This document shows positions 1 to 64,000 of a DNA stretch of 64,000 nucleotides, in pieces. The DNA is taken from IMG/VR virus record IMGVR_UViG_3300045988_129382, positions 32,001-96,000 of that record. The stretch is one strand, 5' to 3'. Made by a program: the position numbers and the translations under genes. Position 1 is the first letter of the stretch. The number at the start of each line of letters is the position of its first letter. Under the pieces are notes generated by a model. That model was given only the letters and a program-made list of their open reading frames with translations. It was not told the DNA's origin and made no database searches. Source of the DNA: a virus.

Positions 1-942
1 ACTTTAAATGCAGATAAACATGTTGTATTTATTGATGCTTTGAATGGGTTTAGAATGATTTCAGATATTGCTAAATCTAAAGACGGTACATACATTACAT
101 TAGATTATGAGATTGATAAGTATCTTAATTGCAATACTAATTATATGGGTACTATTAATAGTGACTCTTTATTAACATGTTCTGATATGGTGTTTCCTTT
201 AGATAGTAAATATTGGTATGTTAAAGATGTAAACAACTATAAGCCTTTAGTGTCTATAGTTGAGAAACGATATAAAGGTATGGAAGTGGTATTACGACTT
301 GTCACTAATATGTTATTTACTATCTTTTACGAGATTAATGCTAAGGATATTAAAACAGTATCTATTGGTGTAGAGGATTTCAAAGATTATAGTAAGTTAT
401 CGTTCATTGTTAAGACATATGATGGTAGGGTTGAGACATATCCTTTACTTATTAATGATACATTTAGTTACGCCGTGTATAGTCTATTTCATGAAGATAG
501 TGGGTATCAGATTTATGATGCTACATTAAAGGAAGTATATGATATCCTATCTGAAGTCATGGATATGATGGTTTCTAGTTTTAATTTCATTGATTTTGAC
601 GAGGATATTTTTAATGTGGTTGATAATTTACGGAAGTTATCTGTAATAGTTAATTCTTGTGATAAGAAAGAGGGAGAAAAAATGAAAGTAGTACATACTA
701 AGGAAACAAAATTAGTACGTTCTAGTGAATCTAGAAATCTTATGTTAGCTAAAGATTTAGCATTAGAGTTTATTGATAGTGGTTATGATGTGATTATGCG
801 TGATGGTGATGATTTAGTAGTATATTCTAATACTGATACATCAATGCAAGAATATGTACCTAAGTCTTTACATAAGGTATTTTATGATGTAGATAAGTTA
901 GATTTGTTGCCATTATCTTATTACGTGTATATGTGTAAATAA
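1..942 (+). CDS. Hypothetical early protein, 5' end probably outside the window
   Basis: The reading frame is open from nt 1 (TLNADKHVVFIDAL precedes the listed start at 40). No catalytic motif was recognised. The last ~85 codons (nt 682-942) resemble the C-terminus of the next gene. Confidence 0.6.
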   Translation, partial: TLNADKHVVFIDALNGFRMISDIAKSKDGTYITLDYEIDKYLNCNTNYMGTINSDSLLTCSDMVFPLDSKYWYVKDVNNYKPLVSIVEKRYKGMEVVLRLVTNMLFTIFYEINAKDIKTVSIGVEDFKDYSKLSFIVKTYDGRVETYPLLINDTFSYAVYSLFHEDSGYQIYDATLKEVYDILSEVMDMMVSSFNFIDFDEDIFNVVDNLRKLSVIVNSCDKKEGEKMKVVHTKETKLVRSSESRNLMLAKDLALEFIDSGYDVIMRDGDDLVVYSNTDTSMQEYVPKSLHKVFYDVDKLDLLPLSYYVYMCK

Positions 943-961
943 TTGAAAGGTGGATTAGGTT

Positions 962-3274
962 ATGATATACAATACAGAAGAGATACGCTTAACACCAGAG
1001 GATTATGTAAGATGCATTGAGTTGTTTTATACGTTAAAAGCCCGTGGTAATCGTCATGGTTATGATTCTAAAATCACTTCTATTGAGGAGATGGGAATAG
1101 ACTTTAATGGTGCTTTCTTTAATTTTGATTTAAGTAGTGATATAGTTGAGCAGTTTGATATGTTATCTAATATGACAATTAAGACTGTGTTAGATAAATT
1201 ACGCTTTATCATGACTCATGCTATCTATAGCTTGTATGAAGTACAGGAGTTATTGAAGCAGAATAAAACAGCATATCGATTGTGTCCTAATTTCACTCTT
1301 AATGCATATTTAGAAGGAAATGTATTTAAGAATGTTCTTAACTATCTATTAGAGTGTAATAGATTGTATAATTACTTTGTAGATGGTGATTATACTAATT
1401 GTTGTATTCGATATGTACATGATGATTTTAAAAACCCATTTCATATGTACAATAATAAGGGTGAGGATGTTCCAATGACATCTCCTATTATTCAACACGT
1501 AGCATTTACATCTAGAAAAGAAATAGCTGTACATGAGGTTATTGAGAATATTCATGCTGTTATGTTTATGTTGTCTAAACTACATCTTGATAAACTTAAA
1601 ACACTACGTAATATATATCAAGATGAATTAGAGGGTGTTAGCAATGGGTATCAGACTCATGTACGTTACAATGATACGAGAGATGTAGGATTGATTAATA
1701 CATTGTATATCAATTTACCTAAAGAGATTAAGAGTACAGATGTGGAGCATATCAATACTGTTAGATTGATTAGGGATGTGGTTGATGCAATTACTATTGG
1801 TGTAACTTGTAATTATTCTTGTGAGAAAGATAAGATAACTGTGTTTGATATCGTAAGTGCTATGGTATGTCATTCAGATACATTGTTACGTGATACATAT
1901 GGTAATGGGTATACAAATTATAGTGCAACTACTAAAGTATTTTTAGATAAAATGGGTTGCAATGGACTTAGTAAGCATATCTCACAGGCTATGATGTTGT
2001 ATATTATTTATTACTTTAGATACAAAATTAAGAATGATACATATCTTAGGTTAGAGCGGTTGAAACGTGCATTAGAGTTTAAAAATGGTACATTTGATAC
2101 TGATGTAACATGTAAAGATGGTCATATTTTAATTCTTAATCGTAGATATCGTGAGAGAGAAGAATTGATAGGGACTATTATTAATTTTAATACGTTACCA
2201 GTTAAAGAGTCCGACTATACTACTATTATTCCTAGTGTATTATGCATGATGGTCGATGTGCTTAGGGTAGTAGGTGCTATATGGTATCATCATGCTAGAT
2301 TTACTACTCCTATGCATATGGTTCAGCTTATGTGTGAATTAAAGTACGAGAATTATGATAATCTATTTTGCGAGTATTATACAAGTAGTGATACGTTTAA
2401 ATTAAAGCCAGATACATATTGTACTAATAGTGATGACGATATACATATTAATTGGTATCATTATGGGAATACAGTATTACCTACATATGGTACATATGAT
2501 ATAAATACTATCTTAAAAGACACAGTATTTGTTAATAGTGGATATCTCACTGAGGCTAGAATGGGTTTAATCACTTTGTTGAAAGTGGTTGACGATACAC
2601 TAAAAGATGATACTAAAGAGGTTGATAGTTTAGAGTTACGATATAATATGTCTGACTATAATTACAATATGGAGTTTCATATTACATTTACAGATGGTGA
2701 GACAGTAGTTAGACATACAGAGTTTAACCTAGCTGATTTCTATTATCTATATGGGTTATTATTATATTGTGAGAGTGTTGGTTGGAAATCTTCTTTATTT
2801 AATTATAAGATGGATATCTACTCTTTTAAGACAACAATTAAAGACATGGCTTATAGAATTAATGCTGTTGCTAAAGAATTCTATACATTTAATGGTGATT
2901 TAATCGACAATGATGAGTATAGTATGTTGGAGTCTGTTATGAGTCATGCTAAGGGGTATAAAAAGTCTTTGGGTTCTAGTCAAGTTGTAAGGGAAGATAA
3001 AGAGGTTAAAGAAGTGGATACAGAAGTAGTTGACCCTGTTGTTGAGGTATTAACTAAGTATAGTGATGAAGTTGATGTCAAATATATAGCTAGGGTATTA
3101 TCTAATGAGTTCATGTTGAGTGGATATGATTATATCGTTGTAAAAGACGATAAGATGAAAGTATACTCTACAGATGGTAGTAAGTGTCAGGTCATTGCCA
3201 AACCTTTACATAGATTCTTCTATAATGCTGATACGATAGATAAATTACCATTGTTGTATTATTTAATTGATTAG
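962..3274 (+). CDS. Large hypothetical early protein (770 aa)
   Basis: Long uninterrupted ORF with an SD-like AAAGGTGG upstream of the ATG. No family was recognised by eye. Its C-terminal SGYDYIVVKDDKMKVYS...KPLHRFFYNADTIDKLPLLYYLID parallels the C-terminus of the upstream gene. Confidence 0.8.
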   Translation: MIYNTEEIRLTPEDYVRCIELFYTLKARGNRHGYDSKITSIEEMGIDFNGAFFNFDLSSDIVEQFDMLSNMTIKTVLDKLRFIMTHAIYSLYEVQELLKQNKTAYRLCPNFTLNAYLEGNVFKNVLNYLLECNRLYNYFVDGDYTNCCIRYVHDDFKNPFHMYNNKGEDVPMTSPIIQHVAFTSRKEIAVHEVIENIHAVMFMLSKLHLDKLKTLRNIYQDELEGVSNGYQTHVRYNDTRDVGLINTLYINLPKEIKSTDVEHINTVRLIRDVVDAITIGVTCNYSCEKDKITVFDIVSAMVCHSDTLLRDTYGNGYTNYSATTKVFLDKMGCNGLSKHISQAMMLYIIYYFRYKIKNDTYLRLERLKRALEFKNGTFDTDVTCKDGHILILNRRYREREELIGTIINFNTLPVKESDYTTIIPSVLCMMVDVLRVVGAIWYHHARFTTPMHMVQLMCELKYENYDNLFCEYYTSSDTFKLKPDTYCTNSDDDIHINWYHYGNTVLPTYGTYDINTILKDTVFVNSGYLTEARMGLITLLKVVDDTLKDDTKEVDSLELRYNMSDYNYNMEFHITFTDGETVVRHTEFNLADFYYLYGLLLYCESVGWKSSLFNYKMDIYSFKTTIKDMAYRINAVAKEFYTFNGDLIDNDEYSMLESVMSHAKGYKKSLGSSQVVREDKEVKEVDTEVVDPVVEVLTKYSDEVDVKYIARVLSNEFMLSGYDYIVVKDDKMKVYSTDGSKCQVIAKPLHRFFYNADTIDKLPLLYYLID

Positions 3275-3281
3275 GTGTGCT

Positions 3282-3509
3282 ATGGATGGTGTTAATGCTA
3301 TATTAAATTATGCATATGGTGTGTATTCTATACTAGGGATTTCATTATATGTATTCATTGTATTGTTGATAAGTGTTGTGAGTGGTATTAGTAAGTCATA
3401 TCAGTTAGATGAGTTTTGTAAAGTATATGCTAGGGTGTCTATACTGTTATCATTAGCATTTGTTGTTATCGTGTCTATTATTAATACCGTATCATTTATA
3501 TTAGAGTAG
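3282..3509 (+). CDS. Small membrane protein
   Basis: Start moved to ATG 3282, with AGGTG just upstream and right after the previous stop. The product is almost entirely hydrophobic, with about two TM segments. Confidence 0.55.
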   Translation: MDGVNAILNYAYGVYSILGISLYVFIVLLISVVSGISKSYQLDEFCKVYARVSILLSLAFVVIVSIINTVSFILE

Positions 3510-3526
3510 CATTATGGGGGGAGTGT

Positions 3527-3718
3527 ATGGACAGTATTTCTACAAGTGTATTAGATGTATTACAGCGTTTAGGGATTGAATATATCAGACGAGATGAAAG
3601 TAATAATTACTATATGGTAACAGATGGTGGTGAAAAGATTTCATGTGATGAATTCTTTAGGGTTGTTTGTATGCATGTGTTACAGGGTAGTGAAGAGATG
3701 TATGTAGATAAGAAATAG
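3527..3718 (+). CDS. Hypothetical protein (63 aa)
   Basis: Strong SD (GGGGGGAG) 5 nt upstream of the ATG. The ORF ends just before a terminator. Confidence 0.65.
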   Translation: MDSISTSVLDVLQRLGIEYIRRDESNNYYMVTDGGEKISCDEFFRVVCMHVLQGSEEMYVDKK

Positions 3719-3723
3719 TTTAA

Positions 3724-3762
3724 AGAGGTAGTTAAAAGAGGTAGTTAAAAGAGGTAGTTAAA
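3724..3762 (+). repeat. Three perfect tandem copies of the 13-bp unit AGAGGTAGTTAAA
   Basis: Read directly: units at 3724-3736, 3737-3749 and 3750-3762. Each copy carries the left arm of the downstream terminator stem. Confidence 0.95.
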
Positions 3763-3777
3763 ACCTACCTCTTTTTT
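3750..3777 (+). terminator. Intrinsic terminator
   Basis: Stem AGAGGTAG (3750-3757) pairs with CTACCTCT (3765-3772), with a 7-nt loop, followed by a T-run. Confidence 0.8.
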
Positions 3778-3786
3778 ATTTAATAC

Positions 3787-3815
3787 TTTACAATACTTTA
3801 CACCTATGTTATACT
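3787..3815 (+). promoter_or_regulatory. Sigma-A-type early promoter (TTTACA-17-TATACT)
   Basis: TTTACA at 3787-3792, an exact 17-nt spacer, TATACT at 3810-3815. The spacer contains a second ACTTTACA box. Confidence 0.65.
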
Positions 3816-3869
3816 ATATATGTACCAGTTAGGTAGTAAATATATTGTCTTTCAAAAGGAGAAACAAAA

Positions 3870-4049
3870 ATGGAAATGTTAAGTGGTTTACCTTGTATCT
3901 TAGTTATTGTATGGGGTTTAGCTTATGTGTGGTTTATTTCAAAAGGTTATAGACCTACTAAGTGGTATAAATTAATTGGTATCATTCTAGTAGTATTATC
4001 TCTATTAGATGTATTTGTTATCAATGCAGATTTATACCCTAAGTATTGA
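3870..4049 (+). CDS. Small membrane protein (59 aa, below the ORF-track cutoff)
   Basis: AAAGGAG SD 8 nt upstream of ATG 3870. Translation MEMLSGLPCILVIVWGLAYVWFISKGYRPTKWYKLIGIILVVLSLLDVFVINADLYPKY has two hydrophobic segments. Confidence 0.55.
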   Translation: MEMLSGLPCILVIVWGLAYVWFISKGYRPTKWYKLIGIILVVLSLLDVFVINADLYPKY

Positions 4050-4081
4050 GTTACTTAGGGTATATCAGAAGGGGATATAAA

Positions 4082-4234
4082 ATGATTGTAGTAGCTTTCG
4101 TGGTAATTGTAGTTATGGTGTATGTAACTATGGTTGGTAGTAAAATTCATGAAGAGTGTGATAGATATGATTCTATTAAGACATATAACACTCTTAAAAA
4201 TGATAGAGAGTTTCTTAGAAAGATTGGGGGTTAA
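4082..4234 (+). CDS. Small membrane protein (50 aa)
   Basis: Start moved from TTG 4046 to ATG 4082, which has AAGGGGA upstream. The N-terminal segment IVVAFVVIVVMVYVTMV is a likely TM. Confidence 0.5.
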   Translation: MIVVAFVVIVVMVYVTMVGSKIHEECDRYDSIKTYNTLKNDREFLRKIGG

Positions 4235-4236
4235 TT

Positions 4237-4659
4237 ATGTTTTTACCTGTAATTGGTTTATGCATACTGTTATTGCTTGTATATGTAGCAGTAACATTGT
4301 TTAAGATTAGAAAGAATTATCACTTTAAAGATGCTAGTCATTTTGAAGTGGTAACTGTAGAGAGGGATACTAATTTAATTCCTTTCATTGTTGATTTTAT
4401 TGGTAAGTTGGTTCTACCTATGGCTGTTTTAACTGTGGAAAGTTATACATGGTGTGCTATTTTGTTATTTGTATTTGTTATCTTCGGTTTTTATTCTATT
4501 CGTGTAGATATGAATTTCTTATATGCGTTAATTTTTAATGTGTATAAAGTTAAGACAGAAGATGGTATTGTATATACAGTATTCTCTTTTGAAGACATTA
4601 CCACTATTACTAGTGGTAAATACTTGGAGGTTGGTAATGGTGTCCTCTTATACAGATGA
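4237..4659 (+). CDS. Membrane protein (140 aa)
   Basis: ORF with several hydrophobic segments, tightly packed after the previous stop. Confidence 0.65.
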   Translation: MFLPVIGLCILLLLVYVAVTLFKIRKNYHFKDASHFEVVTVERDTNLIPFIVDFIGKLVLPMAVLTVESYTWCAILLFVFVIFGFYSIRVDMNFLYALIFNVYKVKTEDGIVYTVFSFEDITTITSGKYLEVGNGVLLYR

Positions 4660-5107
4660 AGTAAATACTAAGCATCATATCATTAATAGTGAGATAACAA
4701 GACCACATCTTGTTAAGGCATTAGATAAAGATGATGCTACAAAAGAGTATATTGGTTTTTATTATGGGTATGTTATTAAGCATAGTCATTTTACAGATGA
4801 GCGTAAGGATTATCTGTTACTCATTGATGAAGCTACATTACAAAAAGATGCAAGTGTGTCTAGGGTAGAGATTGATTATAATACGATTAGGAAGTCTACT
4901 GGTGTGTTAGATAATAATGGTAGGTTGTTATTTGTAGGGGATATCATTTCTTTTGTTAATAGGGATGATGTTAAATATATTATTGTTAAGGGTTACAATG
5001 GTTTTTGTTATATGGGTATAGATAACAAAGACACAACAAAGATTCCTTTAATGTGTAATAAGTATAAAGATAATGTTAATACAGATATTGTATATGTGGA
5101 GGGTTAA
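4637..5107 (+). CDS. YopX-like protein
   Basis: Start moved to ATG 4637 (SD TTGGAGG upstream). The motif STGVLDNNGRLLFVGDIISF resembles the YopX-family signature (D.NG..I.EGDI). Confidence 0.5.
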   Translation: MVSSYTDEVNTKHHIINSEITRPHLVKALDKDDATKEYIGFYYGYVIKHSHFTDERKDYLLLIDEATLQKDASVSRVEIDYNTIRKSTGVLDNNGRLLFVGDIISFVNRDDVKYIIVKGYNGFCYMGIDNKDTTKIPLMCNKYKDNVNTDIVYVEG

Positions 5108-5110
5108 GAT

Positions 5111-5395
5111 ATGTCAGTTGAATTGATTACATCACAAATCAGTACATTAGAAGAGAGAATTAAGGTTTCAAAACAATTATTATCTAAAATTGATAATTTA
5201 AGTGATACAGATACAAATACAATGAAGAAACAAATTAATGATTGCATTGTAAGTTTTGAGGTTCTTAATTTCTTGTTAATGGAACGTCAAGTCATTGAAA
5301 CAAAGGAAGAAGAACTTAATTCTGTACTAAATACAGCAGAAGATGTAGAAGTTCCTACACAGACTGTAGGTTTAGATGGTGATATCATTGAGTAG
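5111..5395 (+). CDS. Acidic coiled-coil-like hypothetical protein
   Basis: 94-codon ORF rich in E/L/K heptad-like sequence, tightly coupled to the upstream stop. Confidence 0.6.
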   Translation: MSVELITSQISTLEERIKVSKQLLSKIDNLSDTDTNTMKKQINDCIVSFEVLNFLLMERQVIETKEEELNSVLNTAEDVEVPTQTVGLDGDIIE

Positions 5396-5594
5396 TTTAG
5401 CGTTAAGTATTATAGGTGGGTTTGTTTTAATCGTACCTACAGTGTTGTTTCTATACGTTATGATTCAATTATTGTTTAGAGTATTAAGAAATGATATAAT
5501 ATTTTCTAGTGGATTTATACATTTATTAGTTGTATATGCTATCGTATTTAGTATTTGTTTTATTGGTGCATATGTTGTATACATATGTAATTAA
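5376..5594 (+). CDS. Small membrane protein
   Basis: Hydrophobic 72-aa product with about two TM segments. The start is uncertain because it overlaps the upstream gene by 20 nt. Confidence 0.45.
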   Translation: MVISLSSLALSIIGGFVLIVPTVLFLYVMIQLLFRVLRNDIIFSSGFIHLLVVYAIVFSICFIGAYVVYICN

Positions 5595-5605
5595 GAGGTG
5601 ATGCA

Positions 5606-6178
5606 ATGGCAAGTAAGGATTATATTTTTAAAATGTTAGCCGCAAGTTCTCACAGTAAGGATGCTAGGGAAGAACATGATTTTTATTCAACAGAGCCTAA
5701 GGCTGTTGAGGATTTGTTGCGTTATGTAGATTTACAGCATAAAGTTACTGAGCCTAGTTGTGGGAATGGTAATATTGCTAATGTGTTACTTTCTCATGGG
5801 CATGAGGTAGATGCTTATGATTTAATTGATAGGGGTTTTGGTTATACAAAAGACTTCTTATCTGATAATACTCAGATTGATGGTGATATCGTAATGAACC
5901 CACCATACAAATATGCTATGGAACATGTATCACATGGTATGAGTATTTTAAAAGATGGAGGGAAGTTATGTGCTTTTCTTAAAGTACAGTTTCTTGAAAG
6001 TCAAAAACGTAAACCTTTGTTTGATGCATATCCATTAAAGTATATGTATGTGTTCAGAAAACGTACTAATTCTTATCGCAATGATGATAGGAGTTTAGGT
6101 GGTAGTGCTGTGTGCTATTGTTGGTATGTGTGGGAAAAAGGCTATAAAGGTGAGCCTACTATTCGCTGGATTGACTAA
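5606..6178 (+). CDS. N6-adenine DNA methyltransferase (orphan)
   Basis: SAM-binding motif I-like EPSCGNGNI is followed by catalytic motif IV DIVMNPPYKY. A good SD (AAGAGGTGA) is present. No adjacent restriction endonuclease gene was seen. Confidence 0.75.
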   Translation: MASKDYIFKMLAASSHSKDAREEHDFYSTEPKAVEDLLRYVDLQHKVTEPSCGNGNIANVLLSHGHEVDAYDLIDRGFGYTKDFLSDNTQIDGDIVMNPPYKYAMEHVSHGMSILKDGGKLCAFLKVQFLESQKRKPLFDAYPLKYMYVFRKRTNSYRNDDRSLGGSAVCYCWYVWEKGYKGEPTIRWID

Positions 6179-6263
6179 TTAATAGAGTATTTGTATGTAA
6201 GTATGCTTAAATCTGTTGTATACTATTATATACAAATACTTTTATATTATAGGGGGGATTAAA

Positions 6264-6962
6264 ATGGATAAGTATGGTAGAGTTATTTATGATAAAAATT
6301 TTCATACTAAAAACTTCATACTACACTATAAGAATCTGATTGATGTAAATAAGTTTAAAGCAGATAGGGTTTCTTATGGTAAGCGTATTGATATGTTATC
6401 TAAGCTGTTGTCTAACATAGATATTAATAAGAATATCCTATTTATTGGTGGGCAGGACATACATCGTGAGTTATTCTTGGCTATGTTGAGTAAGTTTGAA
6501 ACATTACAATCGTATTACTATTGTAGTATGATGCAATTACATGATATCTTTTGGGGTAATAGGGGTAGTGAAAATACTCATTTAATGGATGAGGATAAGA
6601 TGTATTCTCTACAGGATATTACTGAACGTGTATTGTGTTTGTACATCAATAGGGAAATGATTCCTACACGTAATGCTAGTGTAGTTGGTACTGTTATCAC
6701 TAATCGATGTATGTTACCTAATAAAGTAAATTGGTTATATTTTCATGGTTTTACATCTGATATGCTAGATAGAGATGGTTTTAAGTCTATTTATGATTTA
6801 TTTAAGTCAGGTGATACATTTACTATTATAGATTTAAATAAAGATATTCCTACTATCTTTAATGAAGATGTTAAGGTTAGCAAAAAGCGTAAAAGTACTA
6901 CAAATAAAGTTGTTAAAGAAGAGATAGTAGAGACTTCTAACAATGTTTCTGATTTATATTGA
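6264..6962 (+). CDS. Hypothetical protein directly upstream of the helicase
   Basis: Start moved to ATG 6264 (SD AGGGGGGA). NILFIGGQDIHRELFLAML has the layout of an AAA+ P-loop region but lacks GK[ST]. Function is unknown. Confidence 0.6.
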   Translation: MDKYGRVIYDKNFHTKNFILHYKNLIDVNKFKADRVSYGKRIDMLSKLLSNIDINKNILFIGGQDIHRELFLAMLSKFETLQSYYYCSMMQLHDIFWGNRGSENTHLMDEDKMYSLQDITERVLCLYINREMIPTRNASVVGTVITNRCMLPNKVNWLYFHGFTSDMLDRDGFKSIYDLFKSGDTFTIIDLNKDIPTIFNEDVKVSKKRKSTTNKVVKEEIVETSNNVSDLY

Positions 6963-6977
6963 TAAGGGAGTGAGTTA

Positions 6978-9296
6978 ATGAGAAATGTAATATATTCGTG
7001 TTTATCTAAGTCAGACCCTTATTATGTGGATTATCTTAGAATCTTTGAAGAGGAAGCTGATAATTATAAGAAACAATTTAAGATTGATGGTGTACTTAGT
7101 GATGTAGAACGTAAATTCATGGACTTTATTATAAAGTCGTATGAGGTAAGTGGTGAGACTCCTAGCTTAGATTTGTTTGTTAAAATGTTTAGTGAGTATC
7201 CTGTAGAGGATGATTTACGTGTAGCAGAAGAGATTGGTATAAACGATTTTAGGGTGTATATTTTTAACTTAATTGATAAGAGGGTTAATAAGTATATTGC
7301 TAATCGGTTAGATGAGTTAAATGCTAAGGTAAAGAGTGATGGTATTACAGATGATATTGCACAAGAGTTTACTAAGTTAACATCATTGTCTAATCGTAAT
7401 AAAGCTAAGGATATCAATATTGAAATAGATTCTAAGCAAGAGTATGATAATAAGAAGTTACGACCTGTTGGTTTAGTTACAGGTATACCTGAGATTGATG
7501 ATAAGATAGGTGGTATGAGTCCTGGCACTGTTACTACGATTGCTGGTTTTACTTCTCAATACAAGTGTGTATCAGAAAATGAACGTGTGTATACTAATAG
7601 AGGTCTTTTAACAATGAAAGAGATTTACAATATTGGTGTACATAGTGATTTGATGATACAGTCAGAATTTGGTATGCGTAAACTTGTAGCAGTACATGAT
7701 GAGGGTGTTAAGAATTCATATATCATTTATATAGGTGGTATTCCTATTGAAACATCTCCTATACATAGATTTAGGGTTTTAACTGATAATGGTTTAGAGT
7801 GGGTTGAAGCACAAAATCTTAAATGTGGTGATAGAGTTGTACAGTCATTGAAGAAATGTACACATGATGGTTATCGTGGTAATGAGTCTTATTGGGTAGG
7901 AAAGGCTAAGTTAATTGCTAAGACACGAGAATGTTTTGATGATACTTTATTTACTGAAAGTTTAAATTGTTGGAAGGCTTTTATCAGTGAGTTATTTAGA
8001 CATATAGGTTATGTAATTAAGGGTGGAAAAACCTTTATGTATTTTCTTAATGATAAGAAAGCATATTCTGTAAGTCGTTTATTATCAGCAATAGGGATTT
8101 CTACTGTTTTTGTAAATAGTAAGTTATTTATTAAAGGTTCAGTGTCATTACATCATTTTATTAATGTAGTTGGTGCTGATACATATAGTGAAGTTGCTAA
8201 CAATTTATCTTTATCTGAAATGCATGATGAAGATTTGGGTAACAGTGAATTTATTCCTATCTCTAAAGATGATATCTATGAGTTCTTTGGTTCTGAGTTA
8301 ACATGGAATACTGTTACAGATATTGAACAGTCTGAGTGCTATATGTATGATTTGACAGTTGATGGTTCTCCTACATATTGTTTAAATGGGTATGTAACAC
8401 ATAATACAACCATGTCGTTGAATATTGCACATCTTAACGCTTATGAGCTAGGGTATAATATTTGTTATTTATCACTAGAGACTCCAAAGGAAGATATTAA
8501 TTGGAACTTGTTATCATGTCATAGTTATAGTACTAAATTCCAACGATATAACTTTGTATCACATGCTAAGATGCGATGGGGTACGATGACAGATGATGAG
8601 GAAGATTTTATTTTTAATGAAGTAGAACCTGATTTAAAGAATGATTATATTGATGATGAGGGTAATACAAGAAAACGTGGTAAGGTTATTATTTTAGATG
8701 AGTCTGATTTCAAGACTTTCTCTTTTGGTGAGATTTCTAGTGTTATAGAGAAAGTAGACGATAAGTTAGGTGGTAAGCTTGATTGTGTTATCGTAGATTA
8801 TATTCAGTTATGTAAGTTTAGTGGTCAGGGTGTTACGTATGATGCTAACTCACAGATTAATAGTTATGTGACATTCTTTAGACGTTTAGCACAAAATTTC
8901 AAGAAAGAGATTAAGGAAGATGGTACTGAGGAAGTACGTCAGTTAACAATGATATTGTTAGCACAGATTAATCGTAGTTCTTGGCAAAAAGCAAGTAGGA
9001 ATGATGGTAGATATGATATTACATGTTTAGCAGATGCGAATGAGTTAGAACGTGGTAGTGCTAGGGTATTTACTACTTATACATCAGAGGATTTGAAAGC
9101 TAGAAAATCTGCACAAGTACAAATACTTAAAAATCGTGCTGGTCAGACAATGTATGACCCAGTAACTGTGTATGCTGATGGTGAGGCATATGTGTTTATG
9201 TCTGAGGATGGTATGAATAGTAGTTTTGGTGGTGATGGTCTAGCTAGTGTTGAAAGTGCATTCGCTAGTATGGACGATTCATTTGATTTCTTATAA
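6978..9296 (+). CDS. DnaB-like replicative helicase, interrupted by an intein
   Basis: RecA-fold helicase motifs are present: GLVTGIPEIDDKIGG, P-loop region IAGFTSQYK/TTMSLNIA, Walker B CVIVDYIQLC, LAQINRSS and ILKNRAGQT. A 280-codon insertion has intein termini. Confidence 0.85.
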   Translation: MRNVIYSCLSKSDPYYVDYLRIFEEEADNYKKQFKIDGVLSDVERKFMDFIIKSYEVSGETPSLDLFVKMFSEYPVEDDLRVAEEIGINDFRVYIFNLIDKRVNKYIANRLDELNAKVKSDGITDDIAQEFTKLTSLSNRNKAKDINIEIDSKQEYDNKKLRPVGLVTGIPEIDDKIGGMSPGTVTTIAGFTSQYKCVSENERVYTNRGLLTMKEIYNIGVHSDLMIQSEFGMRKLVAVHDEGVKNSYIIYIGGIPIETSPIHRFRVLTDNGLEWVEAQNLKCGDRVVQSLKKCTHDGYRGNESYWVGKAKLIAKTRECFDDTLFTESLNCWKAFISELFRHIGYVIKGGKTFMYFLNDKKAYSVSRLLSAIGISTVFVNSKLFIKGSVSLHHFINVVGADTYSEVANNLSLSEMHDEDLGNSEFIPISKDDIYEFFGSELTWNTVTDIEQSECYMYDLTVDGSPTYCLNGYVTHNTTMSLNIAHLNAYELGYNICYLSLETPKEDINWNLLSCHSYSTKFQRYNFVSHAKMRWGTMTDDEEDFIFNEVEPDLKNDYIDDEGNTRKRGKVIILDESDFKTFSFGEISSVIEKVDDKLGGKLDCVIVDYIQLCKFSGQGVTYDANSQINSYVTFFRRLAQNFKKEIKEDGTEEVRQLTMILLAQINRSSWQKASRNDGRYDITCLADANELERGSARVFTTYTSEDLKARKSAQVQILKNRAGQTMYDPVTVYADGEAYVFMSEDGMNSSFGGDGLASVESAFASMDDSFDFL
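7566..8405 (+). mobile_element. Intein (280 aa) in the helicase P-loop
   Basis: It begins with Cys (CVSENERVY) right after ...SQYK and ends with ...NGYVTHN, followed by Thr. Block B is SPIHRF and block F is YMYDLTVDGSPTY. The central ELFRHIGYVIKGG is a degenerate LAGLIDADG-like segment. Confidence 0.8.
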
Positions 9297-9308
9297 TGAG
9301 GTGATAAT

Positions 9309-9470
9309 ATGAGTTCATTTACGTATAAAGGCAAAACATATAATTTTGCTCAGGATGTAGATATTCATTCTAATGGTAAGTGTGTAGCTACATTGACAGA
9401 TGAAAATAATAAAACATGTGAGTTAACTTTTGTTGATGGTGAGTTAGTATCTATTACAGAAATTAATTAG
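9309..9470 (+). CDS. Small hypothetical protein (53 aa, below the ORF-track cutoff)
   Basis: SD GAGGTGA upstream of ATG 9309. Translation MSSFTYKGKTYNFAQDVDIHSNGKCVATLTDENNKTCELTFVDGELVSITEIN is non-repetitive and protein-like. Confidence 0.45.
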   Translation: MSSFTYKGKTYNFAQDVDIHSNGKCVATLTDENNKTCELTFVDGELVSITEIN

Positions 9471-9475
9471 TTATA

Positions 9476-9503
9476 TTGTTTTATATCATAATTGTGCTAT
9501 AAT
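9476..9503 (+). promoter_or_regulatory. Extended -10 promoter (TTGTTT-16-TGTGcTATAAT)
   Basis: TGTGCTATAAT at 9493-9503 matches the TRTGnTATAAT consensus. A second TATAAT at 9511-9516 abuts the following hairpin. Confidence 0.55.
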
Positions 9504-9516
9504 TTATGTATATAAT

Positions 9517-9554
9517 AGTAGTGTTGTTAGATAAACTAGTAACACTACTATTTT
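9517..9554 (+). terminator. Intrinsic terminator / promoter-proximal hairpin
   Basis: AGTAGTGTT (9517-9525) pairs with AACACTACT (9541-9549), followed by TATTTTT. Confidence 0.65.
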
Positions 9555-9585
9555 TAGGATAAGATAATTAAAAGGATATTCATAG

Positions 9586-10386
9586 ATGGGACAATTAGAT
9601 AAATTAACTAAAAGCTACGAGCAACATATTATTAAATGTAGAGTAGAGGGTGATAGGGCAATTCTTGCCGTATTATCAGATGTGCATCAAGGTTTAAATG
9701 ATAGAAAGTATTTACAAGATACTGTTAAATTTCTATTATCATTAGGTGATAGGTGTAAAGTGATTCTTGGTGGTGATTGTACCAATACAACAACTAAGAA
9801 CTCAAAAGGTAATGTACTTGAAGAGTGGTGTAGTGGTAGTGAGCAGATTTACACTTTAGTAGATGATATTAGACCTTTATATGAAAGTGGACAGCTTATT
9901 GGTATTGTAGAGGGTAATCACCCTAAACGTGCATATAATGATGCGTATATTACTATTGAAGAGATGATAGCTAGTCTGTTGGGGGATAAATCATTGTATA
10001 AGGGTTGTATGGGTATTGTTTACTTTAATGTAAACGATAATCTATATGTACATCAAATTTTGCATAAACATCGTTCTACTGAAGGTGCATATGATTTCTT
10101 TAATGCTGATGTAAATTGGTTTGAGCATAAACATAAGCCTATGACTAGAGCAAGGGTTAAGATTGAACACAATAAGTTTGTTAAAAAACCAGTAGCACGT
10201 CAAGTGTGGGATATTTATCAATCTAGTTTTCAAGTATTCCCTGATTATGCTAAGAGTGCTGGTTATAAACCTAGTGTGAGTGGATATTACTTGTGTGAAA
10301 TGAGTGGTAATAAGCATAATCGAATTGCTACACCGTATTTTGATAGTGATTTTAGGAATTTAATTAAGAATGGATATGAGTTCTAG
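9586..10386 (+). CDS. Calcineurin-like metallophosphoesterase
   Basis: The ordered motifs LSDVHQG (DxH), GGDCTN (GD) and VEGNHP (GNH) are typical of the metallophosphatase superfamily. Confidence 0.75.
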   Translation: MGQLDKLTKSYEQHIIKCRVEGDRAILAVLSDVHQGLNDRKYLQDTVKFLLSLGDRCKVILGGDCTNTTTKNSKGNVLEEWCSGSEQIYTLVDDIRPLYESGQLIGIVEGNHPKRAYNDAYITIEEMIASLLGDKSLYKGCMGIVYFNVNDNLYVHQILHKHRSTEGAYDFFNADVNWFEHKHKPMTRARVKIEHNKFVKKPVARQVWDIYQSSFQVFPDYAKSAGYKPSVSGYYLCEMSGNKHNRIATPYFDSDFRNLIKNGYEF

Positions 10387-10487
10387 ATATACTTTTGTAT
10401 ATTTATAACAGAATTTAATGTATTTTCCCTGGGATATACAAATAAGTATTCGTTAAGGAGTTTGTTTTATTCATAAAAGGAGATATT

Positions 10488-10880
10488 GTGTTTAGAGAAA
10501 AATCTAAGTTAGATGGTTGGATTGATACGATTGATGGTTTCATTGAGTTAGATGATGGACATGCAGTAGCATCTAATGTTATTTCAAATGCTAAAGAGTT
10601 CATTAAATCAGTATATGGTTTAGATAGTACTAATCCATGGTATCGTAGATGTGGTGTTACAATTACTTCTTCAACGATTGGTAGTATTCTTATCTCTATT
10701 GAAGCTGTGAATGGTACACATTTAGATGTTGAGTTTTTACCTACAGATATTATTAGTATGTATCATTACGATACATTAAGTGATGAGCATAATGTTGTAG
10801 ATTTAATGTACATTGATTCTATGACAGTTGATGATGCTATTAAAGAGTTTACTGATGTATTAGATAATAGTGGCATTTAA
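10488..10880 (+). CDS. Hypothetical protein (130 aa)
   Basis: GTG start with an AAAGGAG SD. No motif was recognised. Confidence 0.6.
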   Translation: MFREKSKLDGWIDTIDGFIELDDGHAVASNVISNAKEFIKSVYGLDSTNPWYRRCGVTITSSTIGSILISIEAVNGTHLDVEFLPTDIISMYHYDTLSDEHNVVDLMYIDSMTVDDAIKEFTDVLDNSGI

Positions 10881-10906
10881 TTAATATTTTAAAGGGGGAT
10901 TATATT

Positions 10907-11236
10907 ATGGTAGTACATTCAGAAGAGGATATTATTGAGTTAATTAAGTTCTTTAGGAAAGAATATAATACACTAGATTTAAATAATCAATGTAAGAATG
11001 TAATTGATTTTGTAAAAGGAACAAAATTAGAAAGACCTATGTCTTGTACTGATGTTGATGTGTCTGTACATGAAGATAGCACAATTACAATTAGTTATAC
11101 AGTTAAAGAGTGGGAAATTAATTTTATATTCTTCGCTGATAATCAAGTACATGTTCAAGAGTGTACTAATCATGTAACTAAGTTTGAGAATGTAAAACGT
11201 GCAATTATGTACGCTAATAGATTTTTGTGTATATAG
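10907..11236 (+). CDS. Hypothetical protein (109 aa)
   Basis: AAAGGGGG SD. No motif was recognised. Confidence 0.6.
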   Translation: MVVHSEEDIIELIKFFRKEYNTLDLNNQCKNVIDFVKGTKLERPMSCTDVDVSVHEDSTITISYTVKEWEINFIFFADNQVHVQECTNHVTKFENVKRAIMYANRFLCI

Positions 11237-11243
11237 GTGATAT

Positions 11244-11414
11244 ATGGGATTAGTTTCTTTTATTATAGTGTTGACGATTTTTGTATTAGTACTATCTATG
11301 ATACAGGATTATTTTGCTGACAAGAGCATGTGGTATTATCTATTAACTGTTTCAACTATGCTCCTGTTATTCGTTTTGTCTATGATTGGGATAGAGCTAT
11401 TATTTAGGGGTTAG
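11244..11414 (+). CDS. Small membrane protein (56 aa, below the ORF-track cutoff)
   Basis: AGGTGA upstream of the start. Translation MGLVSFIIVLTIFVLVLSMIQDYFADKSMWYYLLTVSTMLLLFVLSMIGIELLFRG has two TM-like segments. Confidence 0.45.
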   Translation: MGLVSFIIVLTIFVLVLSMIQDYFADKSMWYYLLTVSTMLLLFVLSMIGIELLFRG

Positions 11415-11417
11415 ATT

Positions 11418-11588
11418 ATGATTTTTATTATTGTGTTTATGTTTCTTATTGTGTCATTTTTGTATACATTTTTTACGTTTTGTGATACTGAAAAATTTAA
11501 TAGTAATAGGGAATGTATAGTTTACATGTTAGTATCTTATACTGTTATAACTCTTTTATCGTGTTTAGTTTGGTATGTTACTAAATAA
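11418..11588 (+). CDS. Small membrane protein (56 aa, below the ORF-track cutoff)
   Basis: The ATG lies 4 nt after the previous stop. Translation MIFIIVFMFLIVSFLYTFFTFCDTEKFNSNRECIVYMLVSYTVITLLSCLVWYVTK has two TM-like segments. A terminator follows. Confidence 0.45.
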   Translation: MIFIIVFMFLIVSFLYTFFTFCDTEKFNSNRECIVYMLVSYTVITLLSCLVWYVTK

Positions 11589-11600
11589 AGTTAATTAGTT

Positions 11601-11631
11601 GAGTGTATGATTCGTTCATACACTCTTTTTT
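11601..11631 (+). terminator. Intrinsic terminator
   Basis: GAGTGTATGA pairs with TCATACACTC (10-bp perfect stem, 5-nt loop), followed by TTTTTT. Confidence 0.85.
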
Positions 11632-11632
11632 G

Positions 11633-11661
11633 TTTACAAAACTTTACACTTATGGTAAGAT
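11633..11661 (+). promoter_or_regulatory. Sigma-A-type early promoter (TTTACA-17-TAAGAT)
   Basis: TTTACA at 11633-11638, a 17-nt spacer containing ACTTTACA, TAAGAT at 11656-11661. The architecture matches the promoter at 3787. Confidence 0.6.
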
Positions 11662-11707
11662 TACTTTGTAGATATATTACTTATAATATTTAAAAGGAGA
11701 TTAAGTT

Positions 11708-12109
11708 GTGGGTAAGGTTCTTAGTAGAATTAAAAGACGTGGTAATACACATTTAATTACTGATTTCATTCGTAGTTTACATGAGTATGGTATGCGGACA
11801 AAAGATGTATTATTTATCATGACTAGCTGTGGTTACATGACATGGGAAGATTTCTGTGATGTAGCAAGACATGATTATTATAATAGAGGTTATGGTTCTC
11901 CTGAGGTAGCGATTGATTTGAGGATATTCACTACTAAAGGCTATTTCTATCGTCATGAGATTTGCGATGGTATGGAAGAGTGGAGATTTCATTATACTGA
12001 ACATGAAATGTCTAATCGTAAATTAGATACAAAAGATGTAAAGTCATTTGTAGGTGGTCATTGGTCTACCTTGTCTGAAATTATTAAGAGGGGTAATGAG
12101 GATGTATAG
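11708..12109 (+). CDS. Hypothetical protein (133 aa)
   Basis: GTG start with an AAAGGAG SD. No motif was recognised. Confidence 0.6.
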   Translation: MGKVLSRIKRRGNTHLITDFIRSLHEYGMRTKDVLFIMTSCGYMTWEDFCDVARHDYYNRGYGSPEVAIDLRIFTTKGYFYRHEICDGMEEWRFHYTEHEMSNRKLDTKDVKSFVGGHWSTLSEIIKRGNEDV

Positions 12110-12605
12110 CTATAAGGAGATTAATGCTAATAGATTTAATGAATTACATAAAGAGAGTAATGAATTATTAGCCAGAATTGCATCGTCTATTATGTTATAT
12201 GAGATTGATAGATGCGATAATATTTTAGATTATGTGAGTGGTAATGGTAACTTTCAGTATAGTAGAGAATTCAACTATATAGGTGGAAAGGGTGTTATTA
12301 AGATTGGTACGTATCTTTCACCTATTAGACAGAGTGATAAATTTTTATTTACTAGTGGTACATTAGATATTTCTTTAGGTGAGCATACTTTCGTTAAGAT
12401 TCGAGTTCATAAAGGTCTTAATAGTTGTACAACAAGTGTATCAAAATGTTATTTTAGGTATATAACAGAAGAAAGAAATATTATTAAGGGTATATTATCT
12501 TTTTATATGGATTCTAGTGGGATAGCTAGAGATTCCGACTTATATAAAGCTTATTTAGATTATATTTCTATGTTAGAAGAGATGAGTGTTATTTTAGGTT
12601 TTTAA
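12102..12605 (+). CDS. Hypothetical protein
   Basis: Start moved to ATG 12102, which lies 8 nt after AAGAGGGG. ATG 12096 is an alternative start. Confidence 0.6.
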   Translation: MYSYKEINANRFNELHKESNELLARIASSIMLYEIDRCDNILDYVSGNGNFQYSREFNYIGGKGVIKIGTYLSPIRQSDKFLFTSGTLDISLGEHTFVKIRVHKGLNSCTTSVSKCYFRYITEERNIIKGILSFYMDSSGIARDSDLYKAYLDYISMLEEMSVILGF

Positions 12606-12649
12606 TATTAGTTGTTATTTAGTTGTTAATATGGTTATATAAATAATAG

Positions 12650-12679
12650 TTGTACATTCTTTCTAGAAAGTTGTATAAT
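12650..12679 (+). promoter_or_regulatory. Sigma-A-type promoter (TTGTAC-18-TATAAT)
   Basis: TTGTAC at 12650-12655 and TATAAT at 12674-12679, with TG immediately upstream of the -10. Confidence 0.55.
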
Positions 12680-12685
12680 AAAAGT

Positions 12686-12839
12686 GTATTATTCTTATGA
12701 AGTGTGAGAATAACGACTGCACAAGTAGAAGTAGTGAAGCGTATGTTTATTATCTTAGTTGTAGGGAGCAAGTTTTAGCCGATTACAATGATGATGGATA
12801 ACAAAAGCATAACGAAACGAAAGGAGGCCGTTCTAATCT
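12686..12839 (+). promoter_or_regulatory. Long (~150 nt) 5' leader of the 3D-domain gene
   Basis: This untranslated stretch lies between the promoter and the SD. It looks more GC-rich than its surroundings. It contains a UUAUUCU/AGAAUAA hairpin and a 34-codon ORF (12697-12801) that has no SD. Confidence 0.4.
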
Positions 12840-13169
12840 ATGTCTAATAAGATTAAGGCTTTATTATCAATTCTAACATTTTGTGGTGTTCTTTTTGGGT
12901 TTGTTGGAATTGCAGATGCTCGTCAGGTAATGACTACTGCATATACTCCTCATGAGCAAGCTGGGTACATGGCGAATGGCTTATGGATTCAAGAAGGATA
13001 TGTTGCACTTGATTTTTTACCTTTGGGTACACAAGTGTGGTTAGATGGTGTTCCATACATCGTAGGTGATAGGATTGGTAGTGGTGACTATAATCATGTT
13101 GATATCGTAATGAATAGTTATGAAGATGCTATTCAACATGGTAGACGTTACATGGACTTGCAATACTAA
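12840..13169 (+). CDS. Secreted 3D-domain (RlpA-like/DPBB) cell-wall protein
   Basis: The N-terminal signal peptide ends in IADA. TAYTP...G...VALD...LPLGT.V.L.....YIVGDRIG..DYNHVDI matches the 3D-domain pattern of Firmicutes cell-wall hydrolase-like proteins. Confidence 0.7.
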   Translation: MSNKIKALLSILTFCGVLFGFVGIADARQVMTTAYTPHEQAGYMANGLWIQEGYVALDFLPLGTQVWLDGVPYIVGDRIGSGDYNHVDIVMNSYEDAIQHGRRYMDLQY

Positions 13170-13213
13170 TATTGTAATGACAACTGAATAAGAGTATATA
13201 CTTTAGATAGTTT

Positions 13214-13251
13214 AGAGGTATGATGCGTTGACATCATACCTCTTATTTTTT
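13214..13251 (+). terminator. Intrinsic terminator
   Basis: AGAGGTATGATG pairs with CATCATACCTCT (12-bp stem, 6-nt loop), followed by a T-run. Confidence 0.85.
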
Positions 13252-13273
13252 CAAAAAAATAACTTAACAAAAC

Positions 13274-13302
13274 TTTACAACTTAGTATAGGTATGGTATA
13301 CT
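13274..13302 (+). promoter_or_regulatory. Sigma-A-type early promoter (TTTACA-17-TATACT)
   Basis: TTTACA at 13274-13279, a 17-nt spacer, TATACT at 13297-13302. It is preceded by TTAACAaa, which gives the same double box as at 3787 and 11633. Confidence 0.65.
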
Positions 13303-13341
13303 ATAGGTGTGGTAAGGGTGATAATTAGAAGGAGTAATAAA

Positions 13342-13572
13342 ATGAAAAACTTTAAAATTTATGCAGTTAGTGGTGAGGATAATTCTAAATATGAAATTAC
13401 CCTAAACGAGTTAGTTGCTAAGGGTAATTATACTGAAGATGAAGTTTGTAAGTTACTTGATTATATCGAGTCAACTAAGTACAAAACTTTCAGATGGAAG
13501 TTAGTACATAAAAATTCAATTCATGCTATGGATGGTGATGGGATTCAACATTACTTAGTAGATTTAAAATAG
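13342..13572 (+). CDS. Hypothetical protein (76 aa)
   Basis: Start moved to ATG 13342, 7 nt after the SD AGAAGGAG. Confidence 0.55.
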   Translation: MKNFKIYAVSGEDNSKYEITLNELVAKGNYTEDEVCKLLDYIESTKYKTFRWKLVHKNSIHAMDGDGIQHYLVDLK

Positions 13573-13598
13573 TGTGTTATAATATAGGGAGAAATAAA

Positions 13599-13985
13599 AT
13601 GAGAAAGTTCATGTATGGTGGTAAATTATTTGATAGTATTTCTGAAATTGAAGATTACATTGAATTAAATTTCAATGGGTGTTGGGATTGTGAGCCTGTG
13701 TCTGTTGAGGTAGCTGAATATGGGCTAATTAGTGATAGACATAATTTACCTGTAGATAAATTCATCTATACAAATATAGATGATGTAAATGATTTCTCTA
13801 AGTTAGAGGAAGTTGCTATTAAGAGTATCACTAGAGACGCTGATGTTTTAGTGATTTACGTTACAGGTTTAACATCTGCAACTATTTCCGCTATTAATGT
13901 CGCTAAGATAGTAGGTTATAAATCTATCATTTTAAAACATTATGATAATGTTAGTGGTAATTATCTTTCTCAGTGGGTATATTAG
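13599..13985 (+). CDS. Hypothetical protein (128 aa)
   Basis: Start moved to ATG 13599 (SD AGGGAGA). No motif was recognised. Confidence 0.6.
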   Translation: MRKFMYGGKLFDSISEIEDYIELNFNGCWDCEPVSVEVAEYGLISDRHNLPVDKFIYTNIDDVNDFSKLEEVAIKSITRDADVLVIYVTGLTSATISAINVAKIVGYKSIILKHYDNVSGNYLSQWVY

Positions 13986-14000
13986 TTGGAGGCACTAAAT

Positions 14001-14285
14001 ATGGAAGCAGTTAAGACCGTATATGGAATCTATCAAGATGGTCAATCAGTAGGTTTTCTATCTCATGATAGTTTTTCACAGTTCTTTAAGGACGTATGTA
14101 TTGATTTAGTATGTCCTGTAGAAGATAGAGAGTATATCACAGATAAAGTAGATACAGATGTATTATACTTTGAGTTCGGTAAGTTTTTCTCAGACGAAGA
14201 TGGTACTACATTATATAGAGTTGTAGGTAAATTTCCTAAAAAAGATATGGAAGTATTAGGAAAAGAATTTTATTTTAAAAAGTAA
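14001..14285 (+). CDS. Hypothetical protein (94 aa)
   Basis: Start moved to ATG 14001 (SD TTGGAGG). A terminator follows. Confidence 0.6.
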   Translation: MEAVKTVYGIYQDGQSVGFLSHDSFSQFFKDVCIDLVCPVEDREYITDKVDTDVLYFEFGKFFSDEDGTTLYRVVGKFPKKDMEVLGKEFYFKK

Positions 14286-14298
14286 AAGTATTAACCTA

Positions 14299-14330
14299 AA
14301 GAGATACTAACTATAGTATCTCTTTTTCTT
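14299..14330 (+). terminator. Intrinsic terminator closing the early region
   Basis: AAGAGATACTA pairs with TAGTATCTCTT (11-bp stem, 4-nt loop), followed by a T-run. Confidence 0.85.
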
Positions 14331-14399
14331 ATGTCATAGTTAGTTATATATAATGTATGAATTGTTTGAGATTTTGTGCATTTTTAGTGGTGGTAATAT

Positions 14400-14990
14400 A
14401 TGGTAATTTTAACAAAGAAAACAAAATATGACTCAATCTTAGAGGGTGTTAAAGCTACTATTGTAAATGAGTCTGTAATGGGTGATTTACGTAAAATAGG
14501 CAATAGTAAGGCTTTCACTCCTTTGAAAGGTGCATTGAGTAGTAAATTTAATAAGGTTGAAGTTGGGTTTAGGGTTCATAAGATTAAAGCTGATACTTTT
14601 ACATTAGATATTGAATATTTTGTTACTAATACTGATGTAGATGCTAGAATTAATGTTATTGTTAGGTGTGATGGTTCATACACATCTGAGGATACATCAA
14701 GTGGTAAAACAACTATTGTAGCTAAACAGATTATAGTACAAGAGTTAGATGCTCCTGTAACAACTTTAAATACATTTAAACCGTTTAAAGTTAAATGTAA
14801 TATTGATTGTGTTAAGGATTATATATTTGTATCTACTGAGTTTAGCAAGGTAGCTGTTGATGTTTCAAACACAGTATTTAATTATCTTTTAACTAAAGGT
14901 AAAGACTTGGATAAGAATATCTCTAAAAAGACCGGAAATGCGGTAGGGTTTAGTTCTTTCAAAGATTTTATGACATTAAATTCAAAGTAG
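14400..14990 (+). CDS. Hypothetical protein, first gene of the neck/tail operon
   Basis: 196-codon ORF after the terminator. Its position suggests a structural role. No motif was recognised. Confidence 0.55.
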   Translation: MVILTKKTKYDSILEGVKATIVNESVMGDLRKIGNSKAFTPLKGALSSKFNKVEVGFRVHKIKADTFTLDIEYFVTNTDVDARINVIVRCDGSYTSEDTSSGKTTIVAKQIIVQELDAPVTTLNTFKPFKVKCNIDCVKDYIFVSTEFSKVAVDVSNTVFNYLLTKGKDLDKNISKKTGNAVGFSSFKDFMTLNSK

Positions 14991-14999
14991 GGTGTAGAT

Positions 15000-15878
15000 A
15001 TGGCTGATGAGTATGGTAAAGATTGGCGATATCAGTTAGAGAGACAGCATAGTGTAAATAATCCTATTATTGTCAATGAAGATATTGAGTTACAGAGGAG
15101 AATGTTTTGGGAATCAGCGTTACATACAGGTATTACAGTAGATTTCTATAATTGTAAATATGAGAAACAGGATTTCAATCAAGATTTAAATTTAATGTGG
15201 GATGACGCCATTCGTTTACCTGTTATATTTGATGATGCTCCTAAAGTTAAAGTACTTAAAAATTTGGGTTGGTATACTGAAGATGATGAGCGACCTGAAT
15301 TAGTATATTTACCAATGTATAAGGATTGGATGACAAAAGAGTTACTTGATGTCAAAGAGAACTCTATTATACGATTATATTATTTTGGTGGTATATCTAC
15401 TGCTGATTTTAGGGTTACAGATAAGAAGATGGATAGTGTGTATGGTGTGTATTGGGTGTGTAAGTTAGCACCTGAGCGTATGAATGATTTTACTATGATA
15501 GAATTAAATGGTGAGCATTTCTTAAAACGTAGTGAGGTTAGACCTAGACATACTGAATATATGAGTAAACAGTTAGAGGATGGTTATAGTTCTGACTATA
15601 ATACATCTGCTGATTATAGAACCTATGAACATGATTCCTATGTAAATCAAATAGTAGATAATGATGATAGCAATGGTTCATCAGATAATTTAAACTTCTC
15701 AGATACAGAAAGTAATAATGTGGGATATACAGAGTCTGAAGATAATATGTCTACAACTTTTGAGTCTGTGGATGGGAAAAAGTATATAGATAACTTTGAT
15801 GTTATCGAAGATTATAAAATACCAAAGAAAGATAAAAAAGATAAAGATATTCGTGGTGGTAGATTTAATATAAATTGA
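15000..15878 (+). CDS. Hypothetical structural-module protein with an acidic low-complexity C-terminus
   Basis: 292-codon ORF. The C-terminal D/S/N/E-rich tail is followed by KKDKKDKDIRGG. Function is inferred from position only. Confidence 0.55.
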   Translation: MADEYGKDWRYQLERQHSVNNPIIVNEDIELQRRMFWESALHTGITVDFYNCKYEKQDFNQDLNLMWDDAIRLPVIFDDAPKVKVLKNLGWYTEDDERPELVYLPMYKDWMTKELLDVKENSIIRLYYFGGISTADFRVTDKKMDSVYGVYWVCKLAPERMNDFTMIELNGEHFLKRSEVRPRHTEYMSKQLEDGYSSDYNTSADYRTYEHDSYVNQIVDNDDSNGSSDNLNFSDTESNNVGYTESEDNMSTTFESVDGKKYIDNFDVIEDYKIPKKDKKDKDIRGGRFNIN

Positions 15879-15893
15879 GGTTTATAGTGTAGA

Positions 15894-16808
15894 ATGAGAT
15901 ATAGTAGTGATTTGATTGTAGAATCTTTACGTGGTCAGTTAATTGATAGCAATATCAATGAAGCAAAAGTTGTTACATTCGATGGTAAAGTCAATCCTAA
16001 CTTTGGTCATGCAGTTATTATGGCTGGCGGAGCAGGTTCAGGGAAGGGTTTTGCTTTAAAAAACATAATTATGTTGCAAGGAAAGACATTTGATGTTGAT
16101 GAATTAAAACAGTTGTATGTTAAGGGTGCTAAAAGTGGTGTCTTTGACGATGAACGTAATGGTGATTACAACTTTAAAAACCCTGAAGATGTTTCTTTAC
16201 TACATCAAAAAGTTAAAGATTTAAAACTTAAAGATAAAAGAGAGGAAGCTTTCTTTAAATCTATTATGGCTGATAAGTTACCTAATATCATTTTTGATAT
16301 TACAGGTGATGAGGAGTCTAAGATTACTAATATTGCTAAAATGTGTAAGACTATTGGTTATAAAGTTTCATTAGTGTGGGTAGTAGCTAATAGGGAAGAG
16401 GCTTTCATTAGGAATATGAAACGTGATAGGACTGTTCCTGATGAAGTATTCCATTCAACACATAATAATGTTAAAGCATCTGTATTTGGTTTCTTAGAAG
16501 GTCAAGGTGCTAAATTCTGTGATTCCGCATGGATTGTATTTAGTTCTGGTGCAGATGCTAAAGAATTATCTGCTGAAGAAAAGAAAGCATTAGAACAGAA
16601 TAGGGTAATTGCATTAGAGAAAAAAGGTTCTACATTTGTTGTACCAGATAAAGTATATCGTAAAGTTATGGTTGTTACTGGTAGGAATGAAGTTGACCCT
16701 AAAGCACCTAAGAACTATTTAAGTCAGGGTGATTTTAGGAAAGACTTTGATAAAAAAGTAGATGCTGTTCGTGGTGGTTCTATGACAGTAAGGAAACGTA
16801 AATTCTAA
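15894..16808 (+). CDS. P-loop NMP-kinase-like protein
   Basis: VIMAGGAGSGKGF resembles the adenylate/NMP-kinase loop GxxGxGKG. It is followed by the hydrophobic-D stretch NIIFDITGD and a basic lid-like NMKRDRTVPDEV. Confidence 0.5.
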   Translation: MRYSSDLIVESLRGQLIDSNINEAKVVTFDGKVNPNFGHAVIMAGGAGSGKGFALKNIIMLQGKTFDVDELKQLYVKGAKSGVFDDERNGDYNFKNPEDVSLLHQKVKDLKLKDKREEAFFKSIMADKLPNIIFDITGDEESKITNIAKMCKTIGYKVSLVWVVANREEAFIRNMKRDRTVPDEVFHSTHNNVKASVFGFLEGQGAKFCDSAWIVFSSGADAKELSAEEKKALEQNRVIALEKKGSTFVVPDKVYRKVMVVTGRNEVDPKAPKNYLSQGDFRKDFDKKVDAVRGGSMTVRKRKF

Positions 16809-16820
16809 TAGGAGTATCAT

Positions 16821-17441
16821 ATGAAGATACTACGTAGTGTTGTTGAGATGGAACATATAGATGGGATTTATATCACTGTTTCACAGCATATGTTTAAGTT
16901 AGGTTCTAAGCGTATACAAAAGGAGTTAGGAAGTCTTTATTACAAAGACTTCCTAATCTTTATGGCTGTAACATTAGCTAAAGAGTTTGAACGTGCTATT
17001 GATACACAAAGGTATAAAGGTACTAAGTGGGCGCCGTTATCTGTATCATACTTAACATATAAAAAGCGTATGGGTTTCTCTTTGAATACATGGGAAGCCA
17101 CTGGGTATCTTAAAAATAATATTACTATATTCAAGAAGTTCAATAACTTTATTGCTGTAGGATTTCAACAGAAACAAGTATATCCTAATAGTGGGGTTCA
17201 AGTTAATATTATTGCAAGATATGTAGAATATGGTACAAATAGAAATACTATTAATGGTAAGAAGACAATGCCAGCACGTCCGTTGTTTAGACCTATAGCA
17301 AGTTATATTTCAAAACATATATCTAGGTATTATAAGATGTATTTAAAAGAGTTAGATAAGATTAAAAATAGTAGAGTTCCTTATTTGTACCTTAGAAATA
17401 AGTCTGTTATTAAATCTTCTAAAGGTAGGAATAGGAGGTAG
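16821..17441 (+). CDS. HK97 gp10-like head-tail/tail completion protein
   Basis: YVEYGT......MPARPLFRP matches the conserved core of the HK97 gp10 family, and the gene lies upstream of the sheath gene. Confidence 0.55.
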   Translation: MKILRSVVEMEHIDGIYITVSQHMFKLGSKRIQKELGSLYYKDFLIFMAVTLAKEFERAIDTQRYKGTKWAPLSVSYLTYKKRMGFSLNTWEATGYLKNNITIFKKFNNFIAVGFQQKQVYPNSGVQVNIIARYVEYGTNRNTINGKKTMPARPLFRPIASYISKHISRYYKMYLKELDKIKNSRVPYLYLRNKSVIKSSKGRNRR

Positions 17442-17453
17442 TGGGTGTAGTGT

Positions 17454-18218
17454 ATGCATAGTCCTTTATATCAATATGATTTAGCTATGTACGATAGGGT
17501 ACATAGTCTATATGATGAGGTATTTTTTGCTGATGTAGATGAGCAATTCATTACTAATGCAAGAGAGCATCAAGGGAAGGTAGTCATGCCATTTATTGGT
17601 ATTAGTCGGTTACCTGATTTCTCTGTTAATTATGAATTCTATAATGATAGTCAAGTTAGAAGAGGTTGGACTAATCAGAAAGCTAGAAATGAAGATGGTG
17701 TAGAATTTAGAGATAAGCGTGTTATGGTACATTCACTTCCAGTTATGTTGCAGTATCAGATAGATGTATATGCTACTAAACGTGATGTGTGTGATGGTAT
17801 CATTTCTGAGTTATTGATGGAGTTTTCTGAAAGACCATATCTTAGGGTTCAGTTTATGGACATTGGCGACCATGTACAGGAGTTTCAATTAGCACTAGAA
17901 GATGGTGTTAGTGATAATACTGATGTGAGTGGTTTTGCTGAGACAAATCGGTTTTATAGAAAGTCTATAACAATTAACATTGACCATGCATATATCTATC
18001 GTGTAGATAAAGCATTAGAAGTTGATAAAATCATTATAGACATTCATGATTTACCTTTAGATGATAGTGATTTAAATAAAATTAAACCTAAAAATGGTAA
18101 AAACAACTCAGATGGGTTTGATTTTAATACTGATGGTATAAGTCCTGGTGTTAGAACTAGAGATGAGTTAAATCTTGCTAATGACGAGTCATCAGATGGG
18201 TATCATAAAATTAAATAG
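17454..18218 (+). CDS. Hypothetical neck/tail protein
   Basis: 254-codon ORF with a strong AGGAGG SD, located immediately before the sheath transcription unit. Confidence 0.55.
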   Translation: MHSPLYQYDLAMYDRVHSLYDEVFFADVDEQFITNAREHQGKVVMPFIGISRLPDFSVNYEFYNDSQVRRGWTNQKARNEDGVEFRDKRVMVHSLPVMLQYQIDVYATKRDVCDGIISELLMEFSERPYLRVQFMDIGDHVQEFQLALEDGVSDNTDVSGFAETNRFYRKSITINIDHAYIYRVDKALEVDKIIIDIHDLPLDDSDLNKIKPKNGKNNSDGFDFNTDGISPGVRTRDELNLANDESSDGYHKIK

Positions 18219-18226
18219 ATATAGTT

Positions 18227-18260
18227 AGAACGTATTCATATATTTGGATACGTTCTTTTA
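18227..18260 (+). terminator. Intrinsic terminator
   Basis: AGAACGTAT pairs with ATACGTTCT (9-bp stem, 12-nt loop), followed by TTTT. Confidence 0.7.
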
Positions 18261-18392
18261 TATATAGGTTTTGAAAACATTAAAAACAATAAATATCTGT
18301 GTATACTAAGGAAAAGATTTATATGTACAAAAGATGGGTAAAGTGAATAACTTATATTATAATATAAATTATCCGTTTTTGAGGGGGATATA

Positions 18393-20177
18393 ATGGCTAC
18401 ACTAACAATGTTAAGTCCTGGTGTATACATGAATGAGGTTGACAAAAGTCAATATACTACAGACTCCTCTACTTGTATTATTGGTATGGTGGGTGGTGCT
18501 AGGTTCGGTCCAGTTGGTGTTCCTACACTTATCTCTTCACAACAAGAGTTGATTAAAACTTTTGGTGAGCCTGTTGAGGGTGAGTATGGTTTGTATAGTG
18601 CATTAATGGCACTAACACATGCCAGTCAAGTTATCTATACACGTGTTGTACGTGGTGGTACTAAAGCTACATCAGGTAAAATCGGTACTGATAAAGTTCT
18701 TTATCGTTCTGCTGTAATTGGTGAGGCTAGTAATGGTCTTAAAATCATTCAGTCTGCTTTGACTGGTGGTAAATTCAGTGTGACTATTAAAGATGCACAG
18801 GATGTAGAGAAAGAAAAGTTTGAAGATTTAACTTTGACTTCCTCAGAAGAAAACTTTGTAGAAGCTGTAATTAATGCTAAATCAAAATTGATTCGTGTTG
18901 AGTTACAATCTACAGGTGATGTATCTGCAAAAGAGTTTGTGTTGGGAGATGCTGTAAAAGGCGGAAACACTGGTTCTAATGCACATGCCGGTAAAAAGGG
19001 TACAAATAAAGTACTCTTAGAGTCAAAATACTTTGATTCTAAATTAAATGGGTGTTCTGCTATTTTCAGTGCTATTGATGAGTTTACTCAAACATTTAAT
19101 GTAAGCATTGTTGATGAAAATGGTAATGTTGTTGAGCAATTCAGTACATTATCTTTAGACCCTAAATCTCCACGATTTGTTGAGACTATTATTAATAATG
19201 GCTCTATTCGTGTTAATGCTAAAGTAGATACAGATACATCTGTTAACTATACTGAAGATACATTAATCTTTAGTGGTGGTGATGATGGTATCTTAGGCAT
19301 TACTGCTAGTGACATCATTGGTGATGTTTCTGGTGGTGGTTTACAAAGTTTCTCTAACCCAGAAACAGTTACTATCGATGTATTAACTGCTAGTGGTTGG
19401 AGTGATGCTAGTGTTATTAAGGCTGGTTTACATATTGTTGAAAACCGTGCTGATTCTATCTTTATCGTAGACCCACCATTCGGTATGGGTGTACAGGAGA
19501 TGGTTAATTGGTCAAATGGTAAGGGTTCATATACTAATCAAAATGGTCTTGATACTTCTTATGGTGCATTGTATTGGCCGTGGTTACAAATTAGCGATAG
19601 TTTCACTAATAAAAACATTTGGCTACCACCTAGTGGTTTCGTAGCTGGTCAGTATGCATATAATGATAAGGTAGGTTTCCCTTGGTTAGCACCTGCTGGC
19701 TTGAATCGTGGTAGGATTACTAAAGCTATTAATACAGAGTATTCACCTACACAAGGTGAACGTGATGCTTTGTATGGTCATAGGAATGTTGTAAACTGTA
19801 TCACAAACTTTATCGGTCAAGGTATTGTTATCTGGGGTAACAAAACACTTCAACGTCAACCAACTGCATTGGACAGGGTTAATGTTCGTAGGTTAATGAG
19901 TTTCTTAGAACGCAGCATTGCTATGAAGTCTAGGTACTTTGTATTCGAGCAAAACTATGATGCTACTTGGGAGCGTTGGAAAACTCTTATCGAGCCAGTT
20001 TTGATTAATGCTAAAAATAATGGTGGTTTATATGATTATAAAATTGTGTTGGAAGCTACAGCACAAGATTATGAAAACAACCGTATGCCTATCAGTATTT
20101 ACGTTAAACCAATTAAAGCCGCTGAGTTCATTAGTTTGACTTTCAACATAATGAATTATAGTGCTAGTTTTAACTAA
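18393..20177 (+). CDS. Contractile tail sheath protein
   Basis: The N-terminal LSPGVYMNEVD.S signature, the 594-aa size, the C-terminal sheath-like region (NRGRI...RDALY..NVN....F.GQGIVIWG.KTL) and the tube gene immediately downstream all fit a sheath protein. Confidence 0.9.
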   Translation: MATLTMLSPGVYMNEVDKSQYTTDSSTCIIGMVGGARFGPVGVPTLISSQQELIKTFGEPVEGEYGLYSALMALTHASQVIYTRVVRGGTKATSGKIGTDKVLYRSAVIGEASNGLKIIQSALTGGKFSVTIKDAQDVEKEKFEDLTLTSSEENFVEAVINAKSKLIRVELQSTGDVSAKEFVLGDAVKGGNTGSNAHAGKKGTNKVLLESKYFDSKLNGCSAIFSAIDEFTQTFNVSIVDENGNVVEQFSTLSLDPKSPRFVETIINNGSIRVNAKVDTDTSVNYTEDTLIFSGGDDGILGITASDIIGDVSGGGLQSFSNPETVTIDVLTASGWSDASVIKAGLHIVENRADSIFIVDPPFGMGVQEMVNWSNGKGSYTNQNGLDTSYGALYWPWLQISDSFTNKNIWLPPSGFVAGQYAYNDKVGFPWLAPAGLNRGRITKAINTEYSPTQGERDALYGHRNVVNCITNFIGQGIVIWGNKTLQRQPTALDRVNVRRLMSFLERSIAMKSRYFVFEQNYDATWERWKTLIEPVLINAKNNGGLYDYKIVLEATAQDYENNRMPISIYVKPIKAAEFISLTFNIMNYSASFN

Positions 20178-20192
20178 TAAGGGGGATATGAT

Positions 20193-20753
20193 ATGAGTCA
20201 ATTAAATGCCGCTTTCATGTCCATGGACTCAACATATGAGGTTCAACGTACCAATAACTTTAGGTTTATTGTAGATTTAAGTGAGTTCTCTAATAATACA
20301 TCATCTTCAAGTGGTGATATTATTGAGTTGGCTTGTGATAGCACAGGTCTACCTACTGTATCTAATGACCCTATTGAGTTGGATTATGGTAACTCACAAA
20401 TCAAGGTAGCTGGTAAAGCAACTACTGATGATATTACAGTTGCTGTAAAAGACTTTATCGAACCTGACGTAGAGAATATTCTATGGCAATGGAGGATGAA
20501 AGTTTATAATCCTAAGACTGGTAAAGTTGGTTGGGCGAATAACTATAAACGTACATGTATGATTGTTCAATATGGTCCGAATGGTGAAGTATTGAGGAAA
20601 TGGCAATGTGATGGTTGTTGGCCGACTAGTTTAGACTTAGGTGAATTAGACTACTCTAGTGGTGATAAGAAACAAATTAGTATGAACTTGTCTGTAGATA
20701 CTGCATATCTTGTACGTGATGGACAAAATACGCATATTTATGGTACAGACTAA
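20193..20753 (+). CDS. Tail tube protein (T4 gp19/contractile-injection tube fold)
   Basis: The gene lies directly after the sheath gene. NNFRFIVDL...GLPTVS...ILWQWRMKVYNP...W.C.GCWPTSLDLGELDYSS follows the gp19-like tube pattern. Confidence 0.8.
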   Translation: MSQLNAAFMSMDSTYEVQRTNNFRFIVDLSEFSNNTSSSSGDIIELACDSTGLPTVSNDPIELDYGNSQIKVAGKATTDDITVAVKDFIEPDVENILWQWRMKVYNPKTGKVGWANNYKRTCMIVQYGPNGEVLRKWQCDGCWPTSLDLGELDYSSGDKKQISMNLSVDTAYLVRDGQNTHIYGTD

Positions 20754-20767
20754 TTTAGTTAGTTTTA

Positions 20768-20798
20768 TAGGACGTAGTGTATGCTACGTCCTATTTTT
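20768..20798 (+). terminator. Intrinsic terminator after the tube gene
   Basis: TAGGACGTAG pairs with CTACGTCCTA (10-bp stem, 6-nt loop), followed by TTTTT. Confidence 0.85.
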
Positions 20799-20808
20799 GT
20801 GTTATAAT
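20798..20808 (+). promoter_or_regulatory. Extended -10 promoter element TGTGtTATAAT fused to the terminator T-run
   Basis: Exact match to TRTGnTATAAT. The same CTATTTTTGTGTTA junction recurs at 22108 and 33079. Confidence 0.5.
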
Positions 20809-20887
20809 GTTTGTGTGTGGTTTCATACTTATCTTTATGTGTTCTCATATTAAGGAGTTTATGAGGTTAAGGTGGATTCATTGGTTA

Positions 20888-20916
20888 TTGACATAATTAA
20901 TTACATGTACTATAAT
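20888..20916 (+). promoter_or_regulatory. Perfect consensus promoter TTGACA-17-TATAAT
   Basis: TTGACA at 20888-20893, exactly 17 nt of spacer, TATAAT at 20911-20916. Confidence 0.7.
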
Positions 20917-20921
20917 TAATT

Positions 20922-20985
20922 ATGTTGATTAACAGCCATGGTCAATTAAAAAAGCTGACATCAGAATATGGTGTTAGCTTTTTTA
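20922..20985 (+). ncRNA. Candidate short transcript (~60 nt) from the consensus promoter to a terminator
   Basis: The predicted start lies 6-7 nt after the -10. Hairpin AAAGCTGACA/TGTTAGCTTT (20951-20981) is followed by a T-run. An ATG sits at the predicted start, so a leaderless 58-codon ORF (20922-21098) is an alternative. Confidence 0.3.
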
Positions 20986-21023
20986 ATTTATATACAATTT
21001 GGGGATGGTTTTTCTATCTGGGG

Positions 21024-21052
21024 TTTACATATTGTTTTTCTTGTGGTATATT
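21024..21052 (+). promoter_or_regulatory. Promoter TTTACA-17-TATATT with a TGTGg extension
   Basis: TTTACA at 21024-21029, a 17-nt spacer ending in TGTGG, TATATT at 21047-21052. Confidence 0.6.
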
Positions 21053-21058
21053 GTATGT

Positions 21059-21305
21059 AGTAGATGAGAGTGGTTACTCATCTATTATATGTAGGTGATT
21101 GCGTTACATCTACATATACCTCCCTTTTTACTGTTACGTTTGTTTATTTCCTTTCGTAGCGTAACAGTAAATTTACATATTGTCTTTCTTATTGGAAAAA
21201 TTAGGTTTTTCATGATAAGTATGCTTTGTTGCATATATTTTTCTCCGTTAGAGTGTTACATTGATTACTTCGGCTCTTATCAATGTAACACTCTTTTTCT
21301 TTTTG
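21059..21305 (+). ncRNA. Candidate ~245-nt structured sRNA
   Basis: Promoter at 21024. Perfect hairpins at 21061-21084 (8 bp), 21086-21118 (9 bp) and 21129-21169 (10 bp). Exposed ACCTCCCTTTTT at 21118-21129. A 16-bp terminator stem follows. There is no SD-preceded ORF. Confidence 0.45.
21250..21305 (+). terminator. Very strong intrinsic terminator
   Basis: AGAGTGTTACATTGAT (21250-21265) pairs with ATCAATGTAACACTCT (21279-21294) in a 16-bp perfect stem with a 13-nt loop, followed by TTTTTCTTTTT. Confidence 0.9.
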
Positions 21306-21584
21306 TATAGCAGTTTAATAAAAATTTAATTGTTTATATTAAGTTGTAGTGTTTTTGGTGATAGAGTTTTATATATAAGTTTCATGTGGTTGAGGTATTA
21401 TTCTTGTTGTTTATATCTTAACTTCATCTTATATACATAATCAGAGGGGTTTAGAGTAGATAGAATAGCATCACAATCTACTTTTACATTAGATGGTTAT
21501 ATGTAAATTTCACAGTACTTTTCGATAGAAATACTAAAGCTAGTTGCAGATAATCATGTTTTCATGTAGTAGAGGTGGTGTTTT

Positions 21585-22058
21585 ATGAATTTAATTGAGA
21601 TGTTATCTGTGTTGGGTATGAACATAAGTATAGGTGATGTTTCAATAGCAACATTACTTTTACTGACAATCATACAAATATCTCCTATTGAGTTCAATCC
21701 TTTATCTATTATATTGTCTATTATAGGTAGAGAATTGAATAAAGAAGTAATTGATAGGGTTGAGAAATTGGAAAAGTTAGGGGAGTCTAACAGTAGGGGA
21801 ATAGACAAACTATCTTATGAGGTTTCTGAAACTAGGGCAATTAACGCAAGGTCTAGATTATTGGAATTTAATGATGATTTACTGCATAATGTAGCTAAAT
21901 CTAAGGAAAGTTTTGACCATATAATGACAGACATTACGTATTATGAGCATTTCTGTAGAAAGCATGCAGATTTTCATAATCATGTTTCAGATATGGCTAT
22001 TAAAAATATAGAGGACATATATCGTAAGCGATTGTCAAGGAATGATTTCTTAAAATAG
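21585..22058 (+). CDS. Membrane-anchored hypothetical protein (moron-like insert in the tail operon)
   Basis: SD GAGGTGG. The N-terminus is hydrophobic, followed by a helical C-terminal part (RSRLLEFNDDLL...YYEHFCRKHADFHNH). The gene has its own terminator. Confidence 0.6.
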   Translation: MNLIEMLSVLGMNISIGDVSIATLLLLTIIQISPIEFNPLSIILSIIGRELNKEVIDRVEKLEKLGESNSRGIDKLSYEVSETRAINARSRLLEFNDDLLHNVAKSKESFDHIMTDITYYEHFCRKHADFHNHVSDMAIKNIEDIYRKRLSRNDFLK

Positions 22059-22081
22059 ATTAATGGTTATATTGAATATAG

Positions 22082-22116
22082 TAGAGATAGTAATACTTTT
22101 TACTATCTCTATTTTT
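22082..22116 (+). terminator. Intrinsic terminator
   Basis: TAGAGATAGTA pairs with TACTATCTCTA (11-bp stem, 8-nt loop), followed by TTTTT. TGTGtTAATTA follows directly. Confidence 0.85.
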
Positions 22117-22212
22117 GTGTTAATTATTAAATTGTTATATAGTATATATACAGTTAGGTAGTTTCATTACAATTTAGATAGTTTTTTATTATACAAAAGA
22201 CGAGGTTTTAAA

Positions 22213-23160
22213 GTGGAAGATAATAAATTTAATTTAGGTGCAGATGTTTTTGGTGATACTACATCTGACGTTACATCTACTGTTGTAGAAAAAGATATTA
22301 CTTCATATTCTGTTGAAAGTATTCCTACAAAAGAAGAGGTCAAAGTGGAAGATACAAAGAAAGAAGATTTGATTGCTAAAGAATTAGATAGGGAAAATAC
22401 AGAGGCTGGCTCTAAGAAAACTAAGTTAGCTTATGAATCTACTGTATTGTTGCCATCTAAAGGCATTTTATATAAAGAGGATAATATCCCTGCTAATATT
22501 ACATTACGTGGTATGACTACAAAAGATGAGAAAATCATGTATGCTAGTCAGGGTGCTGATGTGTTTAAGAAGATTTTGAGGAACTGTATTGTTTCTCCTG
22601 AGAACATTGATATTAATCGTTTGATTAGTGCAGATGAGATGTTCTTAATCTTGCAATTACGTATGGTTACATTCGGTGATAAATATAAAGTGCGTTCTAC
22701 TTGTCCTCATTGTGGTTCTGTAGATGAGCATGAGATTAGCTTATCTGATTTTGATATTATGTATTTAGATGATAATTTCACAGAACCGATTAATGTTGAG
22801 TTGCCTGCTAGTGGTGATACTTTGTCATTACGTTTACTTAGAAATTCAGATACAGAATATGTAGAGAAATATGCACGTAGGTTCGCAAAACAGTTTAATC
22901 AAAACTATAAAGAAGTAATGTATATTTGTAGGATGGCAAAATACATTACAGCTATTAATGGCAAACCTGTTGATTTTGTAGATGCACGTAGTTATGTAGA
23001 GAATATGGTATCTTTGGATAGTGCTAAAATGCAGACAGTTATTAATAGTATTATTGTTGGTGTAGATACAATCGTAGACCATGAGTGTACTTCTTGTGGT
23101 GAGTTATATGATTTTGCTATGCCGATTACTAGCGAGTTCTTTCGTCCCACAATTAAGTGA
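22213..23160 (+). CDS. Putative tail assembly chaperone (G-like) with a 4-Cys zinc ribbon
   Basis: Its position between tube and tape measure fits a chaperone. The N-terminus is acidic. CPHCGS...CTSCGE form two Cys pairs. The 3' end overlaps an ORF in the +1 frame. Confidence 0.55.
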   Translation: MEDNKFNLGADVFGDTTSDVTSTVVEKDITSYSVESIPTKEEVKVEDTKKEDLIAKELDRENTEAGSKKTKLAYESTVLLPSKGILYKEDNIPANITLRGMTTKDEKIMYASQGADVFKKILRNCIVSPENIDINRLISADEMFLILQLRMVTFGDKYKVRSTCPHCGSVDEHEISLSDFDIMYLDDNFTEPINVELPASGDTLSLRLLRNSDTEYVEKYARRFAKQFNQNYKEVMYICRMAKYITAINGKPVDFVDARSYVENMVSLDSAKMQTVINSIIVGVDTIVDHECTSCGELYDFAMPITSEFFRPTIK

Positions 23161-23413
23161 GTTTAATTCAGACGAATATAATAAAAAGGCTAGAGATATA
23201 AGATTTACTGCTTTTCGTTCTTTGATGAAAGAGGAGTTTCAACTAGCATATTTTGGTAAGATATCATATGAATCTGTTGAAAATATGAGTTCTTTGGAGA
23301 GAAGGACAATGTATCAGATTCTAGTTGAACAGAAAAAAGAAGAGAAAAAAGCACAAGATGAGGCTATCAAATCCGCCAAAGAGAAAAAAGCTTCTAGGGG
23401 TAGGAGAAGATAG
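23081..23413 (+). CDS. Overlapping +1-frame ORF, probable frameshift extension of the chaperone (GT-like)
   Basis: The frame is open across the chaperone stop. There is no SD or start codon between 23160 and the first internal Met, whereas the 23081 ATG has no SD. The product is a basic K/E-rich tail, and the ORF ends 37 nt before the tape measure gene. Confidence 0.45.
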   Translation: MSVLLVVSYMILLCRLLASSFVPQLSEFNSDEYNKKARDIRFTAFRSLMKEEFQLAYFGKISYESVENMSSLERRTMYQILVEQKKEEKKAQDEAIKSAKEKKASRGRRR

Positions 23414-23449
23414 CCTCTTCTCTTTATATTTTAGTAAAAGGTTGTATAT

Positions 23450-26400
23450 ATGGGTGAGTTACAGGATAGAAAACAACTGAATAAGCGTATACAACAGATA
23501 GAAGAAAAAGAAGCTAAACGTGTTGAGAAGAACATAGCTAAACGTGAAAAGCGTTTTGCTAAGATGTTAGATTCTCAGATGACGATGTTAGAGTCATTCT
23601 ATAGTACTTCAAGTAAAACAGCAAAAGGTATGCTTAAAGATAGCATGGATGGTCAACAGGCTATCTTAGAGGATAGTTTGGCAGATATGAAGCGTGAGTT
23701 TAATCTGTATGCTAAGTATATGGATAATACAACACGTAAGTATTATAAAGGTATGATTTCAGTTGCAGATGAAAGTCTGACAACTATGAAAGAGACTGTT
23801 GCTAAGCGTTTTGGTGAGATATCAGATGAATTTGATGAAGAGATGGTTGGTATGACAGCATCTTTCACAGATAGGATTAAGCGTTTCTCTAAAGGCATTA
23901 GGGACGCCGCTGTGGCATTGGAATTAACTGATATGGCTGATAGTGTTAAAAGCAGTTTGACTGATATCACTGACTCATTTATTGATAATTTCCGTGAGAG
24001 AAGTGCTAAGTTAAATGGCAATATCACTAAAGGTGATTATCAAAAGATGATTGGTAGTGTGGTAGATTCATCATATTCTATGGGTAGGAATGAGGCATCT
24101 GAGTTAGTTAATGGTATTATGGATGAGATGGGTATGAAGACTGCTAAACAGTTAGACCCTTATCTTAAAGAGGTTGCAAGTTTACATACTGCAATAGACG
24201 CCAATATTAGTGATTTATCGAGCATTATTAAAATGGATATTAATAATGGTGGTAAGGGTGAGTTACTCAAAGAGATGTCAAATATAGCTACAGGGTTAGG
24301 TTCTGATAAGGATTTAACTGTAGATAGTAATGCTATGTTATCTTCAATGAATGAGCATATTGAGGACTTATATGGTCTTTCTAAGAAGGATTCTGTTAAG
24401 TTTAAGGGCATGACTAAATCTCTTGCAATAATGGAAGGTATTCAACAACAGCAATATAACAAGGGTGTTGAAGAAGCCGGTGGTAAGATTGTAGAGTGGT
24501 CTAAGATGTCTGTACCTGAACTTCTTAAAGATGACGACTTCATGAATTTCATGGCTAGGTCTGGTATGAGTGCCGAGGAGTTCAGAGGTGCTATTGATAG
24601 TGGTCAGTCAGATATTGTTATGAAACAAATGCAAGATTTATTCATAGCTAATAAGGATGACCAATATGCTTTAAATCAGTTAAGGGAGTCTATGGGGTTC
24701 AGTTCTGATGCTGTGGCACAGATGTTCGCTGATGCTGATTCTTTGACAGGTGATTTGAAAAAAGTTACAGATAACATCAATAAGAACTCTAATTTAAATG
24801 GTTCTAATGCTGAAAACATGGCTGGGTATGCTAGTGGGCCGATAGAGAAGATAGGGAATTGGCTTTCTGATTCATTTCCTGTTAGAATGGTATCAGATTT
24901 CTTTGGTGAGTTAGATATTAAAGCCGCCAATATGGCTAATTACGCCATCATAGCCTATACAATTTCTGATAGGTGGAGTGATGTAAAAGACATGTTGAAG
25001 ATGGTTTCAACTCCATTCAAGAGTTTTGGTAAGTTCTTGTCTGGTGGTGGATTTAAAACATTATTCAGTTCTAAGGGTGCATTAAGTCAAGGTATTGAGA
25101 ATGGATTAAGGACTTTATTTACAGGTAAGGGTTCTTTCATATCTACTATTATTGATAAGTTCAAGAGTGTATTCTCATGGGTTGGTAAGGTCTTTTATGC
25201 TAATGCTCCTGATAAGATGATAAAGGCATTTTCTAAGGTAGGTTCTAAGTTAGGTGGAGTATTCTCTAGTTTCTTTGGAAAGATATTTGATAAGATTGGT
25301 AGCACAGGGATTGGAAAGTTAGCATCTAAGTTATTCAGTGGTGGTATATTTAAGGTTCTTGGTAAAGTTATACCTATTGTTGGTGGTTTCTTTGATGTAA
25401 TATTAGATTTCTTTAGTGGGATTGGTAAAGCAGATGAGTGGTTTGGTAAAGACCATAATTTACTACAAACTGTTATGAGTGGTCTAATTGGTGCTATATT
25501 CGGTACTGGTAGTGGTATAAAGTGTGAAAACTTTATGGACGATTTATTTACTGTAATGGGTGGTGCATTAAAAGGTGGTGCCGCTGGTTTTGTAGTTGGT
25601 GGGCCGTTAGGTGCTTTAGTTGGTGCTATTTTAGGTGCTATAGCTAATGCTATTGGTGGTGATAGGATAGCTAGTGCATTTAACTCTTTAACAGAATATA
25701 TTTCTGCTATACCTGATAAGATTATTGGTGTATTCACATCAGCATTTGACGCCGTACATGATTTGATTGCAGATTCATGGATAGGTAGTTTGTTAGGTAT
25801 GACTAAAAATAATCCTGATGCAAGTACAGGTGATAACACTAACACATTGATGAAGACTATGGCTTTAGCAACTCCTTTTGGAATGGTTTCTAGTCTTATA
25901 GGTTCTTTTGGTTCTCATGCTGATGGTTTATCGGAAGTTCCATATGATAATTATCCTGCTTTCTTGCACAAAGGTGAAGCAGTTTTAACTTCTCAACAAG
26001 CTGGTGCTGTTAGGTCTGATGGTGGTATACCTATCACAGGTGGTAATAGTTTAATTGATGCTTTGGGCATTGATGGTGAAGTTGGTCAAGGTAGGTCTGT
26101 TCTAGAGAGAGTGTTTAGAGGTGTATTTGGTATTACAGGTCAAGATACTTATGGTGAGGGTGGCTTATTTGGTAATATATTTAAGCATCTACTCAACTTG
26201 GGTAGTGGTGGTATCTTAGGTAACTTGATGGGTGATAGTGGTTCTATCTTCGATAAATTGAAAGAATTCTTAAAAGGTGGGGGTTCTTCATCTAGTGGTG
26301 GTTCTTCTGGTGGTGGAAAGCCAGCTAACATGTCTACAGGTAATGGTGATGGCAAAAAGATTTGGGATTTCTTAGCTAATGCTGGTTATTCTGCTGAGGG

Positions 26401-27124
26401 TATTGCTGGTATTCTAGGTAACTTGCATGAAGAGAGTGGCTTTAGAAGTGGTGCTATTGAAAATGATGGTGGTACTACTAATGAGGACTTAGTAAAACAG
26501 ATTACAGCTAGTAAGGATGCTTTTCTTGCCGATTCACGTGGTTTTGGTTTAGCACAGTGGACTGATAGTGGTCGTAAGAGTGCTTTGTGGGATTATGCAC
26601 AGTCTAAGGGTACTAGTGTTGCTGACTTCCAAACTCAGTTAGAATTCTTGTTAAAAGAGTTACAAGAAAGTTATTCTGATACATCAAATGCATTAAAGGG
26701 AAATATTACTGTTGACCAAGCATCTGAAATATTTGGTACAAACTATGAGGGTTTTGGTGCTAATTCTGCCGCTAGTCGATTAGAAAAATCTAAAAAATTC
26801 TATGAAGAAAACACTAAAGGGACACCTCAGTATGCACAAGGTACACCGTGGGTGCCAGATACACAAGTAGCGTTAATTCATGAGGGTGAGATGGTAGTAC
26901 CAGCTGATAAGAATCCTTTAAGTTCAGATAGCACTTCTAATGCTGTTGGATTACCTACAGATAATGGTGGTTCTGATGATATTGTTGATGCTATTAAATG
27001 GCAAGTATCTAGGTTAGAAAGCAAGTTAGATGCATTAATTAATGTTGTAGCTAGTAGTAATTCTAATTATAGGGGAAATGGTTTTGGTTCTGATTCTTCC
27101 GTTAATAATTTGTTGAAAGTATAG
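23450..27124 (+). CDS. Tail tape measure protein with an embedded tail-lysozyme domain
   Basis: 1224 aa in the canonical position. It has coiled-coil N-terminal and Gly-rich hydrophobic central regions. Near the C-terminus, IAGILGNLHEESGF...GFGLAQWT marks the lysozyme domain. Confidence 0.9.
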   Translation: MGELQDRKQLNKRIQQIEEKEAKRVEKNIAKREKRFAKMLDSQMTMLESFYSTSSKTAKGMLKDSMDGQQAILEDSLADMKREFNLYAKYMDNTTRKYYKGMISVADESLTTMKETVAKRFGEISDEFDEEMVGMTASFTDRIKRFSKGIRDAAVALELTDMADSVKSSLTDITDSFIDNFRERSAKLNGNITKGDYQKMIGSVVDSSYSMGRNEASELVNGIMDEMGMKTAKQLDPYLKEVASLHTAIDANISDLSSIIKMDINNGGKGELLKEMSNIATGLGSDKDLTVDSNAMLSSMNEHIEDLYGLSKKDSVKFKGMTKSLAIMEGIQQQQYNKGVEEAGGKIVEWSKMSVPELLKDDDFMNFMARSGMSAEEFRGAIDSGQSDIVMKQMQDLFIANKDDQYALNQLRESMGFSSDAVAQMFADADSLTGDLKKVTDNINKNSNLNGSNAENMAGYASGPIEKIGNWLSDSFPVRMVSDFFGELDIKAANMANYAIIAYTISDRWSDVKDMLKMVSTPFKSFGKFLSGGGFKTLFSSKGALSQGIENGLRTLFTGKGSFISTIIDKFKSVFSWVGKVFYANAPDKMIKAFSKVGSKLGGVFSSFFGKIFDKIGSTGIGKLASKLFSGGIFKVLGKVIPIVGGFFDVILDFFSGIGKADEWFGKDHNLLQTVMSGLIGAIFGTGSGIKCENFMDDLFTVMGGALKGGAAGFVVGGPLGALVGAILGAIANAIGGDRIASAFNSLTEYISAIPDKIIGVFTSAFDAVHDLIADSWIGSLLGMTKNNPDASTGDNTNTLMKTMALATPFGMVSSLIGSFGSHADGLSEVPYDNYPAFLHKGEAVLTSQQAGAVRSDGGIPITGGNSLIDALGIDGEVGQGRSVLERVFRGVFGITGQDTYGEGGLFGNIFKHLLNLGSGGILGNLMGDSGSIFDKLKEFLKGGGSSSSGGSSGGGKPANMSTGNGDGKKIWDFLANAGYSAEGIAGILGNLHEESGFRSGAIENDGGTTNEDLVKQITASKDAFLADSRGFGLAQWTDSGRKSALWDYAQSKGTSVADFQTQLEFLLKELQESYSDTSNALKGNITVDQASEIFGTNYEGFGANSAASRLEKSKKFYEENTKGTPQYAQGTPWVPDTQVALIHEGEMVVPADKNPLSSDSTSNAVGLPTDNGGSDDIVDAIKWQVSRLESKLDALINVVASSNSNYRGNGFGSDSSVNNLLKV
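26350..26815 (+). other. Phage tail lysozyme-like domain inside the tape measure protein
   Basis: GIAGILGNLHEESGF...SRGFGLAQWTDSGRKSALWDYA...QLEFLLKEL matches the Phage_lysozyme2-type signature (GNxxxESGF...GxGLxQWT). Confidence 0.75.
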
Positions 27125-27140
27125 GTGGTGATTGTAGTAT

Positions 27141-27737
27141 ATGGCTAATGATTTCAGTTCTGATAATTATTCAATGTCAGTAGGTAAGAGTGGTGTAACA
27201 ACTATGCAATGGAATCCTACTACAATTATTCCATGCTATATTGTTAATTTAGTTACAGGCACTAAGATTAATTTTGCTACACTACCTACAGATGTATCTG
27301 AGGATTATGGTGCTAGTTTTGGTCAACAACAGCCGATGGGTAGGTCATCTCCTTATTTTAACTATGAGGGTAGTGAAGCAAGAACTGTTTCTTATAGCGT
27401 TACACTTCATAAGGATATTGTACCTGATATGGAGAATGTTGTATTAGAGTGTAAAAAACTAGTATATCCTAAGTATACAGGTAGCTTAGTTACACCACCT
27501 TATTGTTACGTTAGGTTTGGTGCTATGATTAATATTACAGCTATTGTAAACTCAGTGAGTATTGAGTGGGGTGGTGCGGCTGGCACTATCTTAGGTGATA
27601 CTCTTGATAGTGAATCTTTAGGTGGGAATAGTTCACCTACATATTCTGATGTTCAAATAAGTTTTAGTTTTACAGAGATTAGGGCAAGGTCATTAATGCA
27701 AGCTGATAATGTGTTTGATGAAGGGCCTGTTAGGTAG
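27141..27737 (+). CDS. Tube-fold baseplate/tube-initiator-like protein
   Basis: It lies directly after the tape measure gene. The C-terminal pattern (PPYCYVRFGAMINITAIVNSVSIEW...VQISFSFTEIR) resembles tube-family beta strands. The call is weak. Confidence 0.45.
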   Translation: MANDFSSDNYSMSVGKSGVTTMQWNPTTIIPCYIVNLVTGTKINFATLPTDVSEDYGASFGQQQPMGRSSPYFNYEGSEARTVSYSVTLHKDIVPDMENVVLECKKLVYPKYTGSLVTPPYCYVRFGAMINITAIVNSVSIEWGGAAGTILGDTLDSESLGGNSSPTYSDVQISFSFTEIRARSLMQADNVFDEGPVR

Positions 27738-27745
27738 GTGTGTTA

Positions 27746-28102
27746 ATGAATAAGCCGTCATTGATTAAAACTGAGATAACACAATCATTTAAAAGTAGAC
27801 AAGATAAAATATCTAGATATTCTAATTTAAAGAGGTTAGTAAATTTAGATGGGAATACATACATTGAGACACCTAATAAGATAGAGATTAGGGAAAGTAA
27901 TAGGGACATATATTATTCAGTAGAAAAGGGTTATGAGAATAGGTTAGATTTGATATCTAATAAATTCTATGGTACACCTTTAATGTATTGGGCGATTGCT
28001 GTTATGAACAGGATTGATAATCCTTTAGATATACCGGCTGGTGTTGTTCTTAGAATACCAGCTATTGAATCAATATATGAAACAGGTGCTATTCAGATAT
28101 GA
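27746..28102 (+). CDS. LysM-like tail protein (P2 gpX / XkdP-like)
   Basis: Start moved to ATG 27746. YENRLDLISNKFYGTPLMYWAIAVMNRIDNPLDIPAGVVLRIP has the LysM layout, and the position matches XkdP/gpX. Confidence 0.65.
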   Translation: MNKPSLIKTEITQSFKSRQDKISRYSNLKRLVNLDGNTYIETPNKIEIRESNRDIYYSVEKGYENRLDLISNKFYGTPLMYWAIAVMNRIDNPLDIPAGVVLRIPAIESIYETGAIQI

Positions 28103-31100
28103 GTGAATTTAAAGAGAGTCAAATAACAAGAGATTTGAGTGGTCATCAACCTCTTTATGCTTTCATTGATTTAACTATAGATGGTCATAATATATCATAC
28201 TTTGGTAATAAAGATTACAATGAGTCTGTAATGAGTTTAAATGTAGAACGTAAAGGTAAGTCTAATCAAGACTTATCTGGTTCTACTTTTGATATTGAGT
28301 TGTATGATGATACAGCTTTACGTATCGAGGAGTTGTTGGCTAACGCTATACCTGTGGGTAAGAATTGGAAAACAGCTAAACAGCTAAAAGATATAGGCAA
28401 CGATGTTACTAAGGGTAATATAGAGTGGAAACAGTCTGAGGAAAAGAAAAAAGACGAAGAGGCTGAAAAGTCAAATACATATACAAAAGATGATGAAAAG
28501 AAAGATAAAGACCATAAAGAGGGTACTAAGAAGAATGTAAAGGCTAAACAAGAGGGTAATGTTAGATGTAGGTATGGTTGGTGTAATAGGAAAGGTCAAG
28601 TAATTGAAGATATTTCTTTAATTGGTAAGGCTTTGAAATACACATTAAACTTTGAGGGGCCAGCATTAACTTTGACATTAAATTGTGTAGCTGAGTCTGA
28701 TGTTACCTCTACACAAAAGTTGAATATGACATTTGATGTTGCTACGTATGGTGGTAAACCATCAGAGATTGTACGTGCGATGTGTCAAAAAGCTGGTATT
28801 GAGATTGGACGTATTGTAGAAACAAAACCTATTTTAGGTGAAGATGGCAAACCTAAAGAGTTTAAGACTGAAACTAAGAATATGAGGGAGTTTATCTCAG
28901 ATGAGTTGTTAGAGAAGTCTGAGCCTTTAGATTCAGATAAGCCTGGGTATAGGTATTTTACACAAGTTGTTGATGGTGTAGAAAAAGCATACTTTGTTCC
29001 TAATGAGATGTATGGTGATATGACTGTTGTTACATACAAGAAAATGGAAGAAAATACAACTTCAACGTCTACAACTATGGCTAATGCACAGGGAAATACA
29101 AGTGGTGATGCATATTTAAAAGTTATGGGTGTATCAACACCTGTACTTGGTGCTAATAATCATGGTGATATTAGTGTTACTGGTAGTGGTAAGGTTATCT
29201 TTGTTGGTGATGCTAGGGTTAAGGATTTAAGTGAATCAGTACCTAATAATAAAGATATAGTCTATGTGTATGATGATAAAGCTAACTATAGGTGGTTAAA
29301 AGACAACATAGATAAGATTAAATCATTGGCTACGTTGGGTAGTAGGGTTTACATGATGTTGGGTCTTAATGATTTAGATAATATTATCAACTATGTAGAG
29401 TACTACAATCAGTTAGCAAAAGAGTTTGAGAGCATTGGTGTTCAATTTTTTGTGGTATCTGTACTACCTGTGTTCATGGCTAAATCTAATATTAAGAATA
29501 GCAAGATTTTTGCATTTAATCGTGCCATAAAGCAGAATAAGTGTAGGGAGTTGCATTATGTTGATATCTATAACTCAATACTATTATCTTTGAAAAGTAA
29601 TAACACTAAGTCTGATGGCATTTCTTATAATAAACGATTAGTGCAAGATGTGTATAGTCGGATTGTATATTATAAAGATATACAAGTTGAGACAGTTTCT
29701 ACTAGAGATGTTGCTAATAAGGGTAGAGTTATTAATGGTGTAGAGTTTACTACGCATAGCGTTCCAGATATGTTAAGTCGCTCTGCTTATCAAGGTAATA
29801 TTTCAGATGATGAAATGCTTGGTAATGATTTTTTAGAAGATACAATCACAAAATACTTAGCTGTTGCTATTGCTGAGGCTGATAATAGCGATATTGCTGA
29901 GTTAATTTCTGAGTTAAAACAGTATGAGTCTTATCTCATTTCTGATAGAGATAACACATTACATCATGATGTTTTGGGGTTAGATTTAAATAAAACAGTT
30001 TCTACTGCATTAGCTTTAAAAGAAAAGCCAGACATTAATAACATTACTAAGGCTTTTCTTAAAGTTATTGGTAAAGATAAGATATCAGATGACGTTACTA
30101 AATATGTGGATTTAGTGAATAATTTCACTGGTAGTGTTAAGGGCGATAAAAGGTCAATAGACACTTATGTTGGTGCTGTTAGTAGTTTATTTGGTAACAA
30201 TAAAGATGTTGCTAAAATATCTTCAACTGTTACAGATGCTATTAAATTAATATCAGAAAATAGAGATAAGGTATTAAATAACAAGAATACTAATAAAGTG
30301 GAGTTGTATGGTGGTATAGCTGATAGTATTGTTGGTAAATTATTACCTAGTCAAAGTGCTAATATAGGTAAAATTAAAGATAAAATAACATCTGTTATGT
30401 CTTTAGATAAAGATAAGATTAAGAGTGGTGACTACACAGAGATAGAATCTTTATTATCTAAAGAGTTGGGTATTGATAATACTAAGTTAGATAAGTATGT
30501 TTCTACTGCTAAGGCTTTAGTTGAAATTTATAAAAATAAAGAGTATTTTGATATCAAAGATACTAAGTTTATGGCTAAAGATTTATTATCCAGTGTTGTT
30601 GGTAAAGAAAAAGTAGAAAAAGTGCAGAAGTATGTAGATACAGCACAGAGTATTTATAGTGCTTTAAATGGTAATAAAGATGTTACTAGCATAAGTGGTG
30701 CTATTCGTAACTTGTCTGATGTATTAGGTAAGAAGTCTAAAATATCTAAATATATTGACAGTGCTAGTTCTATGTTAGATATCGTCAATAAAGGACAGAT
30801 AGGAACTAAGATTTTTGATACTAATAATGGCATAGGTGGTATCATTAAGGAACGATTACCTCAACTAACTAAAGAGGGTTCTTTGGGTGGTATTATTGCA
30901 TCAACTACAGGTATATCTAATACTTCTACTAGTGAGGTTCTTAAAGCTAATTTACCTAAAGATGTTGCTAGTGGTGTTACAGGTTTAAATGGTGCTTTAA
31001 ACAATGCTACAAATGGTGCTAAGGTAGATATTGGTAAAGATGGTATCACTGATGAAGAGATGAAAAAGGGTATACGTTCTATTACCTTTGGTGGGAAAAA

Positions 31101-32088
31101 GCAAAAGATGGAGATTTGTGGTGAATTTGAGATTTATACAGGTAGGAGAGATAGTCAGGTTATTAGTTTCTCTCCTGAGTTTGAGTCTGATAAGATTGCT
31201 ACAGATAAAGTACCTACAAATGCTTTGAGCATTGATTCAGTTAGGAATGAGATGCTAGAATGTACTATTGAGGGTATTGGTGGTAGTTTAGCCAGCGATG
31301 CTTATAAAGATAGGGCAGATAGTTCTACTGGTATTGGTGTTGTCTTAGGTATGAGTGGTTCTTCATTTAAAAATTTAGAATCATCTGCCGCTAGTATGTG
31401 GTCTAGATACTTTAGTTCTGTATATGGTGCTAGTTTAGAAATAATGGGCAACACTAAAGTTAAATTTAATGGTCATATAAAAATTGCTGTATATACTAAA
31501 TTTGGTTTTTTACATCATACAAGTGGTATCTATCATATTCAAGGTATTACAGATACTATTTCAGATGGTATGTTTACTACGAGTTTAGATTTACAGAAAA
31601 ATAGTGACCAAGCTAAGAAGAAATTGAAAGGTGAAGGTGCTAAGAAATTGGACGAAAATAAGATTAGTGATACAGATGGTAAGTATTGGGTTAAACAGGG
31701 TTCTTGGGTTACATTAGATGGGTGTATAGCTGGTGTGCCAAACGCTTTAGAAGATTTAGGTAAGTGGTTCTTTGATAGGACTGGTAAGAAGCTAGTATGT
31801 ACAGCAGGTACTAATGGTGACCACGCAGCTGGTGAGCATAGTCATGCTACTGGGTGGAAAATGGACGTTAACGACTGGGGAGGTCCCGAGGGGTTGACAG
31901 GTGGTTGGATTGTTACTCCTGATGAAAGTTCTTGGGGTTCTTTGTGTGTTGAATTTATTGAGTATGGTAGGTCTTTAGGTTTAGGGATGAACTATGAGAC
32001 AAACCATATCGATATCTGTATGGATGGCAAAGAGTGGAATGAAAACAATCCTGGTGGTGCTAAAGATAATGGTGGTTATAGAGGTTAA
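28099..32088 (+). CDS. Baseplate hub protein (gpD/XkdQ-like N-terminus) with extra domains
   Basis: 1329 aa. The N-terminus resembles late control D-like hub proteins. It is followed by an SGNH-like segment, a degenerate repeat region and a C-terminal LAS/M15-like zinc-peptidase motif. Confidence 0.65.
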   Translation: MSEFKESQITRDLSGHQPLYAFIDLTIDGHNISYFGNKDYNESVMSLNVERKGKSNQDLSGSTFDIELYDDTALRIEELLANAIPVGKNWKTAKQLKDIGNDVTKGNIEWKQSEEKKKDEEAEKSNTYTKDDEKKDKDHKEGTKKNVKAKQEGNVRCRYGWCNRKGQVIEDISLIGKALKYTLNFEGPALTLTLNCVAESDVTSTQKLNMTFDVATYGGKPSEIVRAMCQKAGIEIGRIVETKPILGEDGKPKEFKTETKNMREFISDELLEKSEPLDSDKPGYRYFTQVVDGVEKAYFVPNEMYGDMTVVTYKKMEENTTSTSTTMANAQGNTSGDAYLKVMGVSTPVLGANNHGDISVTGSGKVIFVGDARVKDLSESVPNNKDIVYVYDDKANYRWLKDNIDKIKSLATLGSRVYMMLGLNDLDNIINYVEYYNQLAKEFESIGVQFFVVSVLPVFMAKSNIKNSKIFAFNRAIKQNKCRELHYVDIYNSILLSLKSNNTKSDGISYNKRLVQDVYSRIVYYKDIQVETVSTRDVANKGRVINGVEFTTHSVPDMLSRSAYQGNISDDEMLGNDFLEDTITKYLAVAIAEADNSDIAELISELKQYESYLISDRDNTLHHDVLGLDLNKTVSTALALKEKPDINNITKAFLKVIGKDKISDDVTKYVDLVNNFTGSVKGDKRSIDTYVGAVSSLFGNNKDVAKISSTVTDAIKLISENRDKVLNNKNTNKVELYGGIADSIVGKLLPSQSANIGKIKDKITSVMSLDKDKIKSGDYTEIESLLSKELGIDNTKLDKYVSTAKALVEIYKNKEYFDIKDTKFMAKDLLSSVVGKEKVEKVQKYVDTAQSIYSALNGNKDVTSISGAIRNLSDVLGKKSKISKYIDSASSMLDIVNKGQIGTKIFDTNNGIGGIIKERLPQLTKEGSLGGIIASTTGISNTSTSEVLKANLPKDVASGVTGLNGALNNATNGAKVDIGKDGITDEEMKKGIRSITFGGKKQKMEICGEFEIYTGRRDSQVISFSPEFESDKIATDKVPTNALSIDSVRNEMLECTIEGIGGSLASDAYKDRADSSTGIGVVLGMSGSSFKNLESSAASMWSRYFSSVYGASLEIMGNTKVKFNGHIKIAVYTKFGFLHHTSGIYHIQGITDTISDGMFTTSLDLQKNSDQAKKKLKGEGAKKLDENKISDTDGKYWVKQGSWVTLDGCIAGVPNALEDLGKWFFDRTGKKLVCTAGTNGDHAAGEHSHATGWKMDVNDWGGPEGLTGGWIVTPDESSWGSLCVEFIEYGRSLGLGMNYETNHIDICMDGKEWNENNPGGAKDNGGYRG
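31800..32088 (+). other. LAS/M15-like zinc peptidase domain at the hub C-terminus
   Basis: SHATGWKMD gives H-x6-D, as in the SxHxxGxAxD motif of M15 peptidases. A downstream ETNHID provides the third ligand candidate. Confidence 0.5.
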
Positions 32089-32096
32089 TACTTTGT

Positions 32097-32912
32097 ATGG
32101 CTATAAATAGTAGTGATTTTTATGGTAGTCTACAAGCCCCTACAGAGTTAGGTGGTATATTTCGAGCTAGGGTTGAGAATAATGTAGACCCATTGGGTAT
32201 TGGTAGAGTACAGGTACGTGTACCCATGATACATCGAACTGTTGCTAGTGGTGGTACCGCTACAGAATCACTTCCGTGGGCAAGCTATTGCTCTTCTATT
32301 GGTGGTGGCTATAACTATGGTTCGTTTATTGTACCTGAGATAGGTGAGTATGTATGGGTGATGTTCGAGGATATGGACTCAAATAAACCTGTATATTTGG
32401 GTTCTGTGTTTGGTACTGATTCTACATTAGAGAAGAGATATGGTAGTGAGAAGACTACTGGTATTTGGAATGGTGTAGTTGGTGCTAATGAAGTTCCTCT
32501 TGAATCTCAACGTGAATCTCCTACTCATAAGATGATTTACAAATCGAGACATGGTTCTATGATGTACTTCGATACAGATGAAAAAACAAATTCAGTAGGT
32601 ATCGAAGATGCTAATGACCAAAAATTCAAGATTTCTTCTGCTGAGGGTAAAGTGTTTACTCTCATGGAGGGTGAAAATAGTGTATTAGTTAAGATACATG
32701 ATGGTAAAATTGATATAGGATATGAAGGTGGTAGGGGTATTCAAGTTATACCTGATAGTGGTGATATTGTGTTAAAAGCAAGTGGTGCCACTATTACGTT
32801 ATCTGATTCTATCACTATGAAAGCTGATAGTGTTAATGTTAAGTCTAGTTCATTTAAGGTTAATTCTAACAGTATTCGTATGCAAGCTGGTAGCATTAAG
32901 ATTATAGAATAA
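32097..32912 (+). CDS. Baseplate central spike (gpV / gp5 OB-fold like)
   Basis: DPLGIGRVQVRVPMIH...LPWA...PEIGEYVWVMFEDMDSNKPVYLGS is the gpV/VgrG N-terminal OB-fold signature. The C-terminus has beta-strand repeats. Confidence 0.75.
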   Translation: MAINSSDFYGSLQAPTELGGIFRARVENNVDPLGIGRVQVRVPMIHRTVASGGTATESLPWASYCSSIGGGYNYGSFIVPEIGEYVWVMFEDMDSNKPVYLGSVFGTDSTLEKRYGSEKTTGIWNGVVGANEVPLESQRESPTHKMIYKSRHGSMMYFDTDEKTNSVGIEDANDQKFKISSAEGKVFTLMEGENSVLVKIHDGKIDIGYEGGRGIQVIPDSGDIVLKASGATITLSDSITMKADSVNVKSSSFKVNSNSIRMQAGSIKIIE

Positions 32913-32919
32913 ATACCTA

Positions 32920-32948
32920 TTTACATATATGGGTTTATATGTTATACT
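32920..32948 (+). promoter_or_regulatory. Sigma-A-type promoter TTTACA-17-TATACT
   Basis: TTTACA at 32920-32925, exactly 17 nt of spacer, TATACT at 32943-32948, starting 8 nt after the spike stop codon. Confidence 0.65.
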
Positions 32949-32954
32949 CTTTGT

Positions 32955-33088
32955 ATAGTTAAGTTTTTCTTTTCATTTTTCTTAACTATGGGGAGTTCTC
33001 CGAAAAGAACTCCCCGCTCCTTTCGATATAACATAATACAATCCTTAAAATAGCGTACACGTTTTATATATGTGTACGCTATTTTTTG
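32955..33088 (+). ncRNA. Candidate ~130-nt sRNA between the spike and gp25-like genes
   Basis: The unit runs from a promoter to a terminator with no SD-preceded ORF. Hairpin ATAGTTAAG/CTTAACTAT lies at 32955-32989. A GC-rich 10-bp hairpin GGGGAGTTCT/AGAACTCCCC lies at 32990-33015. GCTCCTTTCG is exposed. Confidence 0.45.
33050..33087 (+). terminator. Intrinsic terminator
   Basis: ATAGCGTACAC pairs with GTGTACGCTAT (11-bp stem, 11-nt loop), followed by TTTTTT. TGTGtTAATTT follows directly. Confidence 0.85.
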
Positions 33089-33145
33089 TGTTAATTTCAC
33101 TATATGAATTAATTATATATTAATGGGAGAGGTATAGGTGATAAT

Positions 33146-33625
33146 ATGGCTTTTTATTATAATGAGGAATTTAAAGATACAATAGCTGGTAGTGGATTAT
33201 CCCTATCAAAAACATTTAAACAGAATTTACGAGATGGTAAGGGTATAACAAATGTAATTAGTGGGGAAGATAAGATTAATGAAAGTATCTACACTATACT
33301 ATCTACAAGGGTTGGGGAGAGGTTTTTTCTTCCTGAATTTGGTAGTCGGTTACATTTAGTTGTATTTGAGCAAAATAGATTTGTAGCACATGATTTAGTT
33401 TCAATTTACGTGAAGGAAGCTTTAGGGAATTGGGAGAAAAGAATTGTTGTAGAGGATGTTAGTATTGGGAATAATTGGGAAGATTCAAATATCGTACCAG
33501 TACATATAACATATAGGTTAGCTAATAGTAATATCATAGGTTCATACGTATACCCATTTAATAGGACGATTGATGGTGTAGATATGTATGAATTCGGTGG
33601 TGCTGTTAGTACTACATCATACTAG
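33146..33625 (+). CDS. Baseplate wedge protein, gp25/GPW-like
   Basis: INESIYTILSTRVGERFFLPEFGSRLHLVVFE...EALGNWEKRI matches the GPW/gp25 signature. Confidence 0.8.
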   Translation: MAFYYNEEFKDTIAGSGLSLSKTFKQNLRDGKGITNVISGEDKINESIYTILSTRVGERFFLPEFGSRLHLVVFEQNRFVAHDLVSIYVKEALGNWEKRIVVEDVSIGNNWEDSNIVPVHITYRLANSNIIGSYVYPFNRTIDGVDMYEFGGAVSTTSY

Positions 33626-33640
33626 AAAGGGGGTTAGTTT

Positions 33641-35086
33641 TTGGCTAATAGTAATAATACATTGTCTTATACAAATAGGGATATTGTTAGTATTCGTAAA
33701 GAATTGATTAACGCTATACCTAAGTTGACAGATAGGTGGACAGATTTTAATGAATCTGACTTAGGTATTACACTTATTGAGTTAATGGCTGGTGTACAGG
33801 ATATGCAGAACTTTTATCTTGATGCACAGGCTTTTGAGACATATTTAGATACAGCTGTTCAAGATAAGAATGTACGAGCATTACTTCGGTCTATGAATTA
33901 TAGAATACCATTAGCAAAATCATCTGAGTGTAAGGTAAGGATTGTATTTGTTAATAATGATGATAGAGAGATTACTATACCTAAGTACACTTCTTTCACT
34001 AGTAGTATTAATTCTAGTATTGTAAACTTTGTAGCTAAAGATACAATTACACGTAGTGGTCAGTTTGATTACATCGATATTCCAGTTATGGAAGGTGTAG
34101 CAAGGTCTATTACATGGTCTAAAGATGATTTCACTAGTAATAGAAATGTTGATGGTGATATTTCAAGACGTATCTATTTGGGATATAAGAATGTTTCAGA
34201 TGGTTCTGTTGAAATAGTGCAACATGGTAACGTATGGAAAGAGTGTAATGATGCATTACTAAAATACGAGGGTGGCAGATGGTATTCTGTACATGTTGAT
34301 AGCGATGGACAGGTATATGTGTTAATGTCTGTAAACTTCTTACAGTTAATTGAAGATGGTGAGAGTTTAGATATTAATTTTGTAACAACAAATGGTATTA
34401 ATGGTATTATCGATATGGATGTGATAGATACTATTAATATGAATATACAAGATGTACAAAGGATATATAATACAACAAAGTCATATGATGCATCAAACTC
34501 ACCTAGTAGTGCTGATTTACAAAACATGAAAGTTCTTGCTAGACGTAATGCTATTACTATGGATAGGTATATTACTTTAGAGGATTTTGAGACGGCAGTA
34601 TATGAACAGCCTTATGTGTTTCAGGCTGTAGTTAAAGATTGGAAGTATTCTGATTATGTTACAGAGCCTTATATTGTTAAGGTGTGGGCAGTTAACACTT
34701 TGGGTGAATCTTTAGGTGAGTTAACACGAGAAAAGTTAAAGAAAGAATTAATGTCTAAGGCTATTGCTGATGTGACTGTTCACGTATTAGAGGTTGAGAG
34801 TGTTGACTTTAATATTGATGTTGACGTTGTATTATCTCTAGATAATGAGACAGCTAGAGAAAGGCTTAGGTCTGAGATAGCATCATACTTGTATATGACA
34901 TATCGTGCTGAGAATATGTCTTTTGGTAGAGACATATCTTATTCACTTATGACATCTAGGGTTAAGGCTTATTCTCCTTATATTAAAGATGTATTGGTGA
35001 GAACACCTAATAAAGATGTTGAGGTTGGTAATATACAATTCCCTAAATTGGGTAAGGTAACAGTTAGGGTTGTAGAAGAATTGTAG
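33641..35086 (+). CDS. Baseplate J-like protein (gp6/gpJ)
   Basis: TTG start 7 nt after AAGGGGG. The size, the position after the gp25-like gene and the N-terminal FNESDLGITLIELMA pattern fit the Baseplate_J family. Confidence 0.65.
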   Translation: MANSNNTLSYTNRDIVSIRKELINAIPKLTDRWTDFNESDLGITLIELMAGVQDMQNFYLDAQAFETYLDTAVQDKNVRALLRSMNYRIPLAKSSECKVRIVFVNNDDREITIPKYTSFTSSINSSIVNFVAKDTITRSGQFDYIDIPVMEGVARSITWSKDDFTSNRNVDGDISRRIYLGYKNVSDGSVEIVQHGNVWKECNDALLKYEGGRWYSVHVDSDGQVYVLMSVNFLQLIEDGESLDINFVTTNGINGIIDMDVIDTINMNIQDVQRIYNTTKSYDASNSPSSADLQNMKVLARRNAITMDRYITLEDFETAVYEQPYVFQAVVKDWKYSDYVTEPYIVKVWAVNTLGESLGELTREKLKKELMSKAIADVTVHVLEVESVDFNIDVDVVLSLDNETARERLRSEIASYLYMTYRAENMSFGRDISYSLMTSRVKAYSPYIKDVLVRTPNKDVEVGNIQFPKLGKVTVRVVEEL

Positions 35087-35095
35087 GGGTTATGT

Positions 35096-36421
35096 ATGAA
35101 GCTAATTGATAGAATAAAAAATAGTAAATACATGACTTTAATACCTGAGAAGTATAGAGAGAATGAAAATTTCTTAGTTTTCTTCTACTTGTTAACACAA
35201 CAGTTTGATATTAATGAAGAGAACATACGGAATTTCACCTCATTAATTAATAATGATAAAGTACCTATGAAGTTTCTACAGTCTTTGGGTGCTTTTAATA
35301 ATTATACTTATCAGCATTTAGCTAAGAATGATTTCAATAGAGAACTTTCAATGCGTATGTTTAACATTTGGGAGCAGAGGGGTTCTAAAAAATCAATTAT
35401 AGACGCCGCAACGTGGGGTGATAATGTTGGTTGGGTTGGTGGTGACTTATGGATTCCTGGTTATTATCAGCCATCACAGTCTGCTACATTTGAGTTGCCA
35501 CGTGATAAAATCTTTAGGCATAGCATATCTAAGTTTTCAAGTACACATGTATTTGAAGATGGCAAAACATATATGCCTGGAATTATACTATTGTCTGTTC
35601 CAAATCTAACTAAGGAAGTTAAACGTAGGATTTATGAAGTAACACCTGCTGGTAGGAAGTATATATTTCAGATTGAGTCATCATTCTTTCCTAATGATGG
35701 GATAGATAATTTAGAGATAGGTTCTTTTAATGAATTATCTTTCTACAAGAAAATGAGGATATATCCTAAGAATGTGTTTGAAGAAAATCCACCATATGAT
35801 AGGGATACTGACATAGATTTCACTTATGAGATAGATATGTTAGTTGATATGGAAGAGCTTTGGGATATTCTTATTCACAGTGAGACTAGAGGTCGTAGGT
35901 ATCATAGTGGTCATTTGACTAATATTACAAATAACGAATATATTATGAATATGGCATGTTCTACGTTACCTATTTCTGTATTAACACATAAGTTTTCTGT
36001 TGATGGGAATGATAGTTTAACAGATAGTAGTTATAAAAAGGCTGATACTGGTGAGTATTTAGATACGTATAATAATAAGGGTATTGACTCTATTACACGT
36101 GATATTAATAGTGTTTATAGTAACAGTTTAGATTTAGACGTACATAAAGAGGTACGTCTGACTGCAATACGTAGTGAGAATTCATCTATAAGGTCTAAGC
36201 ATGGTAAGATGAGTGGTATAACTACTAGTGTTGTTGATGCTTTTGTTGAAGCAGAGCCTATTTTACCTAGTGACTCTTTATATTCAGTTGATGATGTAGC
36301 TGATTTACATGAGTGGGATTATAGAGATGAATTTTATTCTCATGGTGTTGAGTTAAATACAGATAGGGATTTATCTGTTAGATTAGAGTTTACACATACT
36401 TCATTTAGTAGTATTTCTTAG
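35096..36421 (+). CDS. P2 gpI-like baseplate/tail protein
   Basis: The N-terminal LIPEKYRENENFLVFFYLLTQQFD...DKVPMKFLQSLGAF...WEQRGSKKSI follows the tail protein I pattern. The gene lies after the J-like gene. Confidence 0.55.
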   Translation: MKLIDRIKNSKYMTLIPEKYRENENFLVFFYLLTQQFDINEENIRNFTSLINNDKVPMKFLQSLGAFNNYTYQHLAKNDFNRELSMRMFNIWEQRGSKKSIIDAATWGDNVGWVGGDLWIPGYYQPSQSATFELPRDKIFRHSISKFSSTHVFEDGKTYMPGIILLSVPNLTKEVKRRIYEVTPAGRKYIFQIESSFFPNDGIDNLEIGSFNELSFYKKMRIYPKNVFEENPPYDRDTDIDFTYEIDMLVDMEELWDILIHSETRGRRYHSGHLTNITNNEYIMNMACSTLPISVLTHKFSVDGNDSLTDSSYKKADTGEYLDTYNNKGIDSITRDINSVYSNSLDLDVHKEVRLTAIRSENSSIRSKHGKMSGITTSVVDAFVEAEPILPSDSLYSVDDVADLHEWDYRDEFYSHGVELNTDRDLSVRLEFTHTSFSSIS

Positions 36422-36491
36422 GTGTTTAAGTAATATATAATAGTATAATTTATTTTAGTATATAGAAAATATATTTAATGGGGGAACAGTT

Positions 36492-37034
36492 TTGGCTATT
36501 TGTACGTTAAAGGCACATGTTTCTAGGGCATTAGATTTTTACAATAAAGATGACATTTACTTCGCTATTGGTAAATCTACTCCGTGGAGTGCTAGTGATA
36601 TTGATAATTTTGATACAGCGAGGGATTATGAAAATAATCCACCTGTACCTAAAAATACAGATGACATGAAAGAGATTGTTGGTTTTAAAAAAGCTGAGTT
36701 TAAGGCTATGGTAGTTCAAGATGATAATGGTTCTTTGGAATATCGTGGTGTGAATTGGCGAATCGTTTCACCTACAGATGCTGTAACTGAAGGTGCTAGG
36801 TGGGTATATATCTCAACTGAGTTGTCTTATGATGAATTGCCAACAGATAAACCATATCGTCAAGTTGGTATTTATACTGGTTTAAAGAAATCTGGTTCTG
36901 TTCAGGGTAATGTGTACAATCTTCTACCTAATCAAGTATCAGATAAAGGTTTATTAGAGGTAATTGACTTTAGGAAGCCTGTATATCGTGATAGTGATGT
37001 TAGGGAAAAATTGAAAATTATCTTAGAGTTTTAG
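36492..37034 (+). CDS. Hypothetical baseplate-module protein (180 aa)
   Basis: TTG start after TGGGGGA. The call rests on position only. Confidence 0.55.
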   Translation: MAICTLKAHVSRALDFYNKDDIYFAIGKSTPWSASDIDNFDTARDYENNPPVPKNTDDMKEIVGFKKAEFKAMVVQDDNGSLEYRGVNWRIVSPTDAVTEGARWVYISTELSYDELPTDKPYRQVGIYTGLKKSGSVQGNVYNLLPNQVSDKGLLEVIDFRKPVYRDSDVREKLKIILEF

Positions 37035-37057
37035 TCGTGAAATGTTAGGAGATATAG

Positions 37058-40000
37058 ATGAGCGTTGTTTCACAAAGTCCTTATTATGATAGGTATGATG
37101 ACGTAAATTCAGAGCATAGGAAAGCTGGGTATACTAGAGTTTTAGCTATTCCCGGTAGGGCAGAACAGGCATCTGAGTTTAATGAAATTCAGTCTATTCA
37201 AGAGGATTATTTATCACGTATTGGCGATTCCTTATATAAAGATGGGTTTGTCATTAGTGGTTGTGAAGTAAATATTGCAAATAATTTTATCACTATTGGT
37301 GCTGGTAGAATTTATTTAGGTGGTTTAATTCGCAACACAGATGAAGTTAAATTAGCGATTACAGGTGTTGGTAAAGAGAGAGTTGTAGCTACATTAGTTA
37401 CTAGTGTTGTTACTGCTACGCAAGATAGTTCTTTACGTGACCCTGCCCAAAATGCTGAGAACTACAATCAAGTTGGTGCTAATCGGTTAAAACAAGTTGT
37501 AGCTTTCTCAGTTATTAGCGATTCTAGTGCTTTGGGTGATTATTCTGCTGTAGTATACAACTTAAATGATGGAGTTGTAGTAAAAGAGGCTAAAACAGAT
37601 AACTATTCCATTTTAAATGATGTACTTGCTAAACGTACATATGATGAAAATGGTAACTATAAAGTAGATGGGTTAGACCTACAGTCTGTTACTGAAGATG
37701 AAGGTGACAAGATTCGGTTGTATGTGAGTGCTGGTAAGGCTTATATTCGTGGTTATGACGTAACTAAGCCAGCTATGAGTAGTATTTTATTGAATAAATC
37801 AAAATCTACTAGGGTAGTTACAAGTGAATCTCACTATTTTAAATCTTCAATTCGTAAATATAAGCTTTCTAATTCACCAGTAGCATCAATTCAAAACTTT
37901 ACTGCTAGTGTTCTTGTAACAGGCGAACGTAAGTTTAGGGGTAATGTTAAAGGTGGTCAAGAGGCTTTAAATAATACACCTGTACAAAGTATTGTTAGTG
38001 TTTATACTAAAAACGCACAAAACAATAAAGAAACTGTATATGTTGCTGGTAGGGATTATTCTTTGTATTCAGACCAAGTGGATTGGTCTTTAACAGGTGA
38101 TGGTGCTACTGAGCCTGTTCAAGGTACTACATATTATGTAGATTACATCTTCAACTATTCTATGCGTGAGGGTACTGATTTTAGGGTTGAAAATACAGTT
38201 GATGGTTCATACATTGTATTGCTAGACAATGGTAGTAAACCTACAGAAAACTCTTTGATGTACTTTACATATAACTTCACATTAGCTAGACGTGATTTAA
38301 TTTTGTTAGATAGCGATGGTTATTTGAGTGTTATTGAGGGTACACCTGATAGGGTTGAGGATTTAATTATCCCATATAATGGTTCATCTGCATACTTAGA
38401 ATTAGGTTATGTTGACGTATATCCTACTGATGCTTTAGGTACAAGTACAAGTGGCACTAAGTTGTCTAGCGTAACAAATTATGATGGTGTTAGGTTAACA
38501 CAGGATAACTTGTTATTAATGATGCGTAGGATTAATAAGTTAGAGGATAGCATTGCATCATTAGATATGGAACGTAGTATTGAGGCTGGTGAGGATTTAT
38601 CAAGTCTATCTGGTTACTTTACTGATAGCTTTGAAAATATCAATAAGTCAGATTTAACATATACAGATACAGCTAGTAGATTATCCTATACAGCTTGTAT
38701 TGACTTTGATAGAGGTGAGTTGACAACATCTGCAACTATTGGTAGTGTTGATATGACGATTGATGATAGGTCAAGTGATAGTTATGCTACATTTGGTAAC
38801 ATCATTTCTGCACCATATCAAAATGTATTGGCAGTTAGTCAGACATATGCTACTGGTACTATGAATGTTAATCCTTATGCTAGTTATGGGCCGATTTGTA
38901 AGATTGAGTTAGACCCTGCTATCGATAATTGGGTTAACACGAATAAAATTAATGTATTTAATACTGTTGAGGATGTTAAATACGATACAACAACTAAAGT
39001 ATATAGTCATGGTTATTGGTCTAGAAATGCTACTAAAAATCTTAGGGGTTATATGCGTACTGAACGTAAGGAAACAACAACTAAGGGTGAGGTTACAACT
39101 TCTAATAGTGTTTCTGAGTCAGTAGCTAAGTCAGTATATGAGTATATGCGTGTTAAGGATGTAAAAGTTAAAGGTTTTGCTTTTGGGCCGAACGCTAGAA
39201 ATATTAGAGGTTTATTTAATGGTAGACCTATTAGTTTGACTTCTACAGGCACAAGCACAACAGGTACATCTTATGTTGTTGAAGGTAAAACATATACAAC
39301 AGTTAATGCAGATGGTAATGGTACTGTAACTTGTAAGTTTACTGTGCCGGATAAAACTCCTTGTGGTACAGTAGCTTTCCAAATGCAAGCTACAAATTCT
39401 AGTGGTGAGGTTCATACAGGTACAGCTAACTATACCGCTAATGGTACTATTTTAACAACAACTGTTACAAATACAACTGCTGTTACACAACATTATAAAG
39501 TGTTGGTTGAGGTTGATAACTTATATGCTAATGACCCATTGGCACAGTCATTTATTATGGATAATGTATATGATAGGAACTTAGTTAAGTTAGATTTATA
39601 CTTCGCTAAAAAATCTTCTACAAGACCTGCTGTATTACAAATTCGTAATATGGTTAATGGCTATCCTGGTGAAAAAGTTTATGCTGAGGTAGTTATTGAC
39701 CCTAAAGATGTTAAAATTCCTACAGATAAGAATGTTCCTGTAGCTACTGAGGTAGTATTGAATCAGCCTGTATATTGCTACGCTAAACAATACTATTGTT
39801 TCGTAGTACTTTCTGATAGTAACGACTATGAAATGTACGTAGCTAATATGGGGGATAAATTCTTAGGTAAGAATGAGCAATTAGTTGTTAACCCATATGC
39901 TACTGGTGTATTATTCAGTTCTTCTAATGCTAGTACATGGACAGCACATCAAGGTACTGATTTGATGTTTAAATTATATCGTACTCAATATACAGGTAAT

Positions 40001-40726
40001 GGTGAGATTGTATTTAATAACGTACCTTTAACTGATATTACTGGTGTTATGTTGGATGCTTCTTATGAAGTTGATAGCGATAGTGATAGTAAAGACGTAT
40101 CTTCTAGTAGAACAGGTTTGAAATGGTTCTATCGTTTCACTAAAACAGGTGCTGGTGAGGTTCCATCTGATTGGTTGAGTATTGATACTTTGGTATTTAG
40201 GGATTTACAGTCTTATGCTAGGAATATTGACTTAAAGGCTGAAATTACAACTGATTTTAGTACATCACCATTTATTGCTAGAGATAGGGTTGCCCTACGT
40301 ACATTCTTAGATAGTAAACAGTCTACATATATTTCTAAATCTATTGATGAGACAAACTTCGCTAACCCTTATCAAGCATTGAAGATTAGTTATCAAGCCG
40401 CTTTACCACAAAATACATCTATGGAAGTATTTTATATGGATAAAGAAGATGGTGATTGGGTAAAATTAGCAACTGATAATAATACTGTTAATGTTGGTGG
40501 TAATACTGTTAAAACTGTATCTTTGGATTCCATTACAAATGTAGATGAAGAGTTTAAGCAGTATACATGGAATATTAATAAGATTAATAGCATGGTTACT
40601 AATAATGCATCTAGGGGTTCTAAGTTCTTTAAGATTAGAATTGACTTAAATACTACACAGGCATTTAATCGTCCTAGAGTTAAAAAGCTTGCTTGTATCT
40701 TTAAAGAAAAAGAATATAGGACTTAA
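37058..40726 (+). CDS. Large baseplate/fibre-associated structural protein (1222 aa)
   Basis: AGGAG SD. The N-terminal GYTRVLAIPGRAEQASEFNEIQSIQ...DSLYKDGFVISG resembles the conserved N-terminus of large myovirus baseplate-fibre proteins. A terminator follows. Confidence 0.65.
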   Translation: MSVVSQSPYYDRYDDVNSEHRKAGYTRVLAIPGRAEQASEFNEIQSIQEDYLSRIGDSLYKDGFVISGCEVNIANNFITIGAGRIYLGGLIRNTDEVKLAITGVGKERVVATLVTSVVTATQDSSLRDPAQNAENYNQVGANRLKQVVAFSVISDSSALGDYSAVVYNLNDGVVVKEAKTDNYSILNDVLAKRTYDENGNYKVDGLDLQSVTEDEGDKIRLYVSAGKAYIRGYDVTKPAMSSILLNKSKSTRVVTSESHYFKSSIRKYKLSNSPVASIQNFTASVLVTGERKFRGNVKGGQEALNNTPVQSIVSVYTKNAQNNKETVYVAGRDYSLYSDQVDWSLTGDGATEPVQGTTYYVDYIFNYSMREGTDFRVENTVDGSYIVLLDNGSKPTENSLMYFTYNFTLARRDLILLDSDGYLSVIEGTPDRVEDLIIPYNGSSAYLELGYVDVYPTDALGTSTSGTKLSSVTNYDGVRLTQDNLLLMMRRINKLEDSIASLDMERSIEAGEDLSSLSGYFTDSFENINKSDLTYTDTASRLSYTACIDFDRGELTTSATIGSVDMTIDDRSSDSYATFGNIISAPYQNVLAVSQTYATGTMNVNPYASYGPICKIELDPAIDNWVNTNKINVFNTVEDVKYDTTTKVYSHGYWSRNATKNLRGYMRTERKETTTKGEVTTSNSVSESVAKSVYEYMRVKDVKVKGFAFGPNARNIRGLFNGRPISLTSTGTSTTGTSYVVEGKTYTTVNADGNGTVTCKFTVPDKTPCGTVAFQMQATNSSGEVHTGTANYTANGTILTTTVTNTTAVTQHYKVLVEVDNLYANDPLAQSFIMDNVYDRNLVKLDLYFAKKSSTRPAVLQIRNMVNGYPGEKVYAEVVIDPKDVKIPTDKNVPVATEVVLNQPVYCYAKQYYCFVVLSDSNDYEMYVANMGDKFLGKNEQLVVNPYATGVLFSSSNASTWTAHQGTDLMFKLYRTQYTGNGEIVFNNVPLTDITGVMLDASYEVDSDSDSKDVSSSRTGLKWFYRFTKTGAGEVPSDWLSIDTLVFRDLQSYARNIDLKAEITTDFSTSPFIARDRVALRTFLDSKQSTYISKSIDETNFANPYQALKISYQAALPQNTSMEVFYMDKEDGDWVKLATDNNTVNVGGNTVKTVSLDSITNVDEEFKQYTWNINKINSMVTNNASRGSKFFKIRIDLNTTQAFNRPRVKKLACIFKEKEYRT

Positions 40727-40772
40727 TCTATAATTTTAGTTTAAGATTTCAAGTATATATAGTATTGATAGT

Positions 40773-40808
40773 ATAGAGATGTGGTTATGACTACATCTCT
40801 ATATTTTT
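40773..40808 (+). terminator. Intrinsic terminator
   Basis: ATAGAGATGT pairs with ACATCTCTAT (10-bp stem, 10-nt loop), followed by ATTTTT. Confidence 0.8.
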
Positions 40809-40836
40809 ATTACATAAGATAAGAGTGGGGGTTAAT

Positions 40837-41052
40837 ATGCCTGAAAGAGTACAAAGAATGTTCTGTACGATGTTTAAGAAGACAGATGAAGAGCAAAAGA
40901 ATTATGATGCTAGGTTAGAGTTGGCTAAGGCTAAAGAGGATTTAGCTGTAACAACTGATACTTTAAATAGAGCAATGCAGATGATAGAGAGCTTATCTAG
41001 TGAGTTATCATCTATACGAGAAGAGTTGAAAGATACAAAAGAGGGAAAATAA
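40837..41052 (+). CDS. Small coiled-coil protein (71 aa)
   Basis: Start moved to ATG 40837 (SD GTGGGGG). The content is heptad-like and E/K/L-rich. Confidence 0.55.
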   Translation: MPERVQRMFCTMFKKTDEEQKNYDARLELAKAKEDLAVTTDTLNRAMQMIESLSSELSSIREELKDTKEGK

Positions 41053-41990
41053 TGGGTGTTTTAAAGAGTTATAATTCTGATAACATAGATTGGAATATTG
41101 GTGCATTATATTCACATGATGATTATATACAAAAGTTATTTATTGTGATGAGAGAGTTAGGATTAGTCAATCCTATTAAATATGTATTTGGTACTATACC
41201 AACTGTATTAGTTGGGGGTAGGGTTACACCTAAAGATGCATCAATGGAAGATGCTTTTAAGATTATTGATAGATATAATCAGTTAGGTGTTGGTTGTAGG
41301 TTAACATTTTCTTCTATGTACGTAACTAAAGAAGATTTGAAAGATAGTGTTTCTAATCAACTAATGCAACATTTAGAGGATAACAATCAAAAATATGGGG
41401 TTAGAATGAATGGTATTATTTTGACATCTGAGTTGTTAGGTGAATATATCTATAATACTTATAATTCTTTAGAGTTAATTTCATCACAAGTTAAGCCGTC
41501 TGTTGAAGTTGGGTTAGGTAACGATACAGTAGATTATTATAATAGATTGTTTGATTTATTTGATATTGTGGTAGTAAATCCTAATAAATGGAATGATGCT
41601 AATATAATTCATGGGTTAAAACATATTGATAGAGTTGAGTTTATAACTAATCATAGGTGTTTCCCTGATTGTCCTAAGGCTGGAGAACATTATATTGCTC
41701 AGGTAGATTTAAGCAAAAAATTACTCAGTGGTGAGGATTGCTCATTAGAGAAAGATAAATTAGATACAATTAATACATGGTGTTTAGATGTTAGAGAGCG
41801 TTTTCCCTTGTTGGGTGTTTCAATGTCTGAATCCGAGATTAATTTATTAATAGATAATGGTGTTAAGCACTTTAAGTTAGAGGGAAGAGATAATGATACT
41901 TTCTGTTTTTTGAGAGATGTTGGTGACTACATTTTTAACAATCAATATTTCTCTAGGATAGCACATAGTATCATGGGTGAGGCTATATAG
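41052..41990 (+). CDS. Enzyme-like protein, possibly U32-peptidase-like TIM barrel
   Basis: GVKHFKLEGRDND resembles the KIEGR motif of the U32 family, and VEFITNHRCFPDC loosely resembles the U32 E.F..G..C region. The assignment is weak. Confidence 0.35.
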   Translation: MGVLKSYNSDNIDWNIGALYSHDDYIQKLFIVMRELGLVNPIKYVFGTIPTVLVGGRVTPKDASMEDAFKIIDRYNQLGVGCRLTFSSMYVTKEDLKDSVSNQLMQHLEDNNQKYGVRMNGIILTSELLGEYIYNTYNSLELISSQVKPSVEVGLGNDTVDYYNRLFDLFDIVVVNPNKWNDANIIHGLKHIDRVEFITNHRCFPDCPKAGEHYIAQVDLSKKLLSGEDCSLEKDKLDTINTWCLDVRERFPLLGVSMSESEINLLIDNGVKHFKLEGRDNDTFCFLRDVGDYIFNNQYFSRIAHSIMGEAI

Positions 41991-41991
41991 T

Positions 41992-42807
41992 ATGTCAACA
42001 AGAATAGAATCAGAAGATGGTGAGGAACTCTGGGGCCCAGATATTTTTGGTAAATACTCTATTGATAAGATAAAAGTAATTGCTGAAATATTAAAGGGTG
42101 TATTCAAAGATAATCCTATTACATTTGTCAATCAGTCTAAGGCTGATGATGACGTATATACAAAGACAGAAAGTAATACTCTTTTCATTTTAAAGAGTGA
42201 TTTTAATAATATTGCTGGTGATTTGGTAAAGTCATTAGCATCTAGCTACCTTAAAGAGTTAGCTAATACTCAGGGTGTTGCTAGTGTTACAGATGTTAGG
42301 ACATTAGAGAAAGTTTCTAATTATTTGACTAGAGCATGTTTTGGTCAGACATATACAGAAATTAAAGATTTAGCTAGTATGAGTATCGCTCCTTTACCTG
42401 ATAGGGTTCAACAAGTTGAGACTCAGATGGTTTCTATAGATACAAGAATAAATCATACTATGAATGTTGTATTTGAGACAAATAGAGATGGTTCTTTTTC
42501 TAGTGTTTCAAAGATAGCAACTAAAGAGGAGTTAAAGTCTATTAATGATAAAATGGGTAGTGGGAATGTGACAGTTAGGAATTCAAAGAATGTTATTGAT
42601 GCTGTTAATCGGTTGGATAAGAGTATTGTAGCATTAGAATCAATTTCTGACTTTGTAAATACATTATCTACGACTGTAAACACATTATCTAGTACAGTTG
42701 ATAGATTATCACGTACAGTTGATAGGATAGATACATTAGTTGGTAATGATGTGTTAAGGACAACTAGTAAAACAATTACTGGTGCTATTAATGAGTTAAA
42801 GGTGTAA
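41992..42807 (+). CDS. Tail fibre protein (coiled-coil)
   Basis: Start moved to ATG 41992. It has the repeated VNTLSTTVNTLSSTVDRLSRTVDRIDTL and a C-terminal KTITGAINELK motif of the kind found in fibre proteins. Confidence 0.6.
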   Translation: MSTRIESEDGEELWGPDIFGKYSIDKIKVIAEILKGVFKDNPITFVNQSKADDDVYTKTESNTLFILKSDFNNIAGDLVKSLASSYLKELANTQGVASVTDVRTLEKVSNYLTRACFGQTYTEIKDLASMSIAPLPDRVQQVETQMVSIDTRINHTMNVVFETNRDGSFSSVSKIATKEELKSINDKMGSGNVTVRNSKNVIDAVNRLDKSIVALESISDFVNTLSTTVNTLSSTVDRLSRTVDRIDTLVGNDVLRTTSKTITGAINELKV

Positions 42808-42822
42808 GAGGGGTAGTAGTTA

Positions 42823-45800
42823 GTGGAAATTAAACCTTTTAAGACAATAAATGGGAATGGGTACTCATTTAAGGAGATATGGAAGATTTACGATGAGCAG
42901 TTCAACATTCTTCGAGACATTATATTATCTTTGGGTGATAAGTATCAGGTTGAAAATTTTAGTGGTAGTGACAGTAAGGTCATTACATTAAATACACCTT
43001 ATAATAGTAATCAAGTGTTCGTGTATTGTAATGGTGTACTTCAGTGGAAAGATAGGGATTATCGAGAAAATTCACCTACAGAGATTGAGTTATTATTTGA
43101 TAGAAAAGCTACTGATGATGTTCGCATTGTTACGATTAAATCCAATGTAATTAAGAATGATTTACATCAATATTTACAAGATATCAGTTCTGTGGTAGCT
43201 AATGCTAAAGAACAGTATGATTCTGCTAGGAATTTAGAATCAAGGCTTGTTGAATTATACTCCTCTTTACAACAAACTCATTCATTATATACAAATAATT
43301 CAACTGCAAGTCTTGTTACTGATTTGACAAGATTAAAAAGTGAGTATGAAAAAGTAAATACAAGTGTTACTGCTTTAGATAAAAAGTTAAAAGACTTAAT
43401 TGGTAGTAGTGAATACATTTTAACAACTTTAAATATTGATGATTTAAAAGAGTTAGTTAATAGTATTAAGTTAAAGATAGATGAGTTGTCTAGTGAAAAG
43501 TCATTAGATATTATTTATCCTATGTTTGGCTCTAATCAAAATGGTCCCGATGCTAGTGTTCATGACGTAGGGGAGTGTACTTTTGTTGGTATTGATAAAA
43601 AGTATTGGTTCATGATTGATACGTTCTCTAAGTCAACAGGTGATGGTGGTTATAGTTCAATTAAACGTGCTATGCAAGAAAATGGGATTACTAAATTTGA
43701 GTTCTTGCTAATCACTCATTGGCACAAAGACCACTACGGCAACGCTATACGCTTTATGAATGAGGGTTTAGTGGGTAAGGTTTATGTGCAAGACGTAACT
43801 AAATATCCAAATGGTATTAGTGGTGCGTATGGCATGCCTTATGCAGTGTTGAAGTCTGTGTATGACGAGCATAAAAATACAGCACAGGCTAGGAGTATTC
43901 CTTTTAGTTCTGCACCTACTGGTGAGATTGATTTTCATGGTGCTAAGTTATTATTCCACAATAATGATTCAACAGCTATTGCTAAGCACAATTCTACTTG
44001 GGTTAATGAAAATTACAATAACACCTCTATTTGTTTATTGGTGTCATATATTGGTAGAAATTTCTTAGCACAAGGTGATGGTGATAAAGAGGTAATGAAA
44101 GAATACTTAGATATTCTTCCATCTAATATTGATTTATTAAAGTCTAATCATCATTCAATAGCAACAATGCCACTATCTTTTAGGAAATTAAGACCTAAAG
44201 ATGCTATCATTACTGCTAATAAGTGGCAGTTGGCACATGATACTGTTGTGTTTAATTATCAGTCATTCTTGTTTGATATGGGTTCAAGTGTATATTTCTT
44301 AGCTAATCAGAAAGAAGATATACACATTTCATATAGTTCATTATATGGTGTTGCATACAATAAAAAATTAGAGGTTGGATATCCAGATAACTGTGCATAT
44401 ACAACACCTGACCCTAATGGTCATATCTTTGTAGATTGTAATTATAATGGTAACAATAGTACAGGTGATAAGGATAAGCCTTTCAAATATTTATCAGATG
44501 CTGTTAGGTTCGCTCATATCAACTATATGAAAGAGATTTGTGTGAATATCGCTCCTGGTGATTACACAGGTGATATTAAACATTATAATTTTGTAAATTA
44601 TAATGCAAATACAGTAACACTTATTAATTTTATTGGTTTACGTGGTAAAGTTAGATTTATTAATAGTGGAACTACATCTGCATATTTGCCACCTATCTAT
44701 GTGGCTATGTGTGATAATGTTACATTTGAGAATATCACATTTAAAGTTGGAAGTATGTATACATCTAATGCTGTTAATAAACTAACTAGCTTTAATAATG
44801 TTAGTGTTACAAATGCAACTGCTTTGTTTAGTAGGTGTACATTTACTGTTGATAATACAGATATCACAAATAAAGAGACATCTAATTCTTCATTTAATAC
44901 AATTCATGTAGATGCTTTTGGTTCAAAAGTTAAGATTGATACATGTACTTTAAGTGGTAAAGTTAGGTATGGTATTAGGTCTGCTGAGGGTTCTGTTGTA
45001 ACTGTTGTAGGTTCAAATAATATTAATAGTAGTGTTGCTACTGTATATTATGCTACAGAGGGTGATATTAATGTTAATGGTACAGCAACTAAGAATACAT
45101 CTAATGAATCAACTGTTGGTGGTAGGGTTAGTTTTCTAGATGTAGCTTCTACACCAACATACCCTAATACTACACGTGGTCAAGTTATTGGTACACGATT
45201 ATCACAAAAATATGGTGGAAAATTAGGTTATGTTTCTGATGGTAATGGTGGGTATTCTTCTATAGACCATTTTAATCGGAGTGGTAATTTAGATAACAAA
45301 CCTGATTTTGAAGGTCAATTCGCTTATGATAAGACAAATAAACGAGTAGGTTTCGCCTTAGGCTCAACTAATAAGTCTGATTGGTTAGAGTTATCTGCTA
45401 ATAATAGTATTGGTGGTGTCAAAGAGTGGAAACAGGGTGGTACTTATAGTTATGGTGATTTTATAAGTAATTCACAGGGAAATCTTTTTTATTATAGAGG
45501 TGGTGACATTTCTTATCGTAGTGGTACATCTGTTGATAGTCAGATTAGTGGCGATTTGAGGGTTGTTGAGTCACAGGGTGGTAGATTTGTAAATATTAAC
45601 CCAAATAATCATGCTCATACATCTTTTGCAATGTTACATAATAAGACTGAAAATTTTGAATTGCCAACTACTAATAGTGAGATGAGTAAATTAGGTATGT
45701 TTATTACATATTACACTAAATATGTTTTTAGTGGTCAACCTACAAGGTATGGTCAGTTAATCAATATACCTCCTGGTATTGACAATACAGAGGAAGCAAT

Positions 45801-46272
45801 GCAGATTTGGATTGAGCAAAACTCTGGTCAGATGTATGTTAGGGGTGGTAATTGGCAAGGCAATGTTGCATCTAGAAATTTCCAACCTGTATATCCTGAT
45901 AATTTTGATACTGTTGATTATTTGTTTAAAGGTGTAACAACATCTAGAGATGATGCTAGAAGTAGAAATTTGAGACTAGCAAGGTCTATGGATAACTATA
46001 AAGTAGTAACTTTTTATTTAACACCTGATAATAGTAATGACTTTTCTGTTTCATGTCCTTTTGAGGTGTCTGACTTTAAGAATATGTTAAATACACTTAA
46101 AAAATCAGGAGTTCCTACAAATTGTTACTTATTGAATAAGCATCAGTTATGGTGGGGATTAAAGCTAAATGAAGGTACACTATCCTCAACTAGCATTGCT
46201 GATATTACGTGGGATGAGAATTGTAAATTAGTTGGTGTTACTGGGTGGCCGAGGAAATTTAATTTAGATTAG
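42823..46272 (+). CDS. Tail fibre/spike protein with MBL-fold and beta-helix-like domains
   Basis: GTG start after AGAGGGG. It has a coiled-coil N-terminal third, then LITHWHKDHYGN (HxHxDH) and later LLKSNHHS as in ComEC-type metallo-beta-lactamase domains, then repeated NVTFENITF / CTFTV / DTCTLSG beta-helix-like rungs. Confidence 0.65.
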   Translation: MEIKPFKTINGNGYSFKEIWKIYDEQFNILRDIILSLGDKYQVENFSGSDSKVITLNTPYNSNQVFVYCNGVLQWKDRDYRENSPTEIELLFDRKATDDVRIVTIKSNVIKNDLHQYLQDISSVVANAKEQYDSARNLESRLVELYSSLQQTHSLYTNNSTASLVTDLTRLKSEYEKVNTSVTALDKKLKDLIGSSEYILTTLNIDDLKELVNSIKLKIDELSSEKSLDIIYPMFGSNQNGPDASVHDVGECTFVGIDKKYWFMIDTFSKSTGDGGYSSIKRAMQENGITKFEFLLITHWHKDHYGNAIRFMNEGLVGKVYVQDVTKYPNGISGAYGMPYAVLKSVYDEHKNTAQARSIPFSSAPTGEIDFHGAKLLFHNNDSTAIAKHNSTWVNENYNNTSICLLVSYIGRNFLAQGDGDKEVMKEYLDILPSNIDLLKSNHHSIATMPLSFRKLRPKDAIITANKWQLAHDTVVFNYQSFLFDMGSSVYFLANQKEDIHISYSSLYGVAYNKKLEVGYPDNCAYTTPDPNGHIFVDCNYNGNNSTGDKDKPFKYLSDAVRFAHINYMKEICVNIAPGDYTGDIKHYNFVNYNANTVTLINFIGLRGKVRFINSGTTSAYLPPIYVAMCDNVTFENITFKVGSMYTSNAVNKLTSFNNVSVTNATALFSRCTFTVDNTDITNKETSNSSFNTIHVDAFGSKVKIDTCTLSGKVRYGIRSAEGSVVTVVGSNNINSSVATVYYATEGDINVNGTATKNTSNESTVGGRVSFLDVASTPTYPNTTRGQVIGTRLSQKYGGKLGYVSDGNGGYSSIDHFNRSGNLDNKPDFEGQFAYDKTNKRVGFALGSTNKSDWLELSANNSIGGVKEWKQGGTYSYGDFISNSQGNLFYYRGGDISYRSGTSVDSQISGDLRVVESQGGRFVNINPNNHAHTSFAMLHNKTENFELPTTNSEMSKLGMFITYYTKYVFSGQPTRYGQLINIPPGIDNTEEAMQIWIEQNSGQMYVRGGNWQGNVASRNFQPVYPDNFDTVDYLFKGVTTSRDDARSRNLRLARSMDNYKVVTFYLTPDNSNDFSVSCPFEVSDFKNMLNTLKKSGVPTNCYLLNKHQLWWGLKLNEGTLSSTSIADITWDENCKLVGVTGWPRKFNLD

Positions 46273-46282
46273 GTAGGTATAG

Positions 46283-48739
46283 ATGTATAAAATTCCGTAT
46301 AAAATGGTTGAGATAGTTACAGAAAGTGGTGAGACTTTAACACTAGAAGATGTGTTAAAGTCTATGCCAACTGTACCTATGGCTTTATACACAGGAAATG
46401 ATGACTTTACTAAAGAGAAGATAGAGGACGTTATTAACTATCTTAAAGCTAATGGTGGTGGTCAGTTTACCATACCTGAAAATCCGCCGATTCATAAGTT
46501 AACTATCGATGTACATAGAAATAAGTTTCAAGATTATGTAGTACATTTTATCTACAATGATTATCGTTACCCTATTGGTACAGAGAAACGACCTTATACA
46601 GATGAGAGTTGGCAAGCTGGGGACATTATCTACAATCTAGATATCTTAAACTCAGATGATAAATGTACTATGTGGTTCTGTAAAGAGAGTGGTTCTGCTA
46701 CATCAAGTGGTAAGTGGTCGCAACAATCTATATGGCAATTATCTTCTAGTGAGATTGATGATTTAGTAGTATCTCACGTGGGCTCTTCTATAGGGCCGCT
46801 TGTACAGAAAGAGGTAGGTTTACAGGGGCCTGCTATGATGTCTAGTGAGGTTACTAAACAACTTGACGCTAAAGTTCCTAGTAAGGTTGAGTCAGAGGTT
46901 ACTAAACAGCTTGCTAGTTCAGTTCCAGCACAGGTTTCTAGTATTGTAGATGACAGTCTTTCTAGAGAGGTATCTAAGAGGGTTGATACAGTAGTTACAC
47001 CTATCATTAATAGTAGGTTAAGTAGTACATTATCTGATACAGCTGTTACTAGGATGATTAATGAGAAGGTAGACCCTAAAGTATTATCTATTACTGAGGA
47101 AGCTAAGAGAGTTGTAAATACAAAGGTTACAGAAGCAACTTCAACTTTATCTAATACAGTTAATAACTATATAGATGAGGCTAAGAGGAAGTTAGGTGCT
47201 ATTACTACTGTTACTGCAAAAGATGTAGATGATAAGATTAAAGAATCCTCTAAGGCAATTAACACTAAGATTGATAATATTGTAGATACTAGGTTAGCTA
47301 ATCTTAGGACTGGTCATAGCGATATTGTCGCTACAGAAGAGTATAAGATGGGTGCTGATGGTGTTGTTGATGATACAGCTAAGTTTGAGCAGTGCGTTAA
47401 TGATGCTAGGGGTAAAATCTTAATTATTAGTCCTGGTGTATATAAGTTGTCTAAGAACATCTTTATTGGTGAGTGCAAGGATGTTATTGTATTAGGTTCT
47501 TTTAATAATAAAGTTCCTTTCATTAAGAATGATGATATGTTTATTACTTCACCTACTAATATTGAATACATTAGGTCTGTAGAGTTAGATACAAATAAGG
47601 TTAATCAGTGTCAGGGTTTTGCATATAATTCTAATAGAAATGAGTTTGTACTTGCTACTATTAATTCAGACAATACAAATCAAGTATTGTATATTTTAGA
47701 TGGTGATGATTTAAACACTCAAAAACGTAGAGTAGATTTTAGTGATGTAGAAAAATTAGGTCATTGTAATACGATGACATATAACAAAGATACTAATACT
47801 TTGTATGTATGTAATGGAGATACTAATTCTAATCCATTTAGGATGGCTAAGTTAGATAATAACTACTCTATTACAGGTGTACATACTGATTCTGCACAGG
47901 TTAAGAAATATAACTTCGCATATGACCCTATCACTAAGTGTTATTGCTCTATCATGCCTGGTGATAGGACTATAGGGGTTAGACATGTATTTATCTTAGA
48001 TAGCAATTTTACTGTTATTAGAGAGTTTGATGTTGATTTCTTAACAAAAGACTATAACAATAATGGTGCTATGTTCTATAATGGTACGATTATGTGTGCT
48101 AGTTTACATGCTATCTTACAATTCGATGTATTTGGTAATGTTAAGACTGTAGTTGATATTGATAAGGCTTATGAGATTGAGGACTTTGATATTAAGAATG
48201 GTGTAGTATATTTTGCTGTGTTAGAAGGGCATAATGTTCATATCTTTAGTGGTATGCACAATAAATTCAATTCTATACACATTAATAATATGAAAGTAAA
48301 TCGTCTATTACTTGCTAATAATTCTCCTTTATTAGGTTTAACTGCTGATGGTAAAGAAATTAGCTTAGCTAAGGTTGGTAAATCTGGTTCGTCTGAAATT
48401 GGTGATAAATCGACTAATACTATTTTAATTGGTAAAGATGTTAAAACTTGGGATGGTGGTGATGCATCATATTCATTATTATCAACTAAACATTATGGGA
48501 ACGCAATTTATTCTAAGAAACAGATTGATGATGCGTTTGTTAAGAAGGCTGAGTTAGTTAAATTGTCTATAGATGTAAAACCTGATTTCGTTGGACAATT
48601 AGCTGTTAGTGGTGGTAAGTCTTATATAGCACTTAATAATACAGGTACAGATGGTTGGAAGCCTTTAGGTGGTGCTAGTCCATTAGATGCTGTTGATAGG
48701 ATTAGGTTTACAAATGGTGCTGAGTTGTGGATTGATTAG
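46283..48739 (+). CDS. Receptor-binding protein candidate 1 (818 aa)
   Basis: The central region is an S/T/V-rich coiled-coil. The C-terminal ~330 aa are co-linear with the gene at 50881 (NQCQGFAYNS...LGHCNTMTYN...). Confidence 0.6.
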   Translation: MYKIPYKMVEIVTESGETLTLEDVLKSMPTVPMALYTGNDDFTKEKIEDVINYLKANGGGQFTIPENPPIHKLTIDVHRNKFQDYVVHFIYNDYRYPIGTEKRPYTDESWQAGDIIYNLDILNSDDKCTMWFCKESGSATSSGKWSQQSIWQLSSSEIDDLVVSHVGSSIGPLVQKEVGLQGPAMMSSEVTKQLDAKVPSKVESEVTKQLASSVPAQVSSIVDDSLSREVSKRVDTVVTPIINSRLSSTLSDTAVTRMINEKVDPKVLSITEEAKRVVNTKVTEATSTLSNTVNNYIDEAKRKLGAITTVTAKDVDDKIKESSKAINTKIDNIVDTRLANLRTGHSDIVATEEYKMGADGVVDDTAKFEQCVNDARGKILIISPGVYKLSKNIFIGECKDVIVLGSFNNKVPFIKNDDMFITSPTNIEYIRSVELDTNKVNQCQGFAYNSNRNEFVLATINSDNTNQVLYILDGDDLNTQKRRVDFSDVEKLGHCNTMTYNKDTNTLYVCNGDTNSNPFRMAKLDNNYSITGVHTDSAQVKKYNFAYDPITKCYCSIMPGDRTIGVRHVFILDSNFTVIREFDVDFLTKDYNNNGAMFYNGTIMCASLHAILQFDVFGNVKTVVDIDKAYEIEDFDIKNGVVYFAVLEGHNVHIFSGMHNKFNSIHINNMKVNRLLLANNSPLLGLTADGKEISLAKVGKSGSSEIGDKSTNTILIGKDVKTWDGGDASYSLLSTKHYGNAIYSKKQIDDAFVKKAELVKLSIDVKPDFVGQLAVSGGKSYIALNNTGTDGWKPLGGASPLDAVDRIRFTNGAELWID

Positions 48740-48817
48740 ATTTTAATCTTAAATTCATAATCATTGTTTGTTATTAAATTATATATAGGTAGTGTTACAA
48801 AGGTAGGGGGTAGTTCC

Positions 48818-49147
48818 ATGAAAAGCAATACTTTTTTTAGAGGTACTACCCCTACTCTTGAAATTAGCATGGGTAGGGGTATTAAGGTTGAGGATATAGA
48901 CAGTTTGATTGTCTATTTTTCACAAGGTATCACCATACTGAAGAAAAAACTTGAGGATGTTAAAATTAATAAGACGACTAATGAGGTGTATGTATCTCTA
49001 AGTGAGTTAGAGACATATATGTTTAGTCCTAGTGTTGTTAATGTACAACTTCGATATAAATTACTAAATGATACAAATATTTATAGTACTCATATATATC
49101 CTTTTAGGGTGTTGAAACAAGTATGTGATGAGGTATTTATCGAATGA
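48818..49147 (+). CDS. Small fibre-module protein (109 aa)
   Basis: Start moved to ATG 48818 (SD TAGGGGG). The pattern FFRGTTPTLEI is reminiscent of small beta-sandwich structural proteins. Confidence 0.5.
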   Translation: MKSNTFFRGTTPTLEISMGRGIKVEDIDSLIVYFSQGITILKKKLEDVKINKTTNEVYVSLSELETYMFSPSVVNVQLRYKLLNDTNIYSTHIYPFRVLKQVCDEVFIE

Positions 49148-49464
49148 ATGAGGGTGTAATTAAATCTAGTGGCACATTCAGTAAAGTTAGTATAAACTCA
49201 AAATATGTTAATATCAATTCACATATGGGGGTAGACACTAATAGTAGTGGTACACTAGAGACTTCTAATAGAGTTAAAGTTACTAAAGATGAAGTTAAAG
49301 ATATGCTAAAGGAAAAACAAGATAAGTTAATTGCTGGAAATGGTATCTTATTAAATGAAGAGACAAATGTGATATCAGTTTCAACAGAAAAGATTGTTGT
49401 TAATGAGGGTGATAATATTTCTGATTTAACAGCGTTGTATTTACTGGCTAAGGGTGAAAATTAA
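49144..49464 (+). CDS. Short fibre-like protein
   Basis: The start overlaps the upstream stop (ATGAATGA). It contains one KEKQDKLIAGNGILL repeat of the type also seen in the next gene. Confidence 0.55.
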   Translation: MNEGVIKSSGTFSKVSINSKYVNINSHMGVDTNSSGTLETSNRVKVTKDEVKDMLKEKQDKLIAGNGILLNEETNVISVSTEKIVVNEGDNISDLTALYLLAKGEN

Positions 49465-50225
49465 TGGCAGATTTAAAGGATAATTTACAGAATCTTGCGA
49501 CTCAGTTGGGTACGGATGTAAAAAATATTAAAGCATCTGTAAAAACTACAGATGATAAAATTGGTACGTTAGGCTCTTTGTCTACGACTAATCAATCTTC
49601 AATCGTTGAAGCTATCAACGAGGTTAAAGCTAATATCGTTACTGCTCAGGGTGGTGCTGTAACAGAGCAAGCTGTTGATACAAAGTTACAAGCTAAACAG
49701 GATAAGTTAACTGCTGAGGGTAAAATTTCAATTAATAAGGATACTGGTACAGGTTTAACTAAGATTACTGTAGACTTGTCAGATTATGTTGAAAACAGTG
49801 CTTTGACAACTAAGTTAGGTGACTACACAACTACAGTAGGTTTAAATACTAAACTAGATACTAAACAAAACAAATTAACAGCTGGTAGTGGTATTACATT
49901 AGATGCAGATGGCACTATTAAAGCTAGTGTTGATTTAAGTACTATGGCAACTAAACAAGAGTTAACAGATAAAATTCAAGAGGCTGTTACTAACCTTGTT
50001 AATGGTGCTGATGCTACTATGGATACATTTAAGGAAGTTCAAGATGCTTTAAATAGTGATAAGACTGTTACAACAGCATTGACTACATCTGTTGCTAACA
50101 AATTAGATTATAGTCAAGCACAGTCTTTATCAACTGTACAAAAACAGCAAGCATGTGCTAATTTAGGTATTGGTGACCCTACAGTGGATTTAGTGAGTGT
50201 GTATACAACCGCAAGAGATAGTTAG
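49464..50225 (+). CDS. Tail fibre protein with K-Q-[DN]-K-L-T-A-G repeats
   Basis: QAKQDKLTAEGKISI and TKQNKLTAGSGITL repeats are present, together with the SIVEAINEVK motif. The N-terminus is paralogous to the gene at 50239. Confidence 0.65.
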   Translation: MADLKDNLQNLATQLGTDVKNIKASVKTTDDKIGTLGSLSTTNQSSIVEAINEVKANIVTAQGGAVTEQAVDTKLQAKQDKLTAEGKISINKDTGTGLTKITVDLSDYVENSALTTKLGDYTTTVGLNTKLDTKQNKLTAGSGITLDADGTIKASVDLSTMATKQELTDKIQEAVTNLVNGADATMDTFKEVQDALNSDKTVTTALTTSVANKLDYSQAQSLSTVQKQQACANLGIGDPTVDLVSVYTTARDS

Positions 50226-50238
50226 TGGGTGATTGCTT

Positions 50239-50880
50239 ATGGCTGATACTAATACACAATTAGTGCAGAATATACAGACATTGGCACAGACTGTTGGTAG
50301 AGATATCAAAGATATTAAGACAAGGGTAAATTCTATTTCTAGTGGTGGTAGTGGTTCTAATGTTGACACTTCTAGACTAGCTACTAAAGAAGAATTAAAG
50401 GTTGTAGAGAATAAAATACCTAAAGCTAGTGGTGTTCCAACTCTTGACTTTACTGTAGAAAATAATGGTGATGTGTATGTTGATATTACATATCCTGAGG
50501 TAAGTAATACACCAACAACAAATACACAGACTGATACTATAGCTTATGGTACTACTAAGATTTATGACGTTGTGTGGGGTGTTGCAGTTCCAGGAGCCGC
50601 TGGTACAGGTAGAGGTTATTTAGAGTATAGTCCTATTAGTGGTTTTGGTAAACTTCACTTAGATATTAAAATGACACAGCCTAGTGGTAATGGTGGTACT
50701 ATTGCTACACTACCAGCTAATGCTCCTGTACCTATGAGATTAATAGAGACAGCGGTTGATGTTAGTAACAATAGTATTTATGTTGAACCTAACTCTAGGA
50801 ATATTAAGGGTTGGGGTGTTCAGGGCAATAATACGAGGTATATTTTTGATATTATAGGCTTTTGGAAGGAGATTAAGTAG
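50239..50880 (+). CDS. Tail fibre protein (alternative distal module)
   Basis: Start moved to ATG 50239. The N-terminal MADTNTQLVQNIQTLAQTVGRDIKDIKTRV parallels MADLKDNLQNLATQLGTDVKNIKASV of the gene at 49464. Confidence 0.6.
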   Translation: MADTNTQLVQNIQTLAQTVGRDIKDIKTRVNSISSGGSGSNVDTSRLATKEELKVVENKIPKASGVPTLDFTVENNGDVYVDITYPEVSNTPTTNTQTDTIAYGTTKIYDVVWGVAVPGAAGTGRGYLEYSPISGFGKLHLDIKMTQPSGNGGTIATLPANAPVPMRLIETAVDVSNNSIYVEPNSRNIKGWGVQGNNTRYIFDIIGFWKEIK

Positions 50881-51963
50881 ATGGCAAGAGTTAAAATAGG
50901 TAGGATAACTTTACCAAACCTATCTCCTTTCATAGTTAGGGATGTTAGGAATATTAAGAAAGTTGCTACACTCAAACTAAATGCACCTATTATTCAGTGT
51001 CAGGGTTTTACTTATAATAGTAAGACTAGGGAGTTTGTGTTAGCATGTATTAGTTCTGACAATAACACACAAGTATTATACAACTTAAATTCTACAGACT
51101 TTTCTAGGACGAAGACTGTTCAGTATACAGATAAGAATAGATTAGGTCATTGCAATACATTAACTTATAATAGTAAGATAGATAAAATTATTGTAACTAA
51201 TGGTGCAGTAAATGTGAATCAGATTACATACTTAAATCCTGATTTAAGTATTGATACAACTAAGACTATATCAGGTAAGGCTTTTAATTTAGCTTATGAT
51301 GATGAAACTGATACGTATGTATCTATTGTTCCTGGTGTTGACAATTCATCACGTAACTTAGAGTATTATGATGCTAGTTTCACTAAAACTAAGTCTGAGA
51401 CAGTGACTGTAAATTCTAAGAATAATGATTCCAATGGTGCTTTATTTTACAAAGGGCAGGTAGTTTTTGCTACTGAGTATTTGGTGAATAAATCATCTGT
51501 TGGAATTCAGTTCCTAGAAACATTAAGTGGTTTAGAGGTAGAGGATTTTGCTGTAAAAGATGAGAACATCTATATGGCAGTTAATACAAACTCTGGTGTA
51601 GACATATACTGTCATTACTCTAACATGTACTTCATAGATAATATAGCTACAAAAGATAACTTATCTTTACCTAATAACATACCTTTGTATGGTACAGATA
51701 CAACTGGTGCATTTAGAAATTTAATTAAATGTTCTAGTGGTAATGGTACTGAGGTTGGTAATCAAAAATCACCGATGGCTTTAGTTGGTACAAGGGTAAC
51801 ATGGTTTGATGATAAAGGTGTATCTAGAACCCTGTTATCTACAAAAGAGTTAGATGGTGTAGGTGAAAATAAAGAGGGTAAGGTTATTTATAGAGCATCT
51901 GAGATAGACAAGATGTTTACTGATGTTTTAAATAAGTTAAAAGAAATTAATTCTAAGTTGTAA
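50881..51963 (+). CDS. Receptor-binding protein candidate 2 (360 aa)
   Basis: It is co-linear over its whole length with the C-terminal third of the gene at 46283 (IQCQGFTYNS...LGHCNTLTYN...NGALFYKG...EDFAVKD...LLSTKE). Confidence 0.6.
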   Translation: MARVKIGRITLPNLSPFIVRDVRNIKKVATLKLNAPIIQCQGFTYNSKTREFVLACISSDNNTQVLYNLNSTDFSRTKTVQYTDKNRLGHCNTLTYNSKIDKIIVTNGAVNVNQITYLNPDLSIDTTKTISGKAFNLAYDDETDTYVSIVPGVDNSSRNLEYYDASFTKTKSETVTVNSKNNDSNGALFYKGQVVFATEYLVNKSSVGIQFLETLSGLEVEDFAVKDENIYMAVNTNSGVDIYCHYSNMYFIDNIATKDNLSLPNNIPLYGTDTTGAFRNLIKCSSGNGTEVGNQKSPMALVGTRVTWFDDKGVSRTLLSTKELDGVGENKEGKVIYRASEIDKMFTDVLNKLKEINSKL

Positions 51964-51977
51964 GAGGGCTGTATAGT

Positions 51978-53576
51978 ATGATAATTGAAGAAATTGTTAA
52001 TGAGATTGATAAGTTTATTACAAAGTACAAAGCATTAAAGTCTGATAATCAAACTTTGACTCAATTTAAGTCTGATGTTAAAACTGCATTGAATAATAAA
52101 GGTATTATCAGTACTAATGTTGATGAAGATGTAGTGCAGTCTATTACTAATTATACTCCTAATTCTATTGGAGCTAATCTTGATGCTAATTATCTAAAGA
52201 CTGTTGGTTTGTTACCTAGTAATTTTAGTGGTAATCCTACTGAGAGAGATTTGATTGTAAATAAATACTTATTTCAAGATTCTAATGATAGTCGTAAATT
52301 TATTTCTTCTAATGATTTACTAAGTGTAAGTGTTCAACTAGATGGTAAGGAAGTTACTAGTTATAGTCGAACTTCTACAAGAAGTACTTCTGAGGAAGGA
52401 ATTGATATAAATAAATATAATATCCCGTTGGGTGGGTACTATATTAATGCTTTTAAATTTAACAAGTCAGGAAACTATTCTTTAAATTTAGATATGGGTA
52501 ATTTATCTTTAAGTAAAGTAATTAATTATGTTGAAGAAGATTTGACTTCTATGTCTGATTTCCTAGTTTACGCTACCAATCTAAAATCTAATCGTGTAGT
52601 TGGTTACGATACACGTAAAATAGAAACTATAGACAAATTAGATAGAACTAAACTAGATGGTGATATGGTTCAGCTTTTTATTAGAGTAGAGCGTAATTTG
52701 AACGCTATGGGTAGTGCTAAAGAAAAACTAGGGTATGTCTACAATGTAAGAACAGGTAAAGCTTTCTTAGTGGATGTGGCGTGGTTATCCTCTGACTTTA
52801 GCAGAGTTCCATCAAAGTTTAGAAATTCATTATCTACAATTATTTATGATAATAGAATTGATGTTCTTACTAGTGCATACTCATTTGCATTATCTGTAAA
52901 TGGTGATGATAAGAACCATACAACATTTATTTCTGATATTGATTATCAAGAAGGAGATACTCTTGTGTTTGCTTTCTATAAAGAAAGAAATAGAGATGAA
53001 GCTCATGAGTTTCCTACTAATGTAGTTGAGAAATATTTAAAAACTATTTCTAGTGCTATTAGTTCTGAGCAATTTGTTCAGGATGATGCTACATATAATA
53101 TGGGTAGGTTGGTTAGTACTAACGATTTAAGTCTAGCAGGACATGAGGATAATTTTACAGAGTTAGCGGGTAAAGTTGAAATTTATGAAAAAGGTGTAAA
53201 ATTCATGCCTACCGCATTGTCTTTAAAAAATACAGAGGGGCAAGGGCCTATTATGGCTTTAGGCATGCTAACAGAAGAATTTATGCCTACAGTAGGTATA
53301 GATTATTATGTAATAGATTTATCCAAACTACCAAGCAATAACATAGCTTTACCTAGTGAGACACCTGTTGCTATTGCAAAGGATTTCGCTAACGTAATAA
53401 TTAAGGTAAATAAAGACAACGTAATTGGTAATAGCGAAACAATCAAGATTAATGGACATACAGGTCAATCAATCAAAATTAATGGCTCTGATTTTGTTAA
53501 AACTGATAATGGTAAAAATTATCTGTATTCATTCAAAAAAGATGGTATTCAAGAATTAAAGCCTTTTGTATGGTAA
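51978..53576 (+). CDS. Hypothetical tail/fibre-module protein (532 aa)
   Basis: This is the last ORF of the structural block, with SD AAGAGGG. No motif was recognised. Confidence 0.55.
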   Translation: MIIEEIVNEIDKFITKYKALKSDNQTLTQFKSDVKTALNNKGIISTNVDEDVVQSITNYTPNSIGANLDANYLKTVGLLPSNFSGNPTERDLIVNKYLFQDSNDSRKFISSNDLLSVSVQLDGKEVTSYSRTSTRSTSEEGIDINKYNIPLGGYYINAFKFNKSGNYSLNLDMGNLSLSKVINYVEEDLTSMSDFLVYATNLKSNRVVGYDTRKIETIDKLDRTKLDGDMVQLFIRVERNLNAMGSAKEKLGYVYNVRTGKAFLVDVAWLSSDFSRVPSKFRNSLSTIIYDNRIDVLTSAYSFALSVNGDDKNHTTFISDIDYQEGDTLVFAFYKERNRDEAHEFPTNVVEKYLKTISSAISSEQFVQDDATYNMGRLVSTNDLSLAGHEDNFTELAGKVEIYEKGVKFMPTALSLKNTEGQGPIMALGMLTEEFMPTVGIDYYVIDLSKLPSNNIALPSETPVAIAKDFANVIIKVNKDNVIGNSETIKINGHTGQSIKINGSDFVKTDNGKNYLYSFKKDGIQELKPFVW

Positions 53577-53757
53577 CTTTTGTCCTATAATTTATGTTGT
53601 GAAGTAGATATAAAATACTACTTGAATATTAAAGCTTCTGTTTTAGGTATTTGGAATATAATTTATATTTCTAAGGATTAAACAGTAAGTATTAGATAAT
53701 AATTAAATATACATAAGATATTCATAAAATAGATAGTATTGGTGAGAGGTGTATCTT

Positions 53758-54174
53758 ATGGACTTTAATGGTTTAAAGAATGTTACACCTATCTTCCAAA
53801 CACTATTAAATAATGCTAAGAGTGGTATTCCTAAGAAAATTCAAGTTTTCATAGGAATACTTGCTCTTATTTGGTTATTACCAATAGTGTTAGATATAGT
53901 GTTTGTTGTTTTAGGTGTATTTTATGATTATAAGCCTGATATGATACTAAAGTTTTTACCGAGGTTAGAACAGTTAATTAGTATACTCACAGGTGTTTCT
54001 GCTGTTGCGTGTTTAATGGCGATTATCGGTTTATTTACAGATTCAGATGGTGATGGTATACCTGATTCTGTTGATAAAGATAATAAAACACCAGTAACAA
54101 ATAATAGTATTCAAGTCAATGTAGGTTCTGATGGAAGTAAATCTCCTAAGTTACCATTACACATTGACAAATAA
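53758..54174 (+). CDS. Holin candidate
   Basis: Start moved to ATG 53758 (SD GAGAGG). It has two strong TM segments and a hydrophilic C-terminus containing DSDGDGIPDSVD. It lies immediately upstream of the lysozyme-like gene. Confidence 0.5.
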   Translation: MDFNGLKNVTPIFQTLLNNAKSGIPKKIQVFIGILALIWLLPIVLDIVFVVLGVFYDYKPDMILKFLPRLEQLISILTGVSAVACLMAIIGLFTDSDGDGIPDSVDKDNKTPVTNNSIQVNVGSDGSKSPKLPLHIDK

Positions 54175-54226
54175 TTTGTTTTAGTAGGTATTTTTTAGTA
54201 TGCGTATGCTTTATAGGAGATGTTTT

Positions 54227-54868
54227 ATGATTGGAGATTTAAGCAAGGAATATGAATCCAATGGCGATATCGGTGCTATCTCTACTGGTGAGGGAGATTA
54301 TGGTGGTAAGTCATATGGTATGTACCAATTAGCTAGTAATGTGGGTTCTGTTGATGATTTTATTGCATGGGGATTAAATTCTGAGTATAGTTGGATTGCA
54401 GAAGAGTTAGATAAATATGAGATTGGTTCATATGATTTTGACAATGCTTGGACATATTTTGCGAATAATGACTATGAGAATTTCTACAACATGCAACATT
54501 CTTATGCTATTCATAAGTATTATGATGTATCAGTTGAGTTGTTAAGGGAACATTTATTTAACATTGAAAATCATAGTGAGACTATGAAAGATGTAATTTT
54601 CTCTAGGGCAATTCAATATGGTACTGGTAATATTGTAGAAATGTTTGAAGATGCATTAGTAATTATGGGTGAGAAATTAAATCTTGATTTACAAAATCTT
54701 TCTTATGTAGATGAGAAACGATTTGATTACGATTTAATCACCTCTATCTATGACGTTTGTATGACTACAGAGTGGAATAATTCTTCTTTAAGGGAAAACT
54801 TAAATCATAGGTTTAGGGAAGAAAAAGCTAAGGCTATTCAAATGTTGTCTGATGAGTTAGGAATCTAG
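54227..54868 (+). CDS. Lysozyme-like endolysin candidate
   Basis: Start moved to ATG 54227 (SD TAGGAG). YESNGDIGAISTGEGDYGGKSYGMYQL resembles catalytic-Glu muramidase/transglycosylase N-termini (GH108-like E.GG...D.GG.T.YG). No wall-binding domain was seen. Confidence 0.5.
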   Translation: MIGDLSKEYESNGDIGAISTGEGDYGGKSYGMYQLASNVGSVDDFIAWGLNSEYSWIAEELDKYEIGSYDFDNAWTYFANNDYENFYNMQHSYAIHKYYDVSVELLREHLFNIENHSETMKDVIFSRAIQYGTGNIVEMFEDALVIMGEKLNLDLQNLSYVDEKRFDYDLITSIYDVCMTTEWNNSSLRENLNHRFREEKAKAIQMLSDELGI

Positions 54869-54877
54869 GTGATTCAT

Positions 54878-55156
54878 ATGGGTTTCATTGATAAGTTAAT
54901 AGAATGTATTAGAGTTTTATTCTTAGGTAAGAGTATTGATAGTGTTGTTACGTCTACACAAGACAAAGTAGTAGGTACAGTTAATAATACTGTTGATGAA
55001 GTTTCTTCTAAGGTAGATACAAAAGTTAATGATATCACTGATAAAGTAGATAACATTACTGATACAGTAGATGGTAAAATTGACGATGTATCTAATAAAG
55101 TTGAAGATATTGTTGAGAACTCTAAAAAATTAGGTATTAACATTAGGAAAAAATAG
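54878..55156 (+). CDS. Small coiled-coil protein of the lysis cassette
   Basis: Start moved to ATG 54878. The N-terminus is amphipathic, followed by the heptad-like KVDTKVNDITDKVDNITDTVDGKIDDVSNKVEDIV. Confidence 0.5.
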   Translation: MGFIDKLIECIRVLFLGKSIDSVVTSTQDKVVGTVNNTVDEVSSKVDTKVNDITDKVDNITDTVDGKIDDVSNKVEDIVENSKKLGINIRKK

Positions 55157-55164
55157 TGTATAAT

Positions 55165-55200
55165 AAGAGTGTATCATTTTATTGGTACACTCTTATTTTT
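55165..55200 (+). terminator. Intrinsic terminator after the lysis cassette
   Basis: AAGAGTGTA pairs with TACACTCTT (9-bp stem, 12-nt loop), followed by ATTTTT. Confidence 0.8.
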
Positions 55201-55218
55201 ATGTGTGGGGATTGATTT

Positions 55219-55833
55219 ATGGGACTATTTGATGTTGATGGTATAGGGTTTAAAAGTAAAGAAAAAGCTAAGAATGAAAACTCTTTTGATATGGGGGTTG
55301 ATATCTCTAAAGTAGATAATAGTTTAGTTAATACAAATAAGACTAGTGGTAGTGATTTTGATAAGACACTTGTAGGTGAGATAAATCCTTTGGTTAAGGT
55401 TGATGTTATCAATCATTATTTTAAGTTAAGTGATTTGTTAAGGGAGTATGGGTGCTATATTGATGGTTCTACTATGTATTGTCCTTTTCATGATGACGAT
55501 ATTACAGGTAAGCCATCTGCTAAATATCATTCAGATACAGACTTGTTGTATTGCTTTTCAGAAAATAAGGTCTACAGTTCATATCATGCATTAAAGATTT
55601 TATTTGGTAAGGATGTAAACCTAATCTTTAAAAAGATATGGTCTACACTATCTAAAGAAGAGAGATTGTCTTATATTGGTAAGCATGATGAAAAGGTTAA
55701 AGATGTTGTAGTAGAGGATACAGGCTGGGATTATTATAACAAGAATGTCTTGTCTACTTTTAAGGTTGGTAAGGTATCATATGAACAGTATAAAAACGCT
55801 TTATATAAAGTATTATCATTAATTCAAGAATAA
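55219..55833 (+). CDS. DnaG-type CHC2-like zinc-finger protein without a catalytic primase domain
   Basis: LSDLLREYGCYIDGSTMYCPFHDDDITGKPSAKYHSDTDLLYCFSENKVY follows the primase zinc-binding-domain layout (CPFH...PS...CF), but the fourth Cys is absent. The 204-aa protein has no TOPRIM motifs. Confidence 0.55.
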   Translation: MGLFDVDGIGFKSKEKAKNENSFDMGVDISKVDNSLVNTNKTSGSDFDKTLVGEINPLVKVDVINHYFKLSDLLREYGCYIDGSTMYCPFHDDDITGKPSAKYHSDTDLLYCFSENKVYSSYHALKILFGKDVNLIFKKIWSTLSKEERLSYIGKHDEKVKDVVVEDTGWDYYNKNVLSTFKVGKVSYEQYKNALYKVLSLIQE

Positions 55834-55861
55834 AATAGTATGAATTTTAAGTAAATTGTAG

Positions 55862-55890
55862 TTGTAAAGTTACTTAAAATTAAGTATAAT
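55862..55890 (+). promoter_or_regulatory. Sigma-A-type promoter TTGTAA-17-TATAAT
   Basis: TTGTAA at 55862-55867, a 17-nt spacer, TATAAT at 55885-55890. The -10 directly abuts the next hairpin. Confidence 0.6.
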
Positions 55891-55927
55891 AGATACAGTA
55901 GAAAATGTTACTACAGTATCTATTTTT
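55891..55927 (+). terminator. Intrinsic terminator overlapping the predicted transcription start
   Basis: AGATACAGTAG pairs with CTACAGTATCT (11-bp stem with one central mismatch), followed by ATTTTT. Confidence 0.6.
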
Positions 55928-55948
55928 ATTTAAAAGAGGAGAAATGCT

Positions 55949-56131
55949 ATGGCTAAGATTACAGCTATTCGTTTACCTAATGGTAAGGTTAAGATTACTA
56001 ATTCAGATATTAGTGGTATTATTGGGGAAGAGTTCAATTCATCTGATGACTTCTTCAATAAATACAAAACAATTAATGAATCTACAGGTGTAGAGAATGA
56101 TTGTGTGTTGTTAGAGTCAATCAATGGCTAA
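55949..56131 (+). CDS. Small hypothetical protein (60 aa)
   Basis: Strong SD AAGAGGAG upstream of the ATG. Two overlapping ORFs in other frames lack SDs. Confidence 0.6.
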   Translation: MAKITAIRLPNGKVKITNSDISGIIGEEFNSSDDFFNKYKTINESTGVENDCVLLESING

Positions 56132-56603
56132 TGTTCCTGTTATAGGTAATGGACTTGCTGTAATACCATTACATACTAGGGGTACAAGTAAGAAGAAAAA
56201 TAAAAGAGTTGCTGATTATTTAACTAGGAGTACTTTTTTAAAACTGTTAGTAGAATATTCAGATATAGAGAAGATGGATATCGTATATTTAACTGGTATG
56301 GGTGTTATGTATCAAGACGATATATTAGATGGTTCTGTTACTTTAAGAGATATCATACAAAATACTAGTTGGTGTAATATAGTTGCTGAAGAACTGTATC
56401 GTTTATGTCTATCATTAGGTACAAATAGGATAGTTCTTCTAGCTAGAAGCGATAGATTTTTAAAGCTTGCTAAGACTCTTAGGTCTAGAGGTGTTATAGT
56501 TGAAAATCCTATAATGGGTGTATTGTCAGAGAGGTATGCAATTAAGATACTTTTCTCTAAAACTAAGTTATTAGTAAATACAAGTGGTGGATTTTCAAAA
56601 TGA
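56124..56603 (+). CDS. Hypothetical protein (159 aa)
   Basis: It is translationally coupled to both neighbours through overlaps. No motif was assigned confidently. Confidence 0.6.
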   Translation: MANVPVIGNGLAVIPLHTRGTSKKKNKRVADYLTRSTFLKLLVEYSDIEKMDIVYLTGMGVMYQDDILDGSVTLRDIIQNTSWCNIVAEELYRLCLSLGTNRIVLLARSDRFLKLAKTLRSRGVIVENPIMGVLSERYAIKILFSKTKLLVNTSGGFSK

Positions 56604-56998
56604 GTAGAGAGTTACCTTTATTTTTACAGAATTTAACATGTGATATTACTGATTGTGTGTTTACATTAAAGTTGGTAGGTAGTACTTTTCAATATAATGC
56701 ACAAGAGGTGTTACAGGCTATACTAGATAATAATATGGTTAATAGAGTTATACTAGAATTAGTACGTGAGCCTGAAAATGTTCATGATAAGCATGCTGTA
56801 AAAGTTATGCTATCCGTTGATGGCTATAGTGGTACATATCATGTTGGGTATGTATCAAGAGATATAAGTGAGACAATTAGTTTTCTTCTACAAGATGATG
56901 ACTTATGTGTACATATTTCAGATGTATTCATGAGTGGTGGTGGATTAGATTACTATGTAGGTCTTATGTTTAATTGTAGATTTAAAAGAAAGGAATAA
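56600..56998 (+). CDS. Stand-alone HIRAN-domain protein
   Basis: LVGSTFQYNAQEVL...LELVREPENVHDKHAVKV...HVGYVSRDISE matches the HIRAN pattern (G..y...L.REP.N..D.nA..V...GYv.r). Confidence 0.75.
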   Translation: MSRELPLFLQNLTCDITDCVFTLKLVGSTFQYNAQEVLQAILDNNMVNRVILELVREPENVHDKHAVKVMLSVDGYSGTYHVGYVSRDISETISFLLQDDDLCVHISDVFMSGGGLDYYVGLMFNCRFKRKE

Positions 56999-57007
56999 AA
57001 TCTATCT

Positions 57008-60000
57008 ATGGCTAATGAGAAAGCTAAGAGTGATTATAAACATTGGGTAGGTGCTGTTCCTAAGATAGAGAACTGGTATAAGAATTTTAACTTTGTATTA
57101 GTTGAAAGTATGGAAGACTTAAAGAGTATCTTTAAAGATAAAAAAGATTACTATATGGCTTTCGATACAGAGACTACTGGTTTAGATTTTGAGGAGATTG
57201 ACTTAGTAGGGTATTCCTTTTGTTTAGATGGGAAGACAGCATACTACGTTCCTGTATATCATTTTCAATATGATGGGAACTTGGGTGAGGAATCTGTAAA
57301 GTTCATCTATGAGCGTATGTGCGAAGCTAAAAAAGTATTCATGTATAATATGCGGTATGATGCACGTATTATGGAATATTATGGGTATAAAGAGAATAAA
57401 GCTGATTTAGATAAAAGACGTTGGATGTATGCTAAGTTTGATATGTCTAAGGTTGATTACTATGATGTTTCTGTACCTGTATGGTTAGCTGATACAAACC
57501 AAAAATATCCTAGTCTTAAATGGTCTAGTTTACATTTCTTAGGGATTGAACAGTTACACTTTGATGAGGTAATTGAAAATGCTGGCTCATTCTTCTATTT
57601 AAACCCGTCTGAAAATGAAGATACAGTGTTTTATGCCGCCGCAGATGCGTTGTGTACATTTTTACTTGCGACTGCAACAGTTAAGTATTTTACAGAGGCA
57701 AAACATTCGGCTAAGTTTGATAATCTAATGTTATATCCATTATTACATTATGAAAATGAGAAGATTTGGTTAGATGGTGATGTTCTTAAAAATCTTTACA
57801 TTACAGCTACTGATAGAGTAGATAAGATGGAGAGAGATGTGTACGCTATGATAGGTGGGCAGATTAATTTAAACTCACCTGTACAAGTTGCACAAGCTTT
57901 TGAGAGGTTGGGAATTGATACTGGTGAGCGTACATCTAAAGGTACTATGTCCGTTGGTATTAAAATATTGGCTGATTTACCTAAAGAGTATGTAGAAAAG
58001 TTCCCAGCTTTAAAATCATATATCAACTATAAGAAAACAGCTAAATTAATATCTTCATATATTAAACCTTTGTTGAAAGAGTATGAACGTAGGGGTTATT
58101 GTAGGTTCGCTTATAAAACTACTGAAGTACCAACTGGGAGGCTTGCTTGTGGTAAGGATGGGAAGAATTCTTTCTTTAGCCCGATTAATGCACAATCCCT
58201 GCCTAAGCCACATGTAAAGATGGAAGACGTATTTGACTTAGGTGATAGAAATTTATTCTCTAAGAAAGATAATATCATTATGGGGTATAAGTTTGTTTAT
58301 TCTTCTTATGATGAGGAAGGAAAACATATTATACCTGATGACCCAACATATATTGGATGGGTAGAGGGTATGGATGATGACTTAAATATACGGATGGCTA
58401 TTTCCCCTAAAATGTTAGAAGATAGCAATGATGCTGAATTCCTGTACTGTAGCTTTGACTATGCCGCGGAGGAGTTACGTATCGCCGCTAATTTAAGTCG
58501 TGAGCCTAATTGGGTTGATGCTTTTGTACATGGGGATGACATTCATAAAAGGTGTTATTCTTTAGATACTGAGTTTTTAACTAGGGATGGTTGGAAAACT
58601 TATGAGCATATTGGTATTGATACTGAGATTGCACAGTATAATGAAGATACTAAAGAATTAGAGTTTGTTAAGGCTGGTCATGCTTATTTCAATGAAACAG
58701 ATACAATGTATCATTTTGTTGGTAATAATACGGATTTATTAGTAACTCCTAATCATCGTATGTATGATAAAGGTAGGGATAATTGGTATATAAAACGTGC
58801 AGATGAGTTATATAAGAAACATTCCTATCGTACAATTTGTAGTCCTGTATCTACTAAAGTATTTAGAAGTTCAGATGATATTGTAGATAGTGGGGTTATT
58901 CACATAGGTAGTACATATCACAAAGATGGATATGATATTTCAGTTGATGATTTTGTAGAACTTCTTGGGTATGTTATTACTGATGGTGGTACATGTTTAC
59001 GTAGTAATGGTTCTAAGACTGTATACTTTTCTCAGTCAGATGTAAAATCAGAAGTGTTGTCTAAGATGCAAAAACTTAATGCTAGATTAGGGAATATTTT
59101 TGATGAAAAAGTTACTATCTGTAAAGGTAAAGAAATTAATATTTGTGGTAGGACTTCCACGTTAAGTGGTGATTTTCATGTCTTTTCTGTTACAAGTTCA
59201 GCTTTATTTGATACTATTGTTAGCTATATAGGTGGTAATCTTAAAAAAGATAGGGTTTTGTCTGATAAGATGTTACATTTTAGTGATAGATTATTAGAAA
59301 AATTCTTCTTAGCTATGTATGATGGCGATGGTTTACATGATAACAGAAAGGGTAGAGAAAATTCTAAAACTATATTAGTACAGTCTAAAAAACTAGTTGA
59401 ACAGTTACAATTAATTCTTATTAATTTAGGGTACTCAACTAATATTAAAGATGTTTCTCATAGATACAGTGTTTCTTTGTATAAACTTAATTGTGTCAGA
59501 GGTAAGAGAGATGTTAGGGGTTCAAACAAGAATACTAAGATTATTAAGTATGATGAGCCTGTTAAATCTGTGTGTTTTGCAGTTCCTAGTTCGTTGTTGT
59601 TCGTGAGACGTAATGGTAAGACATCAGTTTGTGGTAATACAGCCGTAGCTATCTGGGGTGAAGAGAACTATAATAGGGATTATCGTAAGATGGCAAAGTA
59701 CGCCAACTTCTCTATTTTGTATGGTGCTAGTTCTCATTCATTGTATGCTGATAGTAGGTATGGTTTTAAGTCTTTACAAGAAGCAGAAGATTTCTATGAT
59801 AAGTATAAGAAAGCATTACCTACATTATTCCAGTGGCAAGATAGGTTAATCTATAGTGCTAGACGTAAAGGCATGTTACAGACATTCTTTGGTAGACCAC
59901 GTAGGTTACGTTCTTATTATGAGAATAAACAGATAGGTTTTGCTAATCGTAGTGCTGGTAACACAAGTGTACAGGGTGTTGCTGGTGATATTCTTAAAAT

Positions 60001-60286
60001 GGTAATGATTAAGTTGTGGAGAGCATTATTTAATAATGAAGAATTCAAGAACGATGTTGCTTGGAGGGTTGCCATTCACGATGAGATTGGTTATACAATA
60101 CGTGCTACTAAATTAATGCGTATATTAAAGATTATTAAAGAAACACAGTCTGTTAAGTTACCAGAGTGGCCAGTAGAGATTATTACTGACCCATCTGTTG
60201 GGTGGTCTATGGGTAGAGTATATGATTTTCATATGGTTGAGGATGATTCTGAATTAGGGTATCATTTTGAACCTGATTTAGCGTAG
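57008..60286 (+). CDS. Family A DNA polymerase with 3'-5' exonuclease domain, interrupted by an intein
   Basis: Exonuclease motifs are FDTETTGL, YNMRYDARIM and YAAADALCTF. Polymerase motif A is FDYAAEELRIAANLS. DIHKR/TAVAIWG aligns with E. coli Pol I DIHRATAAEVFG. Motif B is RKMAKYANFSILYG and motif C is AIHDEIGY. Confidence 0.9.
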   Translation: MANEKAKSDYKHWVGAVPKIENWYKNFNFVLVESMEDLKSIFKDKKDYYMAFDTETTGLDFEEIDLVGYSFCLDGKTAYYVPVYHFQYDGNLGEESVKFIYERMCEAKKVFMYNMRYDARIMEYYGYKENKADLDKRRWMYAKFDMSKVDYYDVSVPVWLADTNQKYPSLKWSSLHFLGIEQLHFDEVIENAGSFFYLNPSENEDTVFYAAADALCTFLLATATVKYFTEAKHSAKFDNLMLYPLLHYENEKIWLDGDVLKNLYITATDRVDKMERDVYAMIGGQINLNSPVQVAQAFERLGIDTGERTSKGTMSVGIKILADLPKEYVEKFPALKSYINYKKTAKLISSYIKPLLKEYERRGYCRFAYKTTEVPTGRLACGKDGKNSFFSPINAQSLPKPHVKMEDVFDLGDRNLFSKKDNIIMGYKFVYSSYDEEGKHIIPDDPTYIGWVEGMDDDLNIRMAISPKMLEDSNDAEFLYCSFDYAAEELRIAANLSREPNWVDAFVHGDDIHKRCYSLDTEFLTRDGWKTYEHIGIDTEIAQYNEDTKELEFVKAGHAYFNETDTMYHFVGNNTDLLVTPNHRMYDKGRDNWYIKRADELYKKHSYRTICSPVSTKVFRSSDDIVDSGVIHIGSTYHKDGYDISVDDFVELLGYVITDGGTCLRSNGSKTVYFSQSDVKSEVLSKMQKLNARLGNIFDEKVTICKGKEINICGRTSTLSGDFHVFSVTSSALFDTIVSYIGGNLKKDRVLSDKMLHFSDRLLEKFFLAMYDGDGLHDNRKGRENSKTILVQSKKLVEQLQLILINLGYSTNIKDVSHRYSVSLYKLNCVRGKRDVRGSNKNTKIIKYDEPVKSVCFAVPSSLLFVRRNGKTSVCGNTAVAIWGEENYNRDYRKMAKYANFSILYGASSHSLYADSRYGFKSLQEAEDFYDKYKKALPTLFQWQDRLIYSARRKGMLQTFFGRPRRLRSYYENKQIGFANRSAGNTSVQGVAGDILKMVMIKLWRALFNNEEFKNDVAWRVAIHDEIGYTIRATKLMRILKIIKETQSVKLPEWPVEIITDPSVGWSMGRVYDFHMVEDDSELGYHFEPDLA
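58553..59638 (+). mobile_element. Intein (362 aa) with a LAGLIDADG homing-endonuclease domain in the polymerase
   Basis: It starts with Cys (CYSLDTEFLTRDGW) after DIHKR and ends NGKTSVCGN, followed by Thr. Block B is LLVTPNHRMY. LAGLIDADG motifs are ELLGYVITDGG and FFLAMYDGDGL. Excision restores the DIHxxTA motif. Confidence 0.85.
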
Positions 60287-60295
60287 GGGATTATT

Positions 60296-60832
60296 ATGGA
60301 AGAGTTTATTTTTGATAGTTTGACTCTTGATGACCTAGTTAAGTATGTAGATACATCAAAAGTATTTAATATTACTAAGGGTGAATTTAATCAAGTTAAA
60401 GTATATCTGGCAAGTTATGAAGATGAAAAGCTAGGTAGTGCAGTTGAGCGTTTAGATGTTGCTTATCACATTGGTAACAGGTGGTCTTTGGTAGATATGG
60501 CTAAAGTTGATGGTTTTAATGAAGTACCATTGAGTTGGTTGTTATCTGATGTGGGTAATATTGATGACTGTTTAGTTATTTTACGTAGAATGTCTAATAT
60601 GGTTCTAGACAAGAATAATTCTAGCTTATCTACGTATATTTATCATATTGTTGATGATGCTTATAAGTTTGTTACTTCTAATGCTTTAATGAATGGTAAA
60701 TTAGCTAGATATGGTATTAGGTTAGATGGTTCTATTGATAATATTCTTGATATTATCAATAACAATGTTGATAATGATTACGATAAGAATTCATTAATTT
60801 CTTTTATTAAGAGTGGTGTTGCTAATGAGTGA
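60296..60832 (+). CDS. Hypothetical acidic protein (178 aa)
   Basis: ORF directly after the polymerase gene, with GGGGA upstream. No motif was recognised. Confidence 0.6.
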   Translation: MEEFIFDSLTLDDLVKYVDTSKVFNITKGEFNQVKVYLASYEDEKLGSAVERLDVAYHIGNRWSLVDMAKVDGFNEVPLSWLLSDVGNIDDCLVILRRMSNMVLDKNNSSLSTYIYHIVDDAYKFVTSNALMNGKLARYGIRLDGSIDNILDIINNNVDNDYDKNSLISFIKSGVANE

Positions 60833-61121
60833 TATGTTAGAGTTGGTTCAGTTAGGTAAAAATGTACGATACATTAGAGTTAATGTATTAGAAACAACAA
60901 TATCTGAATTCTCTAATTTAACTGGTATTAGTCGAGATGTAGTGTGTAGAATTGAAGATTTAAGGATGGGTAAGGGTTCAAAGACTTGCCCGTCTGTGTC
61001 TACTATATTAAAGTTGTGTAAATCTCTAAACATTGAAATTGGTGATATTATGGGTAATGATATATCTTCTAATGAAGATGCTTTACATAATTTAAAGGAG
61101 GTTGTTTCTTGTGGCAATTAG
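60825..61121 (+). CDS. XRE-family helix-turn-helix protein
   Basis: Start moved to ATG 60825. TISEFSNLTGISRDVVCRIEDLR...STILKLCKSLNIEIGDIMG has the HTH_XRE layout. Confidence 0.65.
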   Translation: MSDMLELVQLGKNVRYIRVNVLETTISEFSNLTGISRDVVCRIEDLRMGKGSKTCPSVSTILKLCKSLNIEIGDIMGNDISSNEDALHNLKEVVSCGN

Positions 61122-62445
61122 TGTTGGTAGAACTTTAAATGAGTTAAAGCAGATGTCATTTGATTGTGGTATCACAATTCCTAATAGAGAAGATGGTAAG
61201 TCTTTAAAGAAAGAGGATTACATATTACCGATTAGAGAGCATAATCTTTCTATTAGATATGGTAGTGTTGAGAATACTCCTGAGCATTTAAAGTTAATGT
61301 TACAGTTAAAATCACCTATGTTGGCTGGTAGGATTGATTCTTTTAAAGAAGAACAGCAACAAGAGGTGTGGGATTCAGATAATTGGTCAATGGAACAGAA
61401 GTTAAATGGGGTTAGATGTTTTATTATTAACGATGGTACAGGTATTCACTTATATAGTAGACATAATAGTGATATTGACTTGCTTCCCATAGAGTTTACT
61501 GAAAAAGTTAAATTACCTAAAGATTTCTCATATGGTAGGTTAGATAGAACTTTTATTTTAGATTGTGAGTTAACATCAGATAACCCTAATATATGTACTG
61601 TGTTAGATGGTTATGGAGTAGATACAAGTTCTCAGTTACAAGCAGTTACATCTATCTTAGGTTCTAATACTGATAGGGCATTAGATATTCAAGATTTTAA
61701 TGATTTAGACTTAGTGTTTAATGCATTTGATTGCATTTACTGTGATGATAAATGGATAATGGATATTCCTTTGTATGAGCGTAGGGAATACTTATCGACT
61801 GTTATCGATATGTTGGTAGATGCTAACTTTAATGCTAGACCTGTTAAATATGTAGTGGATAATAAGAAAGAGTTTTATAAGCATTTAATTAGCTTAGGGT
61901 TAGAGGGTACTGTAGCTAAACGATTAGATGGTGTATACGTACCTGATACAACTAGGAATTTTAAAGGATGGGTTAAGTGTAAGAGGTCTTTGTCTGACTC
62001 ATTGAGTGCATTTAATTCACAATCATCATTAAGTGCTTTTGATACATTAGATGATGTAAGTGGCGATATAACTTTTTCATTTGGTGACACTATTGATGCT
62101 TTTATTACAGGCTATGAGTTGGGTAATAAGGGTTCTGCGTTTGAGAACATGATAGGTTCTATCTGTGTTTCTGTGTATGTTGAAAAAGAAGATGGTACAC
62201 AGGAAGTTAGGGAGATTGGTAAGTTCAGTGGTTTCAATCTTGATATGCGTAAGAATATGGGAACTGTTGTAAATGGTAAGACAGTACTTAAACCAGAATA
62301 CTATGGTAAAGTTGTAGAGATTGATGGGCAACAAATTACTAAAAATGGTAGGTTCGCACATTGTGTATTTATTGGGTTTAGATACGATAAGTTAAAGGAT
62401 GCTTGTATTCTTAAAGAAGAGTTCTTAAAATCACAACTACTATAA
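61111..62445 (+). CDS. ATP-dependent DNA ligase
   Basis: GTG start 9 nt after AGGAGG. Nucleotidyltransferase motifs are I EQKLNGVR (KxNG instead of KxDG), III FILDCEL, IV LEGTVAKR and V GWVKCKR. Confidence 0.8.
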   Translation: MAISVGRTLNELKQMSFDCGITIPNREDGKSLKKEDYILPIREHNLSIRYGSVENTPEHLKLMLQLKSPMLAGRIDSFKEEQQQEVWDSDNWSMEQKLNGVRCFIINDGTGIHLYSRHNSDIDLLPIEFTEKVKLPKDFSYGRLDRTFILDCELTSDNPNICTVLDGYGVDTSSQLQAVTSILGSNTDRALDIQDFNDLDLVFNAFDCIYCDDKWIMDIPLYERREYLSTVIDMLVDANFNARPVKYVVDNKKEFYKHLISLGLEGTVAKRLDGVYVPDTTRNFKGWVKCKRSLSDSLSAFNSQSSLSAFDTLDDVSGDITFSFGDTIDAFITGYELGNKGSAFENMIGSICVSVYVEKEDGTQEVREIGKFSGFNLDMRKNMGTVVNGKTVLKPEYYGKVVEIDGQQITKNGRFAHCVFIGFRYDKLKDACILKEEFLKSQLL

Positions 62446-62511
62446 TTTTTACTTGATTTTAAGTAAAGATAGTGTTAAAATTTTATTATCTAATGTTTTG
62501 AGGTGCATTAT

Positions 62512-63093
62512 ATGAATTACAATAAATTAGATATGAATGTGTTCATAGAAAAACTCTTAGAACATGTAGAGATGTGTCCTTGTCTTTTAATAGGTAAGTA
62601 TGTTACTGAGTTTAAAAAGGTATACAAAGATACAATAGAACGTGTGTATACATTAGATGACGTAAGGAATTTAATAGATTCATATGATGGCATTTCTAAT
62701 GTAAATAGTAAGTTCTTAGTATTAGATGGTATTGGCTTTTTATCTCATGTAGGTCAAAACTCCTTATTAAAGTTTATTGAGGAATCTAAGTTACCTATCA
62801 TCATATTGTCTTATGGTGATAAAATCTCACCAATTATCATGTCTAGGATGAAGATAATCGTTAAGAGGTGGGACGTTGTTAAGAATTTAAATTTCTCTAG
62901 TGTTGCTGATACAATAGCATACATAAACGAGAAGAATTCTACACGAGAGGATAAGATGAGTGAGTTTGATGAGGTACAGATTATGGCTAATATGTGTCCT
63001 AGTCTATACTCAATCAAACAGCAAGCTGGTGATAGATATGGGTATACTAATAGTAGGTTAATAAATCTAATGGTTGGTACTAAGAATAGGTGA
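62512..63093 (+). CDS. Clamp-loader delta-prime-like protein (no Walker A)
   Basis: Start moved to ATG 62512. FLVLDGIGFLSHVGQNSLLKFIEESKLPIIILSYGDKISPIIMSRMK parallels the HolB/clamp-loader box (NaLLK.LEEP....i....tI.SR). Confidence 0.5.
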   Translation: MNYNKLDMNVFIEKLLEHVEMCPCLLIGKYVTEFKKVYKDTIERVYTLDDVRNLIDSYDGISNVNSKFLVLDGIGFLSHVGQNSLLKFIEESKLPIIILSYGDKISPIIMSRMKIIVKRWDVVKNLNFSSVADTIAYINEKNSTREDKMSEFDEVQIMANMCPSLYSIKQQAGDRYGYTNSRLINLMVGTKNR

Positions 63094-63097
63094 TTCA

Positions 63098-63826
63098 ATG
63101 GGTGATTACAGTTTAATCAACAAAGTAGTGAAAGTTGAGGATAGTAAAGAGGGAATAAACTATTTAGATTTAGTTTGTTTCATGTACCCTAACTATGAAT
63201 TACGTACTGAGTTCAATATTTTAGATGGTAATACTGATATTATATTTGTTGGTAAAGTTAATTCTAGTGTTGTAAAGTCATTAAAAGAAAACACTAGAAG
63301 TTTTATAGCAATTAATAATATAGGTATTCAAGATATTGACATGACGATTAGGGATATAGCTATTAAGGTTCTCTATGATAGATTTAATAAAGAGCCTAGT
63401 GATAAGACGCATACAATGTTAACTTCTATGACAGAATATGATTTTATTAAGTACTTTAAATCTTTTTGGGTATTAGGTAGGTCTAAGATTGATTCTGTTG
63501 ACATATCTTTATGGGATTTATATTGTGTATTAGGTAAGTCTAGACACGATATACTTAAAATATATTTAGAGTTACGTGAGGTTTATTCTGACAGTATGAT
63601 ATTTGGTGGTGTACTATCTTTTTTAGAAAAGTCTAGGAACTTAGAAGATGTTGTTACTAATAGTGGTAAGTATCTTAGGTTGCTAGTTGATTTCAATAAA
63701 TCATATGATAAAATGATTGTACCTATTATTCAGAAAGTTTACACGATGGAGTGTAGAAGTGATTCTGATAGAGAGTATCGCACTTTATGGTTGTTAATGC
63801 AGTTAGGTAAAGGAAACATGCTATAA
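63098..63826 (+). CDS. Hypothetical replication-module protein
   Basis: Start moved to ATG 63098 (SD TAGGTGA). It lies next to the clamp-loader-like gene. No motif was recognised. Confidence 0.55.
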   Translation: MGDYSLINKVVKVEDSKEGINYLDLVCFMYPNYELRTEFNILDGNTDIIFVGKVNSSVVKSLKENTRSFIAINNIGIQDIDMTIRDIAIKVLYDRFNKEPSDKTHTMLTSMTEYDFIKYFKSFWVLGRSKIDSVDISLWDLYCVLGKSRHDILKIYLELREVYSDSMIFGGVLSFLEKSRNLEDVVTNSGKYLRLLVDFNKSYDKMIVPIIQKVYTMECRSDSDREYRTLWLLMQLGKGNML

Positions 63827-64000
63827 TGTCTATACTTGAAATTGAATTAGAAATGAATAAGGTTGCTAAGGATTTACAAGATAGAATCTATCAAGTGTAT
63901 GATACATATTTGGTAGAGAATAGAAAAATCATAGACTTGCCTACATATGAAGCTTTGTATCGTAGTCCTAAGCTACAGTACGAGGTTTCAGAAAGATTGA
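63826..64000 (+). CDS. Hypothetical protein, 3' end outside the window
   Basis: The ATG overlaps the previous stop (TAATG), and the frame stays open to the window end (MSILEIELEMNKVAKDLQDRIYQVYDTYLVENRK...). Confidence 0.45.
   Translation, partial: MSILEIELEMNKVAKDLQDRIYQVYDTYLVENRKIIDLPTYEALYRSPKLQYEVSERL

What the first reader, a model, noticed from the sequence alone, without database searches (positions are those of the whole stretch)
20754..21584. ORF-poor island of consensus promoters, stacked hairpins and terminators between the tail tube and chaperone genes (candidate phage sRNA or small-ORF locus)
Seen: the 830 bp between the tube stop codon and the next credible CDS contain no SD-preceded ORF. 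They do contain three host-type promoters: TGTGtTATAAT at 20798-20808, a perfect TTGACA-17-TATAAT at 20888-20916, and TTTACA-17-TATATT with a TGTGg extension at 21024-21052. They also contain three intrinsic terminators at 20768-20798, 20947-20985 and 21250-21305; the last has a 16-bp perfect stem. The unit from 21059 to 21305 would give a ~245-nt RNA with three more perfect hairpins (21061-21084, 21086-21118, 21129-21169). Between two of these hairpins lies an unpaired ACCUCCCUUUUU (21118-21129), the exact complement of the AAAGGGAGG-type Shine-Dalgarno sequences used across this window. Inference: these are host-RNAP-transcribed regulatory RNAs (anti-SD type), or a type I toxin-antitoxin-like element, inserted in the middle of a late structural operon. 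Alternative: ATG 20922 sits 6 nt after the consensus -10, so a leaderless 58-codon hydrophobic ORF (20922-21098) is conceivable. However, that ORF runs through a terminator and a promoter, and its F/Y/W/C-rich translation is what T-rich non-coding DNA yields.
Basis: partly seen in the sequence, partly recalled or inferred. Interest (0 to 1): 0.75.

Follow-up and report, generated by a model that had tools for sequence, protein, structure and literature searches.

The report
Conserved structured small RNA in phage tail module
The gene-poor gap after the tail-tube gene of this uncultured ~200-kb human-associated phage holds a real, previously undescribed ~240-nt structured small RNA gene with its own promoter and terminator. 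It probably blocks ribosome-binding sites, but its target is unknown.

Summary
In detail: the hairpins, terminators and promoters are at the stated coordinates, and the region folds far better than shuffles (z -9.7 and -8.6).

About 45 related phage genomes settle the core question. The tube protein is 99-100% identical in most of them, while the gap is a mosaic of alleles. In every allele a promoter (TTTACA-17-TGnTATATT), a structured RNA and a strong terminator sit just upstream of the next gene.

The RNA at 21059-21300 has 19 of 69 base pairs with compensatory double changes, against 0-6 in slid controls. It has 95 G.U cells against 3 A.C cells, so the + strand RNA is what folds. Its loops are invariant and it contains no conserved ORF. 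It matches no Rfam family and no bacterial genome.

The 5' third of the island (20800-20990) is a deletion scar. Sister genomes carry a 78-aa crAss001_48-like gene there.

The anti-Shine-Dalgarno idea is plausible. Unpaired CCUCCC, UUCCUUUCG and UCUCC boxes are present, and a YUCCUUUC box recurs in a second small RNA at 32920-33082 and in non-homologous alleles. No target could be identified. The type I toxin-antitoxin and small-ORF readings are not supported.

Verdict: a new member of a known kind (phage small RNA).

The parts
20767..20799 (+). T1, intrinsic terminator directly after the tube gene stop
   Evidence: The hairpin is kept with compensatory changes in other alleles (GGACGTAG/CTACGTCC, GGACATAAC/GTTATGTCC, GAGATGTAAC/GTTACATCTC).
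20798..20808 (+). P1, extended -10 promoter TGTGTTATAAT. In sister genomes it drives a 78-aa crAss001_48-like gene.
20852..20896 (+). SD AAGGAG plus an 11-codon remnant (MRLRWIHWLLT*) of the deleted crAss001_48-like gene
   Evidence: Alignment with L001/L007/L002-type alleles, which carry the full ORF at this place. Pfam PF21825, E = 4e-19.
20888..20916 (+). P2, perfect TTGACA-17-TATAAT inside a 22-nt imperfect palindrome. It is specific to this allele group. With T2 it would give only a ~65-nt transcript.
   Evidence: It is not present in L001, L017, L029 or L002-type alleles. L025 has an analogous TTGACA-17-TGTTATATT.
20944..20990 (+). T2, terminator hairpin plus T-run. In sister genomes it terminates the small gene.
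   Evidence: At the same place other alleles have different hairpin sequences (GAGCGACA..TGTCGCTC; GGGGATTGA..TCAATCCCC).
21020..21052 (+). P3, promoter of the small RNA: GGGG TTTACA-17 nt-TGG TATATT
   Evidence: The -35, 17-nt spacing, TG and -10 are kept in all allele types, including the otherwise unalignable L002 type. The spacer sequence varies.
21059..21300 (+). sRNA-1, a ~240-nt structured non-coding RNA (start inferred from P3, end from T3)
   Evidence: MFE z = -8.6. Covariance model R1 finds one copy per genome. 19 of 69 pairs have compensatory changes and 92% of cells are paired, against 27-50% in slid controls. G.U 95 against A.C 3. No Rfam match.
21060..21085 (+). H1, 5' hairpin with invariant loop AGAGUGGUU
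   Evidence: 4 of 9 pairs show double changes. The loop is invariant.
21086..21118 (+). H2, hairpin with conserved loop U-UGCGUUA
   Evidence: Helices 2 and 3 (3 pairs with double changes). Loop conservation.
21118..21129 (+). Unpaired ACCUCCCUUUUU (box 1, contains UCCC/CCUCC)
   Evidence: Kept in WIN, L001 and L025 types. It is GUCUCCGUC in L017 and L029 types.
21127..21171 (+). H3, 14-bp stem with a 17-nt loop carrying the invariant UUCCUUUCG (21148-21156, box 2)
   Evidence: 6 pairs with double changes (helices 4 and 5). CCTTTCG occurs only twice on the + strand of the window, here and in sRNA-2.
21187..21235 (+). Weak hairpins H4 (invariant UCUUAUUGGAA in its 5' arm; no covariation) and H5 (2 compensatory pairs)
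   Evidence: Helices 7 and 9.
21238..21247 (+). Unpaired UUUUUCUCCG (box 3)
   Evidence: CUCC is kept in all alleles.
21250..21304 (+). T3, 16-bp perfect stem, invariant 13-nt loop UUACUUCGGCUCU, then UUUUCUUUUU
   Evidence: 4 stem pairs have compensatory changes in three combinations.
21370..21377 (+). TATATATA, candidate late promoter for the next gene. It sits at a fixed 215 nt from that gene's ATG in all homologous alleles.
   Evidence: The function is inferred only.
21585..22058 (+). p157, a protein of unknown function with a hydrophobic-looking N-terminus. It always follows the RNA gene and is not a documented chaperone.
32920..33082 (+). sRNA-2 (outside the finding): a second promoter-hairpins-terminator unit with invariant unpaired CGCUCCUUUC

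Best explanation
The stretch 20754-22212 is an accessory, recombination-prone slot between the tail-tube gene and the baseplate-hub-like gene. Each cassette in it has its own promoter and terminator, as 'morons' do.

In this genome the first cassette has lost its 78-aa gene. Only promoter P1, an 11-codon stub, a new consensus promoter P2 and terminator T2 remain.

The conserved core is the second cassette. A host-type extended -10 promoter (P3) makes a ~240-nt RNA, sRNA-1 (about 21059-21300). The RNA folds into a 5' hairpin, two further long hairpins, two weak ones and a very strong terminator hairpin.

Shown:
- The RNA fold is under selection.
- The + strand RNA is the folding molecule.
- The loops are invariant.
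- There is no conserved ORF.
- The promoter and terminator are conserved.

Inferred: the RNA acts in trans by base-pairing. Its unpaired C/U-rich boxes (ACCUCCCUU, UUCCUUUCG, UUCUCCG) resemble the 3' tail of 16S rRNA. They would bind Shine-Dalgarno regions of phage or host mRNAs and block translation initiation, as the UCCC-box small RNAs of Firmicutes do. The target mRNAs are not identified.

My confidence that this is a real non-coding RNA gene is about 0.9. My confidence in the anti-SD trans mechanism is about 0.4.
For: Structure
- z-scores -9.7 and -8.6.
- On 23 distinct sequences, 92.3% of cells pair. 19 of 69 pairs have changes on both sides, against 0-6 when partners are slid. 0 of 500 shuffles reach the observed values.
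- The terminator and H5 covariation were also found by RNAalifold on an alignment not fitted to the structure.
- Strand: 95 G.U/U.G cells against 3 A.C/C.A cells.

Gene signals
- P3's -35, 17-nt spacing, TG and -10 are kept in all alleles while the spacer changes. T3 is kept in all homologous alleles.

Non-coding
- ORFs of at least 45 codons differ or vanish between alleles.
- Indels are of 1, 2, 3, 5 and 8 nt.

Loops
- Unpaired columns are invariant more often than paired ones (57% against 46%).

Slot
- Relatives L044 and L047 have the hub-like gene directly after the tube gene. L038 has other genes there. Streptococcus phage GXN1 has two small protein genes there.
- Tube DNA is 94-98% identical where the RNA is 76-95% identical.

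Anti-SD
- Boxes 1 to 3 are predicted unpaired.
- CCTTTCG occurs only at 21150 and 33019 on the + strand of the window.
- TCCTTT occurs 23 times in 64 kb, yet it is present in sRNA-1, in sRNA-2, twice in the non-homologous L002-type RNA and in the L039-type RNA.
- sRNA-2 keeps CGCUCCUUUC invariant and unpaired in all sequences that span it (12 folded; alignment).
- The architecture (5' hairpin, unpaired C-rich box in the most conserved part, terminator) is that described for S. aureus Rsa RNAs and RNAIII (PMC2790875) and for streptococcal csRNAs (PMC3091779).
Against: - There is no expression data.
- No target was established. Duplex scans of 58-66 start regions and of the whole window gave only scattered hits with z of -2 to -5.
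- The one site matched perfectly over 9 nt by both RNAs is the SD-like ACGAAAGGAGG at 12817. It does not covary with the G-to-A change in sRNA-2 of the L073-type genomes, and it lies 12 nt from its ATG.
- The tube-gene start region is not favoured when whole RNAs are compared across alleles.
- The 16-nt match to the p157 coding region is allele-specific.
- Box 1 is not kept in the L017 and L029 alleles.
- In the L039 RNA the motif lies in a stem.
- The motif was chosen after seeing the data.
- The long invariant loops AGAGUGGUU, UGCGUUA and UUACUUCGGCUCU are not anti-SD-like. They point to further, unexplained contacts.
- The covariation alignment was fitted to the model's structure. The sequences fall into only about five lineages of one phage species complex.
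Confidence: 0.5

Rival explanations
1. The RNA binds a protein and acts as a decoy or scaffold. It could sequester or mimic the RNA partner of a host factor (an RNA-guided defence nuclease, a ribonuclease, a ribosome-associated factor) or serve a phage protein. The invariant loops would be the protein contacts.
For: - Three long loops are invariant while their stems change: AGAGUGGUU, U-UGCGUUA and UUACUUCGGCUCU.
- A near-repeat GAGAGUG(G)UUAC occurs in the H1 loop and in the 5' arm of T3.
- Phage small RNAs that mimic guide RNAs are documented in intergenic regions with their own promoter (bioRxiv 10.64898/2026.06.03.729762).
- TnpB elements insert into this same gap in sister genomes.
Against: - There is no hit to tracrRNA, CRISPR repeat families or any other Rfam family, even at E up to 10.
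- Model R1 does not match the TnpB insertion or its right end.
- No repeated short motif of the kind sponges carry was seen.
- The host and its defence systems are unknown, so mimicry could not be tested directly.
Confidence: 0.2
2. The RNA is a cis-acting leader of the downstream gene(s). It would be an attenuator, a riboswitch-like element or a processive antitermination element, and transcription from P3 would continue through T3 into p157 and the tail genes.
For: - The unit always lies directly upstream of p157, in all alleles and in L039.
- Its length (~240 nt) and multi-stem layout ending in a terminator resemble Firmicute leaders.
- The H1 loop GAGAGUGGUUAC could in principle pair with the 3' arm of T3 (read).
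Against: - T3 is a 16-bp perfect stem (dG about -19 kcal/mol) with a U-tract, and no adjacent alternative pairing was found.
- No T-box or riboswitch family matches.
- p157 has its own conserved candidate promoter TATATATA at a fixed 215 nt.
- The p157 homologue in Faecalibacterium phage Pioen directly follows another gene, with no such leader.
- sRNA-2 has the same layout in front of an unrelated gp25-like gene.
Confidence: 0.1
3. The island is transcriptional punctuation and decay debris. Terminators insulate the abundant tube mRNA, promoters restart transcription, and the inner hairpins have no function of their own.
For: - Terminator-plus-promoter modules are common in this window, for example at 3747-3815, 13214-13302, 14298-14352 and 18227-18266.
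- The 5' third of the island is indeed a deletion scar.
- The overall number of promoter-like sites is not above chance.
Against: - The inner hairpins H1, H2, H3 and H5 are not terminators, yet they show 15 pairs with compensatory changes.
- Their loops are invariant while the surrounding non-coding DNA diverges to 76% identity or beyond recognition.
- A promoter pointing straight into a terminator 240 nt away is kept in all alleles.
Confidence: 0.07
4. The region encodes small proteins, either the leaderless 58-codon ORF 20922-21098 or the 71-codon ORF 21095-21310. Alternatively it is a type I toxin-antitoxin pair.
For: - ATG 20922 lies 5 nt after the perfect -10.
- The translated products are hydrophobic.
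- The neighbouring p157 has a hydrophobic-looking N-terminus.
Against: - Neither ORF is conserved. The 58-codon ORF is 46 codons with a different end in L018 and is absent from the L001, L017, L025 and L029 types. The 71-codon ORF is absent or shifted.
- Indels are not multiples of three.
- The 58-codon ORF runs through T2 and P3.
- PHROG search gave no hit for either ORF.
- RNA-to-p157 complementarity is not conserved.
Confidence: 0.03

Closest known systems
C-rich (UCCC-box) anti-SD small RNAs of Firmicutes: S. aureus RNAIII, RsaE/RoxS and other Rsa RNAs (PMC2790875)
   Same: - Stand-alone gene with a promoter and an intrinsic terminator.
- A 5' hairpin, stems that vary while the fold is kept, and unpaired C-rich boxes (here CCUCCC, UCCUUUC, UCUCC) in the most conserved parts.
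- Several boxes per RNA.
   Different: - It is encoded by a large, apparently virulent phage inside its tail-gene module, not by the host.
- There is no sequence or Rfam relation.
- The boxes are longer and resemble the 16S 3' tail (UCCUUUC) rather than UCCC alone.
- It also has long invariant loops that are not C-rich.
- Target binding is untested.
Streptococcal csRNAs (cia-dependent small RNAs; PMC3091779)
   Same: Unpaired anti-SD sequence between stem-loops, and several related RNAs per genome sharing the seed. Here sRNA-1 and sRNA-2 share CCUUUCG.
   Different: - csRNAs are 87-151 nt with two stem-loops and an anti-AUG (CAU) next to the anti-SD.
- csRNAs are driven by CiaR promoters.
- sRNA-1 is ~240 nt with five to six helices, and no conserved anti-AUG was noted.
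- No Rfam match was found.
Phage 'morons': promoter-gene-terminator cassettes inserted between late genes of lambdoid and other tailed phages (my own knowledge)
   Same: - Autonomous transcription units flanked by a terminator and a promoter, sitting between two structural genes.
- Absent from more distant relatives.
- Variable cargo between close relatives (crAss001_48-like gene, RNA, p157, TnpB).
   Different: The conserved cargo here is a non-coding RNA, and the phage is a ~200-kb myovirus-like phage rather than a temperate lambdoid.
Known phage-encoded regulatory RNAs (lambda OOP, P22 sar, P1/P7 c4, DicF, IsrK, AgvB/AsxR; RNA anti-CRISPRs such as rAcrIIA1)
   Same: A short non-coding transcript from a host-type promoter in an intergenic gap of a phage genome.
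   Different: - There is no antisense partner at the locus.
- There is no similarity to any of these RNAs or to CRISPR or tracrRNA families.
- Most known examples come from temperate phages of Gram-negative hosts.

Membership tests
Any curated RNA family (Rfam 15) | Score at or above the family's gathering threshold | tested here: not met
   No match at gathering in the whole window. The best sub-threshold hit is Thr_leader, 40 bits against 55, on the P2-T2 stub at 20876-20987. Nothing was found on sRNA-1 at E up to 10.
Stand-alone bacterial-type small RNA gene | Own sigma-70/sigma-A type promoter | tested here: met
   TTTACA-17-TGG TATATT. The elements and the spacing are conserved in all alleles. 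Activity was not tested.
Stand-alone bacterial-type small RNA gene | Intrinsic terminator at the 3' end | tested here: met
   16-bp stem plus U-tract, with 4 covarying pairs.
Stand-alone bacterial-type small RNA gene | Secondary structure conserved with compensatory changes, and no conserved ORF | tested here: met
   for structure; for ORFs.
Stand-alone bacterial-type small RNA gene | A discrete transcript is detected | not testable with these tools
   No transcriptome data are available.
Anti-SD (C-rich box) trans-acting small RNAs | Unpaired, conserved C/U-rich motif complementary to SD sequences | tested here: met
   Boxes at 21118-21129, 21147-21156 and 21238-21247 are unpaired in the MFE and centroid folds. 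UUCCUUUCG is invariant. The motif recurs in sRNA-2 and in replaced alleles.
Anti-SD (C-rich box) trans-acting small RNAs | Identified mRNA target whose start region pairs with the box, ideally with covariation | tested here: inconclusive
   Searches found no target that stands out across alleles. Only 64 kb of about 200 kb of phage genome was searched, and no host genome was available.
Type I toxin-antitoxin | Small hydrophobic toxin ORF plus an RNA complementary to its mRNA | tested here: not met
   There is no conserved small ORF. p157 is 157 aa. Complementarity of the RNA to p157 mRNA is confined to one allele.
T-box, riboswitch or attenuator leader | Match to a known aptamer or leader family, and a terminator/antiterminator alternative | tested here: not met
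   No Rfam hit. No adjacent antiterminator was seen. A separate downstream promoter candidate exists.
RNA anti-CRISPR or guide-RNA mimic | Sequence and structure similarity to the host's CRISPR repeat, tracrRNA or omega RNA | tested here: inconclusive
   No hit to Rfam CRISPR-DR or tracrRNA models. R1 does not match the TnpB element ends. The host is unknown, so its own repeats could not be compared.
TnpB omega RNA | Lies at the 3' end of a tnpB gene or the right end of an IS200/IS605-family element | tested here: not met
   There is no tnpB in this part of the window. In L003 the TnpB element is inserted about 140 nt downstream of the RNA.
Moron-like accessory cassette | Own promoter and terminator, between late genes, absent from relatives | tested here: met
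   for the signals. for relatives without the island.

The most novel reading that the evidence does not exclude
This phage group carries a set of small RNAs that mimic the 3' tail of 16S rRNA: sRNA-1, sRNA-2 and the non-homologous RNAs that replace sRNA-1 in other alleles, all keeping YUCCUUUC. Made from strong host-type promoters inside the late-gene region, they would compete with ribosomes for strong Shine-Dalgarno sequences. That would reprogramme translation during infection, either shutting down a class of host mRNAs or timing the phage's own structural genes. It would be a general phage strategy rather than a one-target regulator.
Probability: 0.15. Interest if true: 0.8.

Novelty: new member of a known kind. 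Interest (0 to 1): 0.5.

Why it matters
Few regulatory RNAs are known from virulent or very large phages of Gram-positive bacteria, and none from this uncultured, human-associated group.

This RNA comes with natural covariation evidence, defined ends, a second RNA that shares its seed, and allelic replacements that keep the same short motif. That makes it a ready candidate for experiments on how phages use RNA to control translation.

The result also shows that the gap after the tail-tube gene is a hot spot where small genes, RNAs and TnpB elements are exchanged. That matters for annotating 'empty' regions in metagenomic phage genomes.

Tried and rejected
- Rfam at E up to 10 on the region and at gathering on the whole window and sister loci gave nothing. 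The only hit was a sub-threshold Thr_leader match on the P2-T2 stub, which I put down to the terminator hairpin and AT-rich sequence.
- tRNA and tmRNA scan found none.
- BLASTN against 50,697 phage records matched only 189 nt of a Bacillus phage tube gene, so annotated relatives gave no help.
- Pattern scan of 185,579 bacterial and archaeal species genomes for TTCCTTTCG..TCTTATTGGAA gave 31 hits in unrelated taxa. None matched model R1, so they are chance matches.
- Metagenome scan for the T3 loop returned only the same phage lineage and no deeper variants.
- RNAalifold on the plain MAFFT alignment misaligned the divergent alleles in the 5' half. I therefore used the window's MFE structure, a covariance model and re-alignment, which biases the counts towards that structure.
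- Target hunting is summarised under 'evidence against' in the best explanation. No candidate was conserved or covarying across alleles.
- The 19/20 complementarity of 20909-20928 to the sheath gene 3' end has E about 0.02 and lies mostly upstream of the P2 start. I treated it as probable chance.
- Homology of sRNA-1 to the TnpB element ends was tested with R1 and not found.
- Host identification failed. The nearest sheath proteins are from Streptococcus, Bacillus and Listeria phages at 34-43% identity. The TnpB is about 63% identical to plasmid copies in Finegoldia, Paenibacillus and Butyrivibrio. These point only to Bacillota.
- Small-ORF readings were rejected on conservation.
Full report
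**1. Context**

The window is C-poor on its + strand (GC about 31%, GC skew +0.16 to +0.43 in every 1-kb bin). Essentially all long ORFs lie on that strand. The gene order around the finding is:
- tail sheath, 18393-20177
- tail tube, 20193-20753
- the 831-nt gap
- a 157-aa protein of unknown function, here called p157 (21585-22058)
- a T4_baseplate-family protein (22213-23160)
- a 1224-aa ORF at 23450-27124 in the position and of the size of a tape measure protein; I did not test that call

The tube protein recovers 48 loci from IMG/VR. Most come from human-microbiome samples, on contigs of up to 213 kb. The closest cultured phages by sheath protein are Streptococcus phage vB_SagM-GXN1 (41% identity), Bacillus SP-15 and Listeria LIS04. 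The source is therefore an uncultured ~200-kb myovirus-like phage, probably infecting a member of the Bacillota.

**2. The observation**

- The gap folds far better than dinucleotide shuffles: z = -9.7 for the whole gap and -8.6 for 21055-21310.
- Terminator-like sites are enriched in 18000-24000, 7 against 1.6 expected.
- The total number of promoter-like sites is not enriched, 21 against 30.7 expected.
- The 12/12 promoter at 20888-20916 is the only perfect match in the 24 kb scanned.
- CCTCCC occurs once on the + strand of the window. About 0.4 copies are expected from base composition (my arithmetic from the base counts), so the motif alone is weak evidence.
- One small correction: AAGGAG-N3-ATG at 20861 opens an 11-codon ORF.

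**3. What relatives show**

In about 42 loci the tube protein is 99-100% identical to the window's. The gap between tube and p157 is nevertheless a mosaic. It is 757-1038 nt long, 2233 nt in one genome and 365 nt in a more distant one. Identity to the window ranges from 98% down to unalignable. The alleles fall into about six types.

Three conclusions follow.

(a) Many alleles carry a 78-aa gene directly after T1 and the extended -10 TGTGTTATAAT. It has a good Shine-Dalgarno sequence and belongs to Pfam crAss001_48 (E = 4e-19). The window's allele has lost this gene. It keeps the promoter, the 5' UTR, the Shine-Dalgarno sequence, 11 codons and the terminator. It also has an allele-specific segment containing the perfect promoter P2. 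P2 to T2 would give only a ~65-nt transcript, and its function cannot be assessed by comparison.

(b) Relatives whose tube proteins are 68% and 47% identical (L044, L047) have the T4_baseplate-like gene directly after the tube gene. L038 has two unrelated genes there, and phage GXN1 has two small protein genes. The stretch 20754-22212 is therefore an accessory slot.

(c) One sister genome has a 1402-bp TnpB element inserted after about 21438. Another allele type has a TnpB fragment and a right-end remnant.

**4. The conserved core is an RNA gene**

In every allele a promoter of the form GGGG-TTTAC(A/T)-17 nt-TGnTATATT is kept while its spacer sequence changes. This includes the L002 type, which BLAST cannot align to the window in the gap.

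In five allele types the promoter is followed by a homologous ~240-260-nt sequence ending in the 16-bp terminator. Sixteen distinct sequences were aligned (A1).
- RNAalifold on that neutral alignment already recovers compensatory changes in the terminator (4 pairs) and in a small hairpin (2 pairs).
- I built a covariance model with the window's own MFE helices (R1). It finds exactly one copy per genome. It finds none in the L002-type, L039 or more distant loci, in phage GXN1, or in the 31 bacterial pattern hits.
- On the model-fitted alignment of 23 distinct sequences, 92.3% of cells form standard pairs, against 28-50% when partners are slid.
- 19 of 69 pairs show changes on both sides, against 0-6 when slid. 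0 of 500 column shuffles reach the observed values (16 sequences).
- The support is spread over H1 (4 pairs), H2 (3), H3 (6), H5 (2) and T3 (4). H4 has none.
- G.U/U.G cells outnumber A.C/C.A cells 95 to 3. Base composition alone would give roughly 2 to 1. The folded molecule is therefore + strand RNA, not DNA or the antisense strand.
- Unpaired columns are at least as conserved as paired ones, with 57% against 46% invariant. Invariant loop blocks are AGAGUGGUU (H1), UGCGUUA (H2), UUCCUUUCG (H3) and AUUACUUCGGCUCUUAU (T3). UCUUAUUGGAA, which the MFE fold places in the 5' arm of H4, is also invariant.

Caveats: the alignment is fitted to the structure, and the sequences represent about five lineages of one species complex.

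**5. Not coding**

The 58-codon ORF (20922-21098) runs through T2 and P3. It has a different end in L018 and does not exist in four other allele types. The 71-codon ORF is likewise not conserved. Alleles differ by indels of 1, 2, 3, 5 and 8 nt inside the RNA. PHROG search gave no hit for either ORF.

**6. Mechanism**

What can be said from anatomy is this. The RNA has a 5' hairpin, unpaired C/U-rich boxes and a terminator. The boxes are ACCUCCCUUUUU (21118-21129), UUUCCUUUCG in the H3 loop (21147-21156) and UUUUUCUCCG (21238-21247). This layout is described for the UCCC-box small RNAs of S. aureus, which bind Shine-Dalgarno sequences (PMC2790875), and for streptococcal csRNAs (PMC3091779).

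Three further observations strengthen the reading.
- A second unit with the same promoter type lies at 32920-33082. It has three hairpins with 6 compensatory pairs. Its unpaired CGCUCCUUUC is invariant in all sequences that span it.
- CCTTTCG occurs only twice on the + strand of the window, once in each RNA.
- The RNAs that replace sRNA-1 in the L002-type and L039 alleles are not homologous to it. They again contain (G/C)UUCCUUUCUU, GCUCCUUUCUU or AUUCCUUUG. The background frequency of TCCTTT is 23 per 64 kb.

From my own knowledge, the motif resembles the 16S rRNA 3' tail of Firmicutes, CACCUCCUUUCU.

Against the reading, no specific target was found. The details are listed under 'evidence against' in the best explanation.

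I therefore hold the trans-acting anti-SD mechanism at about 0.4. The existence of a functional RNA gene I hold at about 0.9.

**7. Rivals**

- Protein-binding or decoy RNA. The long invariant non-C-rich loops fit this reading. Rfam has no matching CRISPR, tracrRNA or other model, and the host is unknown.
- Cis-acting leader. This is disfavoured by the very strong T3 and by a conserved TATATATA at a fixed 215 nt before p157. That motif follows terminators upstream of several late genes and may be the late promoter. p157 homologues also exist without any leader, and sRNA-2 sits before an unrelated gene.
- Mere punctuation and debris. This is true for 20800-20990, but not for the covarying inner hairpins.
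- Small proteins or type I toxin-antitoxin: rejected (section 5).

**8. Novelty and verdict**

The RNA is absent from Rfam and from one genome each of 185,579 bacterial and archaeal species. It is confined to this phage lineage in the collections searched.

It is a new member of a known kind: a phage-encoded small RNA in a moron-like cassette. It has unusually good comparative support and a suggestive 16S-tail-like motif shared with a second RNA. Interest is moderate. A specialist would not be astonished, but the locus is a well-defined experimental lead.

Noticed in passing
window 32920-33082: A second small-RNA-like unit lies between the gpV-like spike gene and the gp25-like wedge gene. It has promoter TTTACA-17-TGTTATACT, three hairpins with 6 compensatory pairs, an invariant unpaired CGCUCCUUUC and a terminator.
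   Followed up: partly
L003 4558-6795 (insertion after window ~21438): A sister genome carries a 1402-bp insertion encoding a 417-aa TnpB (OrfB_IS605 plus Cas12f1-like TNB domains). ATACAT is present at both junctions. The closest plasmid copies, about 63% identical, are in Finegoldia, Paenibacillus and Butyrivibrio.
   Followed up: partly
L002, L019, L023, L026, L034: gap positions ~340-570: These alleles carry a ~200-nt structured segment after the small gene. In L019 it directly follows a TnpB C-terminal fragment (..CPVCGTHHDRDINSAINIL..). It looks like an orphaned right end or omega-RNA remnant of an IS605-family element.
   Followed up: no
window 20852-20896; L001 gap 63-344: A 78-aa crAss001_48-family gene (PF21825, PHROG 774, function unknown) is present in many sister genomes and deleted in this one.
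   Followed up: yes
window 14345, 18259, 21370, 22143, 40754: TATATATA occurs 6 times on the + strand. Five copies lie in intergenic DNA upstream of genes (55 to 298 nt from the next start). At least three of them directly follow a terminator. It is a candidate late promoter, reminiscent of T4's TATAAATA.
   Followed up: partly
window 3787-3815, 13274-13302, ~11640: The same promoter class (aaCTTTACA-17-TGnTATAcT) sits just after terminators and drives small protein genes scattered among structural genes. The small gene after 3787-3815 looks hydrophobic in translation. Moron-like cassettes are therefore common in this genome.
   Followed up: no
window 3724-3775: Three tandem copies of AAAGAGGTAGTTA run into the terminator hairpin 3747-3775.
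   Followed up: no
window 1-64000: The coding strand is strongly and uniformly C-poor: C 11%, G 21%, with GC skew +0.16 to +0.43 in every 1-kb bin.
   Followed up: no
window 21585-22058; L172 3926-4354: p157 has homologues only in uncultured human-gut phages and in Faecalibacterium phages Pioen and Roos. In Pioen the homologue lies a few genes downstream of a reverse transcriptase gene. Its N-terminal ~48 residues look hydrophobic.
   Followed up: partly
window 21138-21160 with 21796-21811: In this allele only, the H3 loop of sRNA-1 can pair over 16 consecutive nt (3 of them G.U, dG about -21 kcal/mol) with codons ~71-76 of p157. This is the best match of that loop in the whole window. It is not kept in the L001, L017 or L029 alleles.
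   Followed up: yes
window 12817-12827: ACGAAAGGAGG lies 12 nt before the ATG of a 109-aa gene of unknown function and is conserved in 33 relatives. It is the only site in the window that perfectly complements 9 nt of both the sRNA-1 H3 loop and the sRNA-2 seed.
   Followed up: partly
window 20909-20928 with 20143-20162: There is 19/20 complementarity between the P2 -10/start region and the 3' end of the sheath gene. E is about 0.02, so it is possibly chance.
   Followed up: no
L080, L082 (upstream of the gp25-like gene): Two relatives have an extra ~170-bp segment between sRNA-2's terminator and the gp25-like gene.
   Followed up: no

What the first reader, a model, noticed from the sequence alone, without database searches (positions are those of the whole stretch)
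32913..33145. Second promoter-to-terminator unit without an ORF, inside the baseplate operon, carrying a GC-rich hairpin and an anti-SD motif
Seen: eight nt after the spike stop codon there is a TTTACA-17-TATACT promoter (32920-48). It is followed by hairpin ATAGTTAAG/CTTAACTAT with a 17-nt U-rich loop (32955-89). Next comes a GC-rich 10-bp perfect hairpin GGGGAGTTCT-CCGAAA-AGAACTCCCC (32990-33015), which stands out in this AT-rich genome. An unpaired GCUCCUUUCG follows, complementary to the AAAGGAGC-type SDs. The unit ends with an 11-bp terminator plus T6 (33050-87). The only ATG-initiated ORFs are 9 and 21 codons long and have no SD. Reading the minus strand from the apparent AAGGAG gives no start codon. 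Inference: this is a ~130-nt sRNA, or a transcription attenuator gating the gp25-like/J-like baseplate genes. Its design (sigma-A promoter, hairpins, exposed CUCC motif, terminator) parallels the 21.06-21.31 kb unit.
Basis: partly seen in the sequence, partly recalled or inferred. Interest (0 to 1): 0.7.

Follow-up and report, generated by a model that had tools for sequence, protein, structure and literature searches.

The report
Conserved small non-coding RNA gene in phage
Between the tail-spike and baseplate genes of an uncultured ~205-kb phage lies a real, conserved gene for a ~130-nt structured non-coding RNA with its own promoter and terminator; it exposes a sequence identical to the ribosome's mRNA-docking tail, so it most likely blocks translation of target mRNAs, but no target has been found.

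Summary
Positions 32920-33087 hold a TTTACA-17-TGtTATACT promoter, two hairpins, an unpaired CGCUCCUUUC, and a strong intrinsic terminator.

It is more than chance:
- 19 distinct versions occur in about 50 metagenomic contigs of two phage clades.
- They keep the -35, TG, -10 and spacing while the spacer sequence drifts.
- All three helices are kept through compensatory changes: 97.9% of cells paired, 8 pairs changed on both sides, 49 G.U cells against 1 A.C. The plus-strand RNA is therefore what is selected.
- CGCUCCUUUC is invariant and no reading frame is kept.

The unit is a lineage-specific insertion. More distant relatives have the spike and gp25 genes adjacent. Six divergent lineages keep a T4-late-like TATA(A/T)A(A/T) box 30-35 nt before the gp25 start, so the baseplate operon has its own promoter. 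The attenuator reading is therefore disfavoured.

My reading is an early-class, stand-alone sRNA, a non-coding "moron" that shares the spike operon's terminator, and it probably masks Shine-Dalgarno sequences. The same UCCUUUC motif sits unpaired in two other non-coding units of this phage group.

There is no Rfam family and no homologue in cultured phages or bacterial genomes. Target and expression are unproven.

The parts
32097..32912 (+). Upstream gene: spike/hub protein with a Phage_base_V OB domain. Its transcripts would end at the same terminator, so the RNA sequence is also this operon's 3' UTR.
   Evidence: ORF. Pfam PF04717, E = 1.7e-14.
32920..32948 (+). Promoter: TTTACA (-35), 17-nt spacer, TG at 32940-41 (extended -10), TATACT (-10).
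   Evidence: The same class occurs at 3787, 11633, 13274, 21024 and 32920, all intergenic and all on the plus strand. In 18 variants the -35, TG, -10 and spacing are constant while the spacer sequence differs.
32953..32956 (+). Predicted transcription start (purine 5-8 nt after the -10). The RNA would begin at the foot of hairpin 1.
   Evidence: Inferred from promoter geometry. Not measured.
32955..32989 (+). Hairpin 1: a 9-bp stem (32955-63 with 32981-89) and a 17-nt U-rich loop. The loop core CUUUUCAUUU is nearly invariant.
   Evidence: 100% of cells paired. The fourth pair changes G-C to A-U in the second clade, and the closing pair is G.U, G-C or A-U. Nucleotide diversity is 0.013, against roughly 0.02-0.09 in most flanking coding windows.
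32990..33015 (+). Hairpin 2: a 10-bp stem with loop CCGAAA. Its sequence varies freely but the pairing is kept.
   Evidence: All 16 variants fold into a 9-11 bp hairpin. Six of ten pairs change on both sides. Diversity is 0.097, at the upper end of the flanking coding windows.
33015..33024 (+). Invariant CGCUCCUUUC. The first C closes hairpin 2 and the rest is single-stranded. CUCCUUUC equals the 3' tail of 16S rRNA, so it is complementary to GAAAGGAG-type Shine-Dalgarno sequences. This is the proposed seed.
   Evidence: Invariant in all 19 distinct variants. Predicted unpaired probability is about 0.9 in the window's RNA and roughly 0.3-0.9 across the motif in the second-clade RNA. The identity with the 16S tail rests on established knowledge of the 16S 3' end.
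33016..33046 (+). Single-stranded linker between hairpin 2 and the terminator.
   Evidence: Partly conserved (AUAU..AC..A), and shorter in the second clade.
33047..33087 (+). Intrinsic terminator: AAAAUAGCGUACAC / GUGUACGCUAUUUU stem with a T6 tail at 33082-87. It ends both the RNA and the upstream late operon.
   Evidence: 16 pairs. 100% of cells paired, with A-U changing to U.G and G.U changing to A-U between clades.
33088..33145 (+). Not part of the RNA. This is the leader region of the baseplate operon: GTGTTAATTT (33088-97), a TATATATT box (33114-21) and the AGGTGA Shine-Dalgarno (33137-42).
   Evidence: The TATA[AT]A[AT] box starts 30-35 nt before the gp25 start in six lineages whose intergenic DNA is otherwise unalignable. 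GTGTTAATTT is also present in L124, which lacks the RNA.
33146..33625 (+). Downstream gene: gp25-like baseplate wedge protein.
   Evidence: Pfam PF04965, E = 5.5e-16.

Best explanation
Positions about 32955-33087 are a stand-alone gene for a ~130-nt non-coding RNA. The gene sits as a self-contained promoter-payload-terminator module (a "moron" with an RNA payload) between the spike gene and the baseplate operon's own promoter.

It is read from a sigma-A-type TTTACA/extended -10 promoter. That class also drives the small-gene region at 3-14 kb, which is presumably early. The RNA starts with a 5'-terminal stem-loop and ends at the strong terminator that also closes the spike operon.

Its working part is the invariant single-stranded GCUCCUUUC, which copies the 3' tail of 16S rRNA. 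I propose that it pairs in trans with GAAAGGAG-type Shine-Dalgarno regions of phage or host mRNAs and blocks ribosome binding. The conserved U-rich loop CUUUUCAUUU may be a second contact. Hairpin 2 would be only a structural spacer.

What is shown:
- The elements exist and are conserved.
- The helices covary, and the signal is on the plus strand.
- Nothing codes for protein.
- The unit is an insertion.
- The downstream operon has a separate promoter box.

What is inferred:
- That the unit is transcribed, and where the RNA ends lie.
- Early timing.
- Action in trans and Shine-Dalgarno masking.

My confidence is about 0.85 that this is a real structured RNA gene and about 0.4 for the Shine-Dalgarno-masking mechanism. 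The overall figure of 0.5 covers the statement as a whole.
For: Promoter:
- The class is used five times, only intergenically and only on the coding strand.
- The -35, TG, -10 and 17-nt spacing are invariant while the spacer drifts.

Structure:
- MFE z = -9.2.
- On the plain MAFFT alignment 93.9% of cells pair, and 0 of 500 shuffles reach the observed covariation.
- On the model-fitted alignment 97.9% of cells pair, 8 pairs and 42 cells change on both sides, and slid controls give 35-51% paired.
- All 16 hairpin-2 variants fold.

Strand: 49 G.U cells against 1 A.C cell.

Non-coding: no frame is kept on either strand.

Seed:
- CGCUCCUUUC is invariant across two clades whose mean pairwise difference in the linker and terminator windows (all sequences pooled) is 0.15-0.26.
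- The motif is predicted largely unpaired.
- UUCCUUUCG is invariant in a hairpin loop of the separate 21-kb unit.
- GCUCCUUUC recurs next to a terminator in a third unit in relatives.

Stand-alone module:
- It is absent from relatives with 76%, 75% and 56-59% gp25 identity and from cultured relatives, where the gap is 71 nt or less.
- gp25 keeps its own TATA(A/T)A(A/T) box.

One copy per genome, found only in this phage group.
Against: - There are no expression data.
- No convincing target was found. The best partner in the window, the Shine-Dalgarno of ORF 12840 (CGAAAGGAG, -14.9 kcal/mol), shows no compensatory change for the G-to-A difference next to the seed between clades.
- Phage Shine-Dalgarno regions of the early and late blocks pair equally with the seed.
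- Only 64 kb of about 205 kb of the phage was searchable, and none of the host.
- Diversity is limited to two clades, so many covarying cells go back to few events.
- The model-fitted alignment leans towards the structure.
- A motif identical to the anti-SD could instead bind a protein.
Confidence: 0.5

Rival explanations
1. Regulated leader. Transcripts from the 32920 promoter normally stop at the terminator. A phage antiterminator, in the manner of lambda Q at pR'-tR' (whose terminated product is the lambda "6S" RNA) or of N/put RNA-based systems, lets them run on into the baseplate genes.
For: The layout is promoter, two hairpins right after the start, a terminator, then late genes. A second such unit precedes the genes after the tail tube gene.
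Against: - gp25 has its own conserved promoter-like box in six lineages, including those with only a 50-nt gap.
- The unit is absent in relatives with identical gene order.
- Nothing competes with the terminator in the folded ensemble, and its 5' arm finds no upstream partner.
- The hairpin-2 loop, the natural protein or RNAP contact, is not conserved between clades.
- The unit lies in the middle of the structural module rather than ahead of it.
Confidence: 0.12
2. A 3'-end module of the spike operon. The three hairpins serve mainly as terminator and 3'-exonuclease barrier for the long late mRNA. The promoter would be secondary, for instance a leftover or an insulator.
For: The RNA sequence is also the 3' UTR of the upstream operon. 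L124 keeps only a terminator at this place.
Against: - The promoter elements are under clear selection.
- The hairpin-1 loop and the single-stranded CGCUCCUUUC are the most conserved parts, which a passive 3' barrier does not need.
- The motif recurs in other units.
Confidence: 0.12
3. Protein-binding or decoy RNA. The conserved pyrimidine-rich loop and the 16S-tail-like motif would titrate a host or phage protein or a defence component, for example a factor that recognises the 16S 3' end, or, for hairpin 2, a CRISPR-repeat-like anti-CRISPR RNA. It would not pair with mRNAs.
For: No mRNA target was found. The conserved parts are short single-stranded motifs.
Against: - No positive evidence exists.
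- Hairpin 2 differs completely between clades, and the exact window hairpin occurs nowhere else in IMG/VR.
- No CRISPR or defence context was seen.
Confidence: 0.15
4. A small protein gene on either strand, such as the 21-codon plus-strand ORF or the 30-codon minus-strand ORF with AAGGA.
For: ORFs exist at 32988-33053 (+) and 33034-32942 (-).
Against: One-nucleotide loop indels shift the frames among near-identical phages. Both ORFs vanish in the second clade. G.U wobble tolerance fits RNA rather than codons.
Confidence: 0.02
5. A DNA-level element, such as a replication origin primed by transcription or a packaging or recombination site.
For: A promoter plus A/T-rich DNA inside a late region recalls the T4 origins oriF and oriG. 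This comparison is from my own knowledge, not from a tool result.
Against: Helices are kept through G.U intermediates on one strand only (49 to 1). The intrinsic terminator and the invariant single-stranded motif point to RNA.
Confidence: 0.03

Closest known systems
csRNAs (cia-dependent small RNAs) of Streptococcus (PMC3091779)
   Same: These are ~50-200 nt RNAs with stem-loops flanking an unpaired stretch. That stretch carries anti-Shine-Dalgarno and anti-start-codon (CAU) sequences thought to block translation initiation, and each RNA ends in an intrinsic terminator. The unit here also has an unpaired anti-SD between a stem-loop and the terminator, and a conserved CAU in the first loop.
   Different: - There is no NTTAAG-N5-TTTAAG CiaR box before the -10.
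- The csRNA nonamer [A/C]UCCUAAA[A/C] is absent. A near match, AUCCUUAAAA, exists only in one clade.
- No csRNA or other streptococcal sRNA family appears among the Rfam matches even at E <= 10.
- The CAU and the anti-SD lie in different elements, separated by a hairpin.
- The gene is phage-encoded.
C/U-rich-seed sRNAs of Firmicutes (RsaE/RoxS, RNAIII UCCC loops); comparison from my own knowledge
   Same: Exposed C/U-rich motifs in loops or linkers pair with G-rich ribosome-binding sites. Several motifs occur per RNA, as in the 21-kb unit, which has three.
   Different: There is no sequence or Rfam relationship. The motif here extends to the full 16S-tail sequence CUCCUUUC. Targets are unknown.
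Morons of lambdoid phages (promoter + gene + terminator inserted between late genes); my own knowledge
   Same: It is a self-contained transcription unit wedged between two conserved tail genes. It is absent from relatives with the same gene order.
   Different: The payload is a non-coding RNA, not a protein. The phage is a large, apparently virulent myovirus.
3'-UTR sRNAs with an internal promoter that share the terminator of the upstream mRNA (type I, e.g. MicL, DapZ); my own knowledge
   Same: The promoter lies at the end of the upstream gene (7 nt past its stop codon), and the terminator is shared with that gene's mRNA.
   Different: The promoter is intergenic rather than inside the coding sequence. 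Hfq dependence is not expected in a Gram-positive-like setting.
Lambda pR'-tR' unit ("6S" RNA) and known phage sRNAs (OOP, c4, DicF, reviewed in PMC12197685)
   Same: A short terminated transcript from a host-type promoter next to late genes. These are phage-encoded regulatory RNAs.
   Different: No Q/qut-type features were seen, and the late operon has its own promoter box. In the passages of that review I read, the examples are from phages and prophages of Gram-negative bacteria and cyanobacteria, and the term "Gram-positive" does not occur in its main text. There is no homology.

Membership tests
Any curated RNA family (Rfam 15) | A covariance-model match at or above the family's gathering score. 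| tested here: not met
   No match in the whole window at gathering thresholds. At E <= 10 on 32850-33200 the best match is 24.8 bits against a cutoff of 55 (STnc240), and these are mostly matches to the terminator hairpin.
Trans-acting base-pairing sRNA gene (generic kind) | Own promoter and intrinsic terminator, with no conserved ORF. | tested here: met
Trans-acting base-pairing sRNA gene (generic kind) | Conserved secondary structure with compensatory changes, plus a conserved single-stranded seed. | tested here: met
Trans-acting base-pairing sRNA gene (generic kind) | An identifiable target with conserved or co-varying complementarity. | tested here: inconclusive
   The best partner in the window is the Shine-Dalgarno of ORF 12840 (9 bp). 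It is conserved but shows no compensatory change. The rest of the phage genome and the host were not searchable.
Trans-acting base-pairing sRNA gene (generic kind) | A discrete transcript is detected. | not testable with these tools
   No transcriptome data were available.
csRNA family (Streptococcus) | A CiaR box NTTAAG-N5-TTTAAG placed 10 nt before the -10 (PMC3091779). | tested here: not met
   The sequence before the -10 is TTTACATATATGGGTTTATATGT, which has no such repeat, in all variants.
csRNA family (Streptococcus) | The conserved nonamer [A/C]UCCUAAA[A/C], plus anti-SD and anti-AUG in one unpaired region. | tested here: not met
   The nonamer is absent. AUCCUUAAAA occurs in one clade only and is deleted in the other. 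The anti-SD is unpaired, but the CAU lies in the hairpin-1 loop.
Terminator-antiterminator attenuator or riboswitch leader | A mutually exclusive antiterminator pairing that involves the terminator's 5' arm. | tested here: not met
   The terminator is paired with probability about 1. In RNAs cut before the 3' arm, the 5' arm finds no conserved partner.
Terminator-antiterminator attenuator or riboswitch leader | The leader is the only route of transcription into the downstream gene and travels with that gene. | tested here: not met
   A conserved TATA[AT]A[AT] box lies at -30 to -35 from the gp25 start in six lineages. The unit is absent from relatives that have the same genes.
Lambda Q-type late antitermination unit | A Q-like protein, a qut site and a promoter-proximal pause signal, in one unit ahead of the late genes. 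| not tested
   No search was made for a Q-like gene. Position argues against it: sheath, tube, tape-measure and spike genes lie upstream of the unit.
RNA anti-CRISPR (solitary CRISPR-repeat mimic) | Sequence and structure similarity to a CRISPR repeat of the host. | not tested
   The host is unknown. Hairpin 2 is not conserved between clades, and the exact hairpin is not found elsewhere in IMG/VR.
Moron (independent transcription unit inserted among late genes) | Promoter and terminator flank a payload, and the unit is present or absent among relatives that share the flanking genes. | tested here: met
   The payload is RNA, which is unusual for the term.

The most novel reading that the evidence does not exclude
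This phage group carries a small family of early-promoter-driven RNAs: the unit at 33 kb, the unit at 21 kb, and a third unit in relatives. Each displays the last 7-8 nucleotides of 16S rRNA ((C)UCCUUUC) in single-stranded form. As mimics of the ribosome's anti-Shine-Dalgarno tail, they would compete with 30S subunits for strong GAAAGGAG-type ribosome-binding sites. That would be an RNA-based way to reprogramme or shut off translation of host or early-phage messages during takeover.
Probability: 0.15. Interest if true: 0.8.

Novelty: new member of a known kind. Interest (0 to 1): 0.6.

Why it matters
In the passages of the one review I read (PMC12197685), the phage-encoded regulatory RNAs described come from phages and prophages of Gram-negative bacteria and cyanobacteria. 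Here is a well-supported candidate in a large uncultured phage whose nearest cultured relatives infect Bacillus, Streptococcus and Listeria. It has clean gene boundaries, covariation support and a sharply defined 10-nt invariant element, so it can be tested directly.

If the 16S-tail-like motif is a general Shine-Dalgarno mask, and is shared by several RNAs of the phage, it would be a new route of translational takeover. Even on the ordinary reading it adds a new RNA family and shows that morons can carry RNA payloads inside tail-gene modules. It also corrects annotation: the 233-nt gap is neither empty nor a leader of gp25.

Tried and rejected
- **Rfam.** No family at gathering thresholds or at a lax E-value.
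- **Cultured phages.** Megablast and distant blastn found nothing.
- **Exact hairpin 2 in IMG/VR.** No match. This showed that the hairpin varies.
- **Loop-plus-seed pattern in IMG/VR.** 91 stretches were returned. Among the 98 loci then searched with the covariance model, only those from this phage group matched.
- **Seed-plus-terminator pattern in metagenomes.** 72 stretches, of which 16 were real. All belong to the same two clades.
- **Same pattern in 185,579 species genomes.** 27 stretches, none real. So there is no host homologue or prophage copy at this stringency.
- **Coding hypotheses on both strands.** Rejected.
- **Hairpin 2 as a diversifying hot spot.** Rejected. Its diversity (0.097) is at the upper end of the flanking coding windows, while the rest of the RNA is well below them.
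- **Target search.**
  - duplexfold against 102 start regions was noisy and nothing stood out.
  - Complements of the loop and of the seed are not enriched in the window.
  - Early and late Shine-Dalgarno regions pair equally well with the seed.
  - The Shine-Dalgarno of ORF 12840 shows no compensatory change.
- **Pairing of the seed with the downstream GGGAG in read-through RNA.** Only 5 bp, so it was not pursued.
- **csRNA membership.** Rejected.
- **First scan script.** It timed out.

Full report
**Context**

The window is A+T-rich (30-36% G+C). All long ORFs lie on the plus strand and G/C skew is strong.

The finding lies in the 233-nt gap between two ORFs. The upstream ORF, 32097-32912, has a Phage_base_V spike/hub domain. 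The downstream ORF, 33146-33625, is a gp25-like baseplate wedge protein. Sheath and tail tube genes lie upstream at 18.4-20.8 kb.

No cultured phage is close. By protein, the nearest cultured relatives are Bacillus phage vB_BceM-HSE3, Streptococcus phage vB_SagM-GXN1, Listeria phage LIS04 and Bacillus phage SP-15, at roughly 30-44% identity. Close relatives are IMG/VR and ENA metagenomic contigs of up to 200-213 kb.

**Observation**

- TTTACA (32920-25), a 17-nt spacer, TG (32940-41) and TATACT (32943-48).
- Hairpin 1 at 32955-89.
- Hairpin 2 at 32990-33015.
- GCTCCTTTCG at 33016-25.
- The terminator at 33047-85, followed by T6.

The terminator is the strongest in the 28-38 kb scan (16 pairs). 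The 133-nt RNA folds into exactly these three hairpins at -45.6 kcal/mol, z = -9.2, and leaves the linker unpaired.

Three minor corrections apply. The G+C richness of hairpin 2 is not a conserved property. The minus strand holds an unconserved 30-codon ORF.

**Is the promoter real?**

Generic sigma-70-like matches are at chance level in this DNA. The precise class is a different matter. TTTACA-N17-TAnnnT with an upstream TG occurs five times, at 3787, 11633, 13274, 21024 and 32920. All five sites are intergenic and on the coding strand. Three of them precede small protein genes in the 3-14 kb block, which looks like an early region.

In 18 variants of the unit from relatives, the -35, the TG, the -10 and the 17-nt spacing never change, while the spacer sequence differs widely. 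That is how a used promoter evolves.

**Is the RNA structure selected?**

The search for related loci with gp25 returned 33 loci. All that cover the gap carry the unit. They fall into two clades, with gp25 at about 97-100% and about 89-91% identity.

A covariance model built from 16 variants gave these results:
- One copy per phage, and only in this phage group, among 99 sources.
- 16 more copies among 72 metagenome pattern hits.
- None among 27 pattern hits in bacterial genomes.

On the plain MAFFT alignment, 93.9% of cells pair and no shuffle out of 500 reaches the observed covariation. On the model-fitted alignment, which leans towards the structure, the figures are:
- 97.9% of cells paired.
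- 8 pairs and 42 cells changed on both sides.
- Slid controls at 35-51% paired.

The individual changes are as follows:
- **Hairpin 1** swaps G-C for A-U at its fourth pair.
- **The terminator** swaps A-U for U.G.
- **Hairpin 2** runs through G-C, G.U and A-U series within the first clade. In the second clade it is replaced by a different A/U-rich 9-bp hairpin.
- All 16 hairpin-2 variants fold.

Wobble pairs are strongly one-sided, with 49 G.U cells against 1 A.C cell. The plus-strand RNA is therefore what is conserved, not the DNA and not the minus strand.

No ORF on either strand keeps its frame.

Within the first clade, most flanking coding windows have a nucleotide diversity of about 0.02-0.09. 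Hairpin 1 with its loop is at 0.013, the linker at 0.02 and the terminator at 0.017. Hairpin 2 is at 0.097, the upper end of the flanking range. So selection acts on the loop, the linker and the terminator sequences, and on hairpin 2 only as a helix.

CGCUCCUUUC is invariant in every variant.

**sRNA or attenuator?**

Relatives decide this question.
- In L124 (gp25 76% identical) the gap holds only a different terminator.
- In L126 (75%) the gap holds other sequence.
- In L132-L136 (56-59%) the two genes are about 50 nt apart. In HSE3 the gap is 71 nt, and in GXN1 the genes overlap.
- L128 (63%) has a different promoter-hairpin-terminator unit at the same spot. It starts with the same GUAAUUAA stem.

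The unit is therefore a lineage-specific insertion.

Independently, a TATA[AT]A[AT] box (TATAAATA in three lineages, TATATATT in the window) starts 30-35 nt before the gp25 start in six lineages. Their intergenic DNA is otherwise unalignable. Shuffles of each upstream region contain the motif with frequency 0.02-0.15. The box resembles the T4 late promoter consensus; that comparison rests on established knowledge and is an inference here.

The baseplate operon thus appears to have its own promoter downstream of the terminator. Nothing competes with the terminator helix in the ensemble, and in RNAs truncated before the 3' arm its 5' arm finds no upstream partner.

An attenuator is therefore unlikely. 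I cannot exclude a protein-mediated antitermination scheme.

**Mechanism**

The invariant single-stranded CUCCUUUC is the sequence of the 3' end of 16S rRNA, so it is complementary to GAAAGGAG-type ribosome-binding sites. The same theme recurs elsewhere in this phage group:
- The 21.02-21.31 kb unit uses the same promoter class and is conserved with covarying hairpins. It has an invariant UUCCUUUCG in a hairpin loop. In the window's RNA it also has CCUCCC and UUCUCC, and all three motifs are predicted unpaired (p >= 0.92).
- A third arrangement of that region in other relatives (L239, L256, L260, L263, L271) has the promoter followed by UUCCUUUC and GCUCCUUUC, the latter next to a terminator.
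- Two of the five plus-strand TCCTTTC sites in the window lie in these two small units.

This points to a seed function of the kind described for streptococcal csRNAs (PMC3091779) and for other C/U-rich-seed sRNAs of Firmicutes. I therefore commit to trans-acting masking of Shine-Dalgarno regions, at about 0.4 confidence.

The target search was not conclusive:
- The best partner in the window is the Shine-Dalgarno of ORF 12840 (CGAAAGGAG, 9 bp, -14.9 kcal/mol). It is conserved in both clades, but without a change matching the G/A difference next to the seed.
- Early and late Shine-Dalgarno regions do not differ in pairing with the seed.
- Only 64 kb of the phage, and nothing of the host, could be searched.

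**Comparison and novelty**

No Rfam family matches. There is no homologue in cultured phages or in bacterial genomes. csRNA membership fails on the CiaR box and on the conserved nonamer.

The unit works like a Gram-positive anti-SD sRNA. Its layout combines a moron with a 3'-UTR sRNA that has its own promoter. I rate it a new member, in effect a new family, of a known kind.

The most novel reading still open is a set of 16S-tail mimics used for translational takeover.

Noticed in passing
window 21024-21305: A second non-coding unit follows the tail tube gene, with promoter TTTACA-17-TATATT at 21024. It is conserved in relatives, with covarying hairpins (ACUGUUACG/CGUAACAGU, ACUAGUACG/CGUACUAGU, ACUAGCAUG/CAUGCUAGU) and an invariant UUCCUUUCG in a loop (21148-56). 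CCUCCC, UUCCUUUC and UUCUCC are all predicted unpaired.
   Followed up: partly
L239, L256, L260, L263, L271 (downstream of the tail tube gene homologue): These relatives have a third, different arrangement of the same intergenic region. A TTTACA-17-TATATT promoter is followed by GUGUUCCUUUCUUUUG and by UUUUGCUCCUUUCUUGC directly 5' of a terminator. The 9-mer GCUCCUUUC is thus reused in an unrelated unit.
   Followed up: partly
window 33131-33136, and L013-L021, L026-L033 just before the gp25 start: An indel hot spot lies between GGGAGAGGTAT and AGGTGAT. Relatives carry 26-29 nt or about 190 nt of extra sequence there, flanked by the direct repeat AGAGGTAT. The window looks like the deleted form.
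   Followed up: partly
L031 and L033 (before gp25); L421 (before the ORF-12840 homologue): A ~47-nt cassette, TTTACAA(A/T)TCTCATTATAG.T.TAA.TCTATAATTTGAGTAGCAG, occurs upstream of two different genes in different relatives, like a mobile promoter module. It is absent from the window.
   Followed up: partly
window 33114-33121, 18363, 15869; L124, L128, L129, L132, L135: A T4-late-like box, TATA(A/T)A(A/T), lies 25-35 nt before the starts of gp25, the sheath gene (18393) and ORF 15894. It is conserved before gp25 in distant relatives and may be the late promoter of this phage group.
   Followed up: partly
window 20795-20810, 22108-22125, 33082-33097: Three terminators in the structural region are each followed directly by TTTTTGTGTTA(A/T)(T/A)A (TGTTAAT or TGTTATAAT, which looks like an extended -10). 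L124 keeps GTGTTAATTT without the adjacent T-run.
   Followed up: no
L128 2797-3000: A relative with 63% gp25 identity has a different small unit at the same site. It consists of TTGACA-17-TATGAT, a hairpin GUAAUU...AAUUAC whose loop holds CUUUCC and GGGAG, and a terminator GCGGCAUGA/UCAUGUCG plus U6. Only the first stem resembles the window's RNA, and the covariance model does not match it.
   Followed up: partly
window about 3710-3780: Three tandem copies of a 13-nt unit (AGAGGTAGTTAAA) run into a terminator-like hairpin (GAGGTAG..CTACCTC plus a T-run). This lies just before the TTTACA promoter at 3787.
   Followed up: no
window 12606-12839: A 234-nt gap before ORF 12840 ends in AACGAAACGAAAGGAGG. 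This is the only plus-strand GAAAGGAG in the window and the best in-window match to the RNA's seed. It is conserved in relatives, and some have GAAAGGGGG instead.
   Followed up: partly
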